A stretch of 64,000 nt of DNA from a virus (lineage: Duplodnaviria > Caudoviricetes), in IMG/VR virus record IMGVR_UViG_3300037067_027616, positions 352,001 through 416,000 of that record. The stretch is one strand, 5' to 3'. How positions within the stretch are numbered: the first letter of the stretch is position 1; each line of letters starts with the position of its first letter. Made by a program: the position numbers and the translations under genes. The notes beneath the pieces are model-generated. The model worked only from the letters and a program-made list of their open reading frames with translations, ran no database searches and was not told where the DNA came from. This document shows positions 1-64,000 of the stretch, piece by piece.

Positions 1-1969
1 CCAGGTAAAGACATTTGACCCGAACATCACCATAACTTCTTCCGAGTTGACTTTTGGGCCGTTGGACAAAGCCTTGTTCCACAATGACCCGGCTTTCTAT
101 AAAGCCATAGTTATGAGGGACGGCACGCCTACAGAGGAGCCTGTGCAGGGCACTTGGGAAGGTCGCGGGACTAACACAGCAAAGTTCACCATCGCCGACA
201 ATTTCGTTCCACAGGGTGGGGACTTGACTGGGATAGAGTACCAAATTACTGCAGGCTATATTGATTACGCGGGTGAGGGTCTGTCGAGAGTACCCAACGA
301 ACCGGTTTCTGTTAAATACCGCGCGGCGGATACTGATAGCAATCAAACCTATTGGTTTAATGCAACCAAGGCTTTTGAATCCAACCGCGTCCTTGAAACA
401 TTATCGGCCTCGGTGGAGGGGTACCCAGATTATGTGTTGGCTTATTCTGCGCGGGAGGTTCAGGCTAACACGGAGGACGAGGCCCTTTACGAGCTTGCGG
501 GGAATACCGAAAGCACCGATTCCGATTGGAAGCGTAGTTTCTTGAAGTACTCCGGTCAACAATTCCGTGGAAGCCTTGTAGAGTACCACTACTTTTTCAA
601 GAATACTGCATCCACGAATATCGTGCGTGTGCCAAAGAATCTTAACGGGTATGCTCTTTTTGCGGTGCGTAGCATATTGAATGTGGCCAACGGCACTGAA
701 TATAAGATATCCACACAATATGCTGCGGATTTGAGCATGCGTGACAGGGAAATTATTGACACTGTCTTGCATACGGAAAATCTTGTCATCCATACCGATG
801 AGGCTTTTGTTATTCCGGCCGATGCCGTGGTGGAGGTCGTTTGTGATGTGGTCGTGCAAGCATCGGATTTAGGTGGCACAGCCTATGATGTTGGCATCAC
901 GGTAGCTAACCGCGGCGAAGTTCAAGACGCCTTGAGGACGTCCCTTACCAGCAACTACCATGTTGCTTCCAAGGGTGTGGGAGGGTTGTACGTGGGGATA
1001 TTGTACCCACTCACTTTTGATACCTTGACTAATCAATTCCCGATTGATTTAGGTACTTCGACGGTGCCGGGCATGCAAAACGGCATCATCATGGGATTGT
1101 CATCGATGAGTACGAAAACATCGCCACGGCAGATGTATGCTTGGTACAAGTCGAACGAACCTGGTAAGGATTATTACACGGCTCTTCCGATAGCATCGGT
1201 TGACGGGTTCGGAACGGAGGCAATCACTGCGATGTTGGCTCCGGACAAGTCCATCAATGCTGGTACGGTGCTTGTTCCACTTCTTGTCAAGCTCAGCACT
1301 TTGCCAAGTTTGTCGGAGACATCTCAAGCATATGCCTTCTACAAGTTCAGGCCCGTGCAGACGGTGAGCAACCTTCCCGATGATTTGACGCTCGAGGTTC
1401 TCAAGGGGTCGGATTTTGTGTACGTTACCAACATGGGCACAGGAGCCAGTAATTTCGTCAAAGGAGTTCCCTACATTATACCGGCAGAACAGATTGCTGT
1501 TAACGATGACACGGTGTTTAACGACAACATGTTTTCCAATGTTGACGATATGGACTTTGCAACATTCAGTGTCGACACAGGTTTCGTTAAGTTGCCGGCC
1601 ATAATTTCCAACTACGTCGGGGAAGACATAACTTTATCGAATCCGAACAACGTCGGGGATAGGCAGGGGAGGTCGTTTTACACCGAATGTGACATTGAAG
1701 TCTATGTACAATGCGAAAGCATGGCCATCAGTACTCCGCGAAAAGTTTTCATTCCCATGATCGCCCGTGTGCGATCGGCAGTCACAAGCCCTGTAATGCG
1801 CGGCGAACTTGTTCTGTTGGTTTGGTCAAAAGTATACAAAGCTCGGATAGACAACACTACGGGTTGGTTCCAGGATGATGGGCAGGAGTACGCTCCTGGG
1901 TACACCGAGGAGGCTAATACGGCGGTGTGCGTGTACCGTCTCACCAACAAGCCGCTCATGAGGAAATAG
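1..1969 (+). CDS. Large virion structural protein (5'-truncated by window); C-terminus resembles that of 30484..33729
   Basis: Frame is open from the window edge (cag gta aag…), so the true start lies upstream. Beta-rich. C-terminal 'GELVLLVWS…AVCVYRLTNKPL' parallels 'GRVYMMVIS…AVDLFELVGRPV' of 30484..33729. Confidence 0.6.
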   Translation, partial: QVKTFDPNITITSSELTFGPLDKALFHNDPAFYKAIVMRDGTPTEEPVQGTWEGRGTNTAKFTIADNFVPQGGDLTGIEYQITAGYIDYAGEGLSRVPNEPVSVKYRAADTDSNQTYWFNATKAFESNRVLETLSASVEGYPDYVLAYSAREVQANTEDEALYELAGNTESTDSDWKRSFLKYSGQQFRGSLVEYHYFFKNTASTNIVRVPKNLNGYALFAVRSILNVANGTEYKISTQYAADLSMRDREIIDTVLHTENLVIHTDEAFVIPADAVVEVVCDVVVQASDLGGTAYDVGITVANRGEVQDALRTSLTSNYHVASKGVGGLYVGILYPLTFDTLTNQFPIDLGTSTVPGMQNGIIMGLSSMSTKTSPRQMYAWYKSNEPGKDYYTALPIASVDGFGTEAITAMLAPDKSINAGTVLVPLLVKLSTLPSLSETSQAYAFYKFRPVQTVSNLPDDLTLEVLKGSDFVYVTNMGTGASNFVKGVPYIIPAEQIAVNDDTVFNDNMFSNVDDMDFATFSVDTGFVKLPAIISNYVGEDITLSNPNNVGDRQGRSFYTECDIEVYVQCESMAISTPRKVFIPMIARVRSAVTSPVMRGELVLLVWSKVYKARIDNTTGWFQDDGQEYAPGYTEEANTAVCVYRLTNKPLMRK

Positions 1970-1973
1970 CCAT

Positions 1974-3041
1974 ATGATTCGCACGAATAACGTGCATGAG
2001 CGGCGAAATTATGACGGTACGGTTGACTACGTAGTCGACCTCGGCAACGTTCTTATCAACGACCGTGTCGTCACAATCGGGAACATCGTTGTCCCGCTCA
2101 ACAAGGAAACATTCTTCACCCTCCCTGCGGATAAGGACAAGTACGCCGTAGTAAACGCGTATTATGAAGTCGACACGGGTAAATTCTTTTTCGACCGCGT
2201 TCTCGTTTCTGACAAGTTCGTGTCATCGGTGAATTCAAGGGCCATCCCCAACTTGGTGCCTTTGGCGCAATTTGTCTTGAAACAGAGCATAGGCGGGTTC
2301 ACTGTGGTTTCCGTGAACGAGTACTCACGGATGTCCACCTACGCTTTAAGCACCGGAGGTGACACCGGAGAGCAAGGCCTGCAAGGCCTTCCAGGGCCTA
2401 CAGGGAGCTTTGGGTGGACGGGAATGGAAGGCCCCACGGGTGTGGACGGCCTAGTGGGTGAAACGGGCTATCAAGGCCCTACGGGCCTCGGGGCGCAAGG
2501 GGCACAGGGGGTACAGGGTCCTACGGGGGTTTACCCCGATTTAAGCTTGTTGATGTACCTTAAGTTCAAATCGGACTCGAGTGATCAGACTGATTATTCC
2601 GCATATCAAAGGGATTGCTCGTGGGCGGTCACAGGATTAGGGGTCACCGGGTCGTCTGAAATTTCATCTTTTACGGTGGAACCAGGTATAGTAGATAACT
2701 GTCATTCGGTCGTATATCAAGGTGATGGGTCGTCCTATGTGTATGATGGTTATGTTGATTTTTCTGGATACACCGGGGTGGCCCAAGCGTGGGTGAGGGT
2801 GGACGTGGTACCTGAAGTCGATTTCTCATACACCGGAGTGGCCGGAGTCACAGGTGTGTTGAGGTTCACGGAGCATTGCGGGTATTTCCCGGAATCTTGG
2901 GCGTGGAACATCGATGGCTCGCAGGTGTCCACTTCGAAGATATTCACCCATGTTGTGGCGACCGGCGAGCATTTGGTCAAGCTTTCATCCAGCAACGTCT
3001 GTGGCACCATGGACAAGACGAAGCTGGTGGTGATGCCGTAA
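1974..3041 (+). CDS. Virion protein with Gly-X-Thr collagen-like segment and C-terminal PKD-like domain
   Basis: GEQGLQGLPGPTG…GPTG repeats; 'SWAWNIDG…FTH…GEHLVKL' PKD-like end; N-terminal domain similar to 13868 and 14577. Confidence 0.7.
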   Translation: MIRTNNVHERRNYDGTVDYVVDLGNVLINDRVVTIGNIVVPLNKETFFTLPADKDKYAVVNAYYEVDTGKFFFDRVLVSDKFVSSVNSRAIPNLVPLAQFVLKQSIGGFTVVSVNEYSRMSTYALSTGGDTGEQGLQGLPGPTGSFGWTGMEGPTGVDGLVGETGYQGPTGLGAQGAQGVQGPTGVYPDLSLLMYLKFKSDSSDQTDYSAYQRDCSWAVTGLGVTGSSEISSFTVEPGIVDNCHSVVYQGDGSSYVYDGYVDFSGYTGVAQAWVRVDVVPEVDFSYTGVAGVTGVLRFTEHCGYFPESWAWNIDGSQVSTSKIFTHVVATGEHLVKLSSSNVCGTMDKTKLVVMP

Positions 3042-3050
3042 GGACACAAA

Positions 3051-3698
3051 ATGGCTACTGCTGATTTCACAGCTACGGACAGGGTCGGTGACGGCTCGGC
3101 AACCGTCACGTTCACGGACGCCTCCACGGGGACGATAGTGTCCAGGAAGTGGATCCTTGGTGATGGCACGGTTATCGATGGTAATCTGACGAGTGTGGTA
3201 CACACATATAGTCCCGGAACATACGATGTCATTCTCGTTGTTGAGGATTTATATGGTCAAGACTCAAAGACGAGGACGGGTTATGTAGTCGTCAACCAGA
3301 TTCATCCGAGGCCTTCGTTTGTTATAGCGGAGAGTTTTGGAAGCTTTGATGATGAGTATTGGAGATTCTACCTCGACTCGGAGTTGCACCTTGTCTATGA
3401 AGACAAAGATTATGTATACCGTTCGGTGGATCCTGTGACCACGATCAAAAAATGGACTTTTGTAGAATTTCATGCGGGCTTGTTTGAGATGTACGCCGGC
3501 ACGTATTCACAAACACGGCACAAAGTCGATGTGGCCAAAAGCGTCAATGCCTCGCCCCCGGTAATAACCGACAACGTGTTCTACATAGCCCCGAACAGCA
3601 CGATCAAGATAGACGAGTTCAAGATATGGCTCGGCGAGAAGAACTTGAAGTCGTATTATTACCAGACAAGACCGATGGCCGGGTCTTTAGACGCATAG
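3051..3698 (+). CDS. PKD-domain protein with LamG-like C-terminal part
   Basis: ADFTA…VTFTDASTG…W.LGDG…HTYSPGTYDV PKD signature; 'KWTFV…IDEFKIW' LamG-like. Confidence 0.7.
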   Translation: MATADFTATDRVGDGSATVTFTDASTGTIVSRKWILGDGTVIDGNLTSVVHTYSPGTYDVILVVEDLYGQDSKTRTGYVVVNQIHPRPSFVIAESFGSFDDEYWRFYLDSELHLVYEDKDYVYRSVDPVTTIKKWTFVEFHAGLFEMYAGTYSQTRHKVDVAKSVNASPPVITDNVFYIAPNSTIKIDEFKIWLGEKNLKSYYYQTRPMAGSLDA

Positions 3699-3719
3699 TT
3701 AGTTTATAGGGAGTAGATC

Positions 3720-5402
3720 ATGGGACTTAGTTTAATAACCTTTGTAGCGCCCCCAGCTGGTGATTACCCTATAAAGGTAATGACCACCGCCAACTATATT
3801 TATGTTTTGTGTGAGAGCCAAAATATATACGCGTATACTTTTGATGGTGCTAATTATACTCAACGGGGTGTTTTAACGGGTGCTACATATGGGGATTTGT
3901 ATGTAAAAAGTGACTCCGAAATAGCCGTAACTACAACGGGTACTAGATATTTGAGGACATACTCTTTTGACGGAACTTCTTTTAACCTAGTAGCATCAAG
4001 TGTTGCAGACGCAGCGAGATCCAAGTGCTCATACAGCCCAAGCGGTGCTCATGATATAACCACTACGGCTGCTCCTACTAGATTTTTTAGAACATGGGAT
4101 GCTGCTTTAGCTGTGAGGACAACAGCGCCGTTGGTAGGTTATCCCCAATATGTAGGCTCATTTTCTGTAGATTCTGCCCAAGACAATGACTTTTCTTTTG
4201 TTTCAACAAATAGTGGTTTGGATGCCCTTGTATCTTCCACCCCTTCATACATTATATCGTATGTTCCTTCCGGAGCGGGAACTTTTAACGGATCTCACGA
4301 TGTTCGGTATTATGGATCCGGTTTGTTGGGATATGCTTGGAGAAATTCTATAGGCAGTACTTTCTATGATCTTCTGAGCTTTAATGGATCAGTTTTTACT
4401 TTTTTAAGCCGTATACAATTAGTAGCCCCCTACCCTACCGGTTATATATTGAGTAGTTGGTATGATGGTACTAATTTTTATTTGGTAGCAGACCCTGATT
4501 ATGGGACATATGATGGAGGTCTGTTTGCTTTTACATATAGTGGAGGTGTGGGTGGTACTTGGACTTTAGTAGACCATAGCGCGGATGTTCCCGTTGGTGG
4601 GTATTCTTGGGATGGTAGCGTAGCTACTCAAAACGGATATATACATGTAGCAGATTATAGTTGTCTTAAGGCATATGAACTTTCGTCTCCTCCGCCTGTT
4701 GCTGATTTTTCAGGCACCCCTACAAGTAGTATCATCCCGGTGCCTGTTCAATTTACCGACCTCTCCACCAACAGCCCGACTTCGTGGTTGTGGACGTTTG
4801 GGGACGGAGTTACAGGTGCGGATCAAAATCCTCTACATGACTATACCTTAGCAGGATTGTATACGGTTTCATTGGAAGCCACGAATCTTGGTGGGAGCGA
4901 CACAGAAACAAAAGCCGGATACATCGATGCTAGAAGTCACGAACTTACAATAAATGCTGACGTGCTTGTGGGCATTGTTCCATTTACCGTGAATTTCACA
5001 GTAACTGTGCTGTCTGGAAGTTGGCTGTCATTTACTTGGAATTTTGGGGACGGCCAATCAGCAGTAGGCAGTCAAGTTTCACACACGTACACAACAGTGG
5101 GTTATCACACTGTAGCCCTTGTTGGAGTAAAATACAACGCAGAAATAGAAACAGTCATCGAGCGCGCGTGGATACGCGTGGGGAAGCTGTCTTTTGAAGT
5201 GTCTCAAACGTCATTAGACGATATACCCCAGTCGGTGTCATTCAGCAATACATGTTCAGCCCCGACCGGTTACGAGTTCCACGATTGGCAGTGGGATTTC
5301 GGGGACGCGTCTTTGGGGTCAGGACTCACGGGGCCATCACACATATACGGGGAGTATGGAAACTACAATGTGCGTCTTGATGCAAAGATGAAAAAGTTGT
5401 GA
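3720..5402 (+). CDS. Beta-propeller (LVIVD-like) plus three PKD domains; putative receptor-binding/decoration protein
   Basis: Repeated 'Y.FDG..F' blades and 'YIHVAD'; three 'W.FGDG/WDFGD' PKD motifs. Confidence 0.75.
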   Translation: MGLSLITFVAPPAGDYPIKVMTTANYIYVLCESQNIYAYTFDGANYTQRGVLTGATYGDLYVKSDSEIAVTTTGTRYLRTYSFDGTSFNLVASSVADAARSKCSYSPSGAHDITTTAAPTRFFRTWDAALAVRTTAPLVGYPQYVGSFSVDSAQDNDFSFVSTNSGLDALVSSTPSYIISYVPSGAGTFNGSHDVRYYGSGLLGYAWRNSIGSTFYDLLSFNGSVFTFLSRIQLVAPYPTGYILSSWYDGTNFYLVADPDYGTYDGGLFAFTYSGGVGGTWTLVDHSADVPVGGYSWDGSVATQNGYIHVADYSCLKAYELSSPPPVADFSGTPTSSIIPVPVQFTDLSTNSPTSWLWTFGDGVTGADQNPLHDYTLAGLYTVSLEATNLGGSDTETKAGYIDARSHELTINADVLVGIVPFTVNFTVTVLSGSWLSFTWNFGDGQSAVGSQVSHTYTTVGYHTVALVGVKYNAEIETVIERAWIRVGKLSFEVSQTSLDDIPQSVSFSNTCSAPTGYEFHDWQWDFGDASLGSGLTGPSHIYGEYGNYNVRLDAKMKKL

Positions 5403-5434
5403 CCCCAGATTTCACATAGAAATGGAAATACAAA

Positions 5435-6097
5435 ATGGCTACAGAAAATGGTTCATTCTACAATGACAAATTTAGCCGTGTTATGGGCTTTGCCAACAGT
5501 GTTATTTTAAGTTACCCCCTCATACCTAACAACATGGTAAGGATAGAACACGTACGTGTCGTTTTGGAAAATATAGGCCGCGTACTCATCGATAACGTGC
5601 CTGGGGACATCGTTGAATTTGGTTGCTTTGAAGGTACAACATCGTTGTTCATCAGACGTTTTTTGGACGCCTGTGGTTCCAACAGGCGTTTTCATGTTTA
5701 TGACGCTTTTCAAGGGTTGCCTGATAAAGGCGTTGAAGACGGCGACAGTCCTAATTTCTACAAGGGTTGCTGTCAAACGAACCGTTCGATGCTTGAGAAA
5801 AATTTCAATGATTCAGGTTTGGCTCTTCCCGAGGTGCATGAGGGGTGGTTCCGGGACATCCGTGAGGAAGACCTCCCTAAAGCAATCGCTTTTGCTTTCC
5901 TTGATGGTGATTTTTATACGTCCATTACGGATAGCCTAAACATAGTGTACTCGAGGATGGCGACAGGATCACGGGTCGTAATCCATGACTACAACAATCC
6001 CGAACTTCCCGGGGTCACGAAAGCTTGCACGGATTTCCTGGCAGGAAGAAAAGAAACGGCTACAGATGTCGGGTGTGGCCTTGTGGTCAAGCTTTGA
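5435..6097 (+). CDS. TylF/MycF/NovP-family sugar O-methyltransferase
   Basis: VPGDIVEFGCFEG, YDAFQGLP, GWFRD, FAFLDGDFY.S, IHDY…GV..A family motifs. Confidence 0.9.
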   Translation: MATENGSFYNDKFSRVMGFANSVILSYPLIPNNMVRIEHVRVVLENIGRVLIDNVPGDIVEFGCFEGTTSLFIRRFLDACGSNRRFHVYDAFQGLPDKGVEDGDSPNFYKGCCQTNRSMLEKNFNDSGLALPEVHEGWFRDIREEDLPKAIAFAFLDGDFYTSITDSLNIVYSRMATGSRVVIHDYNNPELPGVTKACTDFLAGRKETATDVGCGLVVKL

Positions 6098-6115
6098 AAA
6101 GGACATAGATAACCA

Positions 6116-7453
6116 ATGAAACGTAACCTTCTTTACTACGTCTATCCACGCCAATGTAGCATGTTGGCGCTGAATCTGTATATGTTGAGCAAGTATCGTG
6201 ATGTATTCAACGGTAGAAGAATTGTTTTTGCTGTTGAAGAGGAAGGTTTGGTTGACCAGACGCACCTAGGATGGATGTTTAACGATACCCACGATATCCG
6301 GCCTTATGAGTTGGTAATGGTTCCGGCCGACTTGGAGAACAAGGAAAGCGCGTGCCTTTCCAAGATGCTCGAAATGGTTCAATCCTCCGACCCCGATGAG
6401 GTTTCCTTCTTTGCACACGCCAAGGACACCTCTTTGGATGTCCTCGCCCAACATGATGTTGCCGAACTCTCTGATTGGGTGAGGGATATGTACCACAACA
6501 ACCTTTCGAATCCTTCGTTGGTAGACACGGTAATGGACCGGCACCCGTGTGCGGGGACCTTCAAGCACGTTGAGTCTCAGCCTTTGAGTGGTGGTTGGAA
6601 TTACACAGGGAATTTCTTTTGGGTAAACCACCAACGCTTATTCACCAAAAATTGGAAGGACAGTATCGGCGCCAATGTGAACGATTTTTTAAGTAGTAAA
6701 TTTTCAAGTGAAGAGGCCTACAATTTCGGTCGAGATTATTTGGGAAAACTGAATTCAAGCACAGTCGTCAAGAATTGGGATCCTTCGCGGGTTACCGTAG
6801 TGACAACATGCAAAAACCGATGGGGATTCCTTAAGAAGAGCCTTTTGACATGGTTAAACAAAGGCTTTAAGAAGATAATCATAGTAGACTGGGATAGCAA
6901 AGTTGAAGTCGCCAGCAAACTTGAAAAACTGTCGGAAGGTATCAATCCCATCACAGTCATCCGTGTAGAGAACGAAGACATCTTTAATGGGGGCCTGGCG
7001 AGGAACACCGGGGCCAGGTTTGTTACTAGCGAATATGCTCTTTTTATTGATTCGGATATGACCATTAAGGATTGGTCACAAGCCGGGTCTATTTCTATGG
7101 TACCTGGTAAATTCTACCACGGTCCCCACAACATACCTCCTTTTGGAACCGGCTTGGTTCGTATGGATGACTTTCAGCGTATCAACGGATATTCGGAGTT
7201 GTATCCGTCCTATGGTTGGGAGGACAACGACCTGTACAACCGCCTTGAGGAATCCGGCCTGCAAAGATGTTTTTTCGATGAGCGTATGGTCGAACATATC
7301 GAACACAATGATGAACTCCGTACGCGTCACCGCGACCAAAGAGGAAGAAAGCTTCATGAAACCATATGGGAAAACAGGGACAAAATCGAGAAATGGACAT
7401 CTAGTCACAGGCGGGAAGAAAAGATGTTCACAAAGCATGAGTTCTTTTTATGA
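6116..7453 (+). CDS. Two-domain glycosyltransferase (N-terminal GT-like domain + GT2/GT7-type domain)
   Basis: N-terminal 'FAHAK…YTGNFFW'; C-terminal 'IIIVDWDS', 'ARNTG', 'FIDSD' (DxD), 'INGYSE…YGWEDNDL'. Confidence 0.85.
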   Translation: MKRNLLYYVYPRQCSMLALNLYMLSKYRDVFNGRRIVFAVEEEGLVDQTHLGWMFNDTHDIRPYELVMVPADLENKESACLSKMLEMVQSSDPDEVSFFAHAKDTSLDVLAQHDVAELSDWVRDMYHNNLSNPSLVDTVMDRHPCAGTFKHVESQPLSGGWNYTGNFFWVNHQRLFTKNWKDSIGANVNDFLSSKFSSEEAYNFGRDYLGKLNSSTVVKNWDPSRVTVVTTCKNRWGFLKKSLLTWLNKGFKKIIIVDWDSKVEVASKLEKLSEGINPITVIRVENEDIFNGGLARNTGARFVTSEYALFIDSDMTIKDWSQAGSISMVPGKFYHGPHNIPPFGTGLVRMDDFQRINGYSELYPSYGWEDNDLYNRLEESGLQRCFFDERMVEHIEHNDELRTRHRDQRGRKLHETIWENRDKIEKWTSSHRREEKMFTKHEFFL

Positions 7454-8283
7454 AAGTAAGCGTTATCATACCTGCGCATAATCGCGCGCATACGTTGAAG
7501 CGCGCCCTCGAATCCGTTTTGTCTCAAACGGTGGATGACTACGAACTTATTGTTGTCGATGACCGAAGCACGGATGATACGCATTTACTTGTAAGGAACT
7601 ATGGTGAAGTAAAATACGTGGCCAACGGACATAGACAGGGGCCTGCGGGCGCCCGCAACCAGGGTATAGAGGTTTCCTCTGGAGAGTACATCGCTTTTAT
7701 TGATTCTGATGATGAGTGGTTGCCTAATCATATTGAGGATACTCTCTACTGTTTGGAAGAGTACCGTCAAGACGCATGTTACACATTGTGGTACCGCCAA
7801 CGGGGTTCTTCGTGGGAGGGGTACCCTTCGGAATGGCTTGATATTGTGGTGAAAGATTTGAATTTGGAGGTTAAGGGTACCACTATTATGCTCGGGTCGC
7901 GGATAGCAGAGTACACGGTGTCTAAACCTTTTTGGTGCTTTCACACGGACACTTTGGTTGCAAGGAGGAGTGCCCTCGTTGGATGCGGGATGTTCAATGA
8001 GGAGTTCAATAGCGCAGAGGATTTGGAGTTTTCATTCAGATTGTTATTGAAAAGCCCCACATGTTTGATTAACGATTACCACGCTTATTATTATGAAGGT
8101 GACGACAACATAGTTGCTTTGCGCACGGAGGATCCGTTTAAATTGAAGTTGCATTACGGGGAAACCGTGAGGGCATTGGGGCGCATAAAGGCCCTGGTGG
8201 AATCCTCACCGTTGATTGTGGATAAGGCTGGGTGTCGTGAACAACTGAACAAAAAAATCGCAGAGTATGAAGTACTACGTTAG
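7450..8283 (+). CDS. Family 2 glycosyltransferase
   Basis: VSVIIPAHNR, IVVDDRSTD, GPAGARNQG, IAFIDSDD, AEDLEF. Confidence 0.95.
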   Translation: MKVSVIIPAHNRAHTLKRALESVLSQTVDDYELIVVDDRSTDDTHLLVRNYGEVKYVANGHRQGPAGARNQGIEVSSGEYIAFIDSDDEWLPNHIEDTLYCLEEYRQDACYTLWYRQRGSSWEGYPSEWLDIVVKDLNLEVKGTTIMLGSRIAEYTVSKPFWCFHTDTLVARRSALVGCGMFNEEFNSAEDLEFSFRLLLKSPTCLINDYHAYYYEGDDNIVALRTEDPFKLKLHYGETVRALGRIKALVESSPLIVDKAGCREQLNKKIAEYEVLR

Positions 8284-9055
8284 TTTTCCCATATTTTACG
8301 ACTGTGACTTGCGGTGCTATTATTGTTTCTCCGCAGACTCAATGATGACAAATCTTCCTCCTGTAAGGAAGGTAACCGTTGAGGATTACGTTAGATTCAA
8401 GGACAGGTTCCTGTGTGACGCCGAAGATATAGTTGTCGAATTGAATGGCGGAGAAACATTCCTTCCAATAAACATCGCGGCTATAAAAAGGTTCATAAAA
8501 GGCACCACAACGGAACGAATAGAACTTCAGACAAACGGTATCCAGCCCGAGGAGGCTTACAAAGAGATTTTGCCGTTTAGGGACAGGCTATTCAAGATAG
8601 GCTTCACCTATCATCGGAAGATGATTGATAAAGTTCCATCTTATCGATCGGCTTATGAACGTAATGTATTGATGATGAAAGAGTTGGGTTTACCCGTGTA
8701 CGTCAAGGAAATCTTGTTCCATGAGGAGCAAGATGCAATATTGGAGAACAAAAGTAAATGGGAAAGCCTTGGGATTGATTTCAAGATACAGGATTTCAAG
8801 GGATCTTTTCTTGGCGTGAGCGGTGAAGGCATCGCTGAATACACGTCTGATGATTGGCGGTTAGTGTCGTGCGAGTACATCAGGAACGCCGGCGATTGCA
8901 GATGCAAGGCTGGTTATAAGCAGTTGCTAGTTATGAAGGATGGAACGGTCATAAGTTGCTATAGGATGCAAGAGGCGGTTGGGAATATGATCGAAGGTAC
9001 TTACAAATCTAACTATTATGTTTCCTTGCTCGACAAGAAGGTTGTATGGATTTGA
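8267..9055 (+). CDS. Radical SAM protein with Twitch/SPASM-like C-terminus
   Basis: CDLRCYYC (CxxxCxxC), GGET, TNG; C-terminal 'CKAG…DGTVISC'. Confidence 0.9.
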   Translation: MKYYVSFPIFYDCDLRCYYCFSADSMMTNLPPVRKVTVEDYVRFKDRFLCDAEDIVVELNGGETFLPINIAAIKRFIKGTTTERIELQTNGIQPEEAYKEILPFRDRLFKIGFTYHRKMIDKVPSYRSAYERNVLMMKELGLPVYVKEILFHEEQDAILENKSKWESLGIDFKIQDFKGSFLGVSGEGIAEYTSDDWRLVSCEYIRNAGDCRCKAGYKQLLVMKDGTVISCYRMQEAVGNMIEGTYKSNYYVSLLDKKVVWI

Positions 9056-10362
9056 CGGGCATTGAAAATGTATACACGGATATACCGTTCGGATCGTATA
9101 GGTGGTATGTCGGAATTTATGGTGACTACTTTGAAAGAACTTTGACATACGTGGATGGGGCTGCCAAGGCCACCATCGCAAGCATTTTTCACAAGCTTCG
9201 GGATGAACACACAATAAATTGGAACAGGAATTATTTGTATGAGTTCAAGGCCGAGTATAAGGAAAAGGTGAAAGCGCTCGTTTATGATAAGATGCACAGC
9301 ACAGACAGATTTGATGTTCTTAAAGTGTGCCTATATTTATTGAGACATTTGGAGAAGGATTGCGTGTTGGATGATTATGTATTGAGAAAGATTCCAGAGT
9401 TGAAGGTTTTTTTGGAGGACTACGTTGAACCTTGTATGTCACCATTGCAGGAAAAAGTTGCGAGCATGAGCCGAAGTGAACACTCTTTGAGGGATTTAGA
9501 GGTGTTGTTGATAACGAACAGGGGGTTCAATAAAGTCATGGATCACCAAAAGGAAAGCTACACCGGTGACCGATACCATACCACCAATTTGGATTGTATT
9601 GAATTGGATTTGACCGCCGACTGCAATTTGAAATGCTTTAATTGCGACAGGGCGTGTGGCCGGGCCGAAAGCACCGAGTCAATGACCGTTCAACAGGTGG
9701 AGAAGTTTGTAGAGGAAAGCAAGTCTTGTGAAAAAGAGTGGGTACGAATAGGAATAACCGGAGGTGAGCCAACCCTCCACCCCAACATCATGAAAATAGT
9801 AGGCTTGTTGATCGAGTACAGGAATACTCACCTTCCAAAGAGTTCGTACGTACAGGTGGTGTCCAATGGCTACGGGGACGCCCCTGGGGTCTTGAAAAGA
9901 ATAGAGTCTTCATATTTACAGAAAGTTGTTCCCAGCAACGCGACCAACACCTTCATTCGCAACAATAACAAGCGGAACAAGGTGGTGCTTCACAGCCCCG
10001 TTAATATGGCTCCCGTGGACGATGAGCGCTTCAAGGGGTGTGATTTTAGAAATGGCTGTTGGGTGACGGAAACCACAGGTTTGTGTTTAAACAGGTACGG
10101 GTATTATGGTTGCGGTGCCGGAGCGGCCATAGACAGGGTTTTCGGGTATGACCTTGGGATAAAGGCTCTCAAGGATGTATGTATGAGTCGGATTATTGAG
10201 CAAAGAAAAAAGTTGTGTGCGCTTTGCGGTAGGTTTAATGACCTATCAATAACTGCAGAGTACTATGGGCCGGGTTGGGTGGTCGAGGAAAAGGCCTCCG
10301 TCACGTGGGAAAAGGTCTTTGGGGCATATCAAAAAAACAAGCCCGTTTTGACTATATACTGA
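9046..10362 (+). CDS. Radical SAM protein with N-terminal unknown domain and Cys-rich C-terminus
   Basis: CNLKCFNC, TGGEPTLHP, SNG; C-terminal 'CW…GYYGC…LCALC'. Confidence 0.9.
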   Translation: MDLTGIENVYTDIPFGSYRWYVGIYGDYFERTLTYVDGAAKATIASIFHKLRDEHTINWNRNYLYEFKAEYKEKVKALVYDKMHSTDRFDVLKVCLYLLRHLEKDCVLDDYVLRKIPELKVFLEDYVEPCMSPLQEKVASMSRSEHSLRDLEVLLITNRGFNKVMDHQKESYTGDRYHTTNLDCIELDLTADCNLKCFNCDRACGRAESTESMTVQQVEKFVEESKSCEKEWVRIGITGGEPTLHPNIMKIVGLLIEYRNTHLPKSSYVQVVSNGYGDAPGVLKRIESSYLQKVVPSNATNTFIRNNNKRNKVVLHSPVNMAPVDDERFKGCDFRNGCWVTETTGLCLNRYGYYGCGAGAAIDRVFGYDLGIKALKDVCMSRIIEQRKKLCALCGRFNDLSITAEYYGPGWVVEEKASVTWEKVFGAYQKNKPVLTIY

Positions 10363-10374
10363 ATAGAGGGATGT

Positions 10375-11694
10375 ATGGTACGTGTAGATGCTTCTAAAAA
10401 ATTTCAGACCATAGCCGGGTTTGGTGTGTTAGTACCCGCCCACACCGAAGCCCAATCGTCAGTATACAGCCATTCGTTTTTTGAAACTTTGGTAAATGAC
10501 CTAGGGTGCAACATCATTCGTGCCGAGTTCTTGACGCAGGATACGGAAACGCCAGATCCGGAAATGTTGGGTATCCAATTGAGGGATTTTAACGATTTAG
10601 TATCTATAAAGCCTGATTTGAAAGTTCTTGCCAGCATAAACAGTCCACCAAGTACGATGTGCGGAACAAGCGGCCGATTGAATCCCGAGTCCCGTATGGC
10701 TTTTGGAAAATACCTGCTCGATATGTGTGACACGTTCGGGCAACATGGGTGTCCCATTTATGGCCTTGGACTTCAAAACGGGCCAACTACCGCATACTCT
10801 TGTGAATACAACAAAGAAGAATACTATGAGATGTTCAAAGTGTTGTGCCTTCTTAAGTCACAAAGAGTAAGTTCTGTTAAACTTCTTGCGACGGAAGACG
10901 ATTCACATGCCACTCCAATGGTGGCTGAATTTGTGGATTGTATCAACTCCGACCAGACGATGAGAGGCTACTTGGATTTTTTAGGGGTTCAAGGGCACAT
11001 GAATATTTCTTGGGGATCCCTTGCGGAGTTGCGCAGGGTCAACCCGATGGCGACCCTCAAGGACGTTTACGACCACATATGTTCTACATTTGGAAACGCT
11101 GTCAATCCGTACGGAAAAGACAAATGGGTGGTTGAGGCTTGTGGTGAGGGGACGTCTTGGAAGGTTTACCGTGATTTTGACCGACTAATCACTATCAGAG
11201 ATCCCTTGTACTATTGCACAATTCCGACTGCGTCCATGGATTTGGCATTGAAAATAAACAGTTCCATGACCTGTGGCAACTTTTCATCGTATGTTTATGG
11301 GTTTGCAAGCACCGTTCCTGCAGATGGAACTTTCAACACAGATTTGGTGGACCCAAAGAACACCCTATGTTACCTAGGTATCAAATCGATGAAATACCAA
11401 GTAGCAAAGCATTTCTACAAATATGTGTTGCCGGGTATGACCAGAATAGATGCGAGTTCTGACGATATTGTGAGCAGTGCGTTTATGTCTGATAAGATTG
11501 TCGTTGTTTTGATACACGATGGAGAAACGATCAAAGAAAGTTCTGTAGAGTTTACAGGTTCCAATGTAAGCAAATTCACGTCATATAGTTCCGTGGAGAA
11601 AGAATACCATCATCAAGAATCTGGAAGCGTGGTGGGAAACAAAATTGACGTGATGATGTTGCCGAACAGTATCATCACTTTCGTAGTGGAATAG
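10375..11694 (+). CDS. GH30-like glycoside hydrolase fold (acid/base Glu apparently replaced)
   Basis: 'VDASKKFQTIAGFG', 'SPPS.M', 'LQNGP' (family QNEP), 'WVVE', 'HFYKYVLPGMTRI', C-terminal 'LPNSIITFV'. Confidence 0.8.
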   Translation: MVRVDASKKFQTIAGFGVLVPAHTEAQSSVYSHSFFETLVNDLGCNIIRAEFLTQDTETPDPEMLGIQLRDFNDLVSIKPDLKVLASINSPPSTMCGTSGRLNPESRMAFGKYLLDMCDTFGQHGCPIYGLGLQNGPTTAYSCEYNKEEYYEMFKVLCLLKSQRVSSVKLLATEDDSHATPMVAEFVDCINSDQTMRGYLDFLGVQGHMNISWGSLAELRRVNPMATLKDVYDHICSTFGNAVNPYGKDKWVVEACGEGTSWKVYRDFDRLITIRDPLYYCTIPTASMDLALKINSSMTCGNFSSYVYGFASTVPADGTFNTDLVDPKNTLCYLGIKSMKYQVAKHFYKYVLPGMTRIDASSDDIVSSAFMSDKIVVVLIHDGETIKESSVEFTGSNVSKFTSYSSVEKEYHHQESGSVVGNKIDVMMLPNSIITFVVE

Positions 11695-11698
11695 TACC

Positions 11699-13858
11699 AT
11701 GGCAAATACAATTTTAGCTGCCTTGAAAAGTGGAGCCCCTTATATCCCTGGGGCAGTCAATGGCATAGCCCGATCGATTAATGCGGGGGTATCTTGGGCT
11801 TTAGCGTATACGGCAGCCTCTCCTGTTATGGGCGTGTGTAATACAACATCTACCACAGCATTTGCAATAACCTATAATGGACATTTGTTGACATCCACGA
11901 ATACCGGTACATCTTGGTCAGATTTAGGGCTAATAAATGCAGGTGCTACAACTTGTACAGATATAGGGTACTTGGGAAATAATACTTTGGTGGTTGGGAA
12001 TGGTGCTGGTGCCTTCATTTCCTACAATACCGGTTCTTCATGGTCCGTTTTGCTATCTGCTCCCATTTCAATCAACAAGGTAGTTGATATGGGTGGAGGG
12101 CAAGCGTTGTTGATGGGAACCAATGGCGCCGGAGCAGGCTATGTAACAAAAACTGTAGACTACGGGGCAAATTGGACACCGATTGGTACTATTGGTACGT
12201 TCTACACCTATGATGCTGTCTACGCAGGCGGCGGTGTTGTATTGGCGTGCGGAGGAACTGCCTCACCCATCAATCAAGTTTATAAATCCTCGGATTCCGG
12301 AGCTACTTGGGGTTTGGCGTATAATGCTGGATTGGGGTATTGGGGAGAATCCATTGGTTGGTTACCCGGTACAAATTATGCATTCACTACGTTGCAAAGT
12401 ACATCAGTTGCTTCAACTAGGCCTTTGTATAGATCCCCTGATTTGGGGGGAAGTTGGGTATCCCTTGGTAATCAAAAAGCTGTTTCCCTCTATGGAGGGA
12501 GTGGATCTACTTTATATTCTGGCAGGACGACGTCTTTATGCGGTGGGGGCGGTGGCGACGTCTACGCTGCTTCTATTTATGTATCACTGGATCTTGGGGG
12601 TACTTGGCCAAGAACAGCTACTCCGTACGACCCCAACAGATTTTTAGAAATATCCGGTGCTGTCGCTCCCGTGTCCGATTTTTCGGGCAATCCCCTCACC
12701 GGCGTGGAGCCGTTGGGGGTTACGTTCACCGACTTGTCAACGAACACCCCGACAAGTTGGCTGTGGAATTTCGGAGATGGATCGACAGGCGCCGACCAAA
12801 ACCCGTACCACACATATACGGGAATGGGTAGCTACACTGTCGATTTGACAGCGACTAATGGCACAGGCAGCGATACAGAAACAAAGCCAGACTATATCCT
12901 TGTTTTGCCGTTACCTCCGATTGTGGACTTCTATGGAAGCCCTGAAACAGGTTTCCAGCCACTCGGCGTGACATTCATGGACGCGTCAACCGGGTTAGTA
13001 GATACCCGCCTGTGGGAATTCGGGGATGGGTCTACAGGATCCGACCAAGACCCATATCACACATACACGGGCGCGGGGAGTTATACCGTTTCGTTGACGG
13101 CCGGAAACACAGGTGGAAGTGACTCCGAAACAAAAGCAGACTACATAACGGTTTATGGCCCGCCGACCGCCGATTTCTTTGGTCTTCCGTTGACGGGTTT
13201 AGAGCCTTTGGGCGTCACTTTTACGGACTTGTCCACAGGGATGCCCGTATCTTGGCTGTGGAATTTCGGGGACGGAGTAACTGGGACTGACCAGAACCCG
13301 TATCACACATACACGGGCGCCGGAAGTTACACGGTTTCTTTGGATGCAATTAATCCCGGTGGAAGCGACACAGAAACGAAGATTGATTACATCATCGTGG
13401 AACTCGACCAACCTGTGGCCGATTTCTACATGAACAAGACGTCTGGGTACACCCCGTTGAGTGTGCATTTCACCGATTTGAGTACGTCCGTAAGTCCGAT
13501 CGTTTCGTGGCTGTGGGCTTTCGGAGATGGCTCCACGTCAACCAACCAGAATCCGGCGCACACCTACACGATGCCCGGAGTATACACGGTCACGCTTACC
13601 GTGTGGAATGCTCTTGGAAGATTCGACACCGAAACAAAATCACGCGTGCTTGCGGTTGCTTTAGGTACACCGTCTTTGATGACGTATGATATAGCCCCGC
13701 CTCAAGGTGACGAGATGCTGGCACACATGGCTGACACGGGGGATGCCTCGAATAATATGTACCTTGTGGGCATAAAATATTACATCCCGATGGATCAAAG
13801 TTCTCCAGACCCGAGCGGATTCAAGAGGCCGATGGGACCCTCGATAATATTCGATTAG
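11699..13858 (+). CDS. BNR/Asp-box beta-propeller plus four PKD domains
   Basis: Repeated S-x-D/N-x-G-x-T/S-W boxes (SINAGVSW, STNTGTSW, SSDSGATW, SPDLGGSW, SLDLGGTW); four 'W.FGDG.T..DQ/NQ.P.HTYT' PKD repeats. Confidence 0.85.
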   Translation: MANTILAALKSGAPYIPGAVNGIARSINAGVSWALAYTAASPVMGVCNTTSTTAFAITYNGHLLTSTNTGTSWSDLGLINAGATTCTDIGYLGNNTLVVGNGAGAFISYNTGSSWSVLLSAPISINKVVDMGGGQALLMGTNGAGAGYVTKTVDYGANWTPIGTIGTFYTYDAVYAGGGVVLACGGTASPINQVYKSSDSGATWGLAYNAGLGYWGESIGWLPGTNYAFTTLQSTSVASTRPLYRSPDLGGSWVSLGNQKAVSLYGGSGSTLYSGRTTSLCGGGGGDVYAASIYVSLDLGGTWPRTATPYDPNRFLEISGAVAPVSDFSGNPLTGVEPLGVTFTDLSTNTPTSWLWNFGDGSTGADQNPYHTYTGMGSYTVDLTATNGTGSDTETKPDYILVLPLPPIVDFYGSPETGFQPLGVTFMDASTGLVDTRLWEFGDGSTGSDQDPYHTYTGAGSYTVSLTAGNTGGSDSETKADYITVYGPPTADFFGLPLTGLEPLGVTFTDLSTGMPVSWLWNFGDGVTGTDQNPYHTYTGAGSYTVSLDAINPGGSDTETKIDYIIVELDQPVADFYMNKTSGYTPLSVHFTDLSTSVSPIVSWLWAFGDGSTSTNQNPAHTYTMPGVYTVTLTVWNALGRFDTETKSRVLAVALGTPSLMTYDIAPPQGDEMLAHMADTGDASNNMYLVGIKYYIPMDQSSPDPSGFKRPMGPSIIFD

Positions 13859-13867
13859 GAAGAAACG

Positions 13868-14521
13868 ATGCTCAAAAAAAGATCTGGACAGGTCATGGCG
13901 AGTGTAACTCCGAACTACTCGGACGAGTCGGTGCGCATAGAGTCCGGTTCGGTTGTCATCGAGAACAGTTGGGTGAACTACGACTCCGTCTTGTTCAAAC
14001 TCACAGACTATATATCCTCAATGGTGAAGCCTCCAAGGACACGTTTTTTCCAGAACCGTTCTTTTGCAGTGTACTTGATGGTTGGTTTGGACATCGATGA
14101 AGGTATAAAAGTGGTTGAAGGCAGGCAGGTGCCATTCACGACAGTCGGGTCAGTACCAAGACCAGTATCATACAAAATAGTACCCCTCGTAGGCGTTATC
14201 GCTATTCAAGATGGCTCCAACGATTTGAATAATGGATATCTCCCGCTCAAGGACGAATACATCGAGTTTTTCAACGGGTCTGGCAATATCGTAAACCGTA
14301 ACCTGAAGGGCATAACTGGCGTAGACAGTAATGTGGTTGGGGCCACAGGCGCCGGCGGTTTTACGGGCCTTTTCGGGCTTCCTGGCTCGAGTGGGTGGGT
14401 AGGCAGACAGGGAGATACGGGATTGCAACCCCCAGCACCCCGTGGTGAGACCGGGATTCAAGGTATGACAGGCATTAATTGGCAGATTCACGTCCCCCTT
14501 GTTAGCTTTTTCTACTCCTGA
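13868..14521 (+). CDS. Virion protein with short collagen-like tail (paralog of 14577 and 1974 N-terminus)
   Basis: 'SGSVVIENSWVNY…PLVGVIAIQDG'; GATGAGGFTG repeats. Confidence 0.6.
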   Translation: MLKKRSGQVMASVTPNYSDESVRIESGSVVIENSWVNYDSVLFKLTDYISSMVKPPRTRFFQNRSFAVYLMVGLDIDEGIKVVEGRQVPFTTVGSVPRPVSYKIVPLVGVIAIQDGSNDLNNGYLPLKDEYIEFFNGSGNIVNRNLKGITGVDSNVVGATGAGGFTGLFGLPGSSGWVGRQGDTGLQPPAPRGETGIQGMTGINWQIHVPLVSFFYS

Positions 14522-14576
14522 TATTTTTGGGTGATACTCTTCTCATTTTCCTTATCTTTCGATAGGTGGGAAGCGC

Positions 14577-15305
14577 ATGGCCATGAAGTTCAAGAATAAA
14601 AAGGACTTTGGCCTCAAGATGCGCGACGGAAACCTCCGTGCGGAGAACACCGCGTTGGTTAAGGGTGGTTCCGTTGTCGTCGGTGAACGTTGGGTGCAAT
14701 ATGCTGACCTGCGTCTCGACGTGCAGCAACTTGTGGCCGACTACATGGCATCGGTTTCGCGGAGGATATTCAATTTCCGCGGCGATACCATGTATGTGCT
14801 CGTCTGCGTGGACGGGTACGGCGCGCCGCGCATTGTCCCCAGCATCGCCATGAACAGGAAGAATTTCGGGGACATCAAAACGTTCCCGGATCTTTCAGGT
14901 TTACTACCTCTCATGCTTGTGAGGCTTCAGCACGATGGCTCCGAGAATTTGAGTGCGATGCTTTCGATAACGGAGCAGGACATCAAGATCTACAAGGGAT
15001 ACGGGAATTTCACGCCACGTGGCGCTCGTGGAGCAACAGGTATCAGGGGTGACACGGGCTACCAAGGGATGACCGGGTGGCCAGGGCTTGTGGGTTACGG
15101 GGGCGTAACGGGGGCGCAGGGATGCACGGGCATGTTGGGGTTGTGGCTACAAGGTGCAACAGGTTCTAACGGTTTGTCTGGAGCATCGGTGCCGGCGTTC
15201 CAGAGCAGTTTCTCGACATACATACAGGACGTTGTTGATGACAGCATCGATGCGTGGATAGACACCGTCGATGACGGTGAAGACACTATTCAAGACACGG
15301 TTTAA
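14577..15305 (+). CDS. Virion protein with collagen-like segment (paralog of 13868)
   Basis: '[13 protein letters not shown]…[11 protein letters not shown]'; [16 protein letters not shown]. Confidence 0.6.
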
Positions 15306-15317
15306 GAGGAAATTATC

Positions 15318-18272
<2,955 letters not shown>

Positions 18273-18273
18273 T

Positions 18274-18408
18274 ATGGCAAACACGACCATATTTTTTAAT
18301 TTGGCTAATCATGCAACGTGGGCGGTTGACGCATACTACCTGTCGAGTAAAGCTAATTTGATTAGCATCTACTTGAAATTAAATGCCGTTGGTAGGGTGA
18401 TAGGATAA
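18274..18408 (+). CDS. Small 44-aa protein (not in ORF track)
   Basis: ATG 18274 to TAA 18408, MANTTIFFNLANHATWAVDAYYLSSKANLISIYLKLNAVGRVIG; fills the gap between two fibre genes exactly. Confidence 0.5.
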   Translation: MANTTIFFNLANHATWAVDAYYLSSKANLISIYLKLNAVGRVIG

Positions 18409-18414
18409 CGACAC

Positions 18415-20007
18415 ATGATCACTAGGTACGTCAACACGGCGAGTACAGCGGGGGGCAATGGCACCACCAACGACACGGCAGGGGCTAATAGGGCTTACGC
18501 TAGTTTATTTGCAGCAAATGCCGCTTTAAACGCCGCTAAAGTTTCTGATGATTTGACCATTATGTGTTGTGGGACAGCCGCAGATACTACCGCTGTTTCT
18601 ATCGGTACTTTAGTTACAAATTTAGCACTCTATACCGTAACAATTAAAGGAAATCCTGACCATGTAGCAGGAAAACATCGTGGATATTTAAGCGATAGTC
18701 ATTATCGAATAGTAACCAACGTCGGCAGTGAAAAATGTTTGTCACTGCTCGGTGCGGGAAAAAAGATAAATGTTGATGGCATTCAGTTAGTAGGTACCAG
18801 TACATATAACTGGTGCTTAATGATGTATGACTTAGCATCTTGCACCATTTCTAATTGCATCGGTGTAACAACGTATAGGGGGGCTGAGATTACTGGTTCG
18901 GTTCCTGTGATATTCAAAAATTGTGTAATTAGTTCAGGATCTAATGTTGGTATTTTGAATAGTATGGGGACATTCAATGTATATAACACATTGTTACGAG
19001 GGTTTAATAGACCTATTTCTGGCGGAGTAATTGTTAAAAACTGTATTGCTTTTGGCAGTAGCCTAGAAATGACTGCCGGCACAATCGATTATTGTGCTAC
19101 AGATCATGGCTCTGGTTCACATCCAATATCTGTATCAAGTTGGGCAGACCAATTTTATAATGCTAATTACATAGCAGATGTTGACTTTAGATTAAAAACT
19201 ACATCTGTTCTTATCAATGCAGGAGTAGGCCCTGCTTTAGATGCTAATATACCAACTACTGATATAATAGCGCACGAGAGATCCGGGAACACCACTACAG
19301 TAGGCCCGTTCGAATATTGGAATGGATATATCCCGGGGGCGTTCCCCAACGACCCTTACGATGGGGAAGAACACCGAGCCATTCTGACTAAAAGCCTCTA
19401 CGTGTACGATGCCTCACGTACAAGGTGGGGGAAAAGCCTCTACTACTCCATGGGCGAAACAGGACTGAAAGGCATCACAGGGGCGGGTACACCAGGCCTG
19501 CAGGGTGCCACAGGGGTGGCAGGATCGACGGGGGTGGCGGGTATAGTGGGCATCGCCGGGGCTACAGGAATAGGCACGCAGGGGGAAACCGGTAGTCAAG
19601 GAATTACAGGAATGTCAGGATTGACGGGCCCGCAAGGAGATACAGGCCCTGACTCAGGAGTGACAGGGTGCTTCAATTTTGTCATGAACAACCCTTCCAC
19701 AGGTATCGCCGGGCAGGTCATGTTACCTTACAGCTTGCAGATTGACTCGTGGGAAGTGGTTTCTTCAGATGTCACCAAATTCAGGTCTGAATTGAGGACC
19801 GGCCCGTATAGTGCGTGGCCACCGAGTTACTCCATGAACGGCAGTGTAACAGGGCCACACATTGGGGATGATTTCAAGAACGCATCGTACGACTTGTCTG
19901 GGTGGGCAGGCACTACGGGGGCCTATGGTGATTGGATGACCCTTCATGTTGAGGACTCTGATTCTCCGGAGAGTATCACTGTGGTTTTAGGATATCACCA
20001 GGTGTAA
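18415..20007 (+). CDS. Fibre protein: beta-helix (pectin-lyase-like) + collagen + shared C-terminal domain
   Basis: N-terminal 'RYVNTASTAGGNGTTN'; 'I.NC' beta-helix rungs; 'DFRLK…LINAG…VGPFEY' cap; GxTG repeats. Confidence 0.75.
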   Translation: MITRYVNTASTAGGNGTTNDTAGANRAYASLFAANAALNAAKVSDDLTIMCCGTAADTTAVSIGTLVTNLALYTVTIKGNPDHVAGKHRGYLSDSHYRIVTNVGSEKCLSLLGAGKKINVDGIQLVGTSTYNWCLMMYDLASCTISNCIGVTTYRGAEITGSVPVIFKNCVISSGSNVGILNSMGTFNVYNTLLRGFNRPISGGVIVKNCIAFGSSLEMTAGTIDYCATDHGSGSHPISVSSWADQFYNANYIADVDFRLKTTSVLINAGVGPALDANIPTTDIIAHERSGNTTTVGPFEYWNGYIPGAFPNDPYDGEEHRAILTKSLYVYDASRTRWGKSLYYSMGETGLKGITGAGTPGLQGATGVAGSTGVAGIVGIAGATGIGTQGETGSQGITGMSGLTGPQGDTGPDSGVTGCFNFVMNNPSTGIAGQVMLPYSLQIDSWEVVSSDVTKFRSELRTGPYSAWPPSYSMNGSVTGPHIGDDFKNASYDLSGWAGTTGAYGDWMTLHVEDSDSPESITVVLGYHQV

Positions 20008-20010
20008 AGT

Positions 20011-21642
20011 ATGGTAACCAGATACGTTAATACAGCATCGACTGCGGGTGGAAACGGCACCACTAATGATATAGTGGGGGCTAATAGGGCTTTTGCTTCT
20101 CTACAAGGGGCCGCAACTGCCTTGGTTTCATTGAATGCTGATGACAACTTGGAAATAGTGTGTTGTGGTTCAGTAGCAGATATAAATGCCCCAACAGTTG
20201 TAGTAACCGGGATGGTAACAGCGGGGCATACGGTAACTATAAAAAGTAATAGAAACGTTTCAAGTGGATTTCATGGCGGAATATGGAATGGTAACACATA
20301 CCGAATTGTTAGTACTTCTGCTAATTATGCACTTTCAATAGGTACAACTGCTCGTGTTTTTATTGTTGACGGAATTCAGTTTCATCAAGCGTATAATTCT
20401 TCTTGTTTTCAATGTGGCTCCTATTCTCCAGAAGGAACAACAATAAAAAATTGCGTCTTTAAAGGTTCTGGAGCGCTCAATGCTCAATTGATAGTGTTCT
20501 CTGGTTCCCAAGCTAAAATAATTGTGCATAATTGTGCATTAAGTAACAGTTCAGGTCTGGCTAATACAAGAGGAATTCATTTTGATTTAAGTTCATATGG
20601 CTCTGGAAAAGTATATAATTGTGTTTTATCCGGATTTAATTATGGTATTGCAGCAGGATACACCACAGCAAAAAACTGCATAGCTTTTAATAATAATGTT
20701 GATATTAGCGTAGGTACGATAGACCATTGTGCTTCTGATGATGGTGTTGGAACAAATCCCATAGTTGTATCTAATTGGGCAGACCAATTCTATAATGCAA
20801 ATTATTTGGCAGATTGTGACTTCAGATTAAAATCAACTTCTGTCCTTCTCAATGCGGGTATAGGTCCTGCTTCGGATTCAGTTGTCCCTGTTGATGATAT
20901 TATTGCGTTTGAGCGTTCGGGAATTACGGCAACAGTAGGCCCGTTTGAATATAAATGGAACTATGTCCCGTGTGTGGTGAACACTTTGCATGGATCCACA
21001 GGCGGTCAGTTTTGGAGCACGAAATGCATGCCCAGCAGGCATTTCGTTAAGTATTCCAGGGGGTTGTCGGATAACTTAGGTACAACAGGTTTGCAAGGAT
21101 CCACAGGCATACCCCTTCAAGGAATAACAGGTACACAAGGTGTCCAAGGCGAAACAGGCGTACAAGGCGCCCAAGGCGTAACAGGAGTAGGACTTGATGG
21201 TGCAACCGGAGTCCAAGGAGCGACCGGAGTCCAAGGGGGAGCCACAGGGTTACGGGGAGTGGTCGGGATCCTTCCTGGAACAACCGGCGTGATGATGCTT
21301 TCATTTGATGGTGGCGACACGGCGATTCAAGTCGGGTACCGTACCACAGCAAAACTGCCATACAAAAGTGTTATCAATGGGTGGGAGGCGGTGCTCACGG
21401 AAACAGGTACATTTGTGACCGAATTGTCCGTGGGGTCGTACGCCAATTGGGCCTCGGCGGTAACAATGAATACGGGTGACACGGGCCCACACGTGATCAA
21501 TGGAATAAAGAATAGTGATGAGGACTTGTCCAATTGGGCAGGAACCACGGGTGCCTACGGGGAGTATCTGCAAGTCAACGTCCTGCAGTCAACGGTGAAG
21601 CAGGCATCGGTGGCTTTAAAACACTACGAGAATAGGACATAA
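20011..21642 (+). CDS. Fibre protein paralogous to 18415 (beta-helix + collagen + C-terminal domain)
   Basis: Same N-terminal motif and 'WADQFYNANY..DFRLK' cap; GxTG collagen. Confidence 0.75.
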   Translation: MVTRYVNTASTAGGNGTTNDIVGANRAFASLQGAATALVSLNADDNLEIVCCGSVADINAPTVVVTGMVTAGHTVTIKSNRNVSSGFHGGIWNGNTYRIVSTSANYALSIGTTARVFIVDGIQFHQAYNSSCFQCGSYSPEGTTIKNCVFKGSGALNAQLIVFSGSQAKIIVHNCALSNSSGLANTRGIHFDLSSYGSGKVYNCVLSGFNYGIAAGYTTAKNCIAFNNNVDISVGTIDHCASDDGVGTNPIVVSNWADQFYNANYLADCDFRLKSTSVLLNAGIGPASDSVVPVDDIIAFERSGITATVGPFEYKWNYVPCVVNTLHGSTGGQFWSTKCMPSRHFVKYSRGLSDNLGTTGLQGSTGIPLQGITGTQGVQGETGVQGAQGVTGVGLDGATGVQGATGVQGGATGLRGVVGILPGTTGVMMLSFDGGDTAIQVGYRTTAKLPYKSVINGWEAVLTETGTFVTELSVGSYANWASAVTMNTGDTGPHVINGIKNSDEDLSNWAGTTGAYGEYLQVNVLQSTVKQASVALKHYENRT

Positions 21643-21644
21643 AG

Positions 21645-22322
21645 ATGGCGTTCCCAACCGGGGCCATAAACGACCAAGTTTACACATCCAAATACGGGAC
21701 GCGCTACAAGTACGTCTCGGCCTCGAATAAATGGTTGCAGTATGCCGCCCCTTTGTATGGGAGCATCGGGGAGCAGGGGATGACGGGTGCGCCCGGTTTG
21801 ACGGGTACTCAAGGAAGCATCGGTGTGGCCGGGGAGACAGGATCGCAGGGTGTACAAGGAACCGCAGGCGCCACAGGCGGCCCGGGTACACAAGGGGCTA
21901 CGGGAATTGCTGGTGAAGCGAGCGAAGGGGCTATTGGTATTATCGGTTACTACGGTGCAGCCACGGGAGTCCTGTCTTTTTCATTAAATGCCGGGGACTC
22001 GTATCTTAAACGATACACGCAAGTCACCGTGAAGGTCCCCTACAACATTAATTTGAACTCTTGGGAAGTTGTTTCTAAAGAAACAGGATTTTTTTCCTGT
22101 GACGTGAAGGCCTGTAATTATTCAGATTGGCCTGAACCTTATACGATGAATCTTGGGGGCACTGGACCCTATTTGAATAATGCAATCAAAAACAGTGCGT
22201 CTTCCATGTCTGGGTGGACAGCAACAAACGTTCCATCGCCCAACTATATGCAGGCGTATGTAGGTTCTGGAACCACCGGGGTTAAGAACATCACGGTTTC
22301 GTTGAACTACTCGAGGTATTAG
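21645..22322 (+). CDS. Collagen + C-terminal domain protein (equivalent to second half of 18415/20011)
   Basis: Starts MAFP…Y.Y…NKW like the internal 'GAFPNDP…YVYDASRTRW' of 18415; shared C-terminal domain. Confidence 0.7.
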   Translation: MAFPTGAINDQVYTSKYGTRYKYVSASNKWLQYAAPLYGSIGEQGMTGAPGLTGTQGSIGVAGETGSQGVQGTAGATGGPGTQGATGIAGEASEGAIGIIGYYGAATGVLSFSLNAGDSYLKRYTQVTVKVPYNINLNSWEVVSKETGFFSCDVKACNYSDWPEPYTMNLGGTGPYLNNAIKNSASSMSGWTATNVPSPNYMQAYVGSGTTGVKNITVSLNYSRY

Positions 22323-22324
22323 CC

Positions 22325-23314
22325 ATGGTATACAGGTATGTAAACACTGATTCTACTGCTGGTGGTAATGGAACCACCAACGAAACCGCAGGTGATAATC
22401 GGGCTTGGGCAACCATGGCAGAGGCAGAACTTGCATTGAGGAACGGAAGCATCAGTGACGATCTTAAAGTTCTGTTTTGTGGTTCGGCCATAGACAGCAA
22501 CTCTTCTCAAGTGTCTTGGCTACAAAACACATATACTTATGTAACGGGTGCTAAAAATATATTTTTGTATGCAAACAGTAAAGACCCAAAGGGTTATCAC
22601 GGAGGGGTTTGGAAAAATGACAGATACATATTTCAAAGTACTACAAGCACGGATCCTGCCGTTTTGTTCAAAGCGGGAGGTGGTTCTGATATCTATATAA
22701 ATGGGTTGCAGTTTCTAATGTCAAATACGGGTTCCGGTGTATCATTATATGTTGATGGATCTGGTGCTAGTAATTATGCCTCGATGAACAGATGCTTGAT
22801 AAAAAGAACAACAACCGGGACAGGTTCTACAGTAATGTCAAATGGGTATGAGGGCGGTGTATCTTTTTACAACACAATTGCTGTTGGAACAGGATATGGG
22901 TTTGGTTTTGCCCAAGAGAGATGGACAAGTTATGCTAATTGTTTAGCATACAACTTTAATCGTGGGATAGGTAGCGCAGGTTACCAACCGCAGGTGTATA
23001 ATTGTGTATCGTTTAACAATGTTCAAGAGGATATATACAACGCTTCTACCATAGATTATTGTGCCACTGATGACGGGATGGGGACACACCCTGTAGTGGT
23101 GAGTAATTGGTCCGACCAATTCAGCAATCCGAATTACGCCACCGACATGGATTTCCGGTTGAAACCGACATCCATTCTCATAAAAGCCTGCCCGGCGTAT
23201 GTGGGGGCTTCTATGGGAAGCGCCCTCAGGTCAGGCTTAACGGAAATAGGCCCGTTCGCGTATACATTTTTCAAACAACGATATCCTGTTGTTTTTTCCT
23301 CGCAAGGTAAATGA
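22325..23314 (+). CDS. Stand-alone beta-helix protein (equivalent to first half of 18415/20011)
   Basis: 'RYVNTDSTAGGNGTTN' and 'WSDQFSNPNY..DFRLK…IGPF'. Confidence 0.7.
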   Translation: MVYRYVNTDSTAGGNGTTNETAGDNRAWATMAEAELALRNGSISDDLKVLFCGSAIDSNSSQVSWLQNTYTYVTGAKNIFLYANSKDPKGYHGGVWKNDRYIFQSTTSTDPAVLFKAGGGSDIYINGLQFLMSNTGSGVSLYVDGSGASNYASMNRCLIKRTTTGTGSTVMSNGYEGGVSFYNTIAVGTGYGFGFAQERWTSYANCLAYNFNRGIGSAGYQPQVYNCVSFNNVQEDIYNASTIDYCATDDGMGTHPVVVSNWSDQFSNPNYATDMDFRLKPTSILIKACPAYVGASMGSALRSGLTEIGPFAYTFFKQRYPVVFSSQGK

Positions 23315-23507
23315 TAGCGGTAGATGAAACCGCTCTCTGCGTAATTTCCTACTAATACCCGCACCTCTACGTGGGTCTCATGGAACTCTTGAAACAAGAG
23401 CGCGTTGATTCATTTTGCAATGACGGTCACTATGAGGTCTCCGTCGATTGCAAGCCAACGACTTCAGTCGTGGGTAGTTTACGATTACATCCATATAGGC
23501 ACGTATA

Positions 23508-26500
23508 ATGGACGCAACCCTTGGACAGCAGAGAATAGGTGAACAACGGTTCAGTTCGGGAATAGAGTACGAGAAGCAGCTTCTCAGGCTCACCCGGGCT
23601 ATCCAGGATCGTTTGATCTCCGGCCTGCCCAGCAACTACTCCCGCGACAGAAATACCAACCTCGCTGAATTCTTCAGGATGGCGGCTAAAGAGTTTGCAC
23701 GCCTGCAGATATCCAGTTCCGATGTGAGCGATGACAAGTACCATGCCGACACACGCACGGAGTACTTGTGGCAGATACTCGGGGATACCTTGTTCCTCGG
23801 AGACCGGGCCATCAACGAGAACGTCACCGATGTGAAGTACAGAGAGTTCCTGTTGCGGGTGAGGAACGCATACTACGGCGGATCACGCCCGGCGAACATC
23901 CAAGCGGCGGTATCCGACATCGTAGGTCTGCCTGTAACTCTTAAAGAACTCTACCTTGAGGCCCGTAAAGAAGGGTCGTCCTACGGACTCAAGGACACCC
24001 ACAGGATGTTTTTCGAAATACTCATGGACGGGGTAGACTCCACATCCTCCATAGGACTCATCCTCGAAGACCTCAAATTTTTCATAGACATACTGAAGCC
24101 CGCCCACGTCCAATACGACACCAGGTTGATATGGACGGATGAGGCTCGTATACGTGAGCAGGATTGCACACCTAGTTATGATATGGCCGTATCCCCCGAT
24201 GTTTCCTACGGGGCTGACCGTATACACATGGTGACGTGGCTCTTGTCGAGCCTCTACCTGTACTCCGGTACCGACCCGGACGAAACTTGGGAAACCGGGG
24301 TCGTGGCGTCTGTCGATCTCGATAAACAAATAGTCTACACAGTTGATGACCGCCTGCTCGTTTACACCGCGTCCACGTTGTTCTACAGAAGGACGGGCAG
24401 CACCGATGAGGCCATAACCCCGGATATATTGGCGCCTTGGGACGATATCAGGTACTACGCCGTCAAGGACTCTGCATCGTCATCGGACGTGATAGACACC
24501 GAATGGGGTTACACAGGAACCATTTCGTGGGTCGATGAGTCCACCGAGGTCGTCTACCTCGACAGCGGGGCCGCTATATCCTACGGGGACGGGATCCTTG
24601 CCTACACGAGGGACGGTGCTGGAGAATATCGTATAGACATTTCCGACCTGTTGCCAGGTATGGACATTGCCTTCCGCGGCACGATGTACGACCACACGCA
24701 GTTCAAGTTCTATCAGACACCAACACAGGTATTAGCAAACCCTTCCAAGCAGTTTGATAGTGAAGTCATCGCCAGGCCGTTCTTCCAAGAGAATGTGGTC
24801 AAAAACCTCGAGTACCCGCCGGGGATGACTGCCGGGCCAAATTTGGTAGTGGTGGACGGTGTCGCCACAGTAGTGGAATACGACCCAAGGTTCTACGCGC
24901 GAGAGGGAGACACAAAATACCGCGAGAGGAAAATAGACCGTTACAGTTTGTCCATTGACGGCACTTACCAAACGCAATTCTCGGTCAATGACCCCGACCG
25001 CACGCTGACAAAAAATGAGTCCAAGACAATTTTCACGGATGTCTATGGGTACACGGGCATCAACGACCCAGCCGTGCAATATGCCATATCGGTCACCCAC
25101 ACGGGTGACCTTGTAGAGGACGGTGCGGCAGCCAAGGTGGCCGCCATCGGTGATGAAACACAGACATGCGAAAGAGCCGCTACATGCCAAGTCGTACCCT
25201 TCTATGAGGATCTACGTAAGTATTGGACGTGGCCAGATTTGCAGTTGGTGTCAGGGTTCTTCGTGGTAATGATGGACTTCCCGGACATCCCTGATGTCCC
25301 CGGCGCCCATGACATACCAGCGTGGTTCAGGATATCATCCGACCCCGATGTCTACCGCATGCCTTCCCTGCCTATGCTCGGCCCCGGGGGACTGCCGGCT
25401 ACAGCCGCCGATGTCGTAGTGTACGTAAATGGGCTGAAGGTGGATGATGCCATCGCCTACATCGACCCATGGGCGGGCATCATCGGTCTTAACTTCATAC
25501 CGCCTTTTGACGTCACCCTCCGCATAGATTATTGGTATAGCGCGAGATACCCGGCCGTCCAGAGTCATCTCGTGTCCATTGTCTCTCCTTCGCACCCACT
25601 GCCTGGTGATTTGGTGAGCATGATGACGGTCATATCCACCACGGGGATTGTCAAAAGGCTTTATTGGCCCTTCGAGGTCACCGACCCTGATTTGTACGGT
25701 GACGACAGGGATTACCAAGTCAACAAGTTCCCGATACTGAACGAGCGCGGTGAACTTGCCACCCCTGAAGATATCACGGTGTCCATAGGGGCTCCCATCG
25801 TTTATGGCACCACGGTGGTGTCAAGTTACATCGATGGGGACACTGTATTAGACTCCATGGGGGTTGATTGGTCAGGGGTTGCGGTGGGTGATATCATCGT
25901 CCTCGAATCGGACAACTACCTTGACCGTATGATGATGTATACCGTTCAGTCAGTGGATGCTTTGGCAGGCACACTTGTGATACCAGGTACCTTGCCTCCG
26001 TTGAGCACGTCCTACCCGTACCAGATTATCAGGTTCATTGAGGTGGAGGGCGCCGTTACTGATGTACGACCTCTCCTTGGACATATTCGTGTGAATTTCA
26101 TAGCCCCCACCGGGGTTGTGTTGAAGTTTGATTACCATTACACCTCGGAGCGCCGCGAGTATCTCATGGTGCCGGACGCCGTTTGTAATGGACTCACGGG
26201 GTCTGACTACTACGGATCTTCGCAGTATACCTCGGACACATACTACGGGCCGCGCTACGGGTATGGCATGCTTGAAGATGGGGCGTTTACGGGTCCGGAG
26301 ATTCCTGTCCGGCAGTTCGATGAGTTGATCGAGTACGGGTACCGCTACAGGGCATTCGACCTTACCGCCTCCGCCGTCCTTAACTCTGAAACATTGCTAT
26401 TGAACGGGTACACGGTGCCGTCTGAGCGCGGGTCTTTCAAAGGAAACTTGAGTAACCTCAACCAAGCCAGAGTCGCCTTCAGCCCGGAATATCTGACCGA

Positions 26501-27893
26501 TACAGGTAAAAACATCGTTCTTAACGACCCGTACCTCCACAATGGTCTTGAGCCGTATACCAAGCTAAACCCGGGTGTGCCTTTGTTCATTGAGAGCCAG
26601 ACCGATGATGGACATTACAGGTTGTTCAGCACCGCAGATGAACATCCGAGTTACGACCCGGACTACGAGGGTGGACACGATGTGCAGGCCGGCTTCACAA
26701 TCATAAACCCGGACGATGCAGGAATCATCGACCTTAATGGCGTGTGCGATTTGGCGGAAAACGGCCGTGCCACGATTTACTCGGATCTCAAGATGGTCAG
26801 AACTGACAATGGCGGGTATGATGCCCCGTTGTCGACATTGTCGGACAGTTCCAACGGTTTGCCGTTAAAGTCCACTATGGTGGAGCGTTACTACCCGAAC
26901 AGGGAACAGCGCATCAATGACTACCTTGATTACATCAACCAAGTTCCTTCGGAGTATAGCACGGGCACTCTCGTGTTCCTTTATGACTCCGACATTGTGA
27001 AGAGCAGGGTTTCCAACCTTTTTGGCATGCGCAAGGGTGATGCTTTGTTGGTTAAGGACGTTCCATATGTGTTCAACCAGACGTCTCAAGAGTGGGAAAC
27101 GGATATAAAGGACATCGAATACATCGTAATAGAGATCATTGATGCTGAAACGATACGGTTGAATACCCCGTTTGATGGCCCGAAAGGCGATTACAATTAT
27201 GAACTCACGAGGAGTTTCGTCTACAATGTTGACGTCTTTTTGAACGAGGTGGTCAGGTTCTTGAACTTTGGCTCAACGGGTTTATTGGGGACAACAGGAT
27301 TTGACTATGGTATAACGGGTACAGGGGGCTTGACCGGGGTCTATTTCAGCGACCCGGATCCCGACCCGTATCCACGCAACCCGGACAACCCGAACATACG
27401 TCACCCATCGGCTTATTACTACCCGATAGGGGACGTGGTTGTGGACGGTGTGACGTACCGCACGAACAGGACTCTGGGTGTCACCGGCGATGTGCTTACC
27501 TCTGACATCATAGATGCGGACGGCGACTCATATGGCTTCACGGGTCCTTTCGGTTCTGGACTTTCTAGCTACTATGAAACGGGTGCATACGGGGTCACTG
27601 GTCCGTTCTACACGGGGACTGAAGGTGGGAATTCAGGGTTCACGGGTCCGAGCGGTGCCTTGAACCTTGGCATAACAGGACCTGTTGAGTATGCAAACCC
27701 AAGAACTGTAGAAGAATATGATGTTTACCATGTTCCTGGTGGGTATACGGGCGATTTCTTCTCGTATAGCGAGGCGGAGTACCGGGTGCAGTGGAGGAAT
27801 TGGGATCAAGGTGTCATCATAGCCAGTATAGTAGAGGCTGGAGAAACAGGTACCCTTGCCGGATTGACTGGGGTCGTGGTTATACAAATCTGA
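23508..27893 (+). CDS. Large baseplate wedge/tail structural protein
   Basis: N-terminal 'YREFLLRV…YYGGS…IQAAV…IDILKPAH' resembles baseplate wedge (P2 gpI/T4 gp7-type) N-terminal domain; internal duplicated 'FPIL…G..AT..D..V' module. Confidence 0.65.
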   Translation: MDATLGQQRIGEQRFSSGIEYEKQLLRLTRAIQDRLISGLPSNYSRDRNTNLAEFFRMAAKEFARLQISSSDVSDDKYHADTRTEYLWQILGDTLFLGDRAINENVTDVKYREFLLRVRNAYYGGSRPANIQAAVSDIVGLPVTLKELYLEARKEGSSYGLKDTHRMFFEILMDGVDSTSSIGLILEDLKFFIDILKPAHVQYDTRLIWTDEARIREQDCTPSYDMAVSPDVSYGADRIHMVTWLLSSLYLYSGTDPDETWETGVVASVDLDKQIVYTVDDRLLVYTASTLFYRRTGSTDEAITPDILAPWDDIRYYAVKDSASSSDVIDTEWGYTGTISWVDESTEVVYLDSGAAISYGDGILAYTRDGAGEYRIDISDLLPGMDIAFRGTMYDHTQFKFYQTPTQVLANPSKQFDSEVIARPFFQENVVKNLEYPPGMTAGPNLVVVDGVATVVEYDPRFYAREGDTKYRERKIDRYSLSIDGTYQTQFSVNDPDRTLTKNESKTIFTDVYGYTGINDPAVQYAISVTHTGDLVEDGAAAKVAAIGDETQTCERAATCQVVPFYEDLRKYWTWPDLQLVSGFFVVMMDFPDIPDVPGAHDIPAWFRISSDPDVYRMPSLPMLGPGGLPATAADVVVYVNGLKVDDAIAYIDPWAGIIGLNFIPPFDVTLRIDYWYSARYPAVQSHLVSIVSPSHPLPGDLVSMMTVISTTGIVKRLYWPFEVTDPDLYGDDRDYQVNKFPILNERGELATPEDITVSIGAPIVYGTTVVSSYIDGDTVLDSMGVDWSGVAVGDIIVLESDNYLDRMMMYTVQSVDALAGTLVIPGTLPPLSTSYPYQIIRFIEVEGAVTDVRPLLGHIRVNFIAPTGVVLKFDYHYTSERREYLMVPDAVCNGLTGSDYYGSSQYTSDTYYGPRYGYGMLEDGAFTGPEIPVRQFDELIEYGYRYRAFDLTASAVLNSETLLLNGYTVPSERGSFKGNLSNLNQARVAFSPEYLTDTGKNIVLNDPYLHNGLEPYTKLNPGVPLFIESQTDDGHYRLFSTADEHPSYDPDYEGGHDVQAGFTIINPDDAGIIDLNGVCDLAENGRATIYSDLKMVRTDNGGYDAPLSTLSDSSNGLPLKSTMVERYYPNREQRINDYLDYINQVPSEYSTGTLVFLYDSDIVKSRVSNLFGMRKGDALLVKDVPYVFNQTSQEWETDIKDIEYIVIEIIDAETIRLNTPFDGPKGDYNYELTRSFVYNVDVFLNEVVRFLNFGSTGLLGTTGFDYGITGTGGLTGVYFSDPDPDPYPRNPDNPNIRHPSAYYYPIGDVVVDGVTYRTNRTLGVTGDVLTSDIIDADGDSYGFTGPFGSGLSSYYETGAYGVTGPFYTGTEGGNSGFTGPSGALNLGITGPVEYANPRTVEEYDVYHVPGGYTGDFFSYSEAEYRVQWRNWDQGVIIASIVEAGETGTLAGLTGVVVIQI

Positions 27894-27909
27894 AAACGGA
27901 AATACTTGT

Positions 27910-28890
27910 ATGCCTGATGAAAAATTTTTCGAAACTCCCAGAGGGTTCGTCAACAAGTACGCCCCAGACAAGCCCCTTGTCGGACCACAGGGTGAGAGGT
28001 ACATAGAAGGTTACAAGGTCATTCCGGCAAAGAACGTCCCTTCGCGCACGAAAGGATTAGATCCAAAGGATGTACAGGGTCCTTTTGCTAAACAAGGCGA
28101 GAAGTCAGATGCTCGTTTCTACATGACAACTTCTTTGATTGGGGCGAAGCTGTACGCTTATAACACCTTCAACATCGACCGACACAAGCGCGGTTTAACC
28201 AAAGACTACCTTCGGATTAAAGAGCTCCACGAAAGGCACCCTGAAGAAGGCCCCACCCCTTCATATGATGAGTTTGTTAAAGGTTGGGGTGAACAGAAGG
28301 GTGCAGGTAAACCTTACTCTAGAGTGGCTATTATACACATTTCTCTCCTATCCAAAGGTGAAAAGCCTCGTAAGGATTTGTCAGAAACGATCGGAGGGTA
28401 TGGGGATCAAATTTGGGTGAATCACTCTGACATAGTCCCCGGAAGTATAGACATAGAAGTGGTTGGTTATTTTTCTGAAGATGACTTGAAGGATATTGAA
28501 AAGTTTGAATCGGACCAGAAAAGACCTCATAAAATTTCTGAGACTCCCGACATAAGAGTATGGTCTAAAACGAGATACGCTCCAGGGTCATTCTTTAAAA
28601 AAGATCAACCTCCTCCTATACTCAAAGCCTTGGAACCCTATGAAGTAGGTGGTGACCAATCGATGCCTCAGGATAAGGGTGTCACATTGGTTCAGATAAA
28701 AACTGACCAAAATCAATCGTATGCCAAACATTTGAAGCTACCTAAGCAATCCGTGGTTAAGATACTTCGGGAGAATGATTTTGTCAGCGACCACGAGTTA
28801 GTCCCCGGCAAAAAACATGAATTCTACTCGGTGAAACGAGCATCGGTTACACAGTACCTTCGCAAGTCAGCGAGTGTAATACTCAACTAA
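27910..28890 (+). CDS. Hypothetical protein (Lys-rich; possibly internal head protein)
   Basis: 326-aa ORF in operon orientation; no recognised motif. Confidence 0.55.
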   Translation: MPDEKFFETPRGFVNKYAPDKPLVGPQGERYIEGYKVIPAKNVPSRTKGLDPKDVQGPFAKQGEKSDARFYMTTSLIGAKLYAYNTFNIDRHKRGLTKDYLRIKELHERHPEEGPTPSYDEFVKGWGEQKGAGKPYSRVAIIHISLLSKGEKPRKDLSETIGGYGDQIWVNHSDIVPGSIDIEVVGYFSEDDLKDIEKFESDQKRPHKISETPDIRVWSKTRYAPGSFFKKDQPPPILKALEPYEVGGDQSMPQDKGVTLVQIKTDQNQSYAKHLKLPKQSVVKILRENDFVSDHELVPGKKHEFYSVKRASVTQYLRKSASVILN

Positions 28891-28943
28891 TCATTTTTAC
28901 TTATAGAAGGTCTACATCCACACCGTATTGACAAGGAACCAAA

Positions 28944-29525
28944 ATGCCGTCATTTATTGAAAAGTTGAAGAAGGCTGTCGCAGGGTCGTTGCGATACGCA
29001 GCCTTCACGATTTTGAAGGAGGAAACACACCACCTTCATGGCGAACTTATCCTGAAAGCGTACGAGGGCGGTAAGCTCGTCCATGAGTACAGGCAGAGCA
29101 ACATCATTGTCAACCTCGCTTCCGTCCTCATAGCAAGGCTTTTAAAAGACAGCAGCGAACCAGCAGGCGGGATAACCTACCTCGCTGTCGGAAGCGGGAA
29201 TTCGAGTTGGGACATGTTTGACCCACCCGCCCCAACAACCTCGCAGATCCTTCTTGAAAACGAATATTACCGCAAGCAGATAGACATGTCAACATTTGTG
29301 CACCCGGAAACTGGGGAGCCTACGACAACGAACACAAACATTGTCGACTATGTGGTTACGTTCGGAGAGGCCGAGGCCGTAGGCCCGATGGTGGAACTAT
29401 CGTTGTTTGGGGGTGACGCCACCGTAGCGAGTAACACAGGTACTATGATAAATTGGCGCACGATACCTGTAATAAACAAAACGTCCACGATGACTCTGAC
29501 GATCATTTTCAGGATTACCGCTTAA
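28944..29525 (+). CDS. Baseplate/tail-fibre attachment protein (collar-fibre N-terminal-like)
   Basis: 'NIIVN…ITYLAVGSG…L.NE..RK…EA.G…EL.LF…INKTS…LTI.FRI' pattern typical of this structural family. Confidence 0.6.
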   Translation: MPSFIEKLKKAVAGSLRYAAFTILKEETHHLHGELILKAYEGGKLVHEYRQSNIIVNLASVLIARLLKDSSEPAGGITYLAVGSGNSSWDMFDPPAPTTSQILLENEYYRKQIDMSTFVHPETGEPTTTNTNIVDYVVTFGEAEAVGPMVELSLFGGDATVASNTGTMINWRTIPVINKTSTMTLTIIFRITA

Positions 29526-29526
29526 G

Positions 29527-30474
29527 ATGAAGCACCTCATACGTAGGATGGCCGCGTCAAGTTTGAGTGTGTCAGCCCATATCAAGGTGGGTTGCGACTG
29601 TCTCAATGTGGTCAAGGATGACGCAGACAGAAAGTTGTTCTTGAACGGTTACGAGACCATGTCAGACAGGGGGGACGGAGATGATTCATTTGCCGCCGTG
29701 ATGTCAGACATTTTGTCGAAGCTGTTCAAGAGCGGTAAAGGTAAGGTCATCATGATGATCGATGGGGGTACCGGCGGCCTTATGAAGGACGTCGCCGGCA
29801 GATTGGGAAAATCGATCGGCAACGACAAAGTGGACTTAAAGGACGGGAACCCACCGAAGTCTGTGGAGCCTGCCGATTTCAAAGTTGACACCGCTGTAAA
29901 CATGGACGCTTTAGCAAACAACATAGGTGTGCTTGCAAGCAAGATTGCTGCGGTCGCAGATGCAATAGATTCAGCGCGTGATGCGGGTCTTATGATCACC
30001 AGGAAGAGGTTGGTGCAGAGTATGTGGGGCGCAGACAAGATGCAGAGAATCCTCGATGGAGTCAGGGTGCGGTTGGAGAACCTCGATTACCCATGGTCAA
30101 AAGTGGCTGTGTCCTCCGAAGTCATGACAAAGTCCGCGCCAAGACTTCAGAGGAAGTTGTCATCCGAAAATTCTGGTGATGACGGCATGGTGGCGAATGT
30201 ACTCATACCTGGTATAAACGATGGGTATCTGAATGTGAAACGGGCGGCGGAGGAAATTGCCGTGTCAATCGTTCCACTTGTGTACATAGACGATGCTTTT
30301 CAAAGGAACACGACATACCCGGCTACATGGTTCTTTGACCAGGACATGATGGACGGTGTGTCACAAGGATACGACACGGTGGTGGACTTCTTAACACAGA
30401 TACCGAAAATAGAATCGAAGGTCATGGATCCATTGTCTTTGGCACGCATGCGCATAATCGATGGTGAAAAATAA
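29527..30474 (+). CDS. Hypothetical protein
   Basis: 315-aa ORF, tightly coupled to neighbours. Confidence 0.6.
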   Translation: MKHLIRRMAASSLSVSAHIKVGCDCLNVVKDDADRKLFLNGYETMSDRGDGDDSFAAVMSDILSKLFKSGKGKVIMMIDGGTGGLMKDVAGRLGKSIGNDKVDLKDGNPPKSVEPADFKVDTAVNMDALANNIGVLASKIAAVADAIDSARDAGLMITRKRLVQSMWGADKMQRILDGVRVRLENLDYPWSKVAVSSEVMTKSAPRLQRKLSSENSGDDGMVANVLIPGINDGYLNVKRAAEEIAVSIVPLVYIDDAFQRNTTYPATWFFDQDMMDGVSQGYDTVVDFLTQIPKIESKVMDPLSLARMRIIDGEK

Positions 30475-30483
30475 GGAATACAA

Positions 30484-33400
30484 ATGGCAGACAATTTCGG
30501 AGCAAAGCAATCAAGGGTTGTGACGGTCGATGAGAGAAGCCTCGACAACGTGGTGTTCCTCACGTGCCGTCCCCCGCTCAGTTCCGAATGGAATTTGATT
30601 AATCAAATAGGCAACAACAAAGCACTCGATGCATCAAAACTCTCACTGCCCTCTGGATGGATGCGCGTAGGATGCGTGAGCGATACCGTGTCGGAGTCGG
30701 ATGCACAATCCGGAGATGCTTTGACGTCAGAGTCTTATGATGCAAACACGTTCAAGCTCGTTTCCAAAGGCGGTAATGTTGCCGTGGTGAATGGGTGGCG
30801 CGTTCTCGTGCAGGGGTGGAATTCGCCGGATGACAACAACGTCATAGAACTCGACACAGCGGCGGGTCAGATGTATGACTTCGTGTTCCTCGAAGTGTGG
30901 AGGAAGCTGGTCGCCTACAACGAATCTCTTTATCCTTATGGAAATACGTCACACACTCCTTACACCGACAACGAAATACTTTGGCCAACCGTGGGTACAG
31001 AAACATCTATGCGGGTGCAGATACAATACCGCATCAGGTCAGTGCCGGTTACTACCGCGTTGTCTGGAGACAGCGATGTGTTTTCCGCAATGGATATTCA
31101 CCCCATAGGCGGCAGGGTTATAGGAGAGGATACGTTCCGTAACTTTGCACCGAGCGGCGCAGACGATGTGACTCTCTACACCGCAGGTGACGGATCTGAA
31201 ACCAGCCAAACTGAACTGAATACGGTCGATGGATATGTCTACGCCGTACCCATGTTTTTGGTCTACAGAAGGACACCGTCCGTATCCGTGTTCACCCCAA
31301 CTTCTATAGACTCCTGTTACACGACCGTTGCCAAAAGCCTCGAGGGCTACGTAAAAGATAGGCCGGATGCGTTGCTTGCCGATGCTGTTTATGCGCAAGA
31401 CATCGTTGACTTCAGGCACCAGGTTCTCACAGACTCCGGAGATTTAAGCGGCGTTATGGCGCGCACGTTCGCGAAACTGATCTCCGGTAATTTGACCACG
31501 GCCCTCAAAAGGGGATATGACGAGGACGGTGAGCAAAGTTCCGCAGGAAGCGGTGGATCTGTTTTGACGAAGGCCGAACGGATCAACAGTACGGGTTCCG
31601 ACAACATTCCCAACATGGGTACGGGTGACATTTTCCGCCGCGCGTTCTGTAACGCGGAAGTGTATCATGACCACAACGTGTTTTCCGTGCCAATGAACGG
31701 CGGTGGATCTTGGGCGGCAGGGACGATAGCCATTTCAAGCTTTTTCTCAAAAGCGTATGGATCAGTCACATCCGTAGAAGGTGTTTATTCGACAGATCTT
31801 GGTGCGATCGTCACTGATGTCACGTATAACTCTACGAATATAGTAATAGGTTCTTCAAGCAACCTGGTGGGAACATCTTTCAACCTCTATATGGAATTCA
31901 CGTTCGGATACAATTCATCGGACGCGGGGTTCAAGGATGTCCCGAGGACGTTGCTTGAGGCGGCGAAAGGCACTTTTGCGCCAATATCCCTCGGCAATCC
32001 GGTGACCGTAAGGACTAATGCCACAGGCGACCTCCTGTATTTTGGTTTGACACCGAATGTTGGGGATACGACCGTTGATGATTATGCGATCTGCAATGGT
32101 GCTAACTACACTGAAAACAGCAACTTTGGACACGATTTGGTCGTGTACCGGACCATGGCAGGGACATCAGTAACTTTTTCTCTCACCGATGGAAAATTGA
32201 ATGGTTACTACATCCTCGGTGTGAAGCGCGTGAGAGTAAAATCCGGTAGCACATACGGTAGCCCTGTTTCATTTACGCAAAGCAGAGTGGTTGCCCTAGG
32301 TCCACCGTATGTTGTTTCAAGCTACACGGCTGTTCCTGTCGCCACAGCGGGTTCCGATGTAGAGGTAACCTTGATCACAGGCAGTAAACTGCCGGATGAC
32401 GCAGGCAGTGTGTACGACCTTGCCGGTAGCATGAAATTCTTTGACTTGAACAGACAAGGGCGCGGAGTAACAGACACGCACGAGATGATTGATGTGGTGG
32501 CCACAGAGGATTCTCCTGGTAAGTATACGGTCGACACGACATCTATTGGTAAGCCTATCATCGCTATAGGCACGAAAGTTTATGCTTCAGGCATATACGA
32601 AGTGGGGGATCCAATAGCATTCAGGCACGACACGGGTGCGTTTGTTATCGTGTCGACATCGAGCGTGAATGACGCCCTTCCCGTGCTTACCGATTTGGAA
32701 TATCAGATTGACTGGCTGCCTACAAGGATAATCCTTGATGCCCCATCTGGACTTTCAAAGATACGCGTGCCCGTGCTTGTACATGCGGCTCCCACGTTGT
32801 CCGAGACTCCCTATACGTTCTTCTACAACATGGCTCCTTATCAGGGTATCCTGTCCGGTTCTACCGAATTTATGGGTAAAATAATCGCTGAAGGAACCTC
32901 ATTCGTGACAAGCCTTGGGTCGGGGACCATTGACGATTACGTGTACTCCGATGGAAAAGCTGTTTTCCATCAAGGTACGCACAATGTAGAGGGCATTTCC
33001 TTCGGTGGTGTGACGCCGGATTGGGTCCCGTATGCGAAGGCCGGAGATTTCATAGGTCCTTTAGACGGTAAAAAATACCGTATACTGTCGGTTACCGATG
33101 CCACCAATATCATACTTGCGGAGCCTTTTGTAGAGGCAGACACCACGGATTTTTACGATATCGTTCGTATGGACACGCCCACCATGGGCAACCTATCGAA
33201 TATTGTAGACAGACTACCCTCGTACATGGTTACCGATGATTTGGGGACATACCCGACGGACTACACGTGCATGTCCGACCCGCTCGATGCAGGGGTGTTT
33301 GACTCCCCGATGTTAGAAGGCCGGCCTACCATGAAGTCTCAAGATCCTCTCACGGCCGAGCCGAATGACTTCGTGGTGGGATCACAAACGAAGACGAACA

Positions 33401-33729
33401 TACGCGGCAGATATAACATGCTCCTTGCTTCGGCGATATCGCCTGCGTACCGTTTGAATCCTGAATATCCGAGGGCGCACATAGTGTATGCCGACCTTGG
33501 CACGGAACAGACTGATGGACGCAGGAAGGCCTACCAAGTGTACCTATTCGCTCGATCTGCTGCAGATGGTTTGGTGGCCGGGTCGGTGGATATGACCGGA
33601 AGAGTGTACATGATGGTTATCAGCGGTGAAACGTGTTCGGGGGTCAAAAACCTCTTGACGACGTTCTCCGCCGTTGACGCTGTTGATTTGTTCGAACTTG
33701 TAGGGCGCCCTGTTATAAAGGCGCCATAA
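30484..33729 (+). CDS. Large virion structural (baseplate/fibre) protein
   Basis: N-terminal 'VVF…RPPLSSEWN', 'DFVFLEVW', 'ETSMRVQIQYRIR', 'TVDGYVYAVPMFLVYRR' typical of large myophage structural proteins. Confidence 0.65.
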   Translation: MADNFGAKQSRVVTVDERSLDNVVFLTCRPPLSSEWNLINQIGNNKALDASKLSLPSGWMRVGCVSDTVSESDAQSGDALTSESYDANTFKLVSKGGNVAVVNGWRVLVQGWNSPDDNNVIELDTAAGQMYDFVFLEVWRKLVAYNESLYPYGNTSHTPYTDNEILWPTVGTETSMRVQIQYRIRSVPVTTALSGDSDVFSAMDIHPIGGRVIGEDTFRNFAPSGADDVTLYTAGDGSETSQTELNTVDGYVYAVPMFLVYRRTPSVSVFTPTSIDSCYTTVAKSLEGYVKDRPDALLADAVYAQDIVDFRHQVLTDSGDLSGVMARTFAKLISGNLTTALKRGYDEDGEQSSAGSGGSVLTKAERINSTGSDNIPNMGTGDIFRRAFCNAEVYHDHNVFSVPMNGGGSWAAGTIAISSFFSKAYGSVTSVEGVYSTDLGAIVTDVTYNSTNIVIGSSSNLVGTSFNLYMEFTFGYNSSDAGFKDVPRTLLEAAKGTFAPISLGNPVTVRTNATGDLLYFGLTPNVGDTTVDDYAICNGANYTENSNFGHDLVVYRTMAGTSVTFSLTDGKLNGYYILGVKRVRVKSGSTYGSPVSFTQSRVVALGPPYVVSSYTAVPVATAGSDVEVTLITGSKLPDDAGSVYDLAGSMKFFDLNRQGRGVTDTHEMIDVVATEDSPGKYTVDTTSIGKPIIAIGTKVYASGIYEVGDPIAFRHDTGAFVIVSTSSVNDALPVLTDLEYQIDWLPTRIILDAPSGLSKIRVPVLVHAAPTLSETPYTFFYNMAPYQGILSGSTEFMGKIIAEGTSFVTSLGSGTIDDYVYSDGKAVFHQGTHNVEGISFGGVTPDWVPYAKAGDFIGPLDGKKYRILSVTDATNIILAEPFVEADTTDFYDIVRMDTPTMGNLSNIVDRLPSYMVTDDLGTYPTDYTCMSDPLDAGVFDSPMLEGRPTMKSQDPLTAEPNDFVVGSQTKTNIRGRYNMLLASAISPAYRLNPEYPRAHIVYADLGTEQTDGRRKAYQVYLFARSAADGLVAGSVDMTGRVYMMVISGETCSGVKNLLTTFSAVDAVDLFELVGRPVIKAP

Positions 33730-33739
33730 GGAGTTGGCA

Positions 33740-34903
33740 ATGGTTTCCATATACGGTGTTCTTGAGAAGTGGGCGGCAAAGACGGAAGCTACACCTCTTG
33801 CTGAGGGGGAGGTGGCGCCACGTCCAGACACGGGAAAGGTCGAGACGAAACGTTACTACTTCTACCAAGCCGACACAAAGAATTCCATTGATTTCATGAA
33901 TCTCAACAAGATTCTCAATGATAAGGATGACCAGAACAGGGCGGAGACGGTCAATTTGCTGAAGGGCGGTAACACGAGTTCAGCCACGAAGAGCGCGGAC
34001 TACTTCAAATGGTCGGCGGTCGCCGTCAGGACAAACCGTTACGATCCGGACCGCAAGACGTTCGCCGTCTATGTCTGCCGTCTCAATGCGTTCGGGCAGA
34101 AACAGCCAGGATCTGAACAAGTGCTACCCGACACGGTGCCTGTCAGGAAGGAAACGTTCGAGGAGGATCATACGTTGTTCCATGATGTGCGGGGTAACAC
34201 GGACATCGTGCAACTTGACACCTCGGGAGAGTCTATTTATGTCAACAGCGAGGCTCCATCCGACCTCGGTCAACGTTTGGTCAAAAATGCTGCATGGAGG
34301 GGTCTCAAATACGAGGACTTTGTGAAGGATACGTTTGGCAAGTACCGCATCTGGGTGATGAACGTGAATCAATTGCTCCAGCCGGATCATGAGGAATCAA
34401 AGACGGACATGCTCAAAGGCGGGCGCGGGAATTACGAGGGCGGTAACGAGGCTTTTGAGCGGGAAGTTCCTCCGGATGCCCGTGGGGAGGCTCCGGAAGA
34501 GCAAGAAGCTACCCCCGGTGAGGCACCCGCTGCCAAGCCAAAAGAGGCCCCTGCGCCTGCGTTTAAGCCCGGTACCGAGCCCGTGAAGCCCACGAAGGGT
34601 CAGATGGTAGACGAGGGCGACAGTGCCTTAAAGACGGCCTACGACCTCAAGGAAGCCGCCAGGAGGGTAGTCGCCGCGATCACCTCGGCTACACCTGGGT
34701 CGATGTCTACATCACAGCAAAGGAATCAGAGAACCCCCACCGTGCCGATATCAGCCGACCCAAAGATAAACCAGACATCTGCCAAGATGCTTCAGGATTT
34801 GGCCAATATGCAGAAGAAGATGCAAAACGTACAACAGACAGTTATGAGACAGCAAGGTACATCGACCACTACTTCTACGGGTACGATGGGACCTAAAGCA
34901 TAA
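33740..34903 (+). CDS. Hypothetical protein with Pro/Glu/Ala-rich and Gln/Thr-rich low-complexity tail
   Basis: ORF with aaggag RBS upstream of ATG 33740. Confidence 0.6.
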   Translation: MVSIYGVLEKWAAKTEATPLAEGEVAPRPDTGKVETKRYYFYQADTKNSIDFMNLNKILNDKDDQNRAETVNLLKGGNTSSATKSADYFKWSAVAVRTNRYDPDRKTFAVYVCRLNAFGQKQPGSEQVLPDTVPVRKETFEEDHTLFHDVRGNTDIVQLDTSGESIYVNSEAPSDLGQRLVKNAAWRGLKYEDFVKDTFGKYRIWVMNVNQLLQPDHEESKTDMLKGGRGNYEGGNEAFEREVPPDARGEAPEEQEATPGEAPAAKPKEAPAPAFKPGTEPVKPTKGQMVDEGDSALKTAYDLKEAARRVVAAITSATPGSMSTSQQRNQRTPTVPISADPKINQTSAKMLQDLANMQKKMQNVQQTVMRQQGTSTTTSTGTMGPKA

Positions 34904-34945
34904 TTACCGTTTTTGAAACGATTTTCAAGGTTTTCAGGTTTTTAG

Positions 34946-34974
34946 TTTACAACAGAGTTGCCAAGTAGTATATT
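34946..34974 (+). promoter_or_regulatory. Sigma70-type promoter for replication module
   Basis: TTTACA-17 nt-TATATT. Confidence 0.7.
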
Positions 34975-35021
34975 CAAGGTAACTGTTTAGGGAACTGGTA
35001 GCAACCAAGTTTTGGGAACTT

Positions 35022-36770
35022 ATGTCTTCATTCGCTTCGAAGCCATCAAACTTCGATTTCCTGAAGAACTTGCGATCGAGCAAGACGGCTTCACTTAAAC
35101 CCTGCCCGTTGATAAAACCTGAAACATCCCTGCGATATTATCAGGTAATCGGTTGCCTCCATCTCATTTGCCTTTCCCGCATGATCCTTGGCGATGCCGT
35201 CGGACTCGGTAAGACTGTACAACTCATAGCCGCCTATGCATACATGCTCTTGAAGGATGCCACGATAAAGCTCCTTGTGATTACCCCGAAATCAGCCATG
35301 TATCAATGGGCATCCGAATTCAAAAAATTCACCACAGGCATATCGGTTCATGTACTGCAGGAGAAATACGCCGTCAGTAAAGACGGCATGACATATGATT
35401 CGGTGGAGAACATGAAGGCGTCCGGCAAGAAGTTCAGGACGCTTTCCAACTTCGAGGCGCGCAAGGCGCAGTATGACCATGTCAAGGCGAATGTTTTCAT
35501 ATCCGGGTATTTCAGTGTACAGGAAGATTACGATTTTCTTATTGCCAACCGCAGTCCTAAATTCGCAGTAGTATACGATGAAGCACAAGCTTTCAAATCG
35601 GACAAAACAAAGACTTTCTTCGGTGCAGAAAAGATAGCACAGTCCGCTATCAGGGTCTACGGCATGAGTGCCACGCTCATAAAAAACAGGCTTGAAGAGG
35701 CCTACAATATATACAAAGTCATCGTACCTGGTCTCTTTGGTAGTAAGAACAAATTCTACCAGCAGTACACTATCCGCAAGAAGAGGTCGATATTCAGGAA
35801 GGGTAAGAAGCGCTATTTCAACGAGATAACAGGGTACATAAACCTCGATGACTTCAGGGATAAAATAGAGCCATACTTCCTCATACGGCGCACTCGAGAG
35901 GTAGCCGCCGAACTCCCCCGCCTCATTTCCAAAAAAGTTGAAATAGACTTGTTCCCGGAACAGGACACCCTTTATAAACAGGCCCTCACCGGGGAATTGT
36001 ACCGCAAAGTCGTAAAGAACAGGTACTTCGAGTTCAAAGAGAAGTTCGATGCCGACTTGGCCCCGTCCGATAAGGACCGGGAGAAGATGGAAAAATTGGA
36101 GAAACAGTACGATGTATCCATGACCTCTGTCGGGATTCAAGACAGCAAGATAGCCGCCCTCACATTCTGCCAACTTGTTTCCAACGGTCCGGCGTGGGTG
36201 CGCGAGGAGGGGGACAGCGCCAAGGAGGCGGAGTTCAAGAGGTTGTTTGATGAAGAATTGCGGGACGACAAGTGCATCGTATTTACCCGGTTTAAATCGG
36301 GCATTGTACGCCTTGAGGGCATCCTGGACGCCCTTGGGTTGAAGCATGTGCGCATAGATGGGGACATGGACGCCAAGGCCCGCCAAGTGGCCCAGAATGA
36401 GTTCCAGGACATGTCCAAGGAAATACCTGTCATGTTCATCACCACGGCGGGGTCGGCGGCCATCAATCTGCAGTCAGCCAATGTTATTGTGTTCTATGAC
36501 ACCCCGTGGTCCTACGGGGATCTATACCAGACCATCGGTCGTGCGCAACGCATAGGCAGCCTATACGACCACATATGCTTGATACACATGGTCTGCCGCG
36601 GGACAATAGATGAGCATGTCATCAAGATCCTTGACGACAAAAAGCACCTCATAAACGATGTCATGGGTGACATCGCCGAGGGTGCCATAGAATTCAAAGA
36701 CGAGGCTCTGTTCAGCGGGAAGGCCTCGGAGGAAGACTTGGATCAACTTTTCCATTCAGTATTTGGTTGA
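35022..36770 (+). CDS. SNF2-family helicase/ATPase
   Basis: LRYYQ, DAVGLGKT, DEAQ, SAT..KNRLEE, IVFTRF, RIDG, INLQSAN, QTIGRAQRIG. Confidence 0.95.
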   Translation: MSSFASKPSNFDFLKNLRSSKTASLKPCPLIKPETSLRYYQVIGCLHLICLSRMILGDAVGLGKTVQLIAAYAYMLLKDATIKLLVITPKSAMYQWASEFKKFTTGISVHVLQEKYAVSKDGMTYDSVENMKASGKKFRTLSNFEARKAQYDHVKANVFISGYFSVQEDYDFLIANRSPKFAVVYDEAQAFKSDKTKTFFGAEKIAQSAIRVYGMSATLIKNRLEEAYNIYKVIVPGLFGSKNKFYQQYTIRKKRSIFRKGKKRYFNEITGYINLDDFRDKIEPYFLIRRTREVAAELPRLISKKVEIDLFPEQDTLYKQALTGELYRKVVKNRYFEFKEKFDADLAPSDKDREKMEKLEKQYDVSMTSVGIQDSKIAALTFCQLVSNGPAWVREEGDSAKEAEFKRLFDEELRDDKCIVFTRFKSGIVRLEGILDALGLKHVRIDGDMDAKARQVAQNEFQDMSKEIPVMFITTAGSAAINLQSANVIVFYDTPWSYGDLYQTIGRAQRIGSLYDHICLIHMVCRGTIDEHVIKILDDKKHLINDVMGDIAEGAIEFKDEALFSGKASEEDLDQLFHSVFG

Positions 36771-36779
36771 GGAGCTGGA

Positions 36780-37484
36780 ATGTCTACAGAAATAAAAACA
36801 TGTCCGTACTGCGGTGGATCGGGGAAGAGAATTCTACAGCAAAAAGAACTCATTGTAAACGGCCGTCCTTTGTCGAACGAAGTTGCCATACCGTGCATAT
36901 GTTCCTTGAATAAGTACGTGTCGAGCAAATACGACCGACTTTCCGGTGTGGGGGACGTGTCTGGAAAGGACGCGATACAGGTTGCCAAAAAGCTTCCATT
37001 CACGGATGCGGTTGTCCACGGACCTGAAGAATTATTCCTGTATGTGGTGAAGTGTTTCATCGTTATTCATTTCCCGTTCAACCGAAGATTCGCTGTGCTC
37101 ACGGGCGCCGACATCGCCGAGAAGTACGCCATGGCACAGCCCAATGGAGTGATACCCACGGTCGACCTTTTGACCACACATGATCTCATGGCTATCTTGT
37201 GCGTGGCGCGAGTGAACAACAGGGCCATAGGACCCGGTACGCAGGAAGTGCTCGCCAACAGATTCCGTAGTCGCAAGCCTACGTGGGTGTATGCCCCCGG
37301 AAGCACAGCACTCCTTGAGAGTAAAGAATTCGCCCCGGACGAGGGACGTGGTTCTGCGGCATCGCTTGTAGAGGGTTGGCCGGTGTGGCAGTTGTCAGAA
37401 CTTTTTCCCAATCTTGAAGGGTTGGACAGGAGCAATGTAAAAGTTTCTATGAGCAGATCAAAAACGATTGCGGCTGATTTGTAA
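36780..37484 (+). CDS. DnaC/IstB-like helicase-loader homolog, apparently degenerate ATPase
   Basis: N-terminal CPYCGGSG…PCIC Zn motif and 'L..RF…KPTW' C-terminal pattern; directly upstream of DnaB; no Walker A. Confidence 0.55.
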   Translation: MSTEIKTCPYCGGSGKRILQQKELIVNGRPLSNEVAIPCICSLNKYVSSKYDRLSGVGDVSGKDAIQVAKKLPFTDAVVHGPEELFLYVVKCFIVIHFPFNRRFAVLTGADIAEKYAMAQPNGVIPTVDLLTTHDLMAILCVARVNNRAIGPGTQEVLANRFRSRKPTWVYAPGSTALLESKEFAPDEGRGSAASLVEGWPVWQLSELFPNLEGLDRSNVKVSMSRSKTIAADL

Positions 37485-37495
37485 GGAGATTTGAC

Positions 37496-39031
37496 ATGGT
37501 TGAACTTGAAAGTGTGTTCCGGTCAATATTGAATTTCAGGGATTCCAAGGGTAACTTCACAATACCCCAAGAGGATCTTGTAAAGAATTTCCGGGCGCTT
37601 CAAAAGGTGGTGCCGGAACCCCCGGAGGACAAGGCGTTCAAGGTCCTTTACCATTTCATCTACAACTACGTAAAGGATTGTGAGGCCAGCACACCAGAGT
37701 TGCCTTCGTACGAGTTCATCAAAACACATTTCGAAACCGTGGATGGCAATGAGACAGTCCTTGCCTTACTCGAGCGCATACGGGTGCAACAGCCGTACGT
37801 CGGGCAGGACTACAAGATGCTTTTGAAACAGTACAACGATGATCAAAGGGTCGTTTCCTTGGAGCGTGTACTCTCGAACGTGAACAAGATAGCTTCTACA
37901 GGAATGGAAGTACGCGATGGAAAGATGAAAAGGATTTTGAAAGGGGTAGTGGAAGGCATCAACTACTTCGCGAAAGAAACAAAGGACCTTTTGCGCGATC
38001 TCACCGGCGTGAAGGTCGAGGGCCAAATAGTGAGCGTAGAGGACTCGCGAGAAGTCCAGGAGGAGTACCAGAAAGTGAAAAAGGATCCGACAGAGGCGCT
38101 CGGGATATATACGGGCATCTCACACATAGACAGTCACCTTAAGGGACTCAAGAACACCGAGTTGATGTTGCTGGCGGCGTGGACGGGACACTGTAAGACG
38201 ACTTTCTGTTTGAACATGGCCTACCGTGCCATGTACAGTGGGTGGAACACACTTTTCACGACTCTCGAAATGAGCTATGCGGAAATACGACGGGCGATGT
38301 TTGTCCTGCACAGTTGCAATCAACGGCGCTTCCGGGAGAGATACCCTGAATATGCTGAAATCATTGGAAAGATATCCTACAATGATGTGTGTTACGGGGA
38401 ACTCTCCCCGAAAGAAGAAGAATTTTTCGCTTTGGTGTGCAAGGATTTTGAGGAATCCCCTGATTTCGGTCGGTTCACCATATGGCAGCCACCACAAAGT
38501 TACGTGACGGTTGCCGACCTTGACTTCAAGGCACGGCAGGTACAGCAGGAGTATCAGGCATCGGGACGCGACCTCGAGTTCATGGTGGTCGACTACATCT
38601 CCCTTCTTTCGGTTGAAAAGGAGTTGCGGTCAAGGGATCACAACGAGAACCTTAATGCCATCATAAAGGGCTTGAAGAGAGAGTGCCTAACATTCAATAA
38701 TGGCAAGGGCTTACGAATGTTGTCACCTTTCCAGGTAAACAGAGATGGGTACAAGGAAGCCCGGGCTAATGATGGTCTTTATTTCCCGACTTGCCTGTCG
38801 AACGCCCACGAGGCGGAGAGGTCATCGGACGTGGTGGTCACATCATATATCAGCGATGACGACCGCAAGAATGGACTCATCAAGTTTTGTAACTTGAAGA
38901 ACCGCCGTGACTCACCGTTCGACCCGTTCCAGGCGTGCATCGACTTTGAAACCAAGTACATATACGACTTCAGCGGGGACTCAAGCAGAGACCCCATACA
39001 CAACATGGAGCTTGTGCTAAGTAAGACGTAG
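37496..39031 (+). CDS. dnaB: DnaB-like replicative helicase
   Basis: TGI..ID..L.GL, Walker A 'AWTGHCKT', TLEM, VVDYISLL, QVNR, ERSSD, KNR. Confidence 0.9.
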   Translation: MVELESVFRSILNFRDSKGNFTIPQEDLVKNFRALQKVVPEPPEDKAFKVLYHFIYNYVKDCEASTPELPSYEFIKTHFETVDGNETVLALLERIRVQQPYVGQDYKMLLKQYNDDQRVVSLERVLSNVNKIASTGMEVRDGKMKRILKGVVEGINYFAKETKDLLRDLTGVKVEGQIVSVEDSREVQEEYQKVKKDPTEALGIYTGISHIDSHLKGLKNTELMLLAAWTGHCKTTFCLNMAYRAMYSGWNTLFTTLEMSYAEIRRAMFVLHSCNQRRFRERYPEYAEIIGKISYNDVCYGELSPKEEEFFALVCKDFEESPDFGRFTIWQPPQSYVTVADLDFKARQVQQEYQASGRDLEFMVVDYISLLSVEKELRSRDHNENLNAIIKGLKRECLTFNNGKGLRMLSPFQVNRDGYKEARANDGLYFPTCLSNAHEAERSSDVVVTSYISDDDRKNGLIKFCNLKNRRDSPFDPFQACIDFETKYIYDFSGDSSRDPIHNMELVLSKT

Positions 39032-39032
39032 G

Positions 39033-39590
39033 ATGAAAGAGATCATAGCACTAAAGGCCCGGATAGCCGAGCATGTTACGCTCAAAGATTTTCTCGTCAA
39101 CGATGGGAAGATAACCGGGTCGTTGTCTGAAGAGCAGTACTCTTGTACGTTCCACGGAAGGGATTTGAAGAAGAGTGCACGTTACTATCGGGACACAGAT
39201 TCATCCTATTGTTGGGTGTGCAAAAGGAAATGGGACATCTTCTCCTATCTCGAACAGAAAGAGGGCTTGGGGTTTTGGCAGGCCATCAACTACCTTGTAA
39301 AAACGTACAGCATACCAATCAAGGATCTTCCAGATTCTTTGGAGGAGTCCCACAAGAAAAGGATTGAGGCGCCTCGGGTAAAGGTGAGCGATGTAAAGCT
39401 GGCTTTGGAGAAGTTGTCCGGCGCGATACATTTGTTGCGTGATTTGGTGCCGCCAGAGAGATATGAGAAAATGGTGTTTGCCTTCATGCTTCTTAAATAT
39501 GCAACGGATGAAGAGAAGAAGCCGGAAGGATCGGAAACCTTGAGGAAGGCAATCCTCAAAGTCTTAGAGGAGTCTAGAAATGGCAGATGA
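39033..39590 (+). CDS. CHC2 zinc-finger protein (primase Zn-binding domain, no TOPRIM)
   Basis: CTFH…YCWVC…DIFSYL…EGLGF.QAI. Confidence 0.85.
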   Translation: MKEIIALKARIAEHVTLKDFLVNDGKITGSLSEEQYSCTFHGRDLKKSARYYRDTDSSYCWVCKRKWDIFSYLEQKEGLGFWQAINYLVKTYSIPIKDLPDSLEESHKKRIEAPRVKVSDVKLALEKLSGAIHLLRDLVPPERYEKMVFAFMLLKYATDEEKKPEGSETLRKAILKVLEESRNGR

Positions 39591-42180
39591 AACACAGATA
39601 GTCAGTGACATGCTGAGTGATTTCGTGGGTGATAAAGTCAAGGGTTTGATCGAGAAGAAAGAGTGGATGGAGAAATGCACCTTCACCATGGTGAAGACCC
39701 GCGAGGATTTTACTGCGATCATCGATCGCCTTATTGATAAGGGCCTTTGCTCCGTCGACCTCGAAACAACATCCTTGAATACGCGCCCCGACAAATCCGG
39801 TAATTGTGTGGCTCGCATCGTTGGTATATGCCTTGCCGACTCATCTACCAATGGATGGTATGTGCCCGTAAGCCATGAGGACCGGGAATTCAATCTTCCC
39901 TATGATTTTGTGGTGCGGGAACTTGCCAGGCTCATAAAGAATTGTCGGTGCATATTTCACCATTTTAAATATGATGGGCAGGTGCTTTATTACCACGGCA
40001 TTGAAGTCACCGATGAAACGACGATAGAAGACACATACTTGATGGCAGGTGTGGTGGATGCATCGCAGAAGGAGCGGGGGTTGAAACACCTGTCAGACAA
40101 GCTTCTCAACCGCCCGATGATAGACATCAACAAATTACTTCCCCAAACGGGTAAAAAGAAGATTGTAAAGTTCGACCTCGTCCCGCCTCAAATAGCATTG
40201 TACTACGGCGTAAGTGATGCAATGAATACATTTGCACTATATGAACACTTCTCAAAAGAACTTGATGTCCAAGATCCAGACAGGAAGCAGGGGCCGTGGG
40301 CGGTCTACGAGAAGATAGAAAAACGGTGTCTCTTTCCGGTTTTGCAAATGGAACGCAGTTTGTGCAGAATAGACACCAACCATCTCAAGACTCTCAGGGA
40401 GAGGTTGGAGGATAAGCGCCAGAGAGTGTTGAAATCGGTTACTGAATTGGCAGGCAGGGAAATTGACCTCAAGAGTCCAAAGAAGCTGGGTACACTTCTT
40501 TTTGAGGAAATGAAGATACCGTACCCCGAGAGAGAGAAGACAGCTTCCGGGCAGTATTCAACAGTTGAGGGCACGCTTTTGAAAATAGCTGACGTGCCCA
40601 TAGTAAACTTGATATTGGAACACCGGTCAATAGAGAAGGTCATCAATACGTACGTCGACAATTTTCTCAACAATGTCGATGATGATGGGTGTGTGAAATT
40701 CCAATTGAACCAGTTGCAGGCGGATACCGGGAGGTTCTCAGCGAGCGGTGGCGATGGACTTAAAGAGGACGGTTACTGCGGGGTCAACTGCCAGAACATT
40801 CCGAATCCTGACGATGAGAATGAGGAAGCCCCCGACCTTCGAAAAGCGATAGTGGCCCGTCCCGGTTATAAAATGGTATCCATCGATTATAGTGGTGAAG
40901 AACTCAGGATAGCCGCTAACCTTTCGCGTGAGCCTAAATGGCTTGACGCTTTTTTGCACGGTGACGGCGATTTGCACACGATGACGGCGAAGATCATCCA
41001 CGCCAAGAACGATGTAAATAAGAAGGAGCGTAACTTAGGAAAAAGGCTGAATTTTTTGACCCTTTATGGTGGAGGGGCAGGCGGATTTTCTGCACAGGCG
41101 AAAATCCCTTATGAGCAGGCGAAGAAGATGATTATAAACTTCTTCCGTGGATATTCGAGTCTCAAGAAATGGATAGACGTTGAAATACGTATTTGTCGTA
41201 AACGCGGGTATAGCAAAACGGCTTTTGGCAGAAGGCGCCCGCTTACGGAGTTCTATAGTGCCACCGATGAGAAAATCAAGGCAAAAGGTGATCGGTGTGC
41301 AGTGAATTCGTGCGTGCAGGGGAGTGGTGCCGATGTCATTAAGATATCCCTTTATCGTGTGTGGAAATGGATAAAGGAAAATGGATACGGTGACGATGTT
41401 CACATGATCCTGCCTGTGCATGATGAAGTCGTATTTGAAATCAAGGAGGACAAACTTGATTTCTATATACCAGAGATATGTGAGATAATGTGTTTGAAGG
41501 ATCTCACAGACGCCCTTGGGTGGCCTGTTCCGTTCGAAGTCGATGCAGAGTATGGTGACAGCTTCCATGTCGACCACAACTATTGGGAGGAGCGTGGTAA
41601 GTCTCCTGCGGCCAAACCCGTTGTGGCTCCGGAGCAACCAAAAGCAACGGAAACACCGTTTGTGGCAACGGTGACACCTTCCCCGGAGCCTACGGTTGCT
41701 CCTCAAGCATCGGTGCCCGTGGCAGAAGCCCACAATAATCAAGTGCCAAAGGTTGATACAACCACGGCAGTATTGGAAACGCCAACCACTCAAATAGCCC
41801 ATACCACAAGTTCCGGAGAGTTCATTCATTTCACTGTCACCGTCAGGGAGGCGGTGATGGCGGCGGCCGACAAGGCGAAATTGAAATTTGAGGCATCGGA
41901 GTCCGAGTCGTTTGACGAGGCTCTGAAAGATGTGCGCGTTTCGGATAGGATAGACCACCGCGGCGTGCTTGTATACCCCATAGAGCGCCTGGATCACATC
42001 ACCCTCCACCAATTCGATACGGCGATCCGCATCCTTGTTAATTACGGCGAAGCGATATTCATCGGCCCGAAATGTAAGGTTGCCCTCGTTGATAAGACTT
42101 CCGGAGAAGTGTGGTACGAATCCAACAAGAAGGTGTCGGTTGACGCCTTCCTAGCGCTTTGTTTTTGGCTAAAAATTTAG
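39580..42180 (+). CDS. polA: Family A DNA polymerase (3'-5' exonuclease + polymerase) with C-terminal extension
   Basis: DLETT exo I, HFKYD, TGRFS, QNIP, DYSGEELR (motif A), R..GK.LNF..LYG (motif B), VHDE (motif C). Confidence 0.95.
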   Translation: MADETQIVSDMLSDFVGDKVKGLIEKKEWMEKCTFTMVKTREDFTAIIDRLIDKGLCSVDLETTSLNTRPDKSGNCVARIVGICLADSSTNGWYVPVSHEDREFNLPYDFVVRELARLIKNCRCIFHHFKYDGQVLYYHGIEVTDETTIEDTYLMAGVVDASQKERGLKHLSDKLLNRPMIDINKLLPQTGKKKIVKFDLVPPQIALYYGVSDAMNTFALYEHFSKELDVQDPDRKQGPWAVYEKIEKRCLFPVLQMERSLCRIDTNHLKTLRERLEDKRQRVLKSVTELAGREIDLKSPKKLGTLLFEEMKIPYPEREKTASGQYSTVEGTLLKIADVPIVNLILEHRSIEKVINTYVDNFLNNVDDDGCVKFQLNQLQADTGRFSASGGDGLKEDGYCGVNCQNIPNPDDENEEAPDLRKAIVARPGYKMVSIDYSGEELRIAANLSREPKWLDAFLHGDGDLHTMTAKIIHAKNDVNKKERNLGKRLNFLTLYGGGAGGFSAQAKIPYEQAKKMIINFFRGYSSLKKWIDVEIRICRKRGYSKTAFGRRRPLTEFYSATDEKIKAKGDRCAVNSCVQGSGADVIKISLYRVWKWIKENGYGDDVHMILPVHDEVVFEIKEDKLDFYIPEICEIMCLKDLTDALGWPVPFEVDAEYGDSFHVDHNYWEERGKSPAAKPVVAPEQPKATETPFVATVTPSPEPTVAPQASVPVAEAHNNQVPKVDTTTAVLETPTTQIAHTTSSGEFIHFTVTVREAVMAAADKAKLKFEASESESFDEALKDVRVSDRIDHRGVLVYPIERLDHITLHQFDTAIRILVNYGEAIFIGPKCKVALVDKTSGEVWYESNKKVSVDAFLALCFWLKI

Positions 42181-42190
42181 GAGGGAGCAA

Positions 42191-43027
42191 ATGGAGTGCG
42201 TCAAGACTGTACGTGACTTTGCGTTGAGGAATTCAGACGACCTCAAGCGCTTCATGGTGTTCAAGACAGGCATCAGGGACAGGGATATCATCATGGACAC
42301 CATACAGGAATTCTACGTCAAGTTGATCGAAACAAAGGCTCTTGAAACATACGACCCTGCCAAAGGGGCGTTCAAGACCTATATCATGAATCTTTTTTGT
42401 TGGCTGTTTCCGGTCCTTGCTAACCGGAACCACAATGTTAAGTACACCTTCCTCAGCTGCACAAAAGATCGGAATCATTCCGGTCAGTGGGATGGCGGGT
42501 ATACCGACATATTCGAGGATGTGGCGGCACCGGGTCGCAGTCCGTATGTCGAACACGTGGTCGATGGATCGTACATCTCATCCCATGTCACAGAGGATGA
42601 AGAACTCGAAACAGAAATAAGCATAAAGGAATTCGTTGAACACATCAAGCGCACACAGACTAAAAAGGCGGCAAGCCGTATCGTCCCGTATATCGAATAC
42701 AGGAATTGCGGATGCAACGGAGCAGATGTGGCCCAGATCCTTGGTGTGTCTAACAACATGGTCAAAATGATAAAAGAACGTACCAAGGTGAGTTTCGAGC
42801 AATGGAGAGGACACAAGATGAATACGGGTAAAAAGACGAAGCAGCTGACGTACGAACAGGTGGTCGATGAGATACGGCACGCCCAAGACATGATCACCAA
42901 ATACAACGCGGGGGACGTTTCCCTCCCGCACGGTTTCTCCTATAGGGACGTTGTCTTGAGGCTTAAGTACCTCAGGAACCGCCAGTCACAGCTTTCGAAG
43001 AAAAGACGTAAGCCAAAGTGTGACTGA
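42191..43027 (+). CDS. Sigma70/ECF-like transcription factor
   Basis: 'D.IQE.YVKL…YDPAKGAFKTYI' region-2-like; 'GADVAQILGVSNNMV' HTH. Confidence 0.7.
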   Translation: MECVKTVRDFALRNSDDLKRFMVFKTGIRDRDIIMDTIQEFYVKLIETKALETYDPAKGAFKTYIMNLFCWLFPVLANRNHNVKYTFLSCTKDRNHSGQWDGGYTDIFEDVAAPGRSPYVEHVVDGSYISSHVTEDEELETEISIKEFVEHIKRTQTKKAASRIVPYIEYRNCGCNGADVAQILGVSNNMVKMIKERTKVSFEQWRGHKMNTGKKTKQLTYEQVVDEIRHAQDMITKYNAGDVSLPHGFSYRDVVLRLKYLRNRQSQLSKKRRKPKCD

Positions 43028-43097
43028 AGTCACAGACGGTTCGGGTATTTTCAGGTACGATAGAGTGGTTGCACAAACCACACAAGGAGCGTGAAAG

Positions 43098-43889
43098 ATG
43101 AAAATCACATTTCTCGGTAGCGGGTCGGCGTTTTGCATGGACAATTGGCAGAGCAATATGTTGTTGGAGATGGATGCTTGCGAAGAATACCCCAAGGGCG
43201 TGAAGATGCTTTTCGACTGTGGCGGGGATATCCGTTGGTCACTACAGGAACACGGCATGAGCGCCACGGATATCGATGCCGTTTATGTATCCCATTTACA
43301 TGCCGATCATATTGGGGGCTTAGAATATTTAGCTTTCGTCAGCTACTTCGCCAAAACCGTGCGCGGGGAGATGAAGCCGAAGCTCATCGGTAACAGCCAA
43401 CTCCTCAGGGATTTGTGGACCAGCAGTCTTCGGGGTGGACTCAACTCGATACAGATGGTCGATGCAGGCATGGATACGTATTTTGACATTGTAGCCGTCC
43501 CAAACAGTGGCTCGTTCAAGGTCGGGGACACCTCCTTCAAAACCGTGCAGACGATCCACGTCATCGCAGATACGTCCTTCGTGAAGTCCTTCGGGTTAAT
43601 GATCACCCTGCCAAAAAATGGCAAGAAAATGTTCATAACGAGCGACACTCAATATGCACCTTCGCAATTGAACGATTTCATCAAAAGCGCCGATGTCGTC
43701 TTCCACGATTGCGAAACGAGCAAATACCCGTCAGGGGTGCACGCCCATTACAACGACCTTAAGGAACTCCCGGAGGAGATCAAAAGAAAGTTGTGGCTGT
43801 ACCACTATAACAACGTGAAAGACCTTCCAGACGCCAAGTCAGAGGGCTTCCAGGGGTTTGTAGAGAAGGGACAGTCATTTGAATTCTAG
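43098..43889 (+). CDS. MBL-fold hydrolase, Apyc1-like (anti-Pycsar cyclic-nucleotide phosphodiesterase) family
   Basis: GSGSAF, DCG, SHLHADHIGGLE, LW.SSLRGGL, SDT, VFHDC, GVHA, LYHY. Confidence 0.8.
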   Translation: MKITFLGSGSAFCMDNWQSNMLLEMDACEEYPKGVKMLFDCGGDIRWSLQEHGMSATDIDAVYVSHLHADHIGGLEYLAFVSYFAKTVRGEMKPKLIGNSQLLRDLWTSSLRGGLNSIQMVDAGMDTYFDIVAVPNSGSFKVGDTSFKTVQTIHVIADTSFVKSFGLMITLPKNGKKMFITSDTQYAPSQLNDFIKSADVVFHDCETSKYPSGVHAHYNDLKELPEEIKRKLWLYHYNNVKDLPDAKSEGFQGFVEKGQSFEF

Positions 43890-44403
43890 GCCGTTCTACA
43901 CCGGCGTAGGCAGCCGTGACACCCCACCCGAAGTATGCCGGCGTATGGCAGAGATAGCGGGCTTCTTGGAACGCAAAGGTTACATCCTGCGCTCTGGAGG
44001 GGCTGCCGCCGCCGATACGGCATTCGAGTCTGGTGTTTCCGACCCGACCAATAAAGAGATATATCTACCGTGGAAGGGATTCAACATGAACCCCTCCAAG
44101 CTCTACGGGGTCAGCCAAGAGGCGCTTACTATGGCGGAAGGTTTTCACCCTGCCTGGGAAAGGTGCAGTACGGGCGCCCGGGAAATGCATGCCCGCAATT
44201 GCTACCAGGTTCTTGGAAGGGACCTTAAAACACTTTCGAAATTCGTCTTGTGTTGGACAAAAGGTGGCAAGGTTGTTGGGGGTACAGCGCAAGCCATGCG
44301 CATAGCGGCGTTTCACCACATCCCGGTGTTCAATCTTGCTATAGAAGCCCAGGCATCACTCATTGATGAGTGCATGAGAACCGACCAAATTTTTATTGCA
44401 TAA
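43879..44403 (+). CDS. SLOG/DprA(Smf)-like Rossmann protein
   Basis: YTGVGSR, LRSGGA.AAD.AFE, ARN..QVLG, GGT.QA.RIA…IPVFNL. Confidence 0.8.
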   Translation: MNSRPFYTGVGSRDTPPEVCRRMAEIAGFLERKGYILRSGGAAAADTAFESGVSDPTNKEIYLPWKGFNMNPSKLYGVSQEALTMAEGFHPAWERCSTGAREMHARNCYQVLGRDLKTLSKFVLCWTKGGKVVGGTAQAMRIAAFHHIPVFNLAIEAQASLIDECMRTDQIFIA

Positions 44404-44408
44404 AGGCC

Positions 44409-44437
44409 GTTAAAATATGGTGGCGAGTTGGTATATT
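44409..44437 (+). promoter_or_regulatory. Putative sigma70-type promoter
   Basis: GTTAAA-17 nt-TATATT, 8 nt before ATG 44446. Confidence 0.45.
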
Positions 44438-44445
44438 AGTCTTGT

Positions 44446-45615
44446 ATGGCATCGGAAAACATAGACATAGACAGCCTTCTTGGGGCAATCCCGAAGGTAA
44501 ATGATACCCCGCAACCTGTGGTAGATACCGGGGTTGATTCATTACTGTCACGTTTATCTGTTTGGTCAGAAGGTTGCCGTGACGTGCCTGTTGATTTACG
44601 ACAACTTTCATTCAAATCTGATGATGGAAGCATGTGGTTAGAACTTCCAGAAGGTCACGTTCTTCGTAGGATTGACTTCAAACGTGACCCTGCCAACCCG
44701 AAGGACCCCAAAATTCTTCATTCACAAAAGCAGCTCTGCAGGGTACTCGGGATACCCCATGGGTTTTTCATGAATAACAGGCCCTCATTGAGGGAATCCA
44801 TGGTACGCACATGGCAGTCTGGCCTTGAAACCGATGACAAACGATCTAAATGCGTGGCACGTATAAGGGAGGGTGGCAACATTGTCATGCTCCGGGCATT
44901 GTTACCTGAAAGAGCCGTCCCGCCTCGTGTCCAAGATATTATAGGCACCGTCAATACTTGTTTTGGTAAATCAGTCCGGGTAGCATTCTCCCACGGCGAT
45001 GACAGAGACGATTTGATGCTCCATGCGAGATTTTTGCTTGGTGACAAAATTGTGACCAAGGACGGAAAAAATCTGTGCATTGGTTTCGACATTGTGTTTT
45101 CTGAACTCGGCGCATGTCCCATGACTGTTGATGCCATATTATGTGACGAAGAACATTCCGTAACGTATGTGGCTTCCTACGGTGGGGAACCATTCTTCTC
45201 CTCCAAGTACGAGGGCCTTCAGCCCAAAGAGGTAGCTGAGATGTTCCCGGGGCTGTTGACGAGGATACGTGCGGAAGTACCTGAGATGTCTGATGCTATA
45301 CAGTCCGCAAACGATGGAGTATATTCGGTGAAGCAGGACTGCGTTTTCATAACACGTGGCAAGGGCATAACAGCCGCCATGAGGAAATCAGTATTTCATG
45401 AGGTGACACAGGCGACTGATATTGTAACAAGGTTGGATCTCGCCAGGCATGTGTCATTGGTGGCAAAGGATTTTGACAGTTTGAAGGGGCTTGCCCTTGA
45501 AAGGGCGGCTGGTCGCTACATAAACCTATGCTTCGCGAGGTCGATGCCTGAAGCACAGAAGGAGAACACGGATGTCGGAAGCGCCGGAAAAACAGAAGAC
45601 CCTGTCGTTGGGTGA
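44446..45615 (+). CDS. Hypothetical protein (DUF932-like recombination-associated family possible)
   Basis: 'QLCRVLGIP..F', 'RALL', 'IGFDIVFSELG' resemble DUF932-like phage proteins; weak. Confidence 0.45.
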   Translation: MASENIDIDSLLGAIPKVNDTPQPVVDTGVDSLLSRLSVWSEGCRDVPVDLRQLSFKSDDGSMWLELPEGHVLRRIDFKRDPANPKDPKILHSQKQLCRVLGIPHGFFMNNRPSLRESMVRTWQSGLETDDKRSKCVARIREGGNIVMLRALLPERAVPPRVQDIIGTVNTCFGKSVRVAFSHGDDRDDLMLHARFLLGDKIVTKDGKNLCIGFDIVFSELGACPMTVDAILCDEEHSVTYVASYGGEPFFSSKYEGLQPKEVAEMFPGLLTRIRAEVPEMSDAIQSANDGVYSVKQDCVFITRGKGITAAMRKSVFHEVTQATDIVTRLDLARHVSLVAKDFDSLKGLALERAAGRYINLCFARSMPEAQKENTDVGSAGKTEDPVVG

Positions 45616-46093
45616 GCGGGTAGATAAGCAGAACTTGCAGATCATCGTACAACGCGTGATGGCTGCGCGTAAGGTGATAGACGAGGCAAGGCTGACGGAC
45701 AAGGACGGCGTGAAATACGAGGAATTTACGCACAAGTGTAATGACGTGGAGTACGTGATCCGACCCAGCCACGTCACCATCGATGAGGTGGCCGCATTCG
45801 GAAGCAGCAAATGTAATGTTTGCTGGGGGAAGGGCTACAAGATTGTGAACCTAGCAAAAGTCACACTCAGAAGCCCCCATGACCATGTCATATTATCGAG
45901 CAGGCCTTTCGATGGACTGTCCGATGAGGACAAGGAAAAAGTAATAGATGAAGAGAAGAAGAGCAAAACATGGAGGGTGCTCCTTCCATGCGATTGCGCG
46001 GTGAAGGCTATTAGCAAGAAAGACAAGGATTTTTATGTGTCTAACGACCGGGCCATTATGTTCCGGGTCACATATGAAGAGAAGACAAAATGA
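45572..46093 (+). CDS. Hypothetical Zn-binding protein
   Basis: CNVCWGKG…PCDC. Confidence 0.6.
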   Translation: MSEAPEKQKTLSLGERVDKQNLQIIVQRVMAARKVIDEARLTDKDGVKYEEFTHKCNDVEYVIRPSHVTIDEVAAFGSSKCNVCWGKGYKIVNLAKVTLRSPHDHVILSSRPFDGLSDEDKEKVIDEEKKSKTWRVLLPCDCAVKAISKKDKDFYVSNDRAIMFRVTYEEKTK

Positions 46094-46542
46094 CACCCGT
46101 TGATATGTTGGACATCCCAGGGAGTCCCGTAGCCCCAGATGCTGAGGCTATCGGTGATTGCTTCCGGGCTTGTGTCGCCAGCATCTTCGACTTAAAGGCT
46201 GATGATGTTCCTCATTTCTTGAGGATTGACAAAAAAGCCGGGTTTCATTGGACGTACACGCTTGACCAATGGTTGGCACCACAAGGGCTGTGGTATTGTG
46301 ATTTCCCGGCAGAGGACAAGACGTGGTCTGTCTTCGTCCCTAGTGATGGCATCTACGCCATAGCAAGTGGTGTTTCACCGCGTTATAGTAACCGTAGACA
46401 TTCCGTGGTGGTGAGGTTGCACCGATATGAAGGTGTGAAGATGGTACACGATCCACATCCGTCACGTGCAGGGATAGTCGATGGTAAATTTAAATATCTG
46501 GGCATGTTCATGAGCCGAAGATTCATATGCCGGGGAGTATAA
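46090..46542 (+). CDS. Putative papain-like (C39-like) cysteine peptidase
   Basis: GDCFRACVAS…HSVV…VHDP gives the Cys-His-Asp order. Confidence 0.55.
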   Translation: MTPVDMLDIPGSPVAPDAEAIGDCFRACVASIFDLKADDVPHFLRIDKKAGFHWTYTLDQWLAPQGLWYCDFPAEDKTWSVFVPSDGIYAIASGVSPRYSNRRHSVVVRLHRYEGVKMVHDPHPSRAGIVDGKFKYLGMFMSRRFICRGV

Positions 46543-46543
46543 G

Positions 46544-48526
46544 ATGCAAGTGTCCGCTGACCTTCAAAACAAAATAGCCCAGCTCGAGAAGTATGATGAC
46601 GCCTACCATAATGGCAAGGCGATTATATCTGATGCTGCCTACGACTTGTTCAAGGACTCGATACTGCGTCAACTACCACCGGACCACGATTTGCTTTCGA
46701 AGGTGGGACACGCGCCAAGCAGTGCTTGGCCAAAGGAGAAGCATACCATCTTCATGGGTTCGCAGAACAAGGCGACCACCGAGGACGAAATAAAAGCATG
46801 GGTAAAGGACGCCCTTGCGCGCGTGGGAGTGAAGGCTGCCAAGTTCATATTGCAACACAAGTTAGATGGTTTCTCATTGGAAATGAAATACACCGCCTCG
46901 AAACTTTCGTCAGCGGTTACCCGCGGAGATGGCTCCATGGGGGAAAACGTCACCCCGAACGCGAGGCTTTTCCGTGGGGTACCTACCGTACTTCCCATCG
47001 CAAATACCCTTGCCGTAAGGGGAGAAGGCGTCATACCGAACAAGATGTATGCCGATTTGCAGAAGAAGGTCGGTGACAAATACGAGAACCCCAGGAACGC
47101 GGCCAGCGGTATAAGCAGAAGGTTGGATGGAAGTCATAGTACCTACATCCACGTAATAGCCTACGATGTCACCGGAAAAGCAAAGACGGAAACCGAGAAG
47201 ATCGAGGCCCTCAAGAAGCTCGGGTTCAACACAGTCCCTACCTATGAGTGTGAAACTGAAGGGGAAATCCTTTCCTGGTATCGCAAATTCAAGGCGGAAC
47301 GTGACAAGTTGCCCTACGCGATAGATGGCCTCGTGTTGAAATTTGACAGCATCGAACTGCAGGAAGTCGCCGGAGTAGAGAAAAACAAGCCCCTTGGTCA
47401 AGTCGCCCTAAAATTTGAGTCAGACCAGGCGCTTACCTCTGTAGCGGGTATAGCTCTTCAAGTCGGGCGCACGGGTAGGATCACACCCGTGGCGGAGTTC
47501 ACCCCGGTCAAACTCATGGGAACCACGGTAGCAAGGGCCTCTCTCCACAACTTCGATTACATTAAAGAAAAGTTTATCGGCATCGGCGCCGAGGTTACTA
47601 TCGAGAAGAGGGGAGACATCATACCCCAAATCGTAGAGGTCGTCAATCCTGGTAAGGGATACGATAAACCGGACACGTGTCCATCTTGCGGATCAAAATT
47701 GTATGACGATGGAGTCAACTTGTGGTGCTTTGGTGCACGGTGCCGTGACAGAGATGTGGCGCGTATTGCCTATTGGCTTGAAACAATCAATGTCAAAGGT
47801 TTTTCCGGAAGGTTCGTTGACACGTTGTATGGCATGGGGAAAGTAAAATCCGTCGCTGACCTTTACACGCTCACGGAGCAGGATCTTGCATCAGTGCAGG
47901 GCCTTGGTCAGAAAACCATTGTGACATTCTTGAAGGCCCTTAAGTCAACATCGGAGATGCACCTTTCCAAGTTCATAACCGCATTGGGGATATCTGGTTG
48001 TGCTACATCGACTGCGGAACTACTCATGGAGAAATTCGGTTCATGGGACGCCGTGTCATCCGCCAAGGAAGATGATTTGGTGAAGATATCGGGCATCGGT
48101 GATGTGTCCGCCGCGACACTCGTGGAGGGCGTGCGTGAAGTTGATGCCATGGCGCGGGACATACTCAAAGCCGTGAAAATCAAAAAGAAGGTGGACGGCC
48201 CATTATCAGGCAAGTCTTTTTGCGTAACGGGGTCGTTGGCATCGATGGATCGAAAGTCATTCCAGGAGTTTGTTATCGAGCGCGGAGGGACTGCAAAGAC
48301 GAGCGTTTCATCGGATCTCGGTTATCTCGTCACGAATGACCCTACCAGTGGCAGTTCGAAGAATGATAAGGCCCGGAAAATGGGTGTCAAGGTGATATCC
48401 GAGGATGAGTTCTTCAAGATAGCAGGCGGGCGCCCAGAAATACCTACGACAGGAAACTCTGAACCAGTGGCAGACAAAGGAGTTCAAATAATTACCGAGA
48501 GCCTTTTTGAGGATCCCGGCAAATGA
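46544..48526 (+). CDS. ligA: NAD-dependent DNA ligase with BRCT
   Basis: KLDG, TRGDG..GENVT, RGE, NPRNAASG, DGLVLK, GRTG, C4 Zn finger, HhH, BRCT (VTGSL…KARKMGV). Confidence 0.97.
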   Translation: MQVSADLQNKIAQLEKYDDAYHNGKAIISDAAYDLFKDSILRQLPPDHDLLSKVGHAPSSAWPKEKHTIFMGSQNKATTEDEIKAWVKDALARVGVKAAKFILQHKLDGFSLEMKYTASKLSSAVTRGDGSMGENVTPNARLFRGVPTVLPIANTLAVRGEGVIPNKMYADLQKKVGDKYENPRNAASGISRRLDGSHSTYIHVIAYDVTGKAKTETEKIEALKKLGFNTVPTYECETEGEILSWYRKFKAERDKLPYAIDGLVLKFDSIELQEVAGVEKNKPLGQVALKFESDQALTSVAGIALQVGRTGRITPVAEFTPVKLMGTTVARASLHNFDYIKEKFIGIGAEVTIEKRGDIIPQIVEVVNPGKGYDKPDTCPSCGSKLYDDGVNLWCFGARCRDRDVARIAYWLETINVKGFSGRFVDTLYGMGKVKSVADLYTLTEQDLASVQGLGQKTIVTFLKALKSTSEMHLSKFITALGISGCATSTAELLMEKFGSWDAVSSAKEDDLVKISGIGDVSAATLVEGVREVDAMARDILKAVKIKKKVDGPLSGKSFCVTGSLASMDRKSFQEFVIERGGTAKTSVSSDLGYLVTNDPTSGSSKNDKARKMGVKVISEDEFFKIAGGRPEIPTTGNSEPVADKGVQIITESLFEDPGK

Positions 48527-48539
48527 TTGGGACATTCCC

Positions 48540-48779
48540 ATGTTGACCATCAATTTGAAATCCGGCAGGAGCATGAGTTTCAACCTCAAATCATTCGAAA
48601 GGGAGAAGGCTTTGCATGATGCCTGGTACTCAATGCATGGTGACCCCGTGTACGCCAACAAGAAGTTCCGGGTAATAACCATGGCTGGGGCAAAATTTGA
48701 GGTCGCCGTGGATGATATAACTTCGATGGATTTCCAAGAAGCGGAGTATTACAAAGTGTCCCCCGAGGAGGTAAGATGA
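48540..48779 (+). CDS. Small hypothetical protein
   Basis: ATG at 48540; fills gap and overlaps the next start. Confidence 0.5.
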   Translation: MLTINLKSGRSMSFNLKSFEREKALHDAWYSMHGDPVYANKKFRVITMAGAKFEVAVDDITSMDFQEAEYYKVSPEEVR

Positions 48780-49291
48780 GCGCGTTTAATATTCCTGATT
48801 GGGATACCTATTACATGTCCATGGCTTATTTGTGTGCCACGAGGAGCAAGGATCCTGACACACATGTTGGGGCTGTTATAGTAGGTCCGGACAATGAAGT
48901 TCGATCCACAGGGTACAACGGATTGCCACGGGACATGGACGATGACAAGCCGGAAAGGTTCGCCAGACCGGAGAAGTATTTGTGGTTCGAACACGCGGAG
49001 CGCAACGCAATATATAACGCGGCGCGAGTGGGAATACCACTGTTTGGGTGTCGAATATATGTATGTGGACTCCCGTGTTGCGATTGCTCCAGGGCTATTG
49101 TACAGTCTGGAATATCTGTGGTCGTTACCGACCACGATTGGGACGAGGCTGACAATCGACCCGAATGGAAGGTCAGCATCGGTAAATCGTTGGCCATGCT
49201 CAGAGAGGCCGGTGTATCCGTGAAGCATTGGCAGGGAGACATCGTGAAGGTCGTGCGCCTCCAAAGAGGCGTAAATTTAAGGGACACATGA
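48776..49291 (+). CDS. dCMP deaminase
   Basis: RSKDP..VGAVIV, GYNG, HAERNAI, PCCDC. Confidence 0.95.
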   Translation: MSAFNIPDWDTYYMSMAYLCATRSKDPDTHVGAVIVGPDNEVRSTGYNGLPRDMDDDKPERFARPEKYLWFEHAERNAIYNAARVGIPLFGCRIYVCGLPCCDCSRAIVQSGISVVVTDHDWDEADNRPEWKVSIGKSLAMLREAGVSVKHWQGDIVKVVRLQRGVNLRDT

Positions 49292-49443
49292 AGTTTATCG
49301 TTAAAGTAGCAATGGTGTTTTTTGTGGTAACTTTTTCCGCATTGATGATGGTGGCGGTTTCCCCTGTTATTTTGCTTACCTTGTTCGATGAAACTATGCG
49401 ATTTTTATGCCCGCGCAACTACCAAAAAGGAGAGAAGAGATGA
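49288..49443 (+). CDS. Small membrane protein
   Basis: Hydrophobic 51-aa ORF with ATGA overlaps at both ends. Confidence 0.5.
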   Translation: MKFIVKVAMVFFVVTFSALMMVAVSPVILLTLFDETMRFLCPRNYQKGEKR

Positions 49444-50324
49444 AGCTCAAGGATCTTGTGATCAGCCCATGCAACGTACGCCAACCACACGATGATGACG
49501 ATGTTGGGTTGCTTGCTGAATCCATCAAGGAGAATCATCTCATCAGCAAGCTTATACTCCGTAAGGGTAAGAAGGACAAGTATGAAGTCGTTGCTGGTCA
49601 ACGTCGTTTCAAGGCCATGATGAAAGCTTTTGGGGAAGATTATGACCTCAAGGATTCTGACTATGTCCTTAACGAGGATATGTCGGATGACAATGCTTTT
49701 TTGATGTCCCTTGAAGAGAACCAGCAGCGTCTTGGGCTTACCCCCATGGAATTGTGCCAAGCGGCGCTCAAGTTGAACCAAATGGGATTGAAGGATAAAG
49801 ACGTAGCCAACAAGCTTAACGTCACCGCGCACCGCCTCAAGAGGATACAAACGCTTCAACAAGATGCACGCAAGATGCCTGAAGCGGCCAGGGCGGAATT
49901 AAACAAGACCGTTGAAGAATCAAAATTTACGGACGCGCATTGGGACAAACTTCGCACCATCGAAAAGCCGGATGTCGTCAAGGATGCCGTCGACTACATC
50001 ATATCGCATGAGGCCCCTGCGAGGGACGTCCCAGGCATCGTGATGGGCGTGGAGAGGAAATACGAGGCTTCAGAAGGTGCCGAGAAGAGTGATACCGGGG
50101 GTAAGGCCTCATCCGCACCCACCCAAGAACCGGATACGGGGACGGCCGTCTACGAGCATAAAGGAGAACTGACGCTCGTGGAAAAAGACGGGAAGATGTC
50201 CTTCATGGTGCAAGGTAAAGGGGAGGATGAAGAAGTCCCCGTGGATCATTATCTTGAGTACCTTCGCAGGCCGGATAAGTTCAGGTGCCAGGTCAGTTTG
50301 AAGTTGAAGTTCTTCCCCTCCTGA
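49440..50324 (+). CDS. ParB/Spo0J-like protein
   Basis: NVR…LAESIK..L…YEVVAGQRRF.A, SLEENQQR..LTPME, HTH. Confidence 0.9.
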   Translation: MKLKDLVISPCNVRQPHDDDDVGLLAESIKENHLISKLILRKGKKDKYEVVAGQRRFKAMMKAFGEDYDLKDSDYVLNEDMSDDNAFLMSLEENQQRLGLTPMELCQAALKLNQMGLKDKDVANKLNVTAHRLKRIQTLQQDARKMPEAARAELNKTVEESKFTDAHWDKLRTIEKPDVVKDAVDYIISHEAPARDVPGIVMGVERKYEASEGAEKSDTGGKASSAPTQEPDTGTAVYEHKGELTLVEKDGKMSFMVQGKGEDEEVPVDHYLEYLRRPDKFRCQVSLKLKFFPS

Positions 50325-50331
50325 TCATCAT

Positions 50332-50368
50332 GCACCGCAAGGCCTTGAAGTATTGGGCCTTGCGGTGT
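50332..50368 (+). terminator. GC-rich hairpin after ParB (terminator/processing signal)
   Basis: GCACCGCAAGGCC / GGCCTTGCGGTGT inverted repeat; weak U-tail. Confidence 0.5.
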
Positions 50369-50447
50369 GTCCTTCTGGTTGTAATACTCTACTATTCGAC
50401 AGACATAATCGGTTACATCAATCAACGCCACTGCATGGAGGCCCTGA

Positions 50448-51758
50448 ATGGCCGATTATTCTGATTTCACATCGATGGGTACCACTTACGATTTCAGCAA
50501 AGGTCCCAAGTCCCTGTACTATGCCAATGGGGATGAGGATCTGTTTGGTTTGGTCCTTAACGTCCCGCAACAGGACGATGACGATGAATGGGGCGGCACC
50601 GAGCGTATAGCCCATGAGAGGACCGCAGATGCCATAGGTAGCCTTCAGGAAATAGTTTCGGATCCTGCAGGTGGGGGCACCGGACTTGTGCAAAAGGTGG
50701 CGGCTCTTGAGGCTATAGTTCTCACCACCGTCCCGGAGATTGACCTAGGGAACGTAGTCGTCAGTGGTGACACGGAATCTATCACGATCGGAACTGATGC
50801 ACTCCTTGACGCCGAAACGCTTCAGCTTGGCGGGGCGACCGCATTCAGGATCGATGAGATTAGTGCAAACCGATATGACATCCTGTACAAAACGAACGAT
50901 GCTATACAATTTTTTGATGACCTGACCAACCCTACGGTGACCATCATCGTAGGCGCAAGTAACTACATTTTCAGTCAGACTTCTTTGACGGTGCCTGGGC
51001 TCTCAATGTCCGGTGACCTTACGGTGTCGGGTGATATCTCTGGAACCAACTTGGCTATTAGCGGTGACGCTGAAATTACCGGGGACATATTGCCGGGTGC
51101 TCCGATGGGTAATATAGGTGCGCCAGCCGTTGATGCCCGTTGGGAAAACGTTTATGCCTTGAATGGAAACTTCTCCGGCACTTTTGCAATAAACGGAGTC
51201 ACTACCCTTAATGACGTTTTGAATGTTACAGGTAACGTGAATGTCACAGGGGATATAGAGGTTACGGGGGACGTCCTTCCTGTTGATGCGGTAAGAAACC
51301 TCGGGGCACCCGCAGTCGATGCCAGATGGCAGAATGTGTACGCTCTGAATGGAAGCTTCTCCGGTGCTATGGCTGTATTGGGCGATATTTATTCAGTGGC
51401 TTTCGTAAGCTACACTTCGACTTTGACAGGGTGGACGGTTGCTACAAACACGTTGTATTACAAAAAGATAGGCAAAACGGTGATTGTGCACGTCTACATC
51501 ACAGGAACGTCAAACAGTGCCACGGCAAATTTCACTCTCCCTGTCGCGATGAACACGTCAGTGACACCGTTGTATTTTGCTCAAGCGGTGGCCGTTGAAG
51601 ACGGCACCACGCCCCTAGCTCCCCCGGGGAGTATCATATTGGTCCCGTCTATGTCGAGCACGGTTGCTTACTGCGGAAAAGACATGTCTGGTCCTGGCAA
51701 TTTCACCGCCAGCGGTTCAAAAAGCATCACAGGAACATTGATATACGAAGCGGCATAA
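50448..51758 (+). CDS. Tail-fibre-like protein with internal duplication
   Basis: Two 'GD.LP…N.GAPAVDARW.NVYALNG.FSG' repeats; C-terminal 'YKKIGKTV.V…FTLP' fibre tip motif. Confidence 0.7.
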   Translation: MADYSDFTSMGTTYDFSKGPKSLYYANGDEDLFGLVLNVPQQDDDDEWGGTERIAHERTADAIGSLQEIVSDPAGGGTGLVQKVAALEAIVLTTVPEIDLGNVVVSGDTESITIGTDALLDAETLQLGGATAFRIDEISANRYDILYKTNDAIQFFDDLTNPTVTIIVGASNYIFSQTSLTVPGLSMSGDLTVSGDISGTNLAISGDAEITGDILPGAPMGNIGAPAVDARWENVYALNGNFSGTFAINGVTTLNDVLNVTGNVNVTGDIEVTGDVLPVDAVRNLGAPAVDARWQNVYALNGSFSGAMAVLGDIYSVAFVSYTSTLTGWTVATNTLYYKKIGKTVIVHVYITGTSNSATANFTLPVAMNTSVTPLYFAQAVAVEDGTTPLAPPGSIILVPSMSSTVAYCGKDMSGPGNFTASGSKSITGTLIYEAA

Positions 51759-51780
51759 ATAAAATGAAAGGAACATCCAC

Positions 51781-52191
51781 ATGGAGATCAAAATCAGAAA
51801 TGGTTTTTTGGTAAAGCCTGAGTTTCTGCAGCTTGTCGAGCGACTCCTACAGACGAGGCCCATGCCGGCGAAGGCATGCCTCGACATAAACGCAGCCATC
51901 GACAAGATGACTTCGCAGATCAACACGATACGCCGCACGCGCAATGACATCATAATGAGATACTGTGTGAAAGATAAAGACGGTATCCCGGTAACCGATG
52001 GAAACAAGTACACGTTCCCGGATGACAAAGCAAAACAGGTGTGCTTCAAGGAAATAGGCGATGTGGAGAAAGAGTTCTTCACCGTGGATATCTTGGAGCA
52101 GATAACTATGTACGATGACGAAACAATCACCCCTGTTGAATTGCGGGTGTTGGGCGACCTCGTAAAGGTCGTTGAAAGGCCGAAAGCATGA
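51781..52191 (+). CDS. Hypothetical protein (possible fibre chaperone)
   Basis: Helical; follows fibre gene; 'R..II..YC.KD.DG' pattern seen in small proteins following fibre genes. Confidence 0.5.
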   Translation: MEIKIRNGFLVKPEFLQLVERLLQTRPMPAKACLDINAAIDKMTSQINTIRRTRNDIIMRYCVKDKDGIPVTDGNKYTFPDDKAKQVCFKEIGDVEKEFFTVDILEQITMYDDETITPVELRVLGDLVKVVERPKA

Positions 52192-52511
52192 ATTCTCTAA
52201 AGGTTAAGGAAGCAGTGGATCACGCCAAAAAGGTTTCAGAGGCTTATGGTGTCAACATAGTCAAAGAAACCATTGAGTTGTTGAAAGAAGCCTCCGAGAT
52301 GATCGACAAGGATGATGAAAATCTTTCAACCTTGGCGGATGTTTGGTATGATGCGGGTGATAGTATCCTGAGGAGAGCTTTTCTCGGCACCGAGGGACAC
52401 ATGAGTTCCAAACAATCGGTAGTGATGAAGGCGGAGTGCAAGACTCTGGCGGAAGTCCTTTCCGAGGAGTTTGATACGGTTGAGGAGATAGAAAAAACCT
52501 TAGGGGGTTGA
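52188..52511 (+). CDS. Hypothetical protein
   Basis: ATGA overlap with the upstream gene. Confidence 0.55.
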   Translation: MNSLKVKEAVDHAKKVSEAYGVNIVKETIELLKEASEMIDKDDENLSTLADVWYDAGDSILRRAFLGTEGHMSSKQSVVMKAECKTLAEVLSEEFDTVEEIEKTLGG

Positions 52512-52536
52512 CATCCTTCAGGTTTTGGTATATATT
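52508..52536 (+). promoter_or_regulatory. Sigma70-type promoter
   Basis: TTGACA-17 nt-TATATT. Confidence 0.8.
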
Positions 52537-52679
52537 TGCTTCGTCAGCGTTGACAGATACACATCCAGATGCAAAGGCGAACATGCAGCCTTGAACGCAT
52601 GTGCGGGAGAGCCGCCGCAGCCCCGAGATGCTCAAGACAGCAGGCCCTGACAAGCCTGCACCACATAGGGGAGTATCCT

Positions 52680-53687
52680 ATGAACCGCAGTACGTTGTCC
52701 CTCCAAGACCGTGTCCAAAAGGCCGCGGAAGTTCTCAAGTGTGACAGTGACAAGATCAAGCAGGCCCTTGAGGGTCTCGGCATCGAGATCGGCGATGAGT
52801 TTGCCGAAGGCCTCATCGATGCTGAAACCACTACGGAAGCCATGATCCAAAGTAAGTTGCGTGACTTCCTTGGACACGGTCTTGACCCGAAGACGGCACC
52901 CAAATCGGCGCGCTTGGCCGCTGCGACTGCCATCTTGAAAGGTAAGGATCCGTTCAAGAAGGAAGAGGAGAAGCCGACTGATGCTCCGTCCGTGAAGCTC
53001 GACACATCGAGTTCCACAGGTTCGTCAGGGGCCGACCTCGTAGTCAAACACCTCGAATCCTTGCGTCCTATCCCGACGTACAAGGATCGTGAACTGCTCG
53101 AGAAATATGCGAGCGTTCGTGATTATGATATTGAGCGGGAATTGGACTTGCGTAGTCGCGGACAGCCGTTCGTGGTTTTGAAGGACGGTGAGAAGCGGGA
53201 ACCAGGCAAAGAGGTCATCGACATTGACTACAGCATGGATCTTCTGAAAAGGGCACGCAGGGGCAAGGTGAACAGCACGATCGTTCCCTACGGAAATAAG
53301 GTAGCCAACGTCTATCGCATCACCGAACTGAACATGGACGACCGTAAGGTCGAATTGTGTCCGATCTGTGGCGAGACGCTCTACAAAGGCTACTGCGAGA
53401 AGTGCGAACTGAATTTTCAAGCAATTGGAAAGGATGAGCGCTCCTACATGAGGGTCATTATTGACCACTCGATCAGTTTCCAGAGGGGTAGCTTCGCTGA
53501 CCGCAAAGCTCTGCATGCCAGTGCCACTAAAGGATTGGGTGACCTCAGGGCGACATGGCCGAGTGTGAGTGCTCTTTTTGATGACTTGAAGGAGACAGAT
53601 AGTCTTCCGAAGCTTGTGCTCATCGAGAACAGGCCCAGCAGGACCATCGCCGATCCGTTCCACGTCGCAGGTAATCGGTCGTACTAG
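52680..53687 (+). CDS. Hypothetical protein with Zn ribbon
   Basis: Start reassigned to ATG 52680 (ggggag RBS); CPIC…CEKC. Confidence 0.65.
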   Translation: MNRSTLSLQDRVQKAAEVLKCDSDKIKQALEGLGIEIGDEFAEGLIDAETTTEAMIQSKLRDFLGHGLDPKTAPKSARLAAATAILKGKDPFKKEEEKPTDAPSVKLDTSSSTGSSGADLVVKHLESLRPIPTYKDRELLEKYASVRDYDIERELDLRSRGQPFVVLKDGEKREPGKEVIDIDYSMDLLKRARRGKVNSTIVPYGNKVANVYRITELNMDDRKVELCPICGETLYKGYCEKCELNFQAIGKDERSYMRVIIDHSISFQRGSFADRKALHASATKGLGDLRATWPSVSALFDDLKETDSLPKLVLIENRPSRTIADPFHVAGNRSY

Positions 53688-53693
53688 CAAAAC

Positions 53694-53733
53694 AGGAAGG
53701 TGACGGGGATTGCTTTCCTCGTCACCTTCCTTT
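53694..53733 (+). terminator. Intergenic 16-bp hairpin
   Basis: AGGAAGGTGACGGGGA / TCCTCGTCACCTTCCT followed by a short T run. Confidence 0.55.
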
Positions 53734-53751
53734 CACCTTGCCTTGGAGGGC

Positions 53752-54900
53752 ATGAAAATGAAAACAGAAACACTTATGAAATACAAAGGGTTTTTTGCAC
53801 AGATTATGGAGGCTGAAAGGCTCGTTGGTGATCAGACGTTTGGTCTGCCCCCGGGATCCGCTCTCCCCGCCTATTGTTCAAACATCTTCAAAGAATACCC
53901 ACAGAATTGGATGCGCGGACCGGGAGTGTTCGTTATACCCGTTCGTCCGAACAAAGGTTTATGGTTCGATTTCACTCCTAATGATCATGCCAATACGGCC
54001 GTGCTTCCCACAGTAAAAGGATGCAATCCCATCACGGGACTGCAGACGTCAGGATATCATCTTGAACGGTATGATACGAAATGTCCGAAGCACAACAAGG
54101 AGTTTGGCCCCGACAGGTTCTGTGAGGAATGTGGGTACAAATGGCCATTCGGCAACTATGTAGCCCGGCCAAACGTACTTTGGCTGGACGGGTTCCGGGA
54201 TTCCGGAGATGGCACCGTACGCCAGTTCTTCTTCACCGAAGACGAGGTCCGCGACATCGCCACGAAGATGATCGGCAAGGAGAACACTGTTCCTGCATTT
54301 GGATTTGCGTTCTACAGGCCAAAGGTCGAGAGGCCCCGTGAGCAAAGAACTATGCGCGGTGATAGTTTCTTATATAAGACCTTGGTGCCCGATGCTTATC
54401 TGGATGTCAAAGGTGCTAATACATCTTGGACTTTGTCTAATTCTTCAGGGTCAATGACATACAGTGTTCCCGGTGCAAACAAGGTTTGTTTCTGCAACAC
54501 GAGTTATTTGGTGGGTTCTTTGGGCGAGAAGTCCATGCCTTCTGCTGCAGGGATGACTTCAGAATTTGACGATATGAATTTTGTTGATAAGGAACATACA
54601 GCATCCGCCGCACCGTACAAGTCGCCCCCCAAGGATAGGGTGTTACGCAAAAAGGCTGTCCAGGCACGTTTGGGGGAAGACTATCAACCCAAGAAGGAAG
54701 TAGCCATCGGCGCAGGTGCAAAAATAGCGCAAGATCTTATTGAGGATCCCTATCCATTGGACACGTGGAAGGACACCCCGGATAGCGTCATGACCATCTA
54801 TTTCGTCTTCAAGGACGAGGTGGACAGGATGCTCTCCAAGGGTGTTGTTGACACGACTGAAAAGCCCGAAGGCATGTTGGAAGGCATGCCGGTGGGATAA
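53752..54900 (+). CDS. Conserved hypothetical protein (LPPG…GVF…WLDG…VRQF…GAG..I.Q…DPY…W family)
   Basis: Motif order recognised from a widespread bacterial/fungal uncharacterised family; Zn insert CPKH…CEEC. Confidence 0.6.
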   Translation: MKMKTETLMKYKGFFAQIMEAERLVGDQTFGLPPGSALPAYCSNIFKEYPQNWMRGPGVFVIPVRPNKGLWFDFTPNDHANTAVLPTVKGCNPITGLQTSGYHLERYDTKCPKHNKEFGPDRFCEECGYKWPFGNYVARPNVLWLDGFRDSGDGTVRQFFFTEDEVRDIATKMIGKENTVPAFGFAFYRPKVERPREQRTMRGDSFLYKTLVPDAYLDVKGANTSWTLSNSSGSMTYSVPGANKVCFCNTSYLVGSLGEKSMPSAAGMTSEFDDMNFVDKEHTASAAPYKSPPKDRVLRKKAVQARLGEDYQPKKEVAIGAGAKIAQDLIEDPYPLDTWKDTPDSVMTIYFVFKDEVDRMLSKGVVDTTEKPEGMLEGMPVG

Positions 54901-54933
54901 CCATACATACCTTTAACAGAAGTAGGTATCAGC

Positions 54934-55440
54934 ATGAAATCAAGAGTTTCAAATGAAGAGTCACTCATCTGTAAACGCATGAACGGTCTTGAGAAAATGA
55001 TGGCCTTGTTGTATGACCGGGTCGATGCTGCAATGTCTGATGTGAACAAAAAGACCACACAGTCTCTGGCGGAGTTCGTGGGGGACAGGATTTTGCTCAT
55101 ACTGTTTCAGATAGCATCGGTGGAATACATCCTTACTCCTGAAAATAGGGTGGCTTTAATTTTGAAGGCTGTTGAGAAGGCAATAGAAGATTTCCCTAAA
55201 GACACGGGTCACGAGGATTGTGGCGAGATGGTTAGGATGCAAAAATATTTTGAGAGCGTCTTCAAAGCTACCGTGCCACCGATGGTAGACTCTATCGAGC
55301 CTCCACCACAACCAGAAGTTTCAAGGGAAGTACCACCGTCTGGTGACCGCTTGGATGAGTTGCTGAAGAAGGTGGCTTACTATGATACTTCTCGCAAGCG
55401 TGCCAAATCCCACAAGAAAAACCCCCGGAAAAGAAGGTAG
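54934..55440 (+). CDS. Hypothetical protein, basic C-terminus
   Basis: ORF track; operon orientation. Confidence 0.55.
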   Translation: MKSRVSNEESLICKRMNGLEKMMALLYDRVDAAMSDVNKKTTQSLAEFVGDRILLILFQIASVEYILTPENRVALILKAVEKAIEDFPKDTGHEDCGEMVRMQKYFESVFKATVPPMVDSIEPPPQPEVSREVPPSGDRLDELLKKVAYYDTSRKRAKSHKKNPRKRR

Positions 55441-55441
55441 T

Positions 55442-55732
55442 ATGGTCACCACGAATACATCTTGGGCGCCTTCCTCCACTACGGGAACGTGGCTGCCTGG
55501 TTTTTCTACATCAACCTTGAAACCTGTATGTTGCTCGCAATGTGGCAGGTCCTTGGAAGGCCAGACAACGACTACATATATCAATGGCCAACCGTGGTGT
55601 GCTTGGTGCCAACAGGCTTGTTTCGGGGAATGGGCGCGTAATCCGAGTCTTTTTATGTGGATCTCAAGCCACATATCAGATATTGCCGAATATGGACGCA
55701 ATCACCCCGAAATGTTTCGACAGTCTGGTTGA
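55442..55732 (+). CDS. Small Zn-finger protein
   Basis: ATG 55442; CSQC…CAWC. Confidence 0.5.
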   Translation: MVTTNTSWAPSSTTGTWLPGFSTSTLKPVCCSQCGRSLEGQTTTTYINGQPWCAWCQQACFGEWARNPSLFMWISSHISDIAEYGRNHPEMFRQSG

Positions 55733-55812
55733 CACCCGCAATTTGCGATAATCGATTCATTGAGGTCGTCCTTGTACAGGACGACCTTTTTGTTGTCCCG
55801 CGTGGAGGTTTC

Positions 55813-56088
55813 ATGCGCGTGCGTGCTTTATATATACTCCAGGAACAAATGCGGGAGATGGAGATTTACCGATGGATTCGTTCCGAGGAGGCAAAATATG
55901 ACCTTGGCGAGACCGCATACTACGGGTGGGTCGAGGAATACGCCGCGTCCTTCAGGAAGTGGTCTGACAGCATCCCCGCTGAATGTGTGGGATGCGGGGC
56001 ATGTATGACAGGCGAAACGGGTATGGAGTGTCCGAACCCTTTCAATGTACAACGTAAGGAACGTATCAAGTCAATGGGGATTCTATGA
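55813..56088 (+). CDS. Small hypothetical protein (DUF4032-like N-part + Cys cluster)
   Basis: ggagg RBS before ATG 55813; 'E..IYRWI.SE…DLGE.A…W..EYA'. Confidence 0.55.
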   Translation: MRVRALYILQEQMREMEIYRWIRSEEAKYDLGETAYYGWVEEYAASFRKWSDSIPAECVGCGACMTGETGMECPNPFNVQRKERIKSMGIL

Positions 56089-56333
56089 AAATATATGTAG
56101 TTACCATGTATAGGTGGGGTGACCGTGAGAACCATTCGTATGTCGTTGGCGCATTTGCAGATGACGAGGAAAGGGCCGTCAGGCTGGGGAAGGAGATGCA
56201 CGAATACCGCGGGGGTAAATACGACCCTGAAGTGGTGTGCTTCGACCACTCCACAAACCCTCCGACCATGACCGTTGTGTACCCTGTTGAAAAGTTTGAT
56301 TCGAAGGTATTCAAGGGGTTGTCGGAAGGTTAA
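56085..56333 (+). CDS. Small hypothetical phage protein
   Basis: 'IYVVTMYRWGDRENHSYVVG…YRGGKY'. Confidence 0.6.
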   Translation: MKIYVVTMYRWGDRENHSYVVGAFADDEERAVRLGKEMHEYRGGKYDPEVVCFDHSTNPPTMTVVYPVEKFDSKVFKGLSEG

Positions 56334-56384
56334 TAATACTTCTTTTATAAGAATTCTTAAGCAAATTCAGCACAGGAGTCCCTA

Positions 56385-57266
56385 ATGTTTGACATCGTTT
56401 CTTACGCACAGAAGTACCTCGAAGAGCCTGTTTCTTCAGAGGTTGACGCTAAATTGTCCGATTTGTTCAAGAAGAAGGCCCCGACACCCGCTCCGGCACC
56501 AGAGCCTGAACCCCTTGTGAAGGGTGAGGTGCAACCGCAACTTACCGATGAATCTGTTGATAAATCAATAAGGGGTATGAAGGGTTTGTCTAATTTTTTG
56601 TTTAGCATAGGTGTAAAACCTCATACTTGGGCTATGTTGTCTCCGGCAGAAAAGAAAAATGTTTCAGAAACTTTGTTTCCTAAGCCTGTTGGTCGTGGTA
56701 GTTTTGATTTGACTGGAGGGGTAATATATCTTGACTATCCGCGATATGGTATTGAGGGGCAAAAAAGATTAGAATCCTTCGTCAATAAACTTTTGTCAAA
56801 GTTGTCCGGTTTTCCTGAATTTAAGTCTGATGTAGAGGAATATATGTCGAAGTTTTTGAAAGACCCCAACAAAACTAAACCAGAAAATAAACCCGGAGAA
56901 TTAGGGTATCATACTTCTGTACGGGATTACCCACCTACAGGAAAAGAAATGCCAAAACTCGCCTCTGAAGAACTTATCGCCTCCGATGTGGCCCTCATAG
57001 AGATGTCCCTGCAGGAAGTAGAAGCGGCCGACCGTGAAATCAATGCGGCGTGGGAAACCATCGAGGCTGCCCGGAAGCGCAAGAAGAAATGGGTACAAAA
57101 CATAAATTTGAAAAAGGGTCGGTTAACAAAATACAAAAGGCCCGGAGAGTCCATGGAGGACGCGGCGAATCGTGCTCTTAATAGCGATGACCCCTCTGTC
57201 CGCGGAATGGGCTCATTTTTTATGGCCGCCCATAAGTTCAAGCACAAGAAGGGTAAAGGCGCGTAG
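56385..57266 (+). CDS. Hypothetical Lys-rich protein
   Basis: aggag RBS; basic C-terminus. Confidence 0.6.
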   Translation: MFDIVSYAQKYLEEPVSSEVDAKLSDLFKKKAPTPAPAPEPEPLVKGEVQPQLTDESVDKSIRGMKGLSNFLFSIGVKPHTWAMLSPAEKKNVSETLFPKPVGRGSFDLTGGVIYLDYPRYGIEGQKRLESFVNKLLSKLSGFPEFKSDVEEYMSKFLKDPNKTKPENKPGELGYHTSVRDYPPTGKEMPKLASEELIASDVALIEMSLQEVEAADREINAAWETIEAARKRKKKWVQNINLKKGRLTKYKRPGESMEDAANRALNSDDPSVRGMGSFFMAAHKFKHKKGKGA

Positions 57267-57277
57267 GGGGTAAATTT

Positions 57278-57649
57278 ATGAACCCACATTGTTGCCGTTG
57301 TGGTACTACAGACCCCTCACCGATGCGCGACAGCGATGGTGACCTCATCTATTGGTTCAGGGTGGAGGAGGATGAGGACGGTGAGGACAGGCTGTGCGCC
57401 GGGGAGAAGGAACCAGATGATGACGAGGACACCGTGGCCTTCACGGGCATCACCAAAAAGAATTTTGAGTTCGATGACTCCTATAAAATAATGTGTCCTG
57501 AATGTGCCTCTGAAGAATGCGAGTACATCAAAGGGGACATTGTTGACAGCATTGTGGGATTGGACGATGACGGTTGGATGGAGGATGGGTTCGACCCGTT
57601 TTCAAGCGATGATGTAACGGATGAAGATCCCGATGACGATGACGATTAG
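57278..57649 (+). CDS. Highly acidic Zn-binding small protein
   Basis: CCRC…CPEC; Asp/Glu-rich. Confidence 0.6.
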   Translation: MNPHCCRCGTTDPSPMRDSDGDLIYWFRVEEDEDGEDRLCAGEKEPDDDEDTVAFTGITKKNFEFDDSYKIMCPECASEECEYIKGDIVDSIVGLDDDGWMEDGFDPFSSDDVTDEDPDDDDD

Positions 57650-58047
57650 CGCCTAGCCGACCTTTTTGCTTTATTTTTGCTTTCAGAGGGCTTCTTTGGT
57701 TTGGAAGCCCTTTGCTTATAGTTCTCGGGGACCATCTTCTTTTTGACTTCCTCGTATGCCCCGCGTATGCCACTGCTGATGATGTCCATCTGCGTGTGTG
57801 TCATTAAGAACATATCCTGCTCATCAGGGAAATCGCGCGTAAAGGTGCACCCGGTCATGTAGCTGGCGCCCTCGAACAGTTCATGGTGCAGGGTGTTGAG
57901 GAAGTCTTCAAGGTCGAATTTGTCATCTATGGTTATGAGGCGTGCCACGGCATCGCACTCGCCGCCATCGTCTCCAGGCACCGGGCCACGCACGCATTTC
58001 CATTTTTGTCCAAACCATTGGAACTCGCACGAGTGCACCATGGACAT
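57646..58047 (-). CDS. Zincin-like small protein (only clear minus-strand gene)
   Basis: 'GEC…I.ID…TLHHELFE' resembles zincin HExx(H/E); aggag RBS on minus strand. Confidence 0.55.
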   Translation of the reverse strand: MSMVHSCEFQWFGQKWKCVRGPVPGDDGGECDAVARLITIDDKFDLEDFLNTLHHELFEGASYMTGCTFTRDFPDEQDMFLMTHTQMDIISSGIRGAYEEVKKKMVPENYKQRASKPKKPSESKNKAKRSARR

Positions 58048-58175
58048 CTCCTATATGGGTATCGTATGAAAGGACGCCTCAATGAGAAGGTTATTAGGGT
58101 GAAAAATCTTGACTTGTAATAATGCGTTCATAGACTGTCAAGTATGGACACCACCCACGTCCATTATCAAAAATG

Positions 58176-58204
58176 TTAAAAACAACCTGTCAAGACACTA
58201 TATT
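58176..58204 (+). promoter_or_regulatory. Putative sigma70-type promoter
   Basis: TTAAAA-17 nt-TATATT upstream of 58255. Confidence 0.5.
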
Positions 58205-58254
58205 GCATAAAAGGGGCGTTTCAGGCTCCTGTATGCCATAGAAAGGACTTTGTC

Positions 58255-59478
58255 ATGGCCAAAAAGGATTTAACGAAGAAACTCAGGTTGGTACGTTCAG
58301 GACAGGTTGGTGCAGGAGCCACGGCCTCCGCTGATGCCGAACAAAATGTGGATCAATACGGTTTGTCGATGCAGGAGGGTATCACCCGCCTCGAGGACGA
58401 GAACCGTAAGTTGCGCACGGAGCTTAAAACGGCACAACGCGACTCGACGGTGTTCAAGATGCTTGCGGCGGTCATCGAGCAACAACCGCCGTTCTCCACG
58501 TTCACGCCATACAGTTCCATCATAGATCGTAAAACACGCATTACCGAATCGGCCATGCTTGTGTTCTCCGACAGCCATGCCGACCAGGAGATAATCGCCA
58601 ACCGCGTCAGGGGCCTAGAGGAGTACGGGTTCGATATTGCTTGTCAGCGTGCGGAAAGAATAGTAGACACGACGATAAGTCACCTCATCGACAACATGAA
58701 GAACTACAGGTTTGAAACGCTTTACATTGCAGGTCTCGGTGATTACGTGAACGGCGAGATACACGGGGCCTCCGAACACAGCAAATGGCACAACGCCTTG
58801 AAGAATTCCATGGGAATGGGCGAACTGTTTGCCATGATGATAACCGATCTTTCAAGGTACTTCAAAAAGATTGTCGTGTGCAGCGTGTCCGGCAACCACG
58901 GTCGCAGATCAGCCAAGAAGGACTACCGAGGTGCACACGACAATTGGGATTACCTTGTAATTTCCCATGCCGCCACAAGGTTGAAGGGACTCATCGAGCA
59001 AGGCCGGGTGGAGATAGTTGCTCCGGACGCGTGGTCGATGATTGTGAATATATACGGATGGAATTTTGTTCTCAATCACGGTGACGACATCAGATCTTGG
59101 AATAGTCTCCCATGGTATGGGATCGAGAGGAAGACCCGCCGGCTCAATGCCATCGGGACTGTGACCGGGCAGATGCCAAATTATTATCTGTTTGGTCATT
59201 TTCATAATATGGGTTCACAACAGCATACGACGGGGGAGACGATCGTAAATGGAAATTGGTGTGCCACAGACGAATATGCTTTGGAAAGTCTCGGGGCCTA
59301 TTCGGAGCCTTATCAATGGCTCATGGGAATTCACCCCACCTATGGTCTTACATGGCGCCTTCCAATAAAACTCAGGAAGAAGGATTGGCGTGAGTCTCTC
59401 GGTAAGGCTTCCAGGTACACTATTACACAACTTGAGGGTAATTCGTTGGTGGGGGTTGACAAAGTTACTGAAGCGTAG
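58255..59478 (+). CDS. Calcineurin-like metallophosphoesterase with N-terminal coiled coil
   Basis: SDSH, LGD, GNHGR, HGD, GHFH motifs. Confidence 0.9.
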   Translation: MAKKDLTKKLRLVRSGQVGAGATASADAEQNVDQYGLSMQEGITRLEDENRKLRTELKTAQRDSTVFKMLAAVIEQQPPFSTFTPYSSIIDRKTRITESAMLVFSDSHADQEIIANRVRGLEEYGFDIACQRAERIVDTTISHLIDNMKNYRFETLYIAGLGDYVNGEIHGASEHSKWHNALKNSMGMGELFAMMITDLSRYFKKIVVCSVSGNHGRRSAKKDYRGAHDNWDYLVISHAATRLKGLIEQGRVEIVAPDAWSMIVNIYGWNFVLNHGDDIRSWNSLPWYGIERKTRRLNAIGTVTGQMPNYYLFGHFHNMGSQQHTTGETIVNGNWCATDEYALESLGAYSEPYQWLMGIHPTYGLTWRLPIKLRKKDWRESLGKASRYTITQLEGNSLVGVDKVTEA

Positions 59479-59484
59479 TATATT
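59456..59484 (+). promoter_or_regulatory. Near-consensus sigma70 promoter driving the ncRNA array
   Basis: TTGACA(59456-61)-17 nt-TATATT(59479-84); predicted +1 near 59491, at the start of unit 1. Confidence 0.85.
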
Positions 59485-59490
59485 ATGTCC

Positions 59491-59657
59491 GTTGTGGTTC
59501 TTTCTCATTCCGGTCAGCACTCCATGCGAGGGCGTACATGTATAGCTCAATTGGATAGAGCGCAAGACTATTAATCTTGAGGTTGCGGGATCATATCCTG
59601 CTACAAATGTTACACACGCACTAGCGACTTGTGCTGATTGGAATGAGGAAGAACAAC
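59491..59657 (+). ncRNA. Array unit 1: structured RNA with 24-bp closing stem, conserved core and tRNA-like domain (anticodon-position AUU)
   Basis: 59497-59520 pairs with 59631-59654 (3 G-U); core TCCAT..GGCGTACA / ACGCA..GACTT; D arm GCTC/GAGC, anticodon arm CAAGA-CTATTAA-TCTTG, T arm GCGGG-ATCATAT-CCTGC. Confidence 0.8.
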
Positions 59658-59660
59658 TCT

Positions 59661-59797
59661 TTGAAAGTAAGTCTGCTCTCCACACCGGGGGCCTACATTC
59701 GATGGATAGTCGATGCTACGTACCGGGTTCTCCATAAGCCGTAAGTGCTTATGGTGGCTCGGTAAAGCAACCGGAACTCGAGCAGGTTTACCTTCAA
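59661..59797 (+). ncRNA. Array unit 2: structured RNA with divergent core and two-hairpin cargo
   Basis: TTGAAAGTAAGTCTGCTC pairs with GAGCAGGTTTACCTTCAA; core TCCAC..GGCCTACA / AAGCA..AACTC; hairpin CCATAAGC-CGTAAGT-GCTTATGG. Confidence 0.7.
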
Positions 59798-59798
59798 T

Positions 59799-59962
59799 TT
59801 GCTCTTTCACATTCTGGCCAGCACTCCATGTTGGGGCGTACATTGCGATTAGCTCAATGGTAGAGCGCATTCCTTAAGAGAATGATGTCGCGGGCTCGAA
59901 ACCCGTATTGCAAACCAAAACACGCATTAACGACTTGTGCCGGCTAGAATGAGGAAGAGCGA
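59799..59962 (+). ncRNA. Array unit 3: structured RNA with closing stem, conserved core and complete embedded tRNA
   Basis: 59801-59824 pairs with 59937-59960, with compensatory changes relative to unit 1; core TCCAT..GGCGTACA / ACGCA..GACTT. Confidence 0.8.
59843..59917 (+). tRNA. Atypical tRNA/tRNA mimic, anticodon UAA, embedded in unit 3
   Basis: Acceptor TTGCGAT/ATTGCAA + A + CCA; D arm GCTC-AATGGTA-GAGC; anticodon arm CATTC-CTTAAGA-GAATG; short variable loop; T arm GCGGG-CTCGAAA-CCCGT. Confidence 0.65.
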
Positions 59963-59965
59963 TGC

Positions 59966-60072
59966 TCTTTGACACAGACTCTCGTCCTCTATGCTCAGGG
60001 CGTACATTCGATACTACCATTAAGGTTTTGAATTAACGCACGAGTGACTTGAACGGGAGCCTGTGACAAAGA
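59966..60072 (+). ncRNA. Array unit 4: minimal structured RNA (core + small hairpin)
   Basis: TCTTTG-A-CACAGACTCTCGT pairs with ACGGGAGCCTGTG-A-CAAAGA; core TCTAT..GGCGTACA / ACGCA..GACTT; apical ACC-ATTAA-GGT. Confidence 0.75.
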
Positions 60073-60077
60073 CCATA

Positions 60078-60112
60078 GAAGCCGGGGACTTCAAGTTCTC
60101 GGTTTTTTCTTT
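60078..60112 (+). terminator. Rho-independent terminator closing the ncRNA array
   Basis: GCCGGGGACT-TCA-AGTTCTCGGT followed by TTTTTCTTT. Confidence 0.85.
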
Positions 60113-60158
60113 GTCCCTGTTGTTTAAAAGTGTCTATTAATGTGTGTGAAAATTTATC

Positions 60159-60187
60159 GTTACAAATGAGGTTTCAAAAAGTATATT
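60159..60187 (+). promoter_or_regulatory. Sigma70-type promoter for the Ubl-SPFH-TROVE operon
   Basis: GTTACA-17 nt-TATATT, then GGAGG RBS and ATG 60218. Confidence 0.6.
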
Positions 60188-60217
60188 CGATAGGTCGCCA
60201 ATAAAAAGGAGGGTGAG

Positions 60218-60472
60218 ATGGTACACGTTAAGTATGAGGGTCGTTCCGAGGACATCGAGTTTGACGCATTGTTCGCGCAGGATCGCCTGGCTTCTATAGG
60301 TATCCCTGCGGGTGTGGTGCCTACGCCGCAGTCGGTGACGCAACAGCAGATCAAGGTCGCCTTGGCGCAGCATTTCGATCGTGGTTTGACCGAGTTCGAT
60401 GAGATGTATGTCGAGGTCAACCCGAATGGAAACATCACGGTGCGTCCGGAGGCAGTGTTCGGTACCCGGTAA
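60218..60472 (+). CDS. Ubiquitin-like (beta-grasp) small protein ending …RPEAVFG-TR
   Basis: 84 aa; beta-beta-alpha-beta-beta pattern ('VHVKYEGRSEDI…QQQIKVALAQHF…YVEVNPNGNITVRPEAVFG'); strong RBS. Confidence 0.65.
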   Translation: MVHVKYEGRSEDIEFDALFAQDRLASIGIPAGVVPTPQSVTQQQIKVALAQHFDRGLTEFDEMYVEVNPNGNITVRPEAVFGTR

Positions 60473-60476
60473 TAAC

Positions 60477-60519
60477 AGGTCACAAGGTGAGGGGGTAACA
60501 AACATAACCCTTGTGACCT
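60477..60519 (+). other. Intergenic hairpin after Ubl gene
   Basis: AGGTCACAAGG / CCTTGTGACCT perfect 11-bp inverted repeat. Confidence 0.55.
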
Positions 60520-60548
60520 CTTGTCATAGTCTTGAACAAGGAGTCTGT

Positions 60549-60767
60549 ATGGTTCTTCTGTGGGACGTCATCGAGATAATTTTGGTGCTTGCTATTTTGA
60601 TGTTCATGGTTACCCAGGTATTCCTCCCGATTATACGGGGTACTCCGATGTACCCTTTTTTCAAGTCGAAGGAGCCAAAATTGTCAAAAGATTTGAAGGA
60701 GGCCCGGCAGAAGGTTGTTGAAAGTAACTTGAAAAAAGAGGTTGATGACACTAAGAACATTAAGTAG
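60549..60767 (+). CDS. Small single-pass membrane protein (SPFH partner)
   Basis: aaggag RBS, ATG 60549; hydrophobic 'VIEIILVLAILMFMVTQVFLPII' then charged tail. Confidence 0.65.
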   Translation: MVLLWDVIEIILVLAILMFMVTQVFLPIIRGTPMYPFFKSKEPKLSKDLKEARQKVVESNLKKEVDDTKNIK

Positions 60768-60813
60768 TTCCCGGTAACAGTCAAATAACATACAAATCAA
60801 AAAGGAGATTCAG

Positions 60814-62010
60814 ATGCAGACGAGAAATGATCAGTTGTCCGCCCGTATCCCGCTTTCAGTCAACCGTAGCCTGCACCTTTTCGTGTGGGTCGGGATCTTC
60901 TTCCTTTTTATCCTGGCTTCCTTCAACCTTTGGGAGATGCTTGATTCCGACAAAATCATGGTGATCCAAAGCCCGTTCAAGGGGACATTGAATTGGCACA
61001 CCAACGCAGGCATCAAGTGGCAAGGAATCGGAAAGGTATCAAAGTACCAAAAAAGGGACATCTACGAGTTTGAGATACCCGTGCGTTTCAACGATGGCGG
61101 ACACGGGACCATCGTGGGATCCATACAGTATGACATGCCCATTGATGCAGAGAATTTGACAGAGTTGCACACGAAATTTGGCAGCCAGAAGGCGGTGGAG
61201 TCGGCCCTCATTCAGACGGTGACCAACAAGGCGATTTACATGACGGGCCCCCTTATGTCATCTAAAGAGTCCTATGCGGAACGCAGGAATTATCTCATAC
61301 GGTACGTAGAGGATCAAATCGAGAACGGCGTGTACAAGACCGTAAGCCGTGAGCAGAAGGTCATAGATCAGATGACCGGGCAGGAGAAAACGGCCACCGT
61401 TGTCGAGATCGTGTTGAAGGATGGTATTCCGGAAAGGCAGGAGAATGCCGTGTTGCAGGAGTTCGGGATACGGACATTCAACTTCTCCATCTTGAAGTTG
61501 CCGTATGACGATGCGGTGGAAGGCCAGATTAAGGCCCAGCAACAGTTGGCGATGGACGTCCAAACCAGCATAGCCGAAGCCAAGAAAGCAGAGCAACGTG
61601 CCATCACGGTCGCCAAGAACGGCGAGGCGGAAGCCATGAAGGCAAAATGGGAGCAGGAAGTGGTTAAAGCAAAGGCCGTGACCCTTGCAGAGCAGAGTAA
61701 GGAAGTGGCAAAGCTCGAAAGGGACGCCTCTGAGTTCACTAAACAGAAGAACATCCTTGATGGAGAGGGAGAGGCCGCCAAGAAACGCCTTGTAATGCAG
61801 GCCGATGGCGCCCTTACGCAGAAGCTTGAAGCATGGGTGCAGGCGCAACAGTACTACGCCGCCGCCCTGCAGAATTTCAAAGGTAACCTCGTTCCAAGTG
61901 TCATCATGGGGGAATCCGGAAAAGGTTCGAGTAGCATGGATCTCATAAACCTTCTTACGGCGAAGACAGCGAAGGATCTTGCGTTGGACATGGAGATGAA
62001 GGGAAATTAA
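60814..62010 (+). CDS. SPFH/band-7 (prohibitin/flotillin-like) membrane protein
   Basis: N-terminal TM helix, 'VIQSP..G', 'VRFNDGG', long Ala/Glu/Lys coiled coil, 'VPSVIMG'. Confidence 0.85.
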   Translation: MQTRNDQLSARIPLSVNRSLHLFVWVGIFFLFILASFNLWEMLDSDKIMVIQSPFKGTLNWHTNAGIKWQGIGKVSKYQKRDIYEFEIPVRFNDGGHGTIVGSIQYDMPIDAENLTELHTKFGSQKAVESALIQTVTNKAIYMTGPLMSSKESYAERRNYLIRYVEDQIENGVYKTVSREQKVIDQMTGQEKTATVVEIVLKDGIPERQENAVLQEFGIRTFNFSILKLPYDDAVEGQIKAQQQLAMDVQTSIAEAKKAEQRAITVAKNGEAEAMKAKWEQEVVKAKAVTLAEQSKEVAKLERDASEFTKQKNILDGEGEAAKKRLVMQADGALTQKLEAWVQAQQYYAAALQNFKGNLVPSVIMGESGKGSSSMDLINLLTAKTAKDLALDMEMKGN

Positions 62011-62015
62011 CAGAT

Positions 62016-62065
62016 GAGGGACGGAGTGGTGGTCGCCGTCCCTCGGCGACCACCGCGGCCACCAC
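62016..62065 (+). promoter_or_regulatory. Multi-stable hairpin/pseudoknot just upstream of the TROVE-like gene RBS
   Basis: GAGGGACGG/CCGTCCCTC stem; its loop GTGGTGGTCG is complementary to both CGACCACCGC and CGGCCACCAC downstream. Confidence 0.55.
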
Positions 62066-62082
62066 ATAAAATGGAGGAACAG

Positions 62083-63672
62083 ATGAACAGGCGTGTTGCA
62101 GCTCCCGCACCTCAGGCAGTGGAATCCCAGGACAAGCGCCTTGCGCTTCTCAACGCTTTCATGACGTGTCCGCACAGGGACACCGATCGCATCAAGCAGA
62201 TCCATGACGAGGTGAGGAAGCAGGATCCTGTTTTCTACGCGCACCTTGCTTGTTGGTACGACCGTACCGGGGACATAAGGGATCACAAGGAAGTTTTCGC
62301 TTCCATGTTGACCGTTGACCCCTTCATGGACAACCGTGAGGTCGGCCTCGCCTTGTTCAGGGACATGCCCATTTTCCTCAAGAAGAGGGTCGTGGGATTC
62401 ATCAAGGGCAAGAAGGTGAAGATCCGCACCAAGACCGGTGAGAAGATGACCGTCGAAAAGGGCAAGGCGAAGGGGAAGGTCATCGAGAAGGTCCGGGTCG
62501 AAGAGCGCAAGGTCGGACTCGATGCGAACGTGCCGCACGGACTCAAGACCGAGGTGAAGAACTATCTCCGGTGGCTCGAATCCAATGACAAGCGGTGGGA
62601 CGAGGCGGCCATACGTTCGTTCTGGGATCTCAAGTATCTGTACAAGTCCGGTGGACTGCAGATCAAGCCGAGTCCCAGGGCGCAGGAGATCCTGTTCGAG
62701 GGTAAGGTACCCGAGGGAAGCAAGCTGAACGTCCTTGAGGAGTTCCGCAAGGCCAAGACCCCCGAGGAGGCTGCCAAGCTCATCGTCGAGAACAAGATCC
62801 CGTACACGGTGGCGGTCGGACTCACGGACAAGGTAACGCCAAGCATACTCGTCGCCCTTATCGAGCGGATGTCACCGCAGGAACTTTTGAACAACATCGC
62901 CTCCCTTGAGGAGAAGGGGGCCATGGCTGTTCCGGAGGTCAAGGCCATCATCGACAAGAAGTTGGTGAAGGCCAAGACGGCCAAGGGTGTATCCGCGCTC
63001 AAGTCAAAGACGGCGAAGGCCACGGGGAGGATCAAGGACGAGTCGACCGCGAAGAAGCTGGACGAAATCGCCGACACCCAGATCAAGAGCAAGGGTGTCA
63101 TCAGCCTTTCCACGGCTATTCTTATCGACCGCTCCGGGAGTATGACGGAGGCCATCGAGGTGGGTAAGAGGCTGGCTACGGTTGTTTCCGGAGCCACCGT
63201 TGCCAACCTTCAGGTTGTGGCGTTTGATTCCTCGGCCGCAGAAGTCGTATCCAAGGGCAAGACGTTGAGTGATTGGGAAGATGCGTTCAAGGGCATCAAC
63301 CCTGGCGGACAGACGTCCATCGGGTCGGCTTTGTACTACCTTCTGCGCAAGAAGGTGGTGGTCGAGCAGATCGTGGTCGTGACTGACGAGGGGGAGAACG
63401 CGCTTCCGTGGTTCACCGATATATACGAGAAGTATTGCACGGAGATGAAGGTGAAGCCCCATGTCGTGGTCATGCACGTGGGCGGAGCCGACAAGACGTT
63501 CTCTACGAACCTCACCCGGGCAAAAATCGAATTTGATACGTACACCCCGGAGGGGAGTGACTACTACGGGATGCCTGGTATCATACAGCTTTTGGCTCGT
63601 AAGTCGAAGCTCGACCTCGTCTACGAAATCATGGACGAACCCCTCCGCAAGAGGGTGCCGTTCAAGGGGTAA
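62083..63672 (+). CDS. Ro60/TROVE-like helical RNA-binding domain + vWA (MIDAS) protein
   Basis: Start reassigned to ATG 62083 (GGAGGA RBS). 'DPVFYAHLACWY…IRD' and 'LIERMSPQELLNNIASL' match TROVE-type helical motifs; vWA DRSGSM, VVAFD, GGQTS, VVTDEGEN; Lys-rich. Confidence 0.75.
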   Translation: MNRRVAAPAPQAVESQDKRLALLNAFMTCPHRDTDRIKQIHDEVRKQDPVFYAHLACWYDRTGDIRDHKEVFASMLTVDPFMDNREVGLALFRDMPIFLKKRVVGFIKGKKVKIRTKTGEKMTVEKGKAKGKVIEKVRVEERKVGLDANVPHGLKTEVKNYLRWLESNDKRWDEAAIRSFWDLKYLYKSGGLQIKPSPRAQEILFEGKVPEGSKLNVLEEFRKAKTPEEAAKLIVENKIPYTVAVGLTDKVTPSILVALIERMSPQELLNNIASLEEKGAMAVPEVKAIIDKKLVKAKTAKGVSALKSKTAKATGRIKDESTAKKLDEIADTQIKSKGVISLSTAILIDRSGSMTEAIEVGKRLATVVSGATVANLQVVAFDSSAAEVVSKGKTLSDWEDAFKGINPGGQTSIGSALYYLLRKKVVVEQIVVVTDEGENALPWFTDIYEKYCTEMKVKPHVVVMHVGGADKTFSTNLTRAKIEFDTYTPEGSDYYGMPGIIQLLARKSKLDLVYEIMDEPLRKRVPFKG

Positions 63673-63677
63673 AGATC

Positions 63678-63920
63678 GTGTTCGACTTTGAAAACCTGGA
63701 AGCCGACCTCAAGGATCTCCTCTCGCGTTCGCGGGAGGATGGTTCTTCTTTTGGGTCGTATGTGGAATCGTTCGCGAGTAAATGGCTGGTGAAAACCGAG
63801 CCTATGAAGCATGACATAGTCACACGTTTCTTGAGCGAGAACAAGAGTCCCGCGAGGATACGTCCGCTTGATATGCGCGGCGTACCCCCCGATGGGATGG
63901 GGAAGGCTGATAGTGCGTGA
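63678..63920 (+). CDS. Small hypothetical protein
   Basis: GTG start; GTGA overlap with next gene. Confidence 0.5.
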   Translation: MFDFENLEADLKDLLSRSREDGSSFGSYVESFASKWLVKTEPMKHDIVTRFLSENKSPARIRPLDMRGVPPDGMGKADSA

Positions 63921-64000
63921 ACGACATCCTGTCTGTCATATCCAAGATGGCCTCCGCGGAGTCAACTCTCCTCGGTAGCACCTTCGTGGCACCCGTAGCC
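63917..64000 (+). CDS. Start of next operon gene (3'-truncated): MNDILSVISKMASAESTLLGSTFVAPVA…
   Basis: GTG overlapping the previous stop; frame open to the window end. Confidence 0.55.
   Translation, partial: MNDILSVISKMASAESTLLGSTFVAPVA

What the first reader, a model, noticed from the sequence alone, without database searches (positions are those of the whole stretch)
59843..59917. Complete CCA-ending tRNA(UAA) caged inside a larger RNA, with non-Leu architecture
Seen: 75-nt cloverleaf with 7-bp acceptor stem, discriminator A and encoded CCA. The anticodon is UAA (Leu), yet the variable loop is short, whereas bacterial Leu tRNAs have a long variable arm. The T loop is CUCGAAA rather than UUCRANY. 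Both ends are enclosed by the conserved core and a 24-bp stem. Inference: either a latent tRNA released on demand by RNase P/3' trimming, or a non-chargeable decoy for anticodon nucleases.
Basis: partly seen in the sequence, partly recalled or inferred. Interest (0 to 1): 0.75.

Follow-up and report, generated by a model that had tools for sequence, protein, structure and literature searches.

The report
tRNA mimic inside phage Y RNA
The "caged tRNA" is real, but it is most likely the tRNA-shaped working end of a Y-RNA-like non-coding RNA, one of four in a row that a giant phage encodes just upstream of its own very divergent Ro60 protein, rather than a tRNA used for translation.

Summary
Window 59843-59917 is a 75-nt cloverleaf (ARAGORN Leu-UAA; Rfam tRNA 59.2 bits) with a short variable loop, T loop CUCGAAA and encoded ACCA. 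It is enclosed by a conserved core and a 23-24-bp stem.

It is not a free-standing tRNA gene. It is module 3 of four stem-enclosed modules (59494-60076) lying between one strong promoter and one terminator. The phage's 47 ordinary tRNAs lie about 200 kb away and include a normal long-arm Leu-UAA.

The same shell (GCNUACAU ... A-run-N'GCA ... RACUYG plus an outer stem) recurs in arrays of 2-6 modules in related giant-phage contigs. It carries natural-order tRNA cloverleaves, circularly permuted tRNA-like domains or unrelated hairpins. These arrays always lie a few kb from a homologue of the 533-aa protein at 62071-63672. That protein's predicted structure matches Ro60 over its full length (Z 21).

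Orthologous modules keep the tRNA body but change the anticodon (UAA here, AAC in L009).

Best reading (about 0.7): a new Y-RNA variant with a full tRNA mimic as its effector module. Release as a tRNA, or a decoy role, is not excluded.

The parts
59456..59484 (+). Sigma-70-type promoter (TTGACA, 17 nt, TATATT) of the non-coding array
   Evidence: 11 of 12 consensus matches. The first module's stem starts about 10 nt downstream. L009 has an equivalent TTGACA box.
59494..59657 (+). Module 1: outer stem plus conserved core enclosing a degenerate tRNA-like domain (59535-59610; anticodon loop CUAUUAA, bulged acceptor stem, no CCA, T loop AUCAUAU)
   Evidence: Rfam tRNA 52 bits; z -6.8.
59661..59797 (+). 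Module 2: stem-enclosed module with a degenerate core (GGCCUACAU) and non-tRNA cargo
59800..59961 (+). Module 3: the shell that cages the finding. It has an outer 23-24-bp stem (59800-59823 / 59938-59961), a 5' core ending GGGGCGUACA (to 59842) and a 3' core AAACACGCAUUAACGACUUG (59918-59937).
   Evidence: Covariation of the inner helix GCN/N'GC: U-A 8, G-C 6, A-U 2.
59843..59917 (+). The finding itself: a 75-nt natural-order tRNA cloverleaf with anticodon UAA, short variable loop, C54, discriminator A and encoded CCA
   Evidence: Identical to the L009 orthologue except for 4 positions in the anticodon loop and 1 in the variable loop.
59962..60076 (+). Module 4: the same core (GGGCGUACAU ... 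ACGCACGAGUGACUUG) and a long stem, with a short non-tRNA hairpin as cargo
60077..60112 (+). Intrinsic terminator (14-pair hairpin plus T run) ending the array
62071..63672 (+). Divergent Ro60 (HEAT-repeat ring plus vWA) protein, 533 aa (the ORF is open from 62014). It is the inferred protein partner of the RNAs.
   Evidence: AF2 with a 28-sequence alignment: pLDDT 83, pTM 0.77. The 13 best Foldseek matches in the PDB are all Ro60/TROVE, E 1e-10 to 1e-8. VIA-align gives Z 21.1 over 435-442 residues. PF25045 vWA_Ro60 is weakly hit by 10 of 28 homologues. phrog_850 'RNA-binding protein'.
60218..62010 (+). Intervening genes: 84-aa and 122-aa ORFs and a 398-aa SPFH/Band-7 protein. Their link to the RNA is not established.
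   Evidence: The SPFH gene is absent from the syntenic locus of P0011.
58255..59478 (+). Upstream 407-aa metallophosphoesterase-type exonuclease (phrog_284), syntenic with the array in relatives

Best explanation
The cloverleaf is the effector (tRNA-mimic) domain of a Y-RNA-like non-coding RNA. One promoter drives a roughly 620-nt transcript of four modules. Each module has a long stem formed by its own 5' and 3' ends. Inside that lies a conserved internal loop and short helices: 5' ...GCNUACAU, and 3' A-run-N'GCA...RACUYG. I infer this to be the docking site for the phage's own Ro60-like ring protein, encoded 2 kb downstream. Each module also carries a variable cargo domain. In module 3 the cargo is a complete natural-order tRNA fold. 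It presents a tRNA-shaped surface (elbow, anticodon loop, single-stranded ACCA in an asymmetric internal loop) to a tRNA-recognising partner. By analogy with Deinococcus, Salmonella and Thermus phage phiLo, that partner could be a host exoribonuclease such as PNPase, or tRNA-processing or repair enzymes. The module thereby tethers the partner to Ro60 or titrates it. It does not decode. SHOWN: the cloverleaf and its cage; the four-module unit with promoter and terminator; conservation and covariation of the shell; interchangeable cargo; linkage to a protein with a Ro60 fold; non-conservation of the anticodon. INFERRED: physical binding of the shell to the Ro60-like protein; the identity of the partner of the tRNA-like domain; that the RNA stays uncleaved.
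For: (1) Architecture. All four modules fold independently within the full transcript (z -8.6), between a promoter and a terminator.

(2) Family. The same shell occurs in arrays of 2-6 modules in all 14 distinct related loci whose protein is at least 43% identical. There are 47 shell-positive modules within 3.5 kb upstream of the Ro60-like gene against 6 elsewhere in the 36 loci, about a 19-fold difference in density.

(3) Converse test. A loose pattern for 'core motif + T arm' was scanned across IMG/VR. The hits that also carry the 3' shell, in loci with enough flanking sequence to judge, lie in contigs with a Ro60-like gene. This includes a new complete 112.9-kb phage, where the gene is 3.9 kb downstream.

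(4) The neighbouring protein has the full-length Ro60 fold. It has an invariant DxSxS MIDAS motif and weak vWA_Ro60 hits.

(5) Precedent. Y RNAs are encoded next to Ro60 in more than 250 bacteria and phages and contain tRNA-like domains (PMC4201824). Phage phiLo Ro60 binds two Y-like RNAs encoded upstream of its gene and also binds host PNPase (PMC12135203).

(6) Cargo is interchangeable within one shell type: natural-order tRNA, permuted T-arm/acceptor-hairpin/D-arm/anticodon-arm, or plain hairpins.

(7) It is not a decoder. Compared with L009, 4 of the 5 differences fall in the 7-nt anticodon loop and none in 63 nt of body, while the shell differs at 15 of 87 positions. Anticodons across caged tRNAs are UAA, AAC, AUU, UCG, GCA, UAU, GAU, UUG, UCA, UAG, CCA and CAU. 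The phage has a separate full tRNA set including Leu-UAA.

(8) The Rfam YrlA consensus has AaAcUuG immediately 5' of the closing stem's 3' strand. This is the same place as RACUYG in this shell.
Against: The canonical bacterial Ro60-binding motif GNCGAA(N)G / CGAA is absent from the 5' strand. The Rfam YrlA model does not score these RNAs. The Ro60 assignment rests on a predicted structure and weak sequence signals: Pfam TROVE finds nothing in the genome, and the profile against PDB sequences gives TROVE only at E 0.15. Two to three genes (small ORFs and SPFH) lie between the array and the Ro60-like gene, so another neighbour could be the true partner. The encoded N-CCA recurs in about 13 of 22 natural-order modules, and the anticodon-loop frame stays tRNA-like. 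A pure scaffold would not obviously need either feature.
Confidence: 0.7

Rival explanations
1. Caged pre-tRNA. The shell is a structured leader and trailer. RNase P cuts at the 5' end and a 3' nuclease cuts after CCA, either constitutively or when triggered. This releases a functional, chargeable tRNA that supplements translation.
For: The cloverleaf is complete, with nearly all tertiary pairs, a 7-bp acceptor stem and ACCA lying single-stranded in a 3x8 internal loop. Rfam scores it 59.2 bits, against 69 for two ordinary phage tRNAs. N-CCA recurs in relatives. M. smegmatis YrlA is cut by RNase P and receives CCA in vivo (PMC4201824).
Against: The anticodon changes between orthologues with an identical body (UAA/AAC; UAA/AUU), which would cause miscoding. 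A34 anticodons (AUU, AAC, AAU) are atypical for bacteria. The variable loop is short for a Leu anticodon, and position 54 is C. The acceptor stem is AU-rich and starts U1-A72, unlike the phage's 47 tRNAs. The phage already has Leu-UAA. The same shell holds permuted and non-tRNA cargo that cannot yield a tRNA. All ordinary tRNA genes of this phage encode CCA, so the CCA may simply be inherited. Orthologous modules have lost it (L015 5321 against L016 5320).
Confidence: 0.12
2. Decoy or sponge for host tRNA-targeting defences (anticodon nucleases, or toxins that modify the CCA end). The fast-changing anticodon loops would track host nucleases. Ro60 would be at most an accessory that protects or recycles the decoy.
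For: The anticodon triplet is the hot spot of change (4 of 7 loop positions against 1 of 68 others). Meanwhile the loop frame stays tRNA-like: pyrimidine 32 in 17/18, U33 in 13/18, purine 37 in 18/18, A38 in 15/18. Arrays carry several different anticodons. CCA is often kept.
Against: At this divergence (proteins 80% identical) an unconstrained triplet would also look saturated, so diversifying selection is not demonstrated. Many modules have non-tRNA or permuted cargo. No nuclease target set is apparent among the anticodons. The conserved linkage is to Ro60, not to any known counter-defence gene.
Confidence: 0.12
3. The conserved shell is a self-cleaving ribozyme or a mobile or repeat element unrelated to Ro60, and its proximity to the Ro60-like gene is incidental synteny.
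For: About 20 conserved single-stranded nucleotides lie in internal loops. Every module is preceded by CUUUGA(A/C)A, which could be a processing site.
Against: No Rfam ribozyme or other family is hit even at E<=10. Linkage to the Ro60-like gene holds down to about 26-30% protein identity and across different gene neighbourhoods. There is only one locus per genome.
Confidence: 0.04

Closest known systems
YrlA-type bacterial and phage Y RNAs (Rfam RF02553; Chen et al. 2014, PMC4201824; Wang et al. 2018, bioRxiv 10.1101/312249)
   Same: Both are encoded beside a Ro60 gene, often as tandem paralogues. Both have a long stem formed by the 5' and 3' ends, an internal loop and a second helix, and a tRNA-like effector domain with canonical D and T arms. 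Both have ACUUG-type nucleotides on the 3' strand next to the closing stem. Sister modules in relatives (L013 5395, L016 5469, L019 5164/5352) have the YrlA order T arm, acceptor hairpin, D arm.
   Different: Here the tRNA domain is in natural order with an open 7-bp acceptor stem, a full 5-bp/7-nt anticodon arm and an encoded ACCA. [quoted passage not shown] The GNCGAA motif is absent and is replaced by GCNUACAU. The Rfam model gives no hit. Arrays reach 4-6 modules with mixed cargo.
Deinococcus radiodurans Yrn1 (Y RNA of the Rsr-PNPase RYPER complex)
   Same: The tRNA-like part is in the natural 5'-to-3' order, with an anticodon-arm-like hairpin between the D-like and T arms. The position of the acceptor stem continues into the Ro60-binding stem (PMC4201824).
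   Different: Yrn1 lacks a full D arm and a variable region, and has a 6-nt 'anticodon loop'. The element here is a near-perfect cloverleaf with CCA.
Thermus phage phiLo Ro60 with Yrl1/Yrl2 (PMC12135203; PDB 9KOP, 9L5Y)
   Same: A phage-encoded Ro60 with Y-like RNAs encoded just upstream of its gene. The structure is among the top fold matches of the window's protein.
   Different: Yrl1/2 are simple stem-bulge-stem RNAs with a CGAA motif and no tRNA domain. The proteins share only about 14-15% identity.
Ordinary phage tRNA genes / tRNA-Leu(UAA)
   Same: Cloverleaf, tertiary pairs, encoded CCA, and a Rfam tRNA score well above threshold.
   Different: It has a class I body with a Leu anticodon, C54 and an AU-rich acceptor stem. 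It is buried in a conserved 160-nt hairpin shell. Its anticodon is not conserved in orthologues. It lies 200 kb from the phage's tRNA cluster and on the other strand.

Membership tests
Y RNA / YrlA | Encoded adjacent to a Ro60 (TROVE + vWA) gene | tested here: met
   A Ro60-fold protein starts 2 kb downstream on the same strand. The linkage is conserved in related loci and holds in the converse search.
Y RNA / YrlA | 5' and 3' ends pair into a long stem that carries an internal loop or bulged helix (the Ro60 site) | tested here: met
   MFE folds. The inner helix covaries. Flank duplexes of -10 to -39 kcal/mol in relatives.
Y RNA / YrlA | Conserved 5'-strand motif GNCGAA(N)G / CGAA | tested here: not met
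   The 5' strand reads ...CACUCCAUGUUGGGGCGUACAU. The family consensus is (C/U)U(C/U)..AC ... GCNUACAU.
Y RNA / YrlA | tRNA-like domain with conserved D and T arms | tested here: met
   Rfam tRNA 59.2 and 52 bits. D, anticodon and T stems are supported by covariation.
Y RNA / YrlA | Permuted order (T arm, closed acceptor hairpin, D arm) with no free CCA | tested here: not met
   Both tRNA-like modules in the window are in natural order, and module 3 encodes ACCA. Permuted modules exist in the same shell in L013, L016 and L019.
Y RNA / YrlA | Scores at or above the Rfam RF02553 gathering threshold (69 bits) | tested here: not met
   No YrlA hit at E<=10 in 59000-60300. Only a 12.5-bit T-arm fragment in the genome search. 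None in 11 related loci.
Y RNA / YrlA | Physically bound by Ro60 | not testable with these tools
   Needs EMSA or RIP.
Elongator tRNA-Leu | Cloverleaf recognised by tRNA models | tested here: met
Elongator tRNA-Leu | Class II long variable arm | tested here: not met
   The variable loop is 5 nt (AUGUC). The phage's own Leu-UAA is 88 nt.
Elongator tRNA-Leu | Anticodon conserved among orthologues | tested here: not met
   UAA here against AAC in L009, with an otherwise identical body. UAA against AUU in L015/L016.
Elongator tRNA-Leu | Processed to free ends and aminoacylated | not testable with these tools
Ro60 / TROVE protein (the neighbour) | HEAT-repeat ring followed by a vWA domain, full-length structural match | tested here: met
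   Z 21.1, rmsd 4.3-4.5 A, 435-442 residues aligned to 1YVP, 2I91 and 9NEP. vWA-only matches stop at Z 15 over about 160 residues. Foldseek E 1e-10.
Ro60 / TROVE protein (the neighbour) | MIDAS motif DxSxS in the vWA domain | tested here: met
   Invariant D353, S355 and S357 in 28 homologues; pattern [VI]D[RQK]SGSM.
Ro60 / TROVE protein (the neighbour) | Pfam TROVE (PF05731) sequence match | tested here: not met
   No hit in the protein or anywhere in the genome. The profile against PDB sequences gives TROVE only at E 0.15.

The most novel reading that the evidence does not exclude
The Ro60-linked shells may be cages for real, releasable tRNA bodies whose anticodon triplets are deliberately diversified. 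The phage would then keep a small library of CCA-ended tRNA look-alikes. These would either be liberated by RNase P when host tRNAs are attacked, or serve as sacrificial substrates for host anticodon-loop or CCA-end nucleases and toxins. Ro60 and a recruited exonuclease would clear the debris. This would link Ro60/Y RNA biology directly to the phage-host tRNA arms race. It would also suggest that Y-RNA tRNA-like domains arise by repeated capture of tRNA genes.
Probability: 0.15. Interest if true: 0.85.

Novelty: new variant of a known kind. Interest (0 to 1): 0.55.

Why it matters
Y RNAs with tRNA-like domains are known, but what those domains bind is still unknown. This giant-phage clade offers a natural experiment. 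One conserved shell carries a full tRNA (with CCA and a free-running anticodon), permuted tRNAs or unrelated hairpins, side by side in a single transcript next to a Ro60 too divergent for Pfam to recognise.

Three things follow. First, Ro60/Y-RNA systems are more widespread in huge phages than annotation suggests; more than 800 homologues were found. Second, the arrays contain intermediate forms between a tRNA gene and the permuted YrlA domain. Third, they supply well-defined constructs for testing what the tRNA-like module recruits.

There is also a practical point. tRNA finders will mis-annotate these elements as odd tRNA-Leu, Asn, Val or SeC genes.

Tried and rejected
- Exact-pattern scans of IMG/VR with the window's own 5' and 3' core sequences found nothing. 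The core is conserved only as a degenerate motif.
- blastn of the locus against GenBank phages found no match.
- The search for related loci with the single protein found no relatives. The alignment-based scan worked.
- Single-sequence AF2 of the 552-aa ORF was unusable, with pLDDT 45.
- Pfam TROVE and RtcB searches of the whole genome found nothing. There is therefore no rtcB-type RNA-repair context.
- The Rfam YrlA model hits in the genome are adjacent ordinary tRNAs read as T arm plus D arm, as Chen et al. warned.
- No isotype could be assigned. The caged tRNA is at most 72% identical to many different phage tRNAs.
- Two Y-RNA reviews (PMC10870794, PMC6047535) are not held.
- A PDB sequence search of the 84-aa ORF gave nothing. 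The ubiquitin-like idea in earlier notes was not tested further.
- A shell-only covariance model was not built, because alignments must be made from contiguous references and the cargo dominates them.
- Complex prediction was not used because it handles protein-protein pairs only.

Full report
**Where the window lies**

The window is bases 352001-416000 of a 466.7-kb virus record that is about 98% complete. Nearly all genes run on the + strand. ARAGORN finds 47 ordinary tRNA genes in one cluster at genome 174-210 kb on the minus strand, plus a tmRNA. The only other tRNA calls are the two inside the window, at 59535-59610 and 59843-59917. These lie 200 kb from the cluster and on the other strand.

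**The observation**

The 75-nt element at 59843-59917 is a good cloverleaf.
- Rfam scores it 59.2 bits, against 69 bits for two ordinary tRNAs of the same phage.
- It has a 7-bp acceptor stem, discriminator A and an encoded CCA.
- The anticodon loop is CUUAAGA (anticodon UAA), the variable loop is 5 nt and the T loop is CUCGAAA (C54).
- The standard tertiary partners are in place.
- The phage's regular tRNA-Leu(UAA) is an 88-nt long-arm tRNA, so the mismatch between anticodon and body is real.

The enclosure is also real. An outer stem pairs 59800-59823 with 59938-59961. Inside it lie a 4x4 internal loop, a 6-bp helix, a bulge and a 4-bp helix (GCGU/ACGC). The cloverleaf follows, joined by ACA on the 5' side and by ACCAAAAC on the 3' side.

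A sister element 304-306 nt upstream has an 85%-identical shell. Its tRNA-like domain is poorer: anticodon AUU, a 2-nt bulge in the acceptor stem, no CCA and T loop AUCAUAU.

**What surrounds it**

- An 11-of-12 sigma-70 promoter lies at 59456-59484, and an intrinsic terminator at 60077-60107.
- The 622-nt RNA between them folds into four independent stem-closed modules plus the terminator hairpin, with z -8.6.
- Modules 1 and 3 carry tRNA-like cargo. Modules 2 and 4 carry the same core with unrelated hairpins.
- Upstream is a 407-aa exonuclease (phrog_284).
- Downstream are two small ORFs, an SPFH protein and a 533-aa vWA protein that matches phrog_850 'RNA-binding protein'.

**The 533-aa protein is a divergent Ro60**

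Sequence-only evidence is weak.
- Pfam TROVE finds nothing in the genome.
- A 28-sequence profile puts TROVE-domain chains first among PDB sequences, but only at E 0.15.
- PF25045 (Ro60 vWA domain) is weakly matched by 10 of 28 homologues.

Structural evidence is strong.
- With the alignment, AlphaFold2 gives a confident model (pLDDT 83, pTM 0.77).
- The 13 best Foldseek matches in the PDB are all Ro60 proteins: Xenopus, human, Deinococcus Rsr and Thermus phage phiLo. They match over the full length at E 1e-10 to 1e-8.
- VIA-align gives Z 21.1 over 435-442 residues at 4.3-4.5 A. vWA-only chains stop at Z 15 over about 160 residues.
- The MIDAS DxSxS motif is invariant.

The family is large, with more than 800 homologues. 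Many sit on contigs of 200-470 kb.

**Comparative evidence for the RNA**

*Closest relative.* In L009 the Ro60-like protein is 80% identical. The same intergenic space holds four modules with the same promoter and terminator.

*Wider family.* Arrays of 2-6 modules lie upstream of the Ro60-like gene in L010, L012-L017, L019 and more distant loci (L022, L025-L027, L030, L039); in L018 the modules lie on the opposite strand. Each module has four parts:
- an outer stem of variable sequence;
- a 5' core ending GCNUACAU;
- a cargo domain;
- an A-run followed by N'GCA and RACUYG.

The N/N' pair covaries: U-A 8, G-C 6, A-U 2.

*Enrichment.* A motif-plus-duplex scan finds 47 modules in the 3.5 kb upstream of the gene and 6 in the remaining sequence of the 36 loci, about a 19-fold difference in density. 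In the window's own genome the motif pair occurs only at this locus, apart from one weak hit.

*Converse test.* A loose pattern (core motif plus T arm) was scanned over IMG/VR and returned 120 stretches. Of those with enough flanking sequence to judge, the ones that also have the 3' shell lie in contigs with a Ro60-like gene. One is a new, complete 112.9-kb phage in which the gene is 3.9 kb downstream.

**The cargo is interchangeable**

Within one shell type the cargo takes three forms:
- natural-order cloverleaves, for example L010 4961, L012 4967, L015 4992, L016 4990/5320 and L017 5212;
- circularly permuted tRNA-like domains in the order T arm, acceptor hairpin, D arm, anticodon arm (L013 5395, L016 5469, L019 5164/5352), which is the order of the T arm, acceptor hairpin and D arm in canonical YrlA;
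- non-tRNA hairpins.

About 13 of 22 natural-order modules end in N-CCA before the shell's A-run. However, all ordinary tRNA genes of this phage also encode CCA, and orthologous modules have lost it. The CCA may therefore be inherited from captured tRNA genes rather than required.

**Why it is not a decoding tRNA**

- Between the window and L009 the 75-nt element differs at five positions. Four are in the anticodon loop and one is in the variable loop. The other 63 nt are identical, while the shell differs at 15 of 87 positions. The body is under stronger constraint than the shell, and the anticodon is free: UAA here, AAC there.
- L015 and L016 likewise differ, UAA against AUU.
- Across 18 modules the loop frame stays tRNA-like (Y32, U33, R37, A38) while positions 35-36 are nearly random.
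- No isotype can be assigned from similarity to the phage's tRNAs.

**Comparison with what is known**

Y RNAs are 80-130-nt RNAs whose ends form a stem carrying the Ro60 site. Bacterial and phage YrlA RNAs add a tRNA-like domain and are encoded next to Ro60 (PMC4201824). YrlA is permuted and 'lacks a free CCA end' (bioRxiv 10.1101/312249). D. radiodurans Yrn1 has the natural order but an incomplete tRNA likeness. M. smegmatis YrlA is cut by RNase P and receives CCA. Thermus phage phiLo Ro60 binds two upstream Y-like RNAs through a CGAA motif and also engages host PNPase (PMC12135203).

The element here shares the following with that family:
- the gene context;
- the tandem paralogy;
- the stem, loop and helix shell;
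- an ACUUG-type 3' loop, which is also present in the Rfam YrlA consensus;
- a tRNA-like domain.

It fails three membership features:
- there is no GNCGAA/CGAA motif;
- there is no Rfam YrlA score;
- the tRNA is in natural order, with an open acceptor stem and CCA.

I therefore class it as a new variant of the Y-RNA kind, not as a YrlA member.

**Mechanism**

Most likely (about 0.7), the shell docks the phage Ro60. The tRNA fold then recruits or titrates a tRNA-recognising factor, as Y RNAs do in Deinococcus and Salmonella and as proposed for phiLo.

Binding, the identity of the partner and the processing state are all inferred, not shown. Release as a tRNA (about 0.12) and a decoy for tRNA-targeting defences (about 0.12) remain possible. 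A ribozyme or mobile-element reading is unlikely (about 0.04). No expression data could be obtained.

**Relation to earlier notes**

I reached the Ro60 link independently, before consulting those notes. I then tested it by structure prediction, fold search and comparative genomics. The ubiquitin-like system proposed in those notes was not tested here.

Noticed in passing
genome 195861-195937 (outside the window, minus strand): ARAGORN calls a tRNA with anticodon CUA (labelled 'Pyl'), i.e. an amber-suppressor-type tRNA, inside the phage's 47-tRNA cluster. This may point to TAG recoding late in infection.
   Followed up: no
genome 186085-186369 and 199687-199777 (outside the window): Several ordinary phage tRNAs are unusually long for their isotype (Ile-GAU 89 nt, Met-CAU 93 nt, Asn-GUU 91 nt). 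This suggests introns or extra arms.
   Followed up: no
genome 422973-423321 (just beyond the window); L039 11865-12243: The phage encodes its own tmRNA (tag AEDYSYAMAEAA). A distant relative also has a tmRNA a few kb from its Ro60-like gene (Rfam 116 bits).
   Followed up: no
L014 4136-4321: A HEARO RNA (RF02033, 90 bits; IS605-type guide-RNA family) sits immediately upstream of the Y-like module array of this relative.
   Followed up: no
window 59657-59668, 59803-59812, 59966-59975 and before most modules in L013, L016, L019: A short motif CUUUGA(A/C)A (CUUUCACA in modules 1 and 3 of the window) recurs at or just before the base of nearly every module. It could be a processing site or part of the closing stem.
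   Followed up: partly
L034 3933-4176: In distant loci the Rfam tRNA model reads 'tRNAs' with 30-60-nt insertions between the anticodon arm and the T arm. The AGCNUACAA motif lies just before the T arm. These are chains of split or permuted tRNA-like units that can be parsed either as YrlA-like RNAs or as tRNAs with giant variable regions.
   Followed up: partly
genome 132388-132521 (outside the window): This is the single additional weak match to the shell motif pair in the genome (flank duplex -17.6 kcal/mol). It is probably chance.
   Followed up: no
window 60218-60472 and downstream: Earlier notes propose that the 84-aa ORF is a ubiquitin-like protein linked to E1/JAB genes further on. A PDB sequence search of the ORF found nothing. 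The SPFH gene between it and the Ro60-like gene is absent from the syntenic locus of P0011.
   Followed up: partly
window 59843-59917 versus L009 3744-3818: A15-C48 in the window against A15-U48 in L009. The only change outside the anticodon loop falls on the Levitt-pair position.
   Followed up: no

Follow-up and report, generated by a model that had tools for sequence, protein, structure and literature searches.

Among the closest described counterparts of the locus analysed here are bacterial operons for ubiquitin-like proteins (Ubls). The Bil operon encodes the Ubl BilA, the E2 BilB, the JAMM peptidase BilC, and the E1 BilD, and it has relatives in the bacterial Bub operons (PMC11601603; PMC1779556, Table 1, row 6d). 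As in the present locus, separate genes for a small Gly-ending β-grasp Ubl, a JAMM peptidase, and an E1 are gathered in one Bil or Bub operon. However, the Ubl described here falls outside the Pfam and PADLOC Ubl models and ends in an aromatic residue followed by Gly, and its gene set contains no recognisable E2. The set also includes a Ro60-like von Willebrand factor A (vWA) protein and an OB-fold/Cys protein, and is carried by huge phages rather than acting as an anti-phage operon of bacteria. The CBASS proteins Cap2 and Cap3 provide a related case, in which the substrate of both an E1-type enzyme and a JAMM peptidase is a C-terminus, frequently one with further residues beyond the reactive Gly or Ala. 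In CBASS, the cyclase itself is activated and the E1 and E2 are fused, whereas the present Ubl is free-standing and its E1 is a minimal protein of 213 residues.

QbsE ends in GG-CF, and the JAMM peptidase QbsD removes this two-residue cap before activation by an E1. QbsE/QbsD and CysO/Mec+ are sulfur carriers handled by JAMM peptidases, and the likeness to the present protein lies in a ThiS/MoaD-like carrier with a two-residue cap. Unlike these systems, the present locus has neither a rhodanese-fused E1 nor biosynthetic partners, the Ubl ends in aromatic-Gly, and the partners are of an RNA-binding type. A mature aromatic-Gly end is characteristic of ATG8/LC3/GABARAP and ATG12, and ATG8 carries a short variable tail that is cut before activation by its E1, Atg7. 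The family described here likewise has Phe, Tyr, or Trp before Gly, followed by a tail of zero to six residues. No sequence relationship to ATG8 was detected, however, and the two N-terminal helices of ATG8 are missing from the Ubl model. ATG8 proteins are absent from the best 50 fold matches, the peptidase is a JAMM enzyme rather than an Atg4-type cysteine protease, and the partner is a minimal ThiF-type E1. The resemblance to ATG8 is a parallel in logic and not membership.

A further point of comparison is bacterial Ro60 (Rsr) with its Y RNAs, which the locus recalls in a vWA domain with a MIDAS motif, a weak co-linear TROVE match, and two stem-closed tRNA-like RNAs upstream. Text searches of the literature found no Ro60/TROVE system tied to a Ubl, an E1, and a JAMM peptidase. 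A review of jumbo phages mentions a TROVE protein and nothing more of such a system, and the Ro60 and ThiF genes listed in an Asgard-virus preprint are not connected with each other there. The cassette is apparently an undescribed gene set of huge phages and, without the peptidase, of filamentous cyanobacteria.

The window, that is, the whole 64,000-nucleotide stretch under analysis, comprises bases 352001–416000 of a 466,729-bp virus record. The cassette is sequentially composed of genes for the Ubl, the Ro60-like vWA protein, a 290-residue protein (p290), a JAMM peptidase, and a minimal ThiF-type E1. In the window's phage it extends over 10.7 kb, split by inserted genes. Its features are listed below in window positions, except for the last two, which lie past the window and are given in genome positions.

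59495–60110, + strand: two repeats of about 305 nt, in each of which a long stem encloses a tRNA-like module (Y-RNA-like); a terminator-like hairpin follows
60176–60187, + strand: promoter-like 12-mer AAAAAGTATATT, 42 nt before the Ubl start and overlapping a −10-like TATATT
60218–60472, + strand: Ubl gene, 84 residues, a single β-grasp domain, predicted pro-form
60461–60463, + strand: Gly82 codon, predicted mature C-terminus and predicted adenylation site, the sole invariant column of the family
60464–60469, + strand: Thr83-Arg84 cap, predicted cleaved propeptide (Thr83, 60464–60466; Arg84, 60467–60469)
60549–60767, + strand: small membrane protein, 72 residues, a variable insert (phrog_14464 'membrane protein', E = 1.5e-3)
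60814–62010, + strand: SPFH/Band-7 protein, 398 residues, variable (PF01145, E = 8.7e-5, just under the cut-off; phrog_11908, E = 1e-38)
62014–63672, + strand: Ro60-like protein, 552 residues, a helical N-terminal part and a vWA domain with a DxSxS MIDAS motif
63917–64000, + strand: start of p290 (290 residues, continuing past the window to genome position 416789), a helix, two OB folds, and a C-terminal domain with the invariant Cys252
genome 420909–421286: JAMM peptidase, 125 residues, 8.7 kb downstream of the Ubl gene (Prok-JAB, E = 6e-4, a weak match below the cut-off)
genome 422271–422912: ThiF-type E1, 213 residues, 10.0 kb downstream of the Ubl gene (PF00899, E = 5e-26)

The Ubl gene is preceded by a strong ribosome-binding site, AAGGAGG at 60206–60212, 5 nt upstream of its ATG. 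The preliminary description had read the protein as ending in NGNITVRPEAVFG-TR-stop, and ORF 60218–60472 on the + strand indeed ends in ...NGNITVRPEAVFG-T-R, or ...RPEAVFG-TR, before two stop codons, TAA TAA. A word-index search retrieved 17 close homologs with 59–82% identity on contigs of up to 470 kb. An exhaustive HMMER search of 1.84 billion protein representatives yielded 47 representatives of the family at E ≤ 1e-3. As judged from sequence, the 84-residue ORF is a real, conserved gene. The window protein matches no Pfam family at E ≤ 0.1, and nine diverse homologs match none at E ≤ 1 except for unrelated noise. The cut-offs of ThiS (PF02597), Prok_Ub (PF14454), and the other Pfam Ubl models are not reached, and PHROG, NCBIfam, and PADLOC gave no match.

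When 45 sequences of the wider family are aligned, a single column, Gly82, is invariant, and G8, A50, D54, G71, R76, and P77 are near-invariant. The aromatic-Gly pair, [F/Y/W]-G, forms the last two residues in 35 of the 59 members tallied. The residue before Gly is Phe in 48, Tyr in 9, and Trp in 1 of the 58 members with a matched terminus, and none has a Gly-Gly end. By contrast, ThiS, MoaD, ubiquitin, and SAMPs have Gly at the penultimate position. The remaining 24 of the 59 members extend past Gly by tails of one to six residues that have no residue in common. The ends seen are none, S, L, V, G, GD, KD, K, I, LINI, W, A, GE, NA, AWR, SGASRK, RG, GH, GI, and KIET. Among the 17 close homologs, ten end at ...FG, six extend past it by a single residue (S, L, or V), and the window protein by two. 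The Thr-Arg cap is thus one instance of a family-wide trait, variable tails after Gly. A single invariant Gly followed by unrelated tails of zero to six residues is, at the level of the alignment, the pattern of a processed Ubl precursor. The expectation that homologs end at ...AVFG or ...AVYG and keep the terminal Gly is borne out by these counts, and by RPEAVYG in 80 of 80 sampled cyanobacterial copies.

The AF2 model of the Ubl shows a β-grasp fold with a pLDDT of 89.5, and residues 82–84 have a pLDDT below 50. The best 50 VIA structure matches are all β-grasp proteins; MoaD ranks first and is aligned end to end. The Atlas neighbours of the protein include Prok_Ub and Ufm1 clusters. The model, the VIA matches, and the Atlas neighbours thus agree with the β-grasp fold on which the preliminary description depended. 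A Foldseek search of the model against the PDB gave no match at E ≤ 0.001, with unrelated proteins in the top rows, and the family profile retrieved only noise from the PDB sequences.

The preliminary description assumed that activation takes an E1 and a peptidase, to be located in the genome. Both are present, the ThiF-type E1 10.0 kb and the JAMM peptidase 8.7 kb downstream, and both are syntenic with the Ubl in related phages. The E1 is encoded by the one ThiF-type gene found in a whole-genome PF00899 search. It consists of a ThiF domain alone, without a rhodanese or other added domain, and is closest to the ThiF and MoeB models; PADLOC E1-E2 models match it at E = 1e-15. The GxGxxG loop is kept, as are D53/D55/R56, K76, and D116/D119/N120/R124. 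Cys168, located in a D-x-C-E-Y-P motif, is invariant. The JAMM motif of the peptidase, E...HxH...S..D, is likewise intact, with E5, H53, H55, S64, and D67 invariant in nine orthologs. A 172-residue protein with no assignment adjoins the E1 and JAMM genes.

A 69-residue ORF lies directly before the E1 gene at genome positions 422049–422258 (L002:12049–12258) and ends in Gly (...SYKIG). It is kept in the closest relative, L004, and missing from the other cassettes. Profile comparison with the Ubl family detects no similarity and so gives no sign of a Ubl paralogue; the ORF could encode a second substrate of the E1.

A complex of the E1 dimer and Ubl residues 1–82 was modelled. The model scores 0.87 (the best of three controls scores 0.00). 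This mark is attained by 58 of 80 complexes of solved structure and by 2 of 110 pairs that are mismatched; because the MoeB–MoaD and ThiF–ThiS complexes are solved, the score may reflect likeness to them and not an interaction of these two proteins. At least 97% of contacts recur across the three runs, and the partner pLDDT is at least 91. Ubl residues 76–82 lie on E1 residues 29, 31–34, and 117–124 and run along residues 141–149 and 159–163. In the model, Gly82 touches residues 32–34 of the GxGxxG nucleotide loop, and Ubl residue 80 touches residues 121 and 124. The modelled geometry is that of MoeB–MoaD and ThiF–ThiS. With Gly82 so placed, a two-residue extension would hold its carboxylate away from the ATP site.

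The Ro60-like gene normally lies directly after the Ubl gene, and orthologs with 50–80% identity occur in all phage loci. The vWA domain matches the Pfam families VWA_2 (E = 1.6e-5) and vWA_Ro60 (E = 0.055), and residues D372, S374, and S376 of the MIDAS motif are invariant. The TROVE part stays under the Pfam thresholds, and the profile of the Ro60-like protein gives a weak co-linear match (E = 0.017) to two PDB chains named 'TROVE domain-containing protein'.

In p290, Cys252 is invariant and lies in an AG[IL]CL motif after a helix and four strands. The order of helix, four strands, Cys loop, and helix hinted at the UBC core of an E2. However, no E2 appeared in VIA, PDB-profile, Atlas feature, or member-by-member Pfam searches, whose lists were filled by OB folds. 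Since no search supported a UBC fold, p290 is not called an E2.

Two genes separate the Ubl gene from the Ro60-like gene in this phage. The 72-residue membrane protein is present in the closest relative, L004, and absent from the other phage loci. The SPFH/Band-7 gene is also found in L004 and is absent from L008–L017, while L006 and L007 have an unrelated Band_7 gene. SPFH proteins are thus not constant members of the cassette. The SPFH/Band-7 proteins of L006 (2914–3894) and of the window (60814–62010) do not match each other by BLAST at E ≤ 0.01, which suggests independent recruitment of membrane scaffolds.

The cassette is more compact in other phages. The locus of homolog P0020 encodes a Ubl that is 54% identical and ends in ...TTFG-GD, followed by a 503–525-residue protein, a Band_7 protein, a methylase, a 278-residue protein, a Prok-JAB protein, and a ThiF protein. 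BLAST between this locus and the window phage identifies five orthologous pairs: the Ubl (53% identity), the Ro60-like/vWA protein (50%), p290 (44%), the JAMM peptidase (41%), and the E1 (48%). Ten further IMG/VR loci were scanned for synteny. Wherever a phage locus extends far enough downstream, the Ubl, vWA, p290, JAMM, and E1 genes lie on one strand and in one order. The full order is found in L006/7, L008/9, L011/12, L015, L016, and L017, at a Ubl identity of just 44–59%, and the cassette of L011 measures 3.6 kb in total. The Ubl tails in these loci are none, GD, GI, RG, KIET, GH, K, and LINI. The cassette is common in huge phages, since for p290 alone at least 242 homologs (clustered at 90%), each of them termed 'hypothetical', occur on contigs of up to 512 kb. 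One p290 homolog, P0065, is located on a 424-kb contig deposited as 'Candidatus Nanoarchaeia archaeon'. Judging from the cassette and the contig size, a contig of a huge phage has probably been binned into an archaeal MAG here.

A 66-residue short form of the Ubl family occurs in 448 species genomes, almost all of filamentous cyanobacteria. Eighty of these loci (L018–L097) were sampled with 8 kb on either side. All 80 copies end in RPEAVYG followed by a stop codon. A Ro60-like ortholog of about 40% identity lies 1–3 kb downstream in 66 loci; p290 is found within 8 kb in 22 loci and the E1 in 20. A JAMM peptidase homolog is found in none of the 80 loci within ±8 kb. Genome-wide searches of five near-complete cyanobacterial genomes also gave none, except for one marginal generic match at E = 0.006. 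An example of a chromosomal cassette is found in Microcoleus sp. K1-B1 (L097:2753–10334), where unrelated NucS-like, DUF433, and DUF4189 genes are interspersed. All of the cyanobacterial cassette proteins are annotated as hypothetical.

The tail-free clade thus lacks the JAMM peptidase and the tail-rich clade always has it, which fits trimming by the peptidase, as one contrast between two clades, phages and cyanobacteria. Four tailed members of bacterial type (P0044, P0047, P0061, and P0029) lie on contigs of only 0.6–3 kb, and the link between tail and peptidase is drawn for phages and cyanobacteria only. Phages with tail-less Ubls keep the JAMM gene. Trimming is therefore not the only role of the peptidase, which suggests that it also removes the modifier from targets.

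Upstream of the Ubl gene, tRNA-like genes are located at 59535–59610 and 59843–59917. ARAGORN assigns them as Asn 'att' and Leu 'taa', and they score 52 and 59 bits with the Rfam tRNA model. Their conserved, repeated flanks pair as a closing stem, which in unit 1 has 24 bp, −69.4 kcal/mol, and a z-score of −7.2. A terminator-like site at 60077–60107 follows the repeat units. This layout of stem and tRNA-like module, directly before the Ubl/Ro60-like operon, resembles that of bacterial Y RNAs. The gene directly before the RNA array (58255–59478) encodes a 407-residue exonuclease-like protein (phrog_284 'exonuclease', E = 5e-38, and a weak metallophosphatase match) and is syntenic in L004 and L017.

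The promoter-like 12-mer occurs five times in the 466,729 bp, against about 0.03 copies per strand expected by chance. A second copy precedes the JAMM gene by 59 nt. The shared element fits co-transcription control of both halves of the stretched cassette. The other copies, at genome positions 431758 (+), 98614 (−), and 61165 (−), precede ORFs of 568, 75, and 171 residues, and all five may mark one small regulon.

From these observations we infer a pathway of cleavage, adenylation, and transfer to a target. The Ubl would be made as a pro-form that ends in Thr-Arg after Gly82, and the two residues would be removed, most likely by the JAMM peptidase of the cassette. The E1 would then bind the β-grasp body, thread the RPEAVFG tail into its ATP site, and adenylate Gly82. 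The activated Ubl would be passed on, probably via a thioester on Cys168 of the E1 and/or Cys252 of p290. The first candidate targets are the Ro60-like protein, encoded by the constant neighbour of the Ubl gene, or its partners, and the peptidase probably also reverses the modification. We assign a probability of roughly 60% to this mechanism as a whole, from pro-form through JAMM trimming and E1 adenylation of Gly82 to transfer. The bare claim that the 84-residue protein is the Ubl of this E1 is rated higher. The preliminary description had offered two readings of the cap. Its proposal that the phage copy needs proteolytic activation is the better supported branch, with the JAMM and E1 genes syntenic with the Ubl gene and variable tails after an invariant Gly.

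The other branch, in which the capped copy is a non-activatable, dominant-negative mimic and obstructs a kindred Ubl pathway of the host, for example the cyanobacterial-type cassette, has fared poorly. Chromosomal cassettes of the same family do exist in bacteria, and the phage copy is capped where host-type copies are uncapped. However, the phage encodes its own E1, p290, Ro60-like protein, and intact JAMM peptidase, and the cap is missing from 10 of the 17 closest phage homologs and from the relatives in L004, L008, and L013. Because the phage carries a complete set and the tails of close relatives vary freely, a mimic is highly improbable; such variation would be surprising if the function lay in the cap. 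Equally far-fetched is the idea that the 69-residue ORF encodes the true Ubl of the E1, leaving another role to the 84-residue protein. The ORF ends in Gly, abuts the E1 gene, and is conserved in L004, but it is found in these two phages only and has no profile similarity to the Ubl family, whereas the E1 is accompanied by the 84-residue family in phages and cyanobacteria alike.

The nature of the E1 and of the best fold matches bears on a sulfur-carrier function. Here the E1 would lead to a thiocarboxylate on Gly82 that donates sulfur, for instance to the tRNA-like/Y-like RNAs or to a small molecule, and the JAMM peptidase would trim the cap, as in the QbsE/QbsD precedent of a two-residue cap. 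MoaD carriers are the best structural matches, ThiF and MoeB are the nearest E1 models, and the cassette contains tRNA-like RNAs and OB folds. A sulfur carrier is nevertheless unlikely: the 213-residue E1 has no rhodanese domain, and no PP-loop thiolase, cysteine desulfurase, or synthase is found among the conserved cassette genes. The terminus is aromatic-Gly rather than Gly-Gly, and what constantly accompanies the Ubl is a vWA protein together with a Cys protein. Improbable, too, is a non-covalent adaptor, a structural or regulatory subunit that binds the Ro60-like protein and/or the E1 through its aromatic-Gly end as a docking peptide, the tail never being removed. Many β-grasp domains are adaptors, the Ubl gene almost always lies directly before the Ro60-like gene, and tails of one or two residues might be tolerated. 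But unrestricted variation behind an invariant final Gly is unexpected for a docking peptide, the E1 that always belongs to the cassette has its adenylation residues intact, and the complex model sets Gly at the nucleotide loop.

Building on the processed, E1-activated Ubl, a wider picture can be drawn, which we offer tentatively and hold to be doubtful as a whole. The cassette may form a self-contained Ubl-tagging pathway tied to an RNA-surveillance particle. Its modifier would be ATG8-like in its aromatic-Gly end and cleavable tail, matured and removed by the JAMM peptidase and activated by the minimal E1. The protein p290 would hand it to the Ro60-like protein, to the proteins or RNA bound by it, or, where SPFH scaffolds are present, to a membrane lipid. 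Huge phages might thereby control the handling of host or phage RNA, and cyanobacteria would run a peptidase-free version for housekeeping or defence.

Descriptions of bacterial Ubl conjugation (Bil, Bub, and CBASS Cap2/3) have to date concerned host defence. In the present case, a complete-looking set of Ubl, peptidase, and E1, drawn from unnamed families, sits in huge phages and is always joined to a Ro60-like protein next to Y-RNA-like genes; the set also occupies chromosomes of hundreds of filamentous cyanobacteria, there without the peptidase. If the proposed chemistry holds, prokaryotes and their viruses would have a link between protein tagging and RNA quality control, and an aromatic-Gly modifier with a cleaved tail, a hallmark of eukaryotic ATG8 and ATG12, would have a prokaryotic counterpart.
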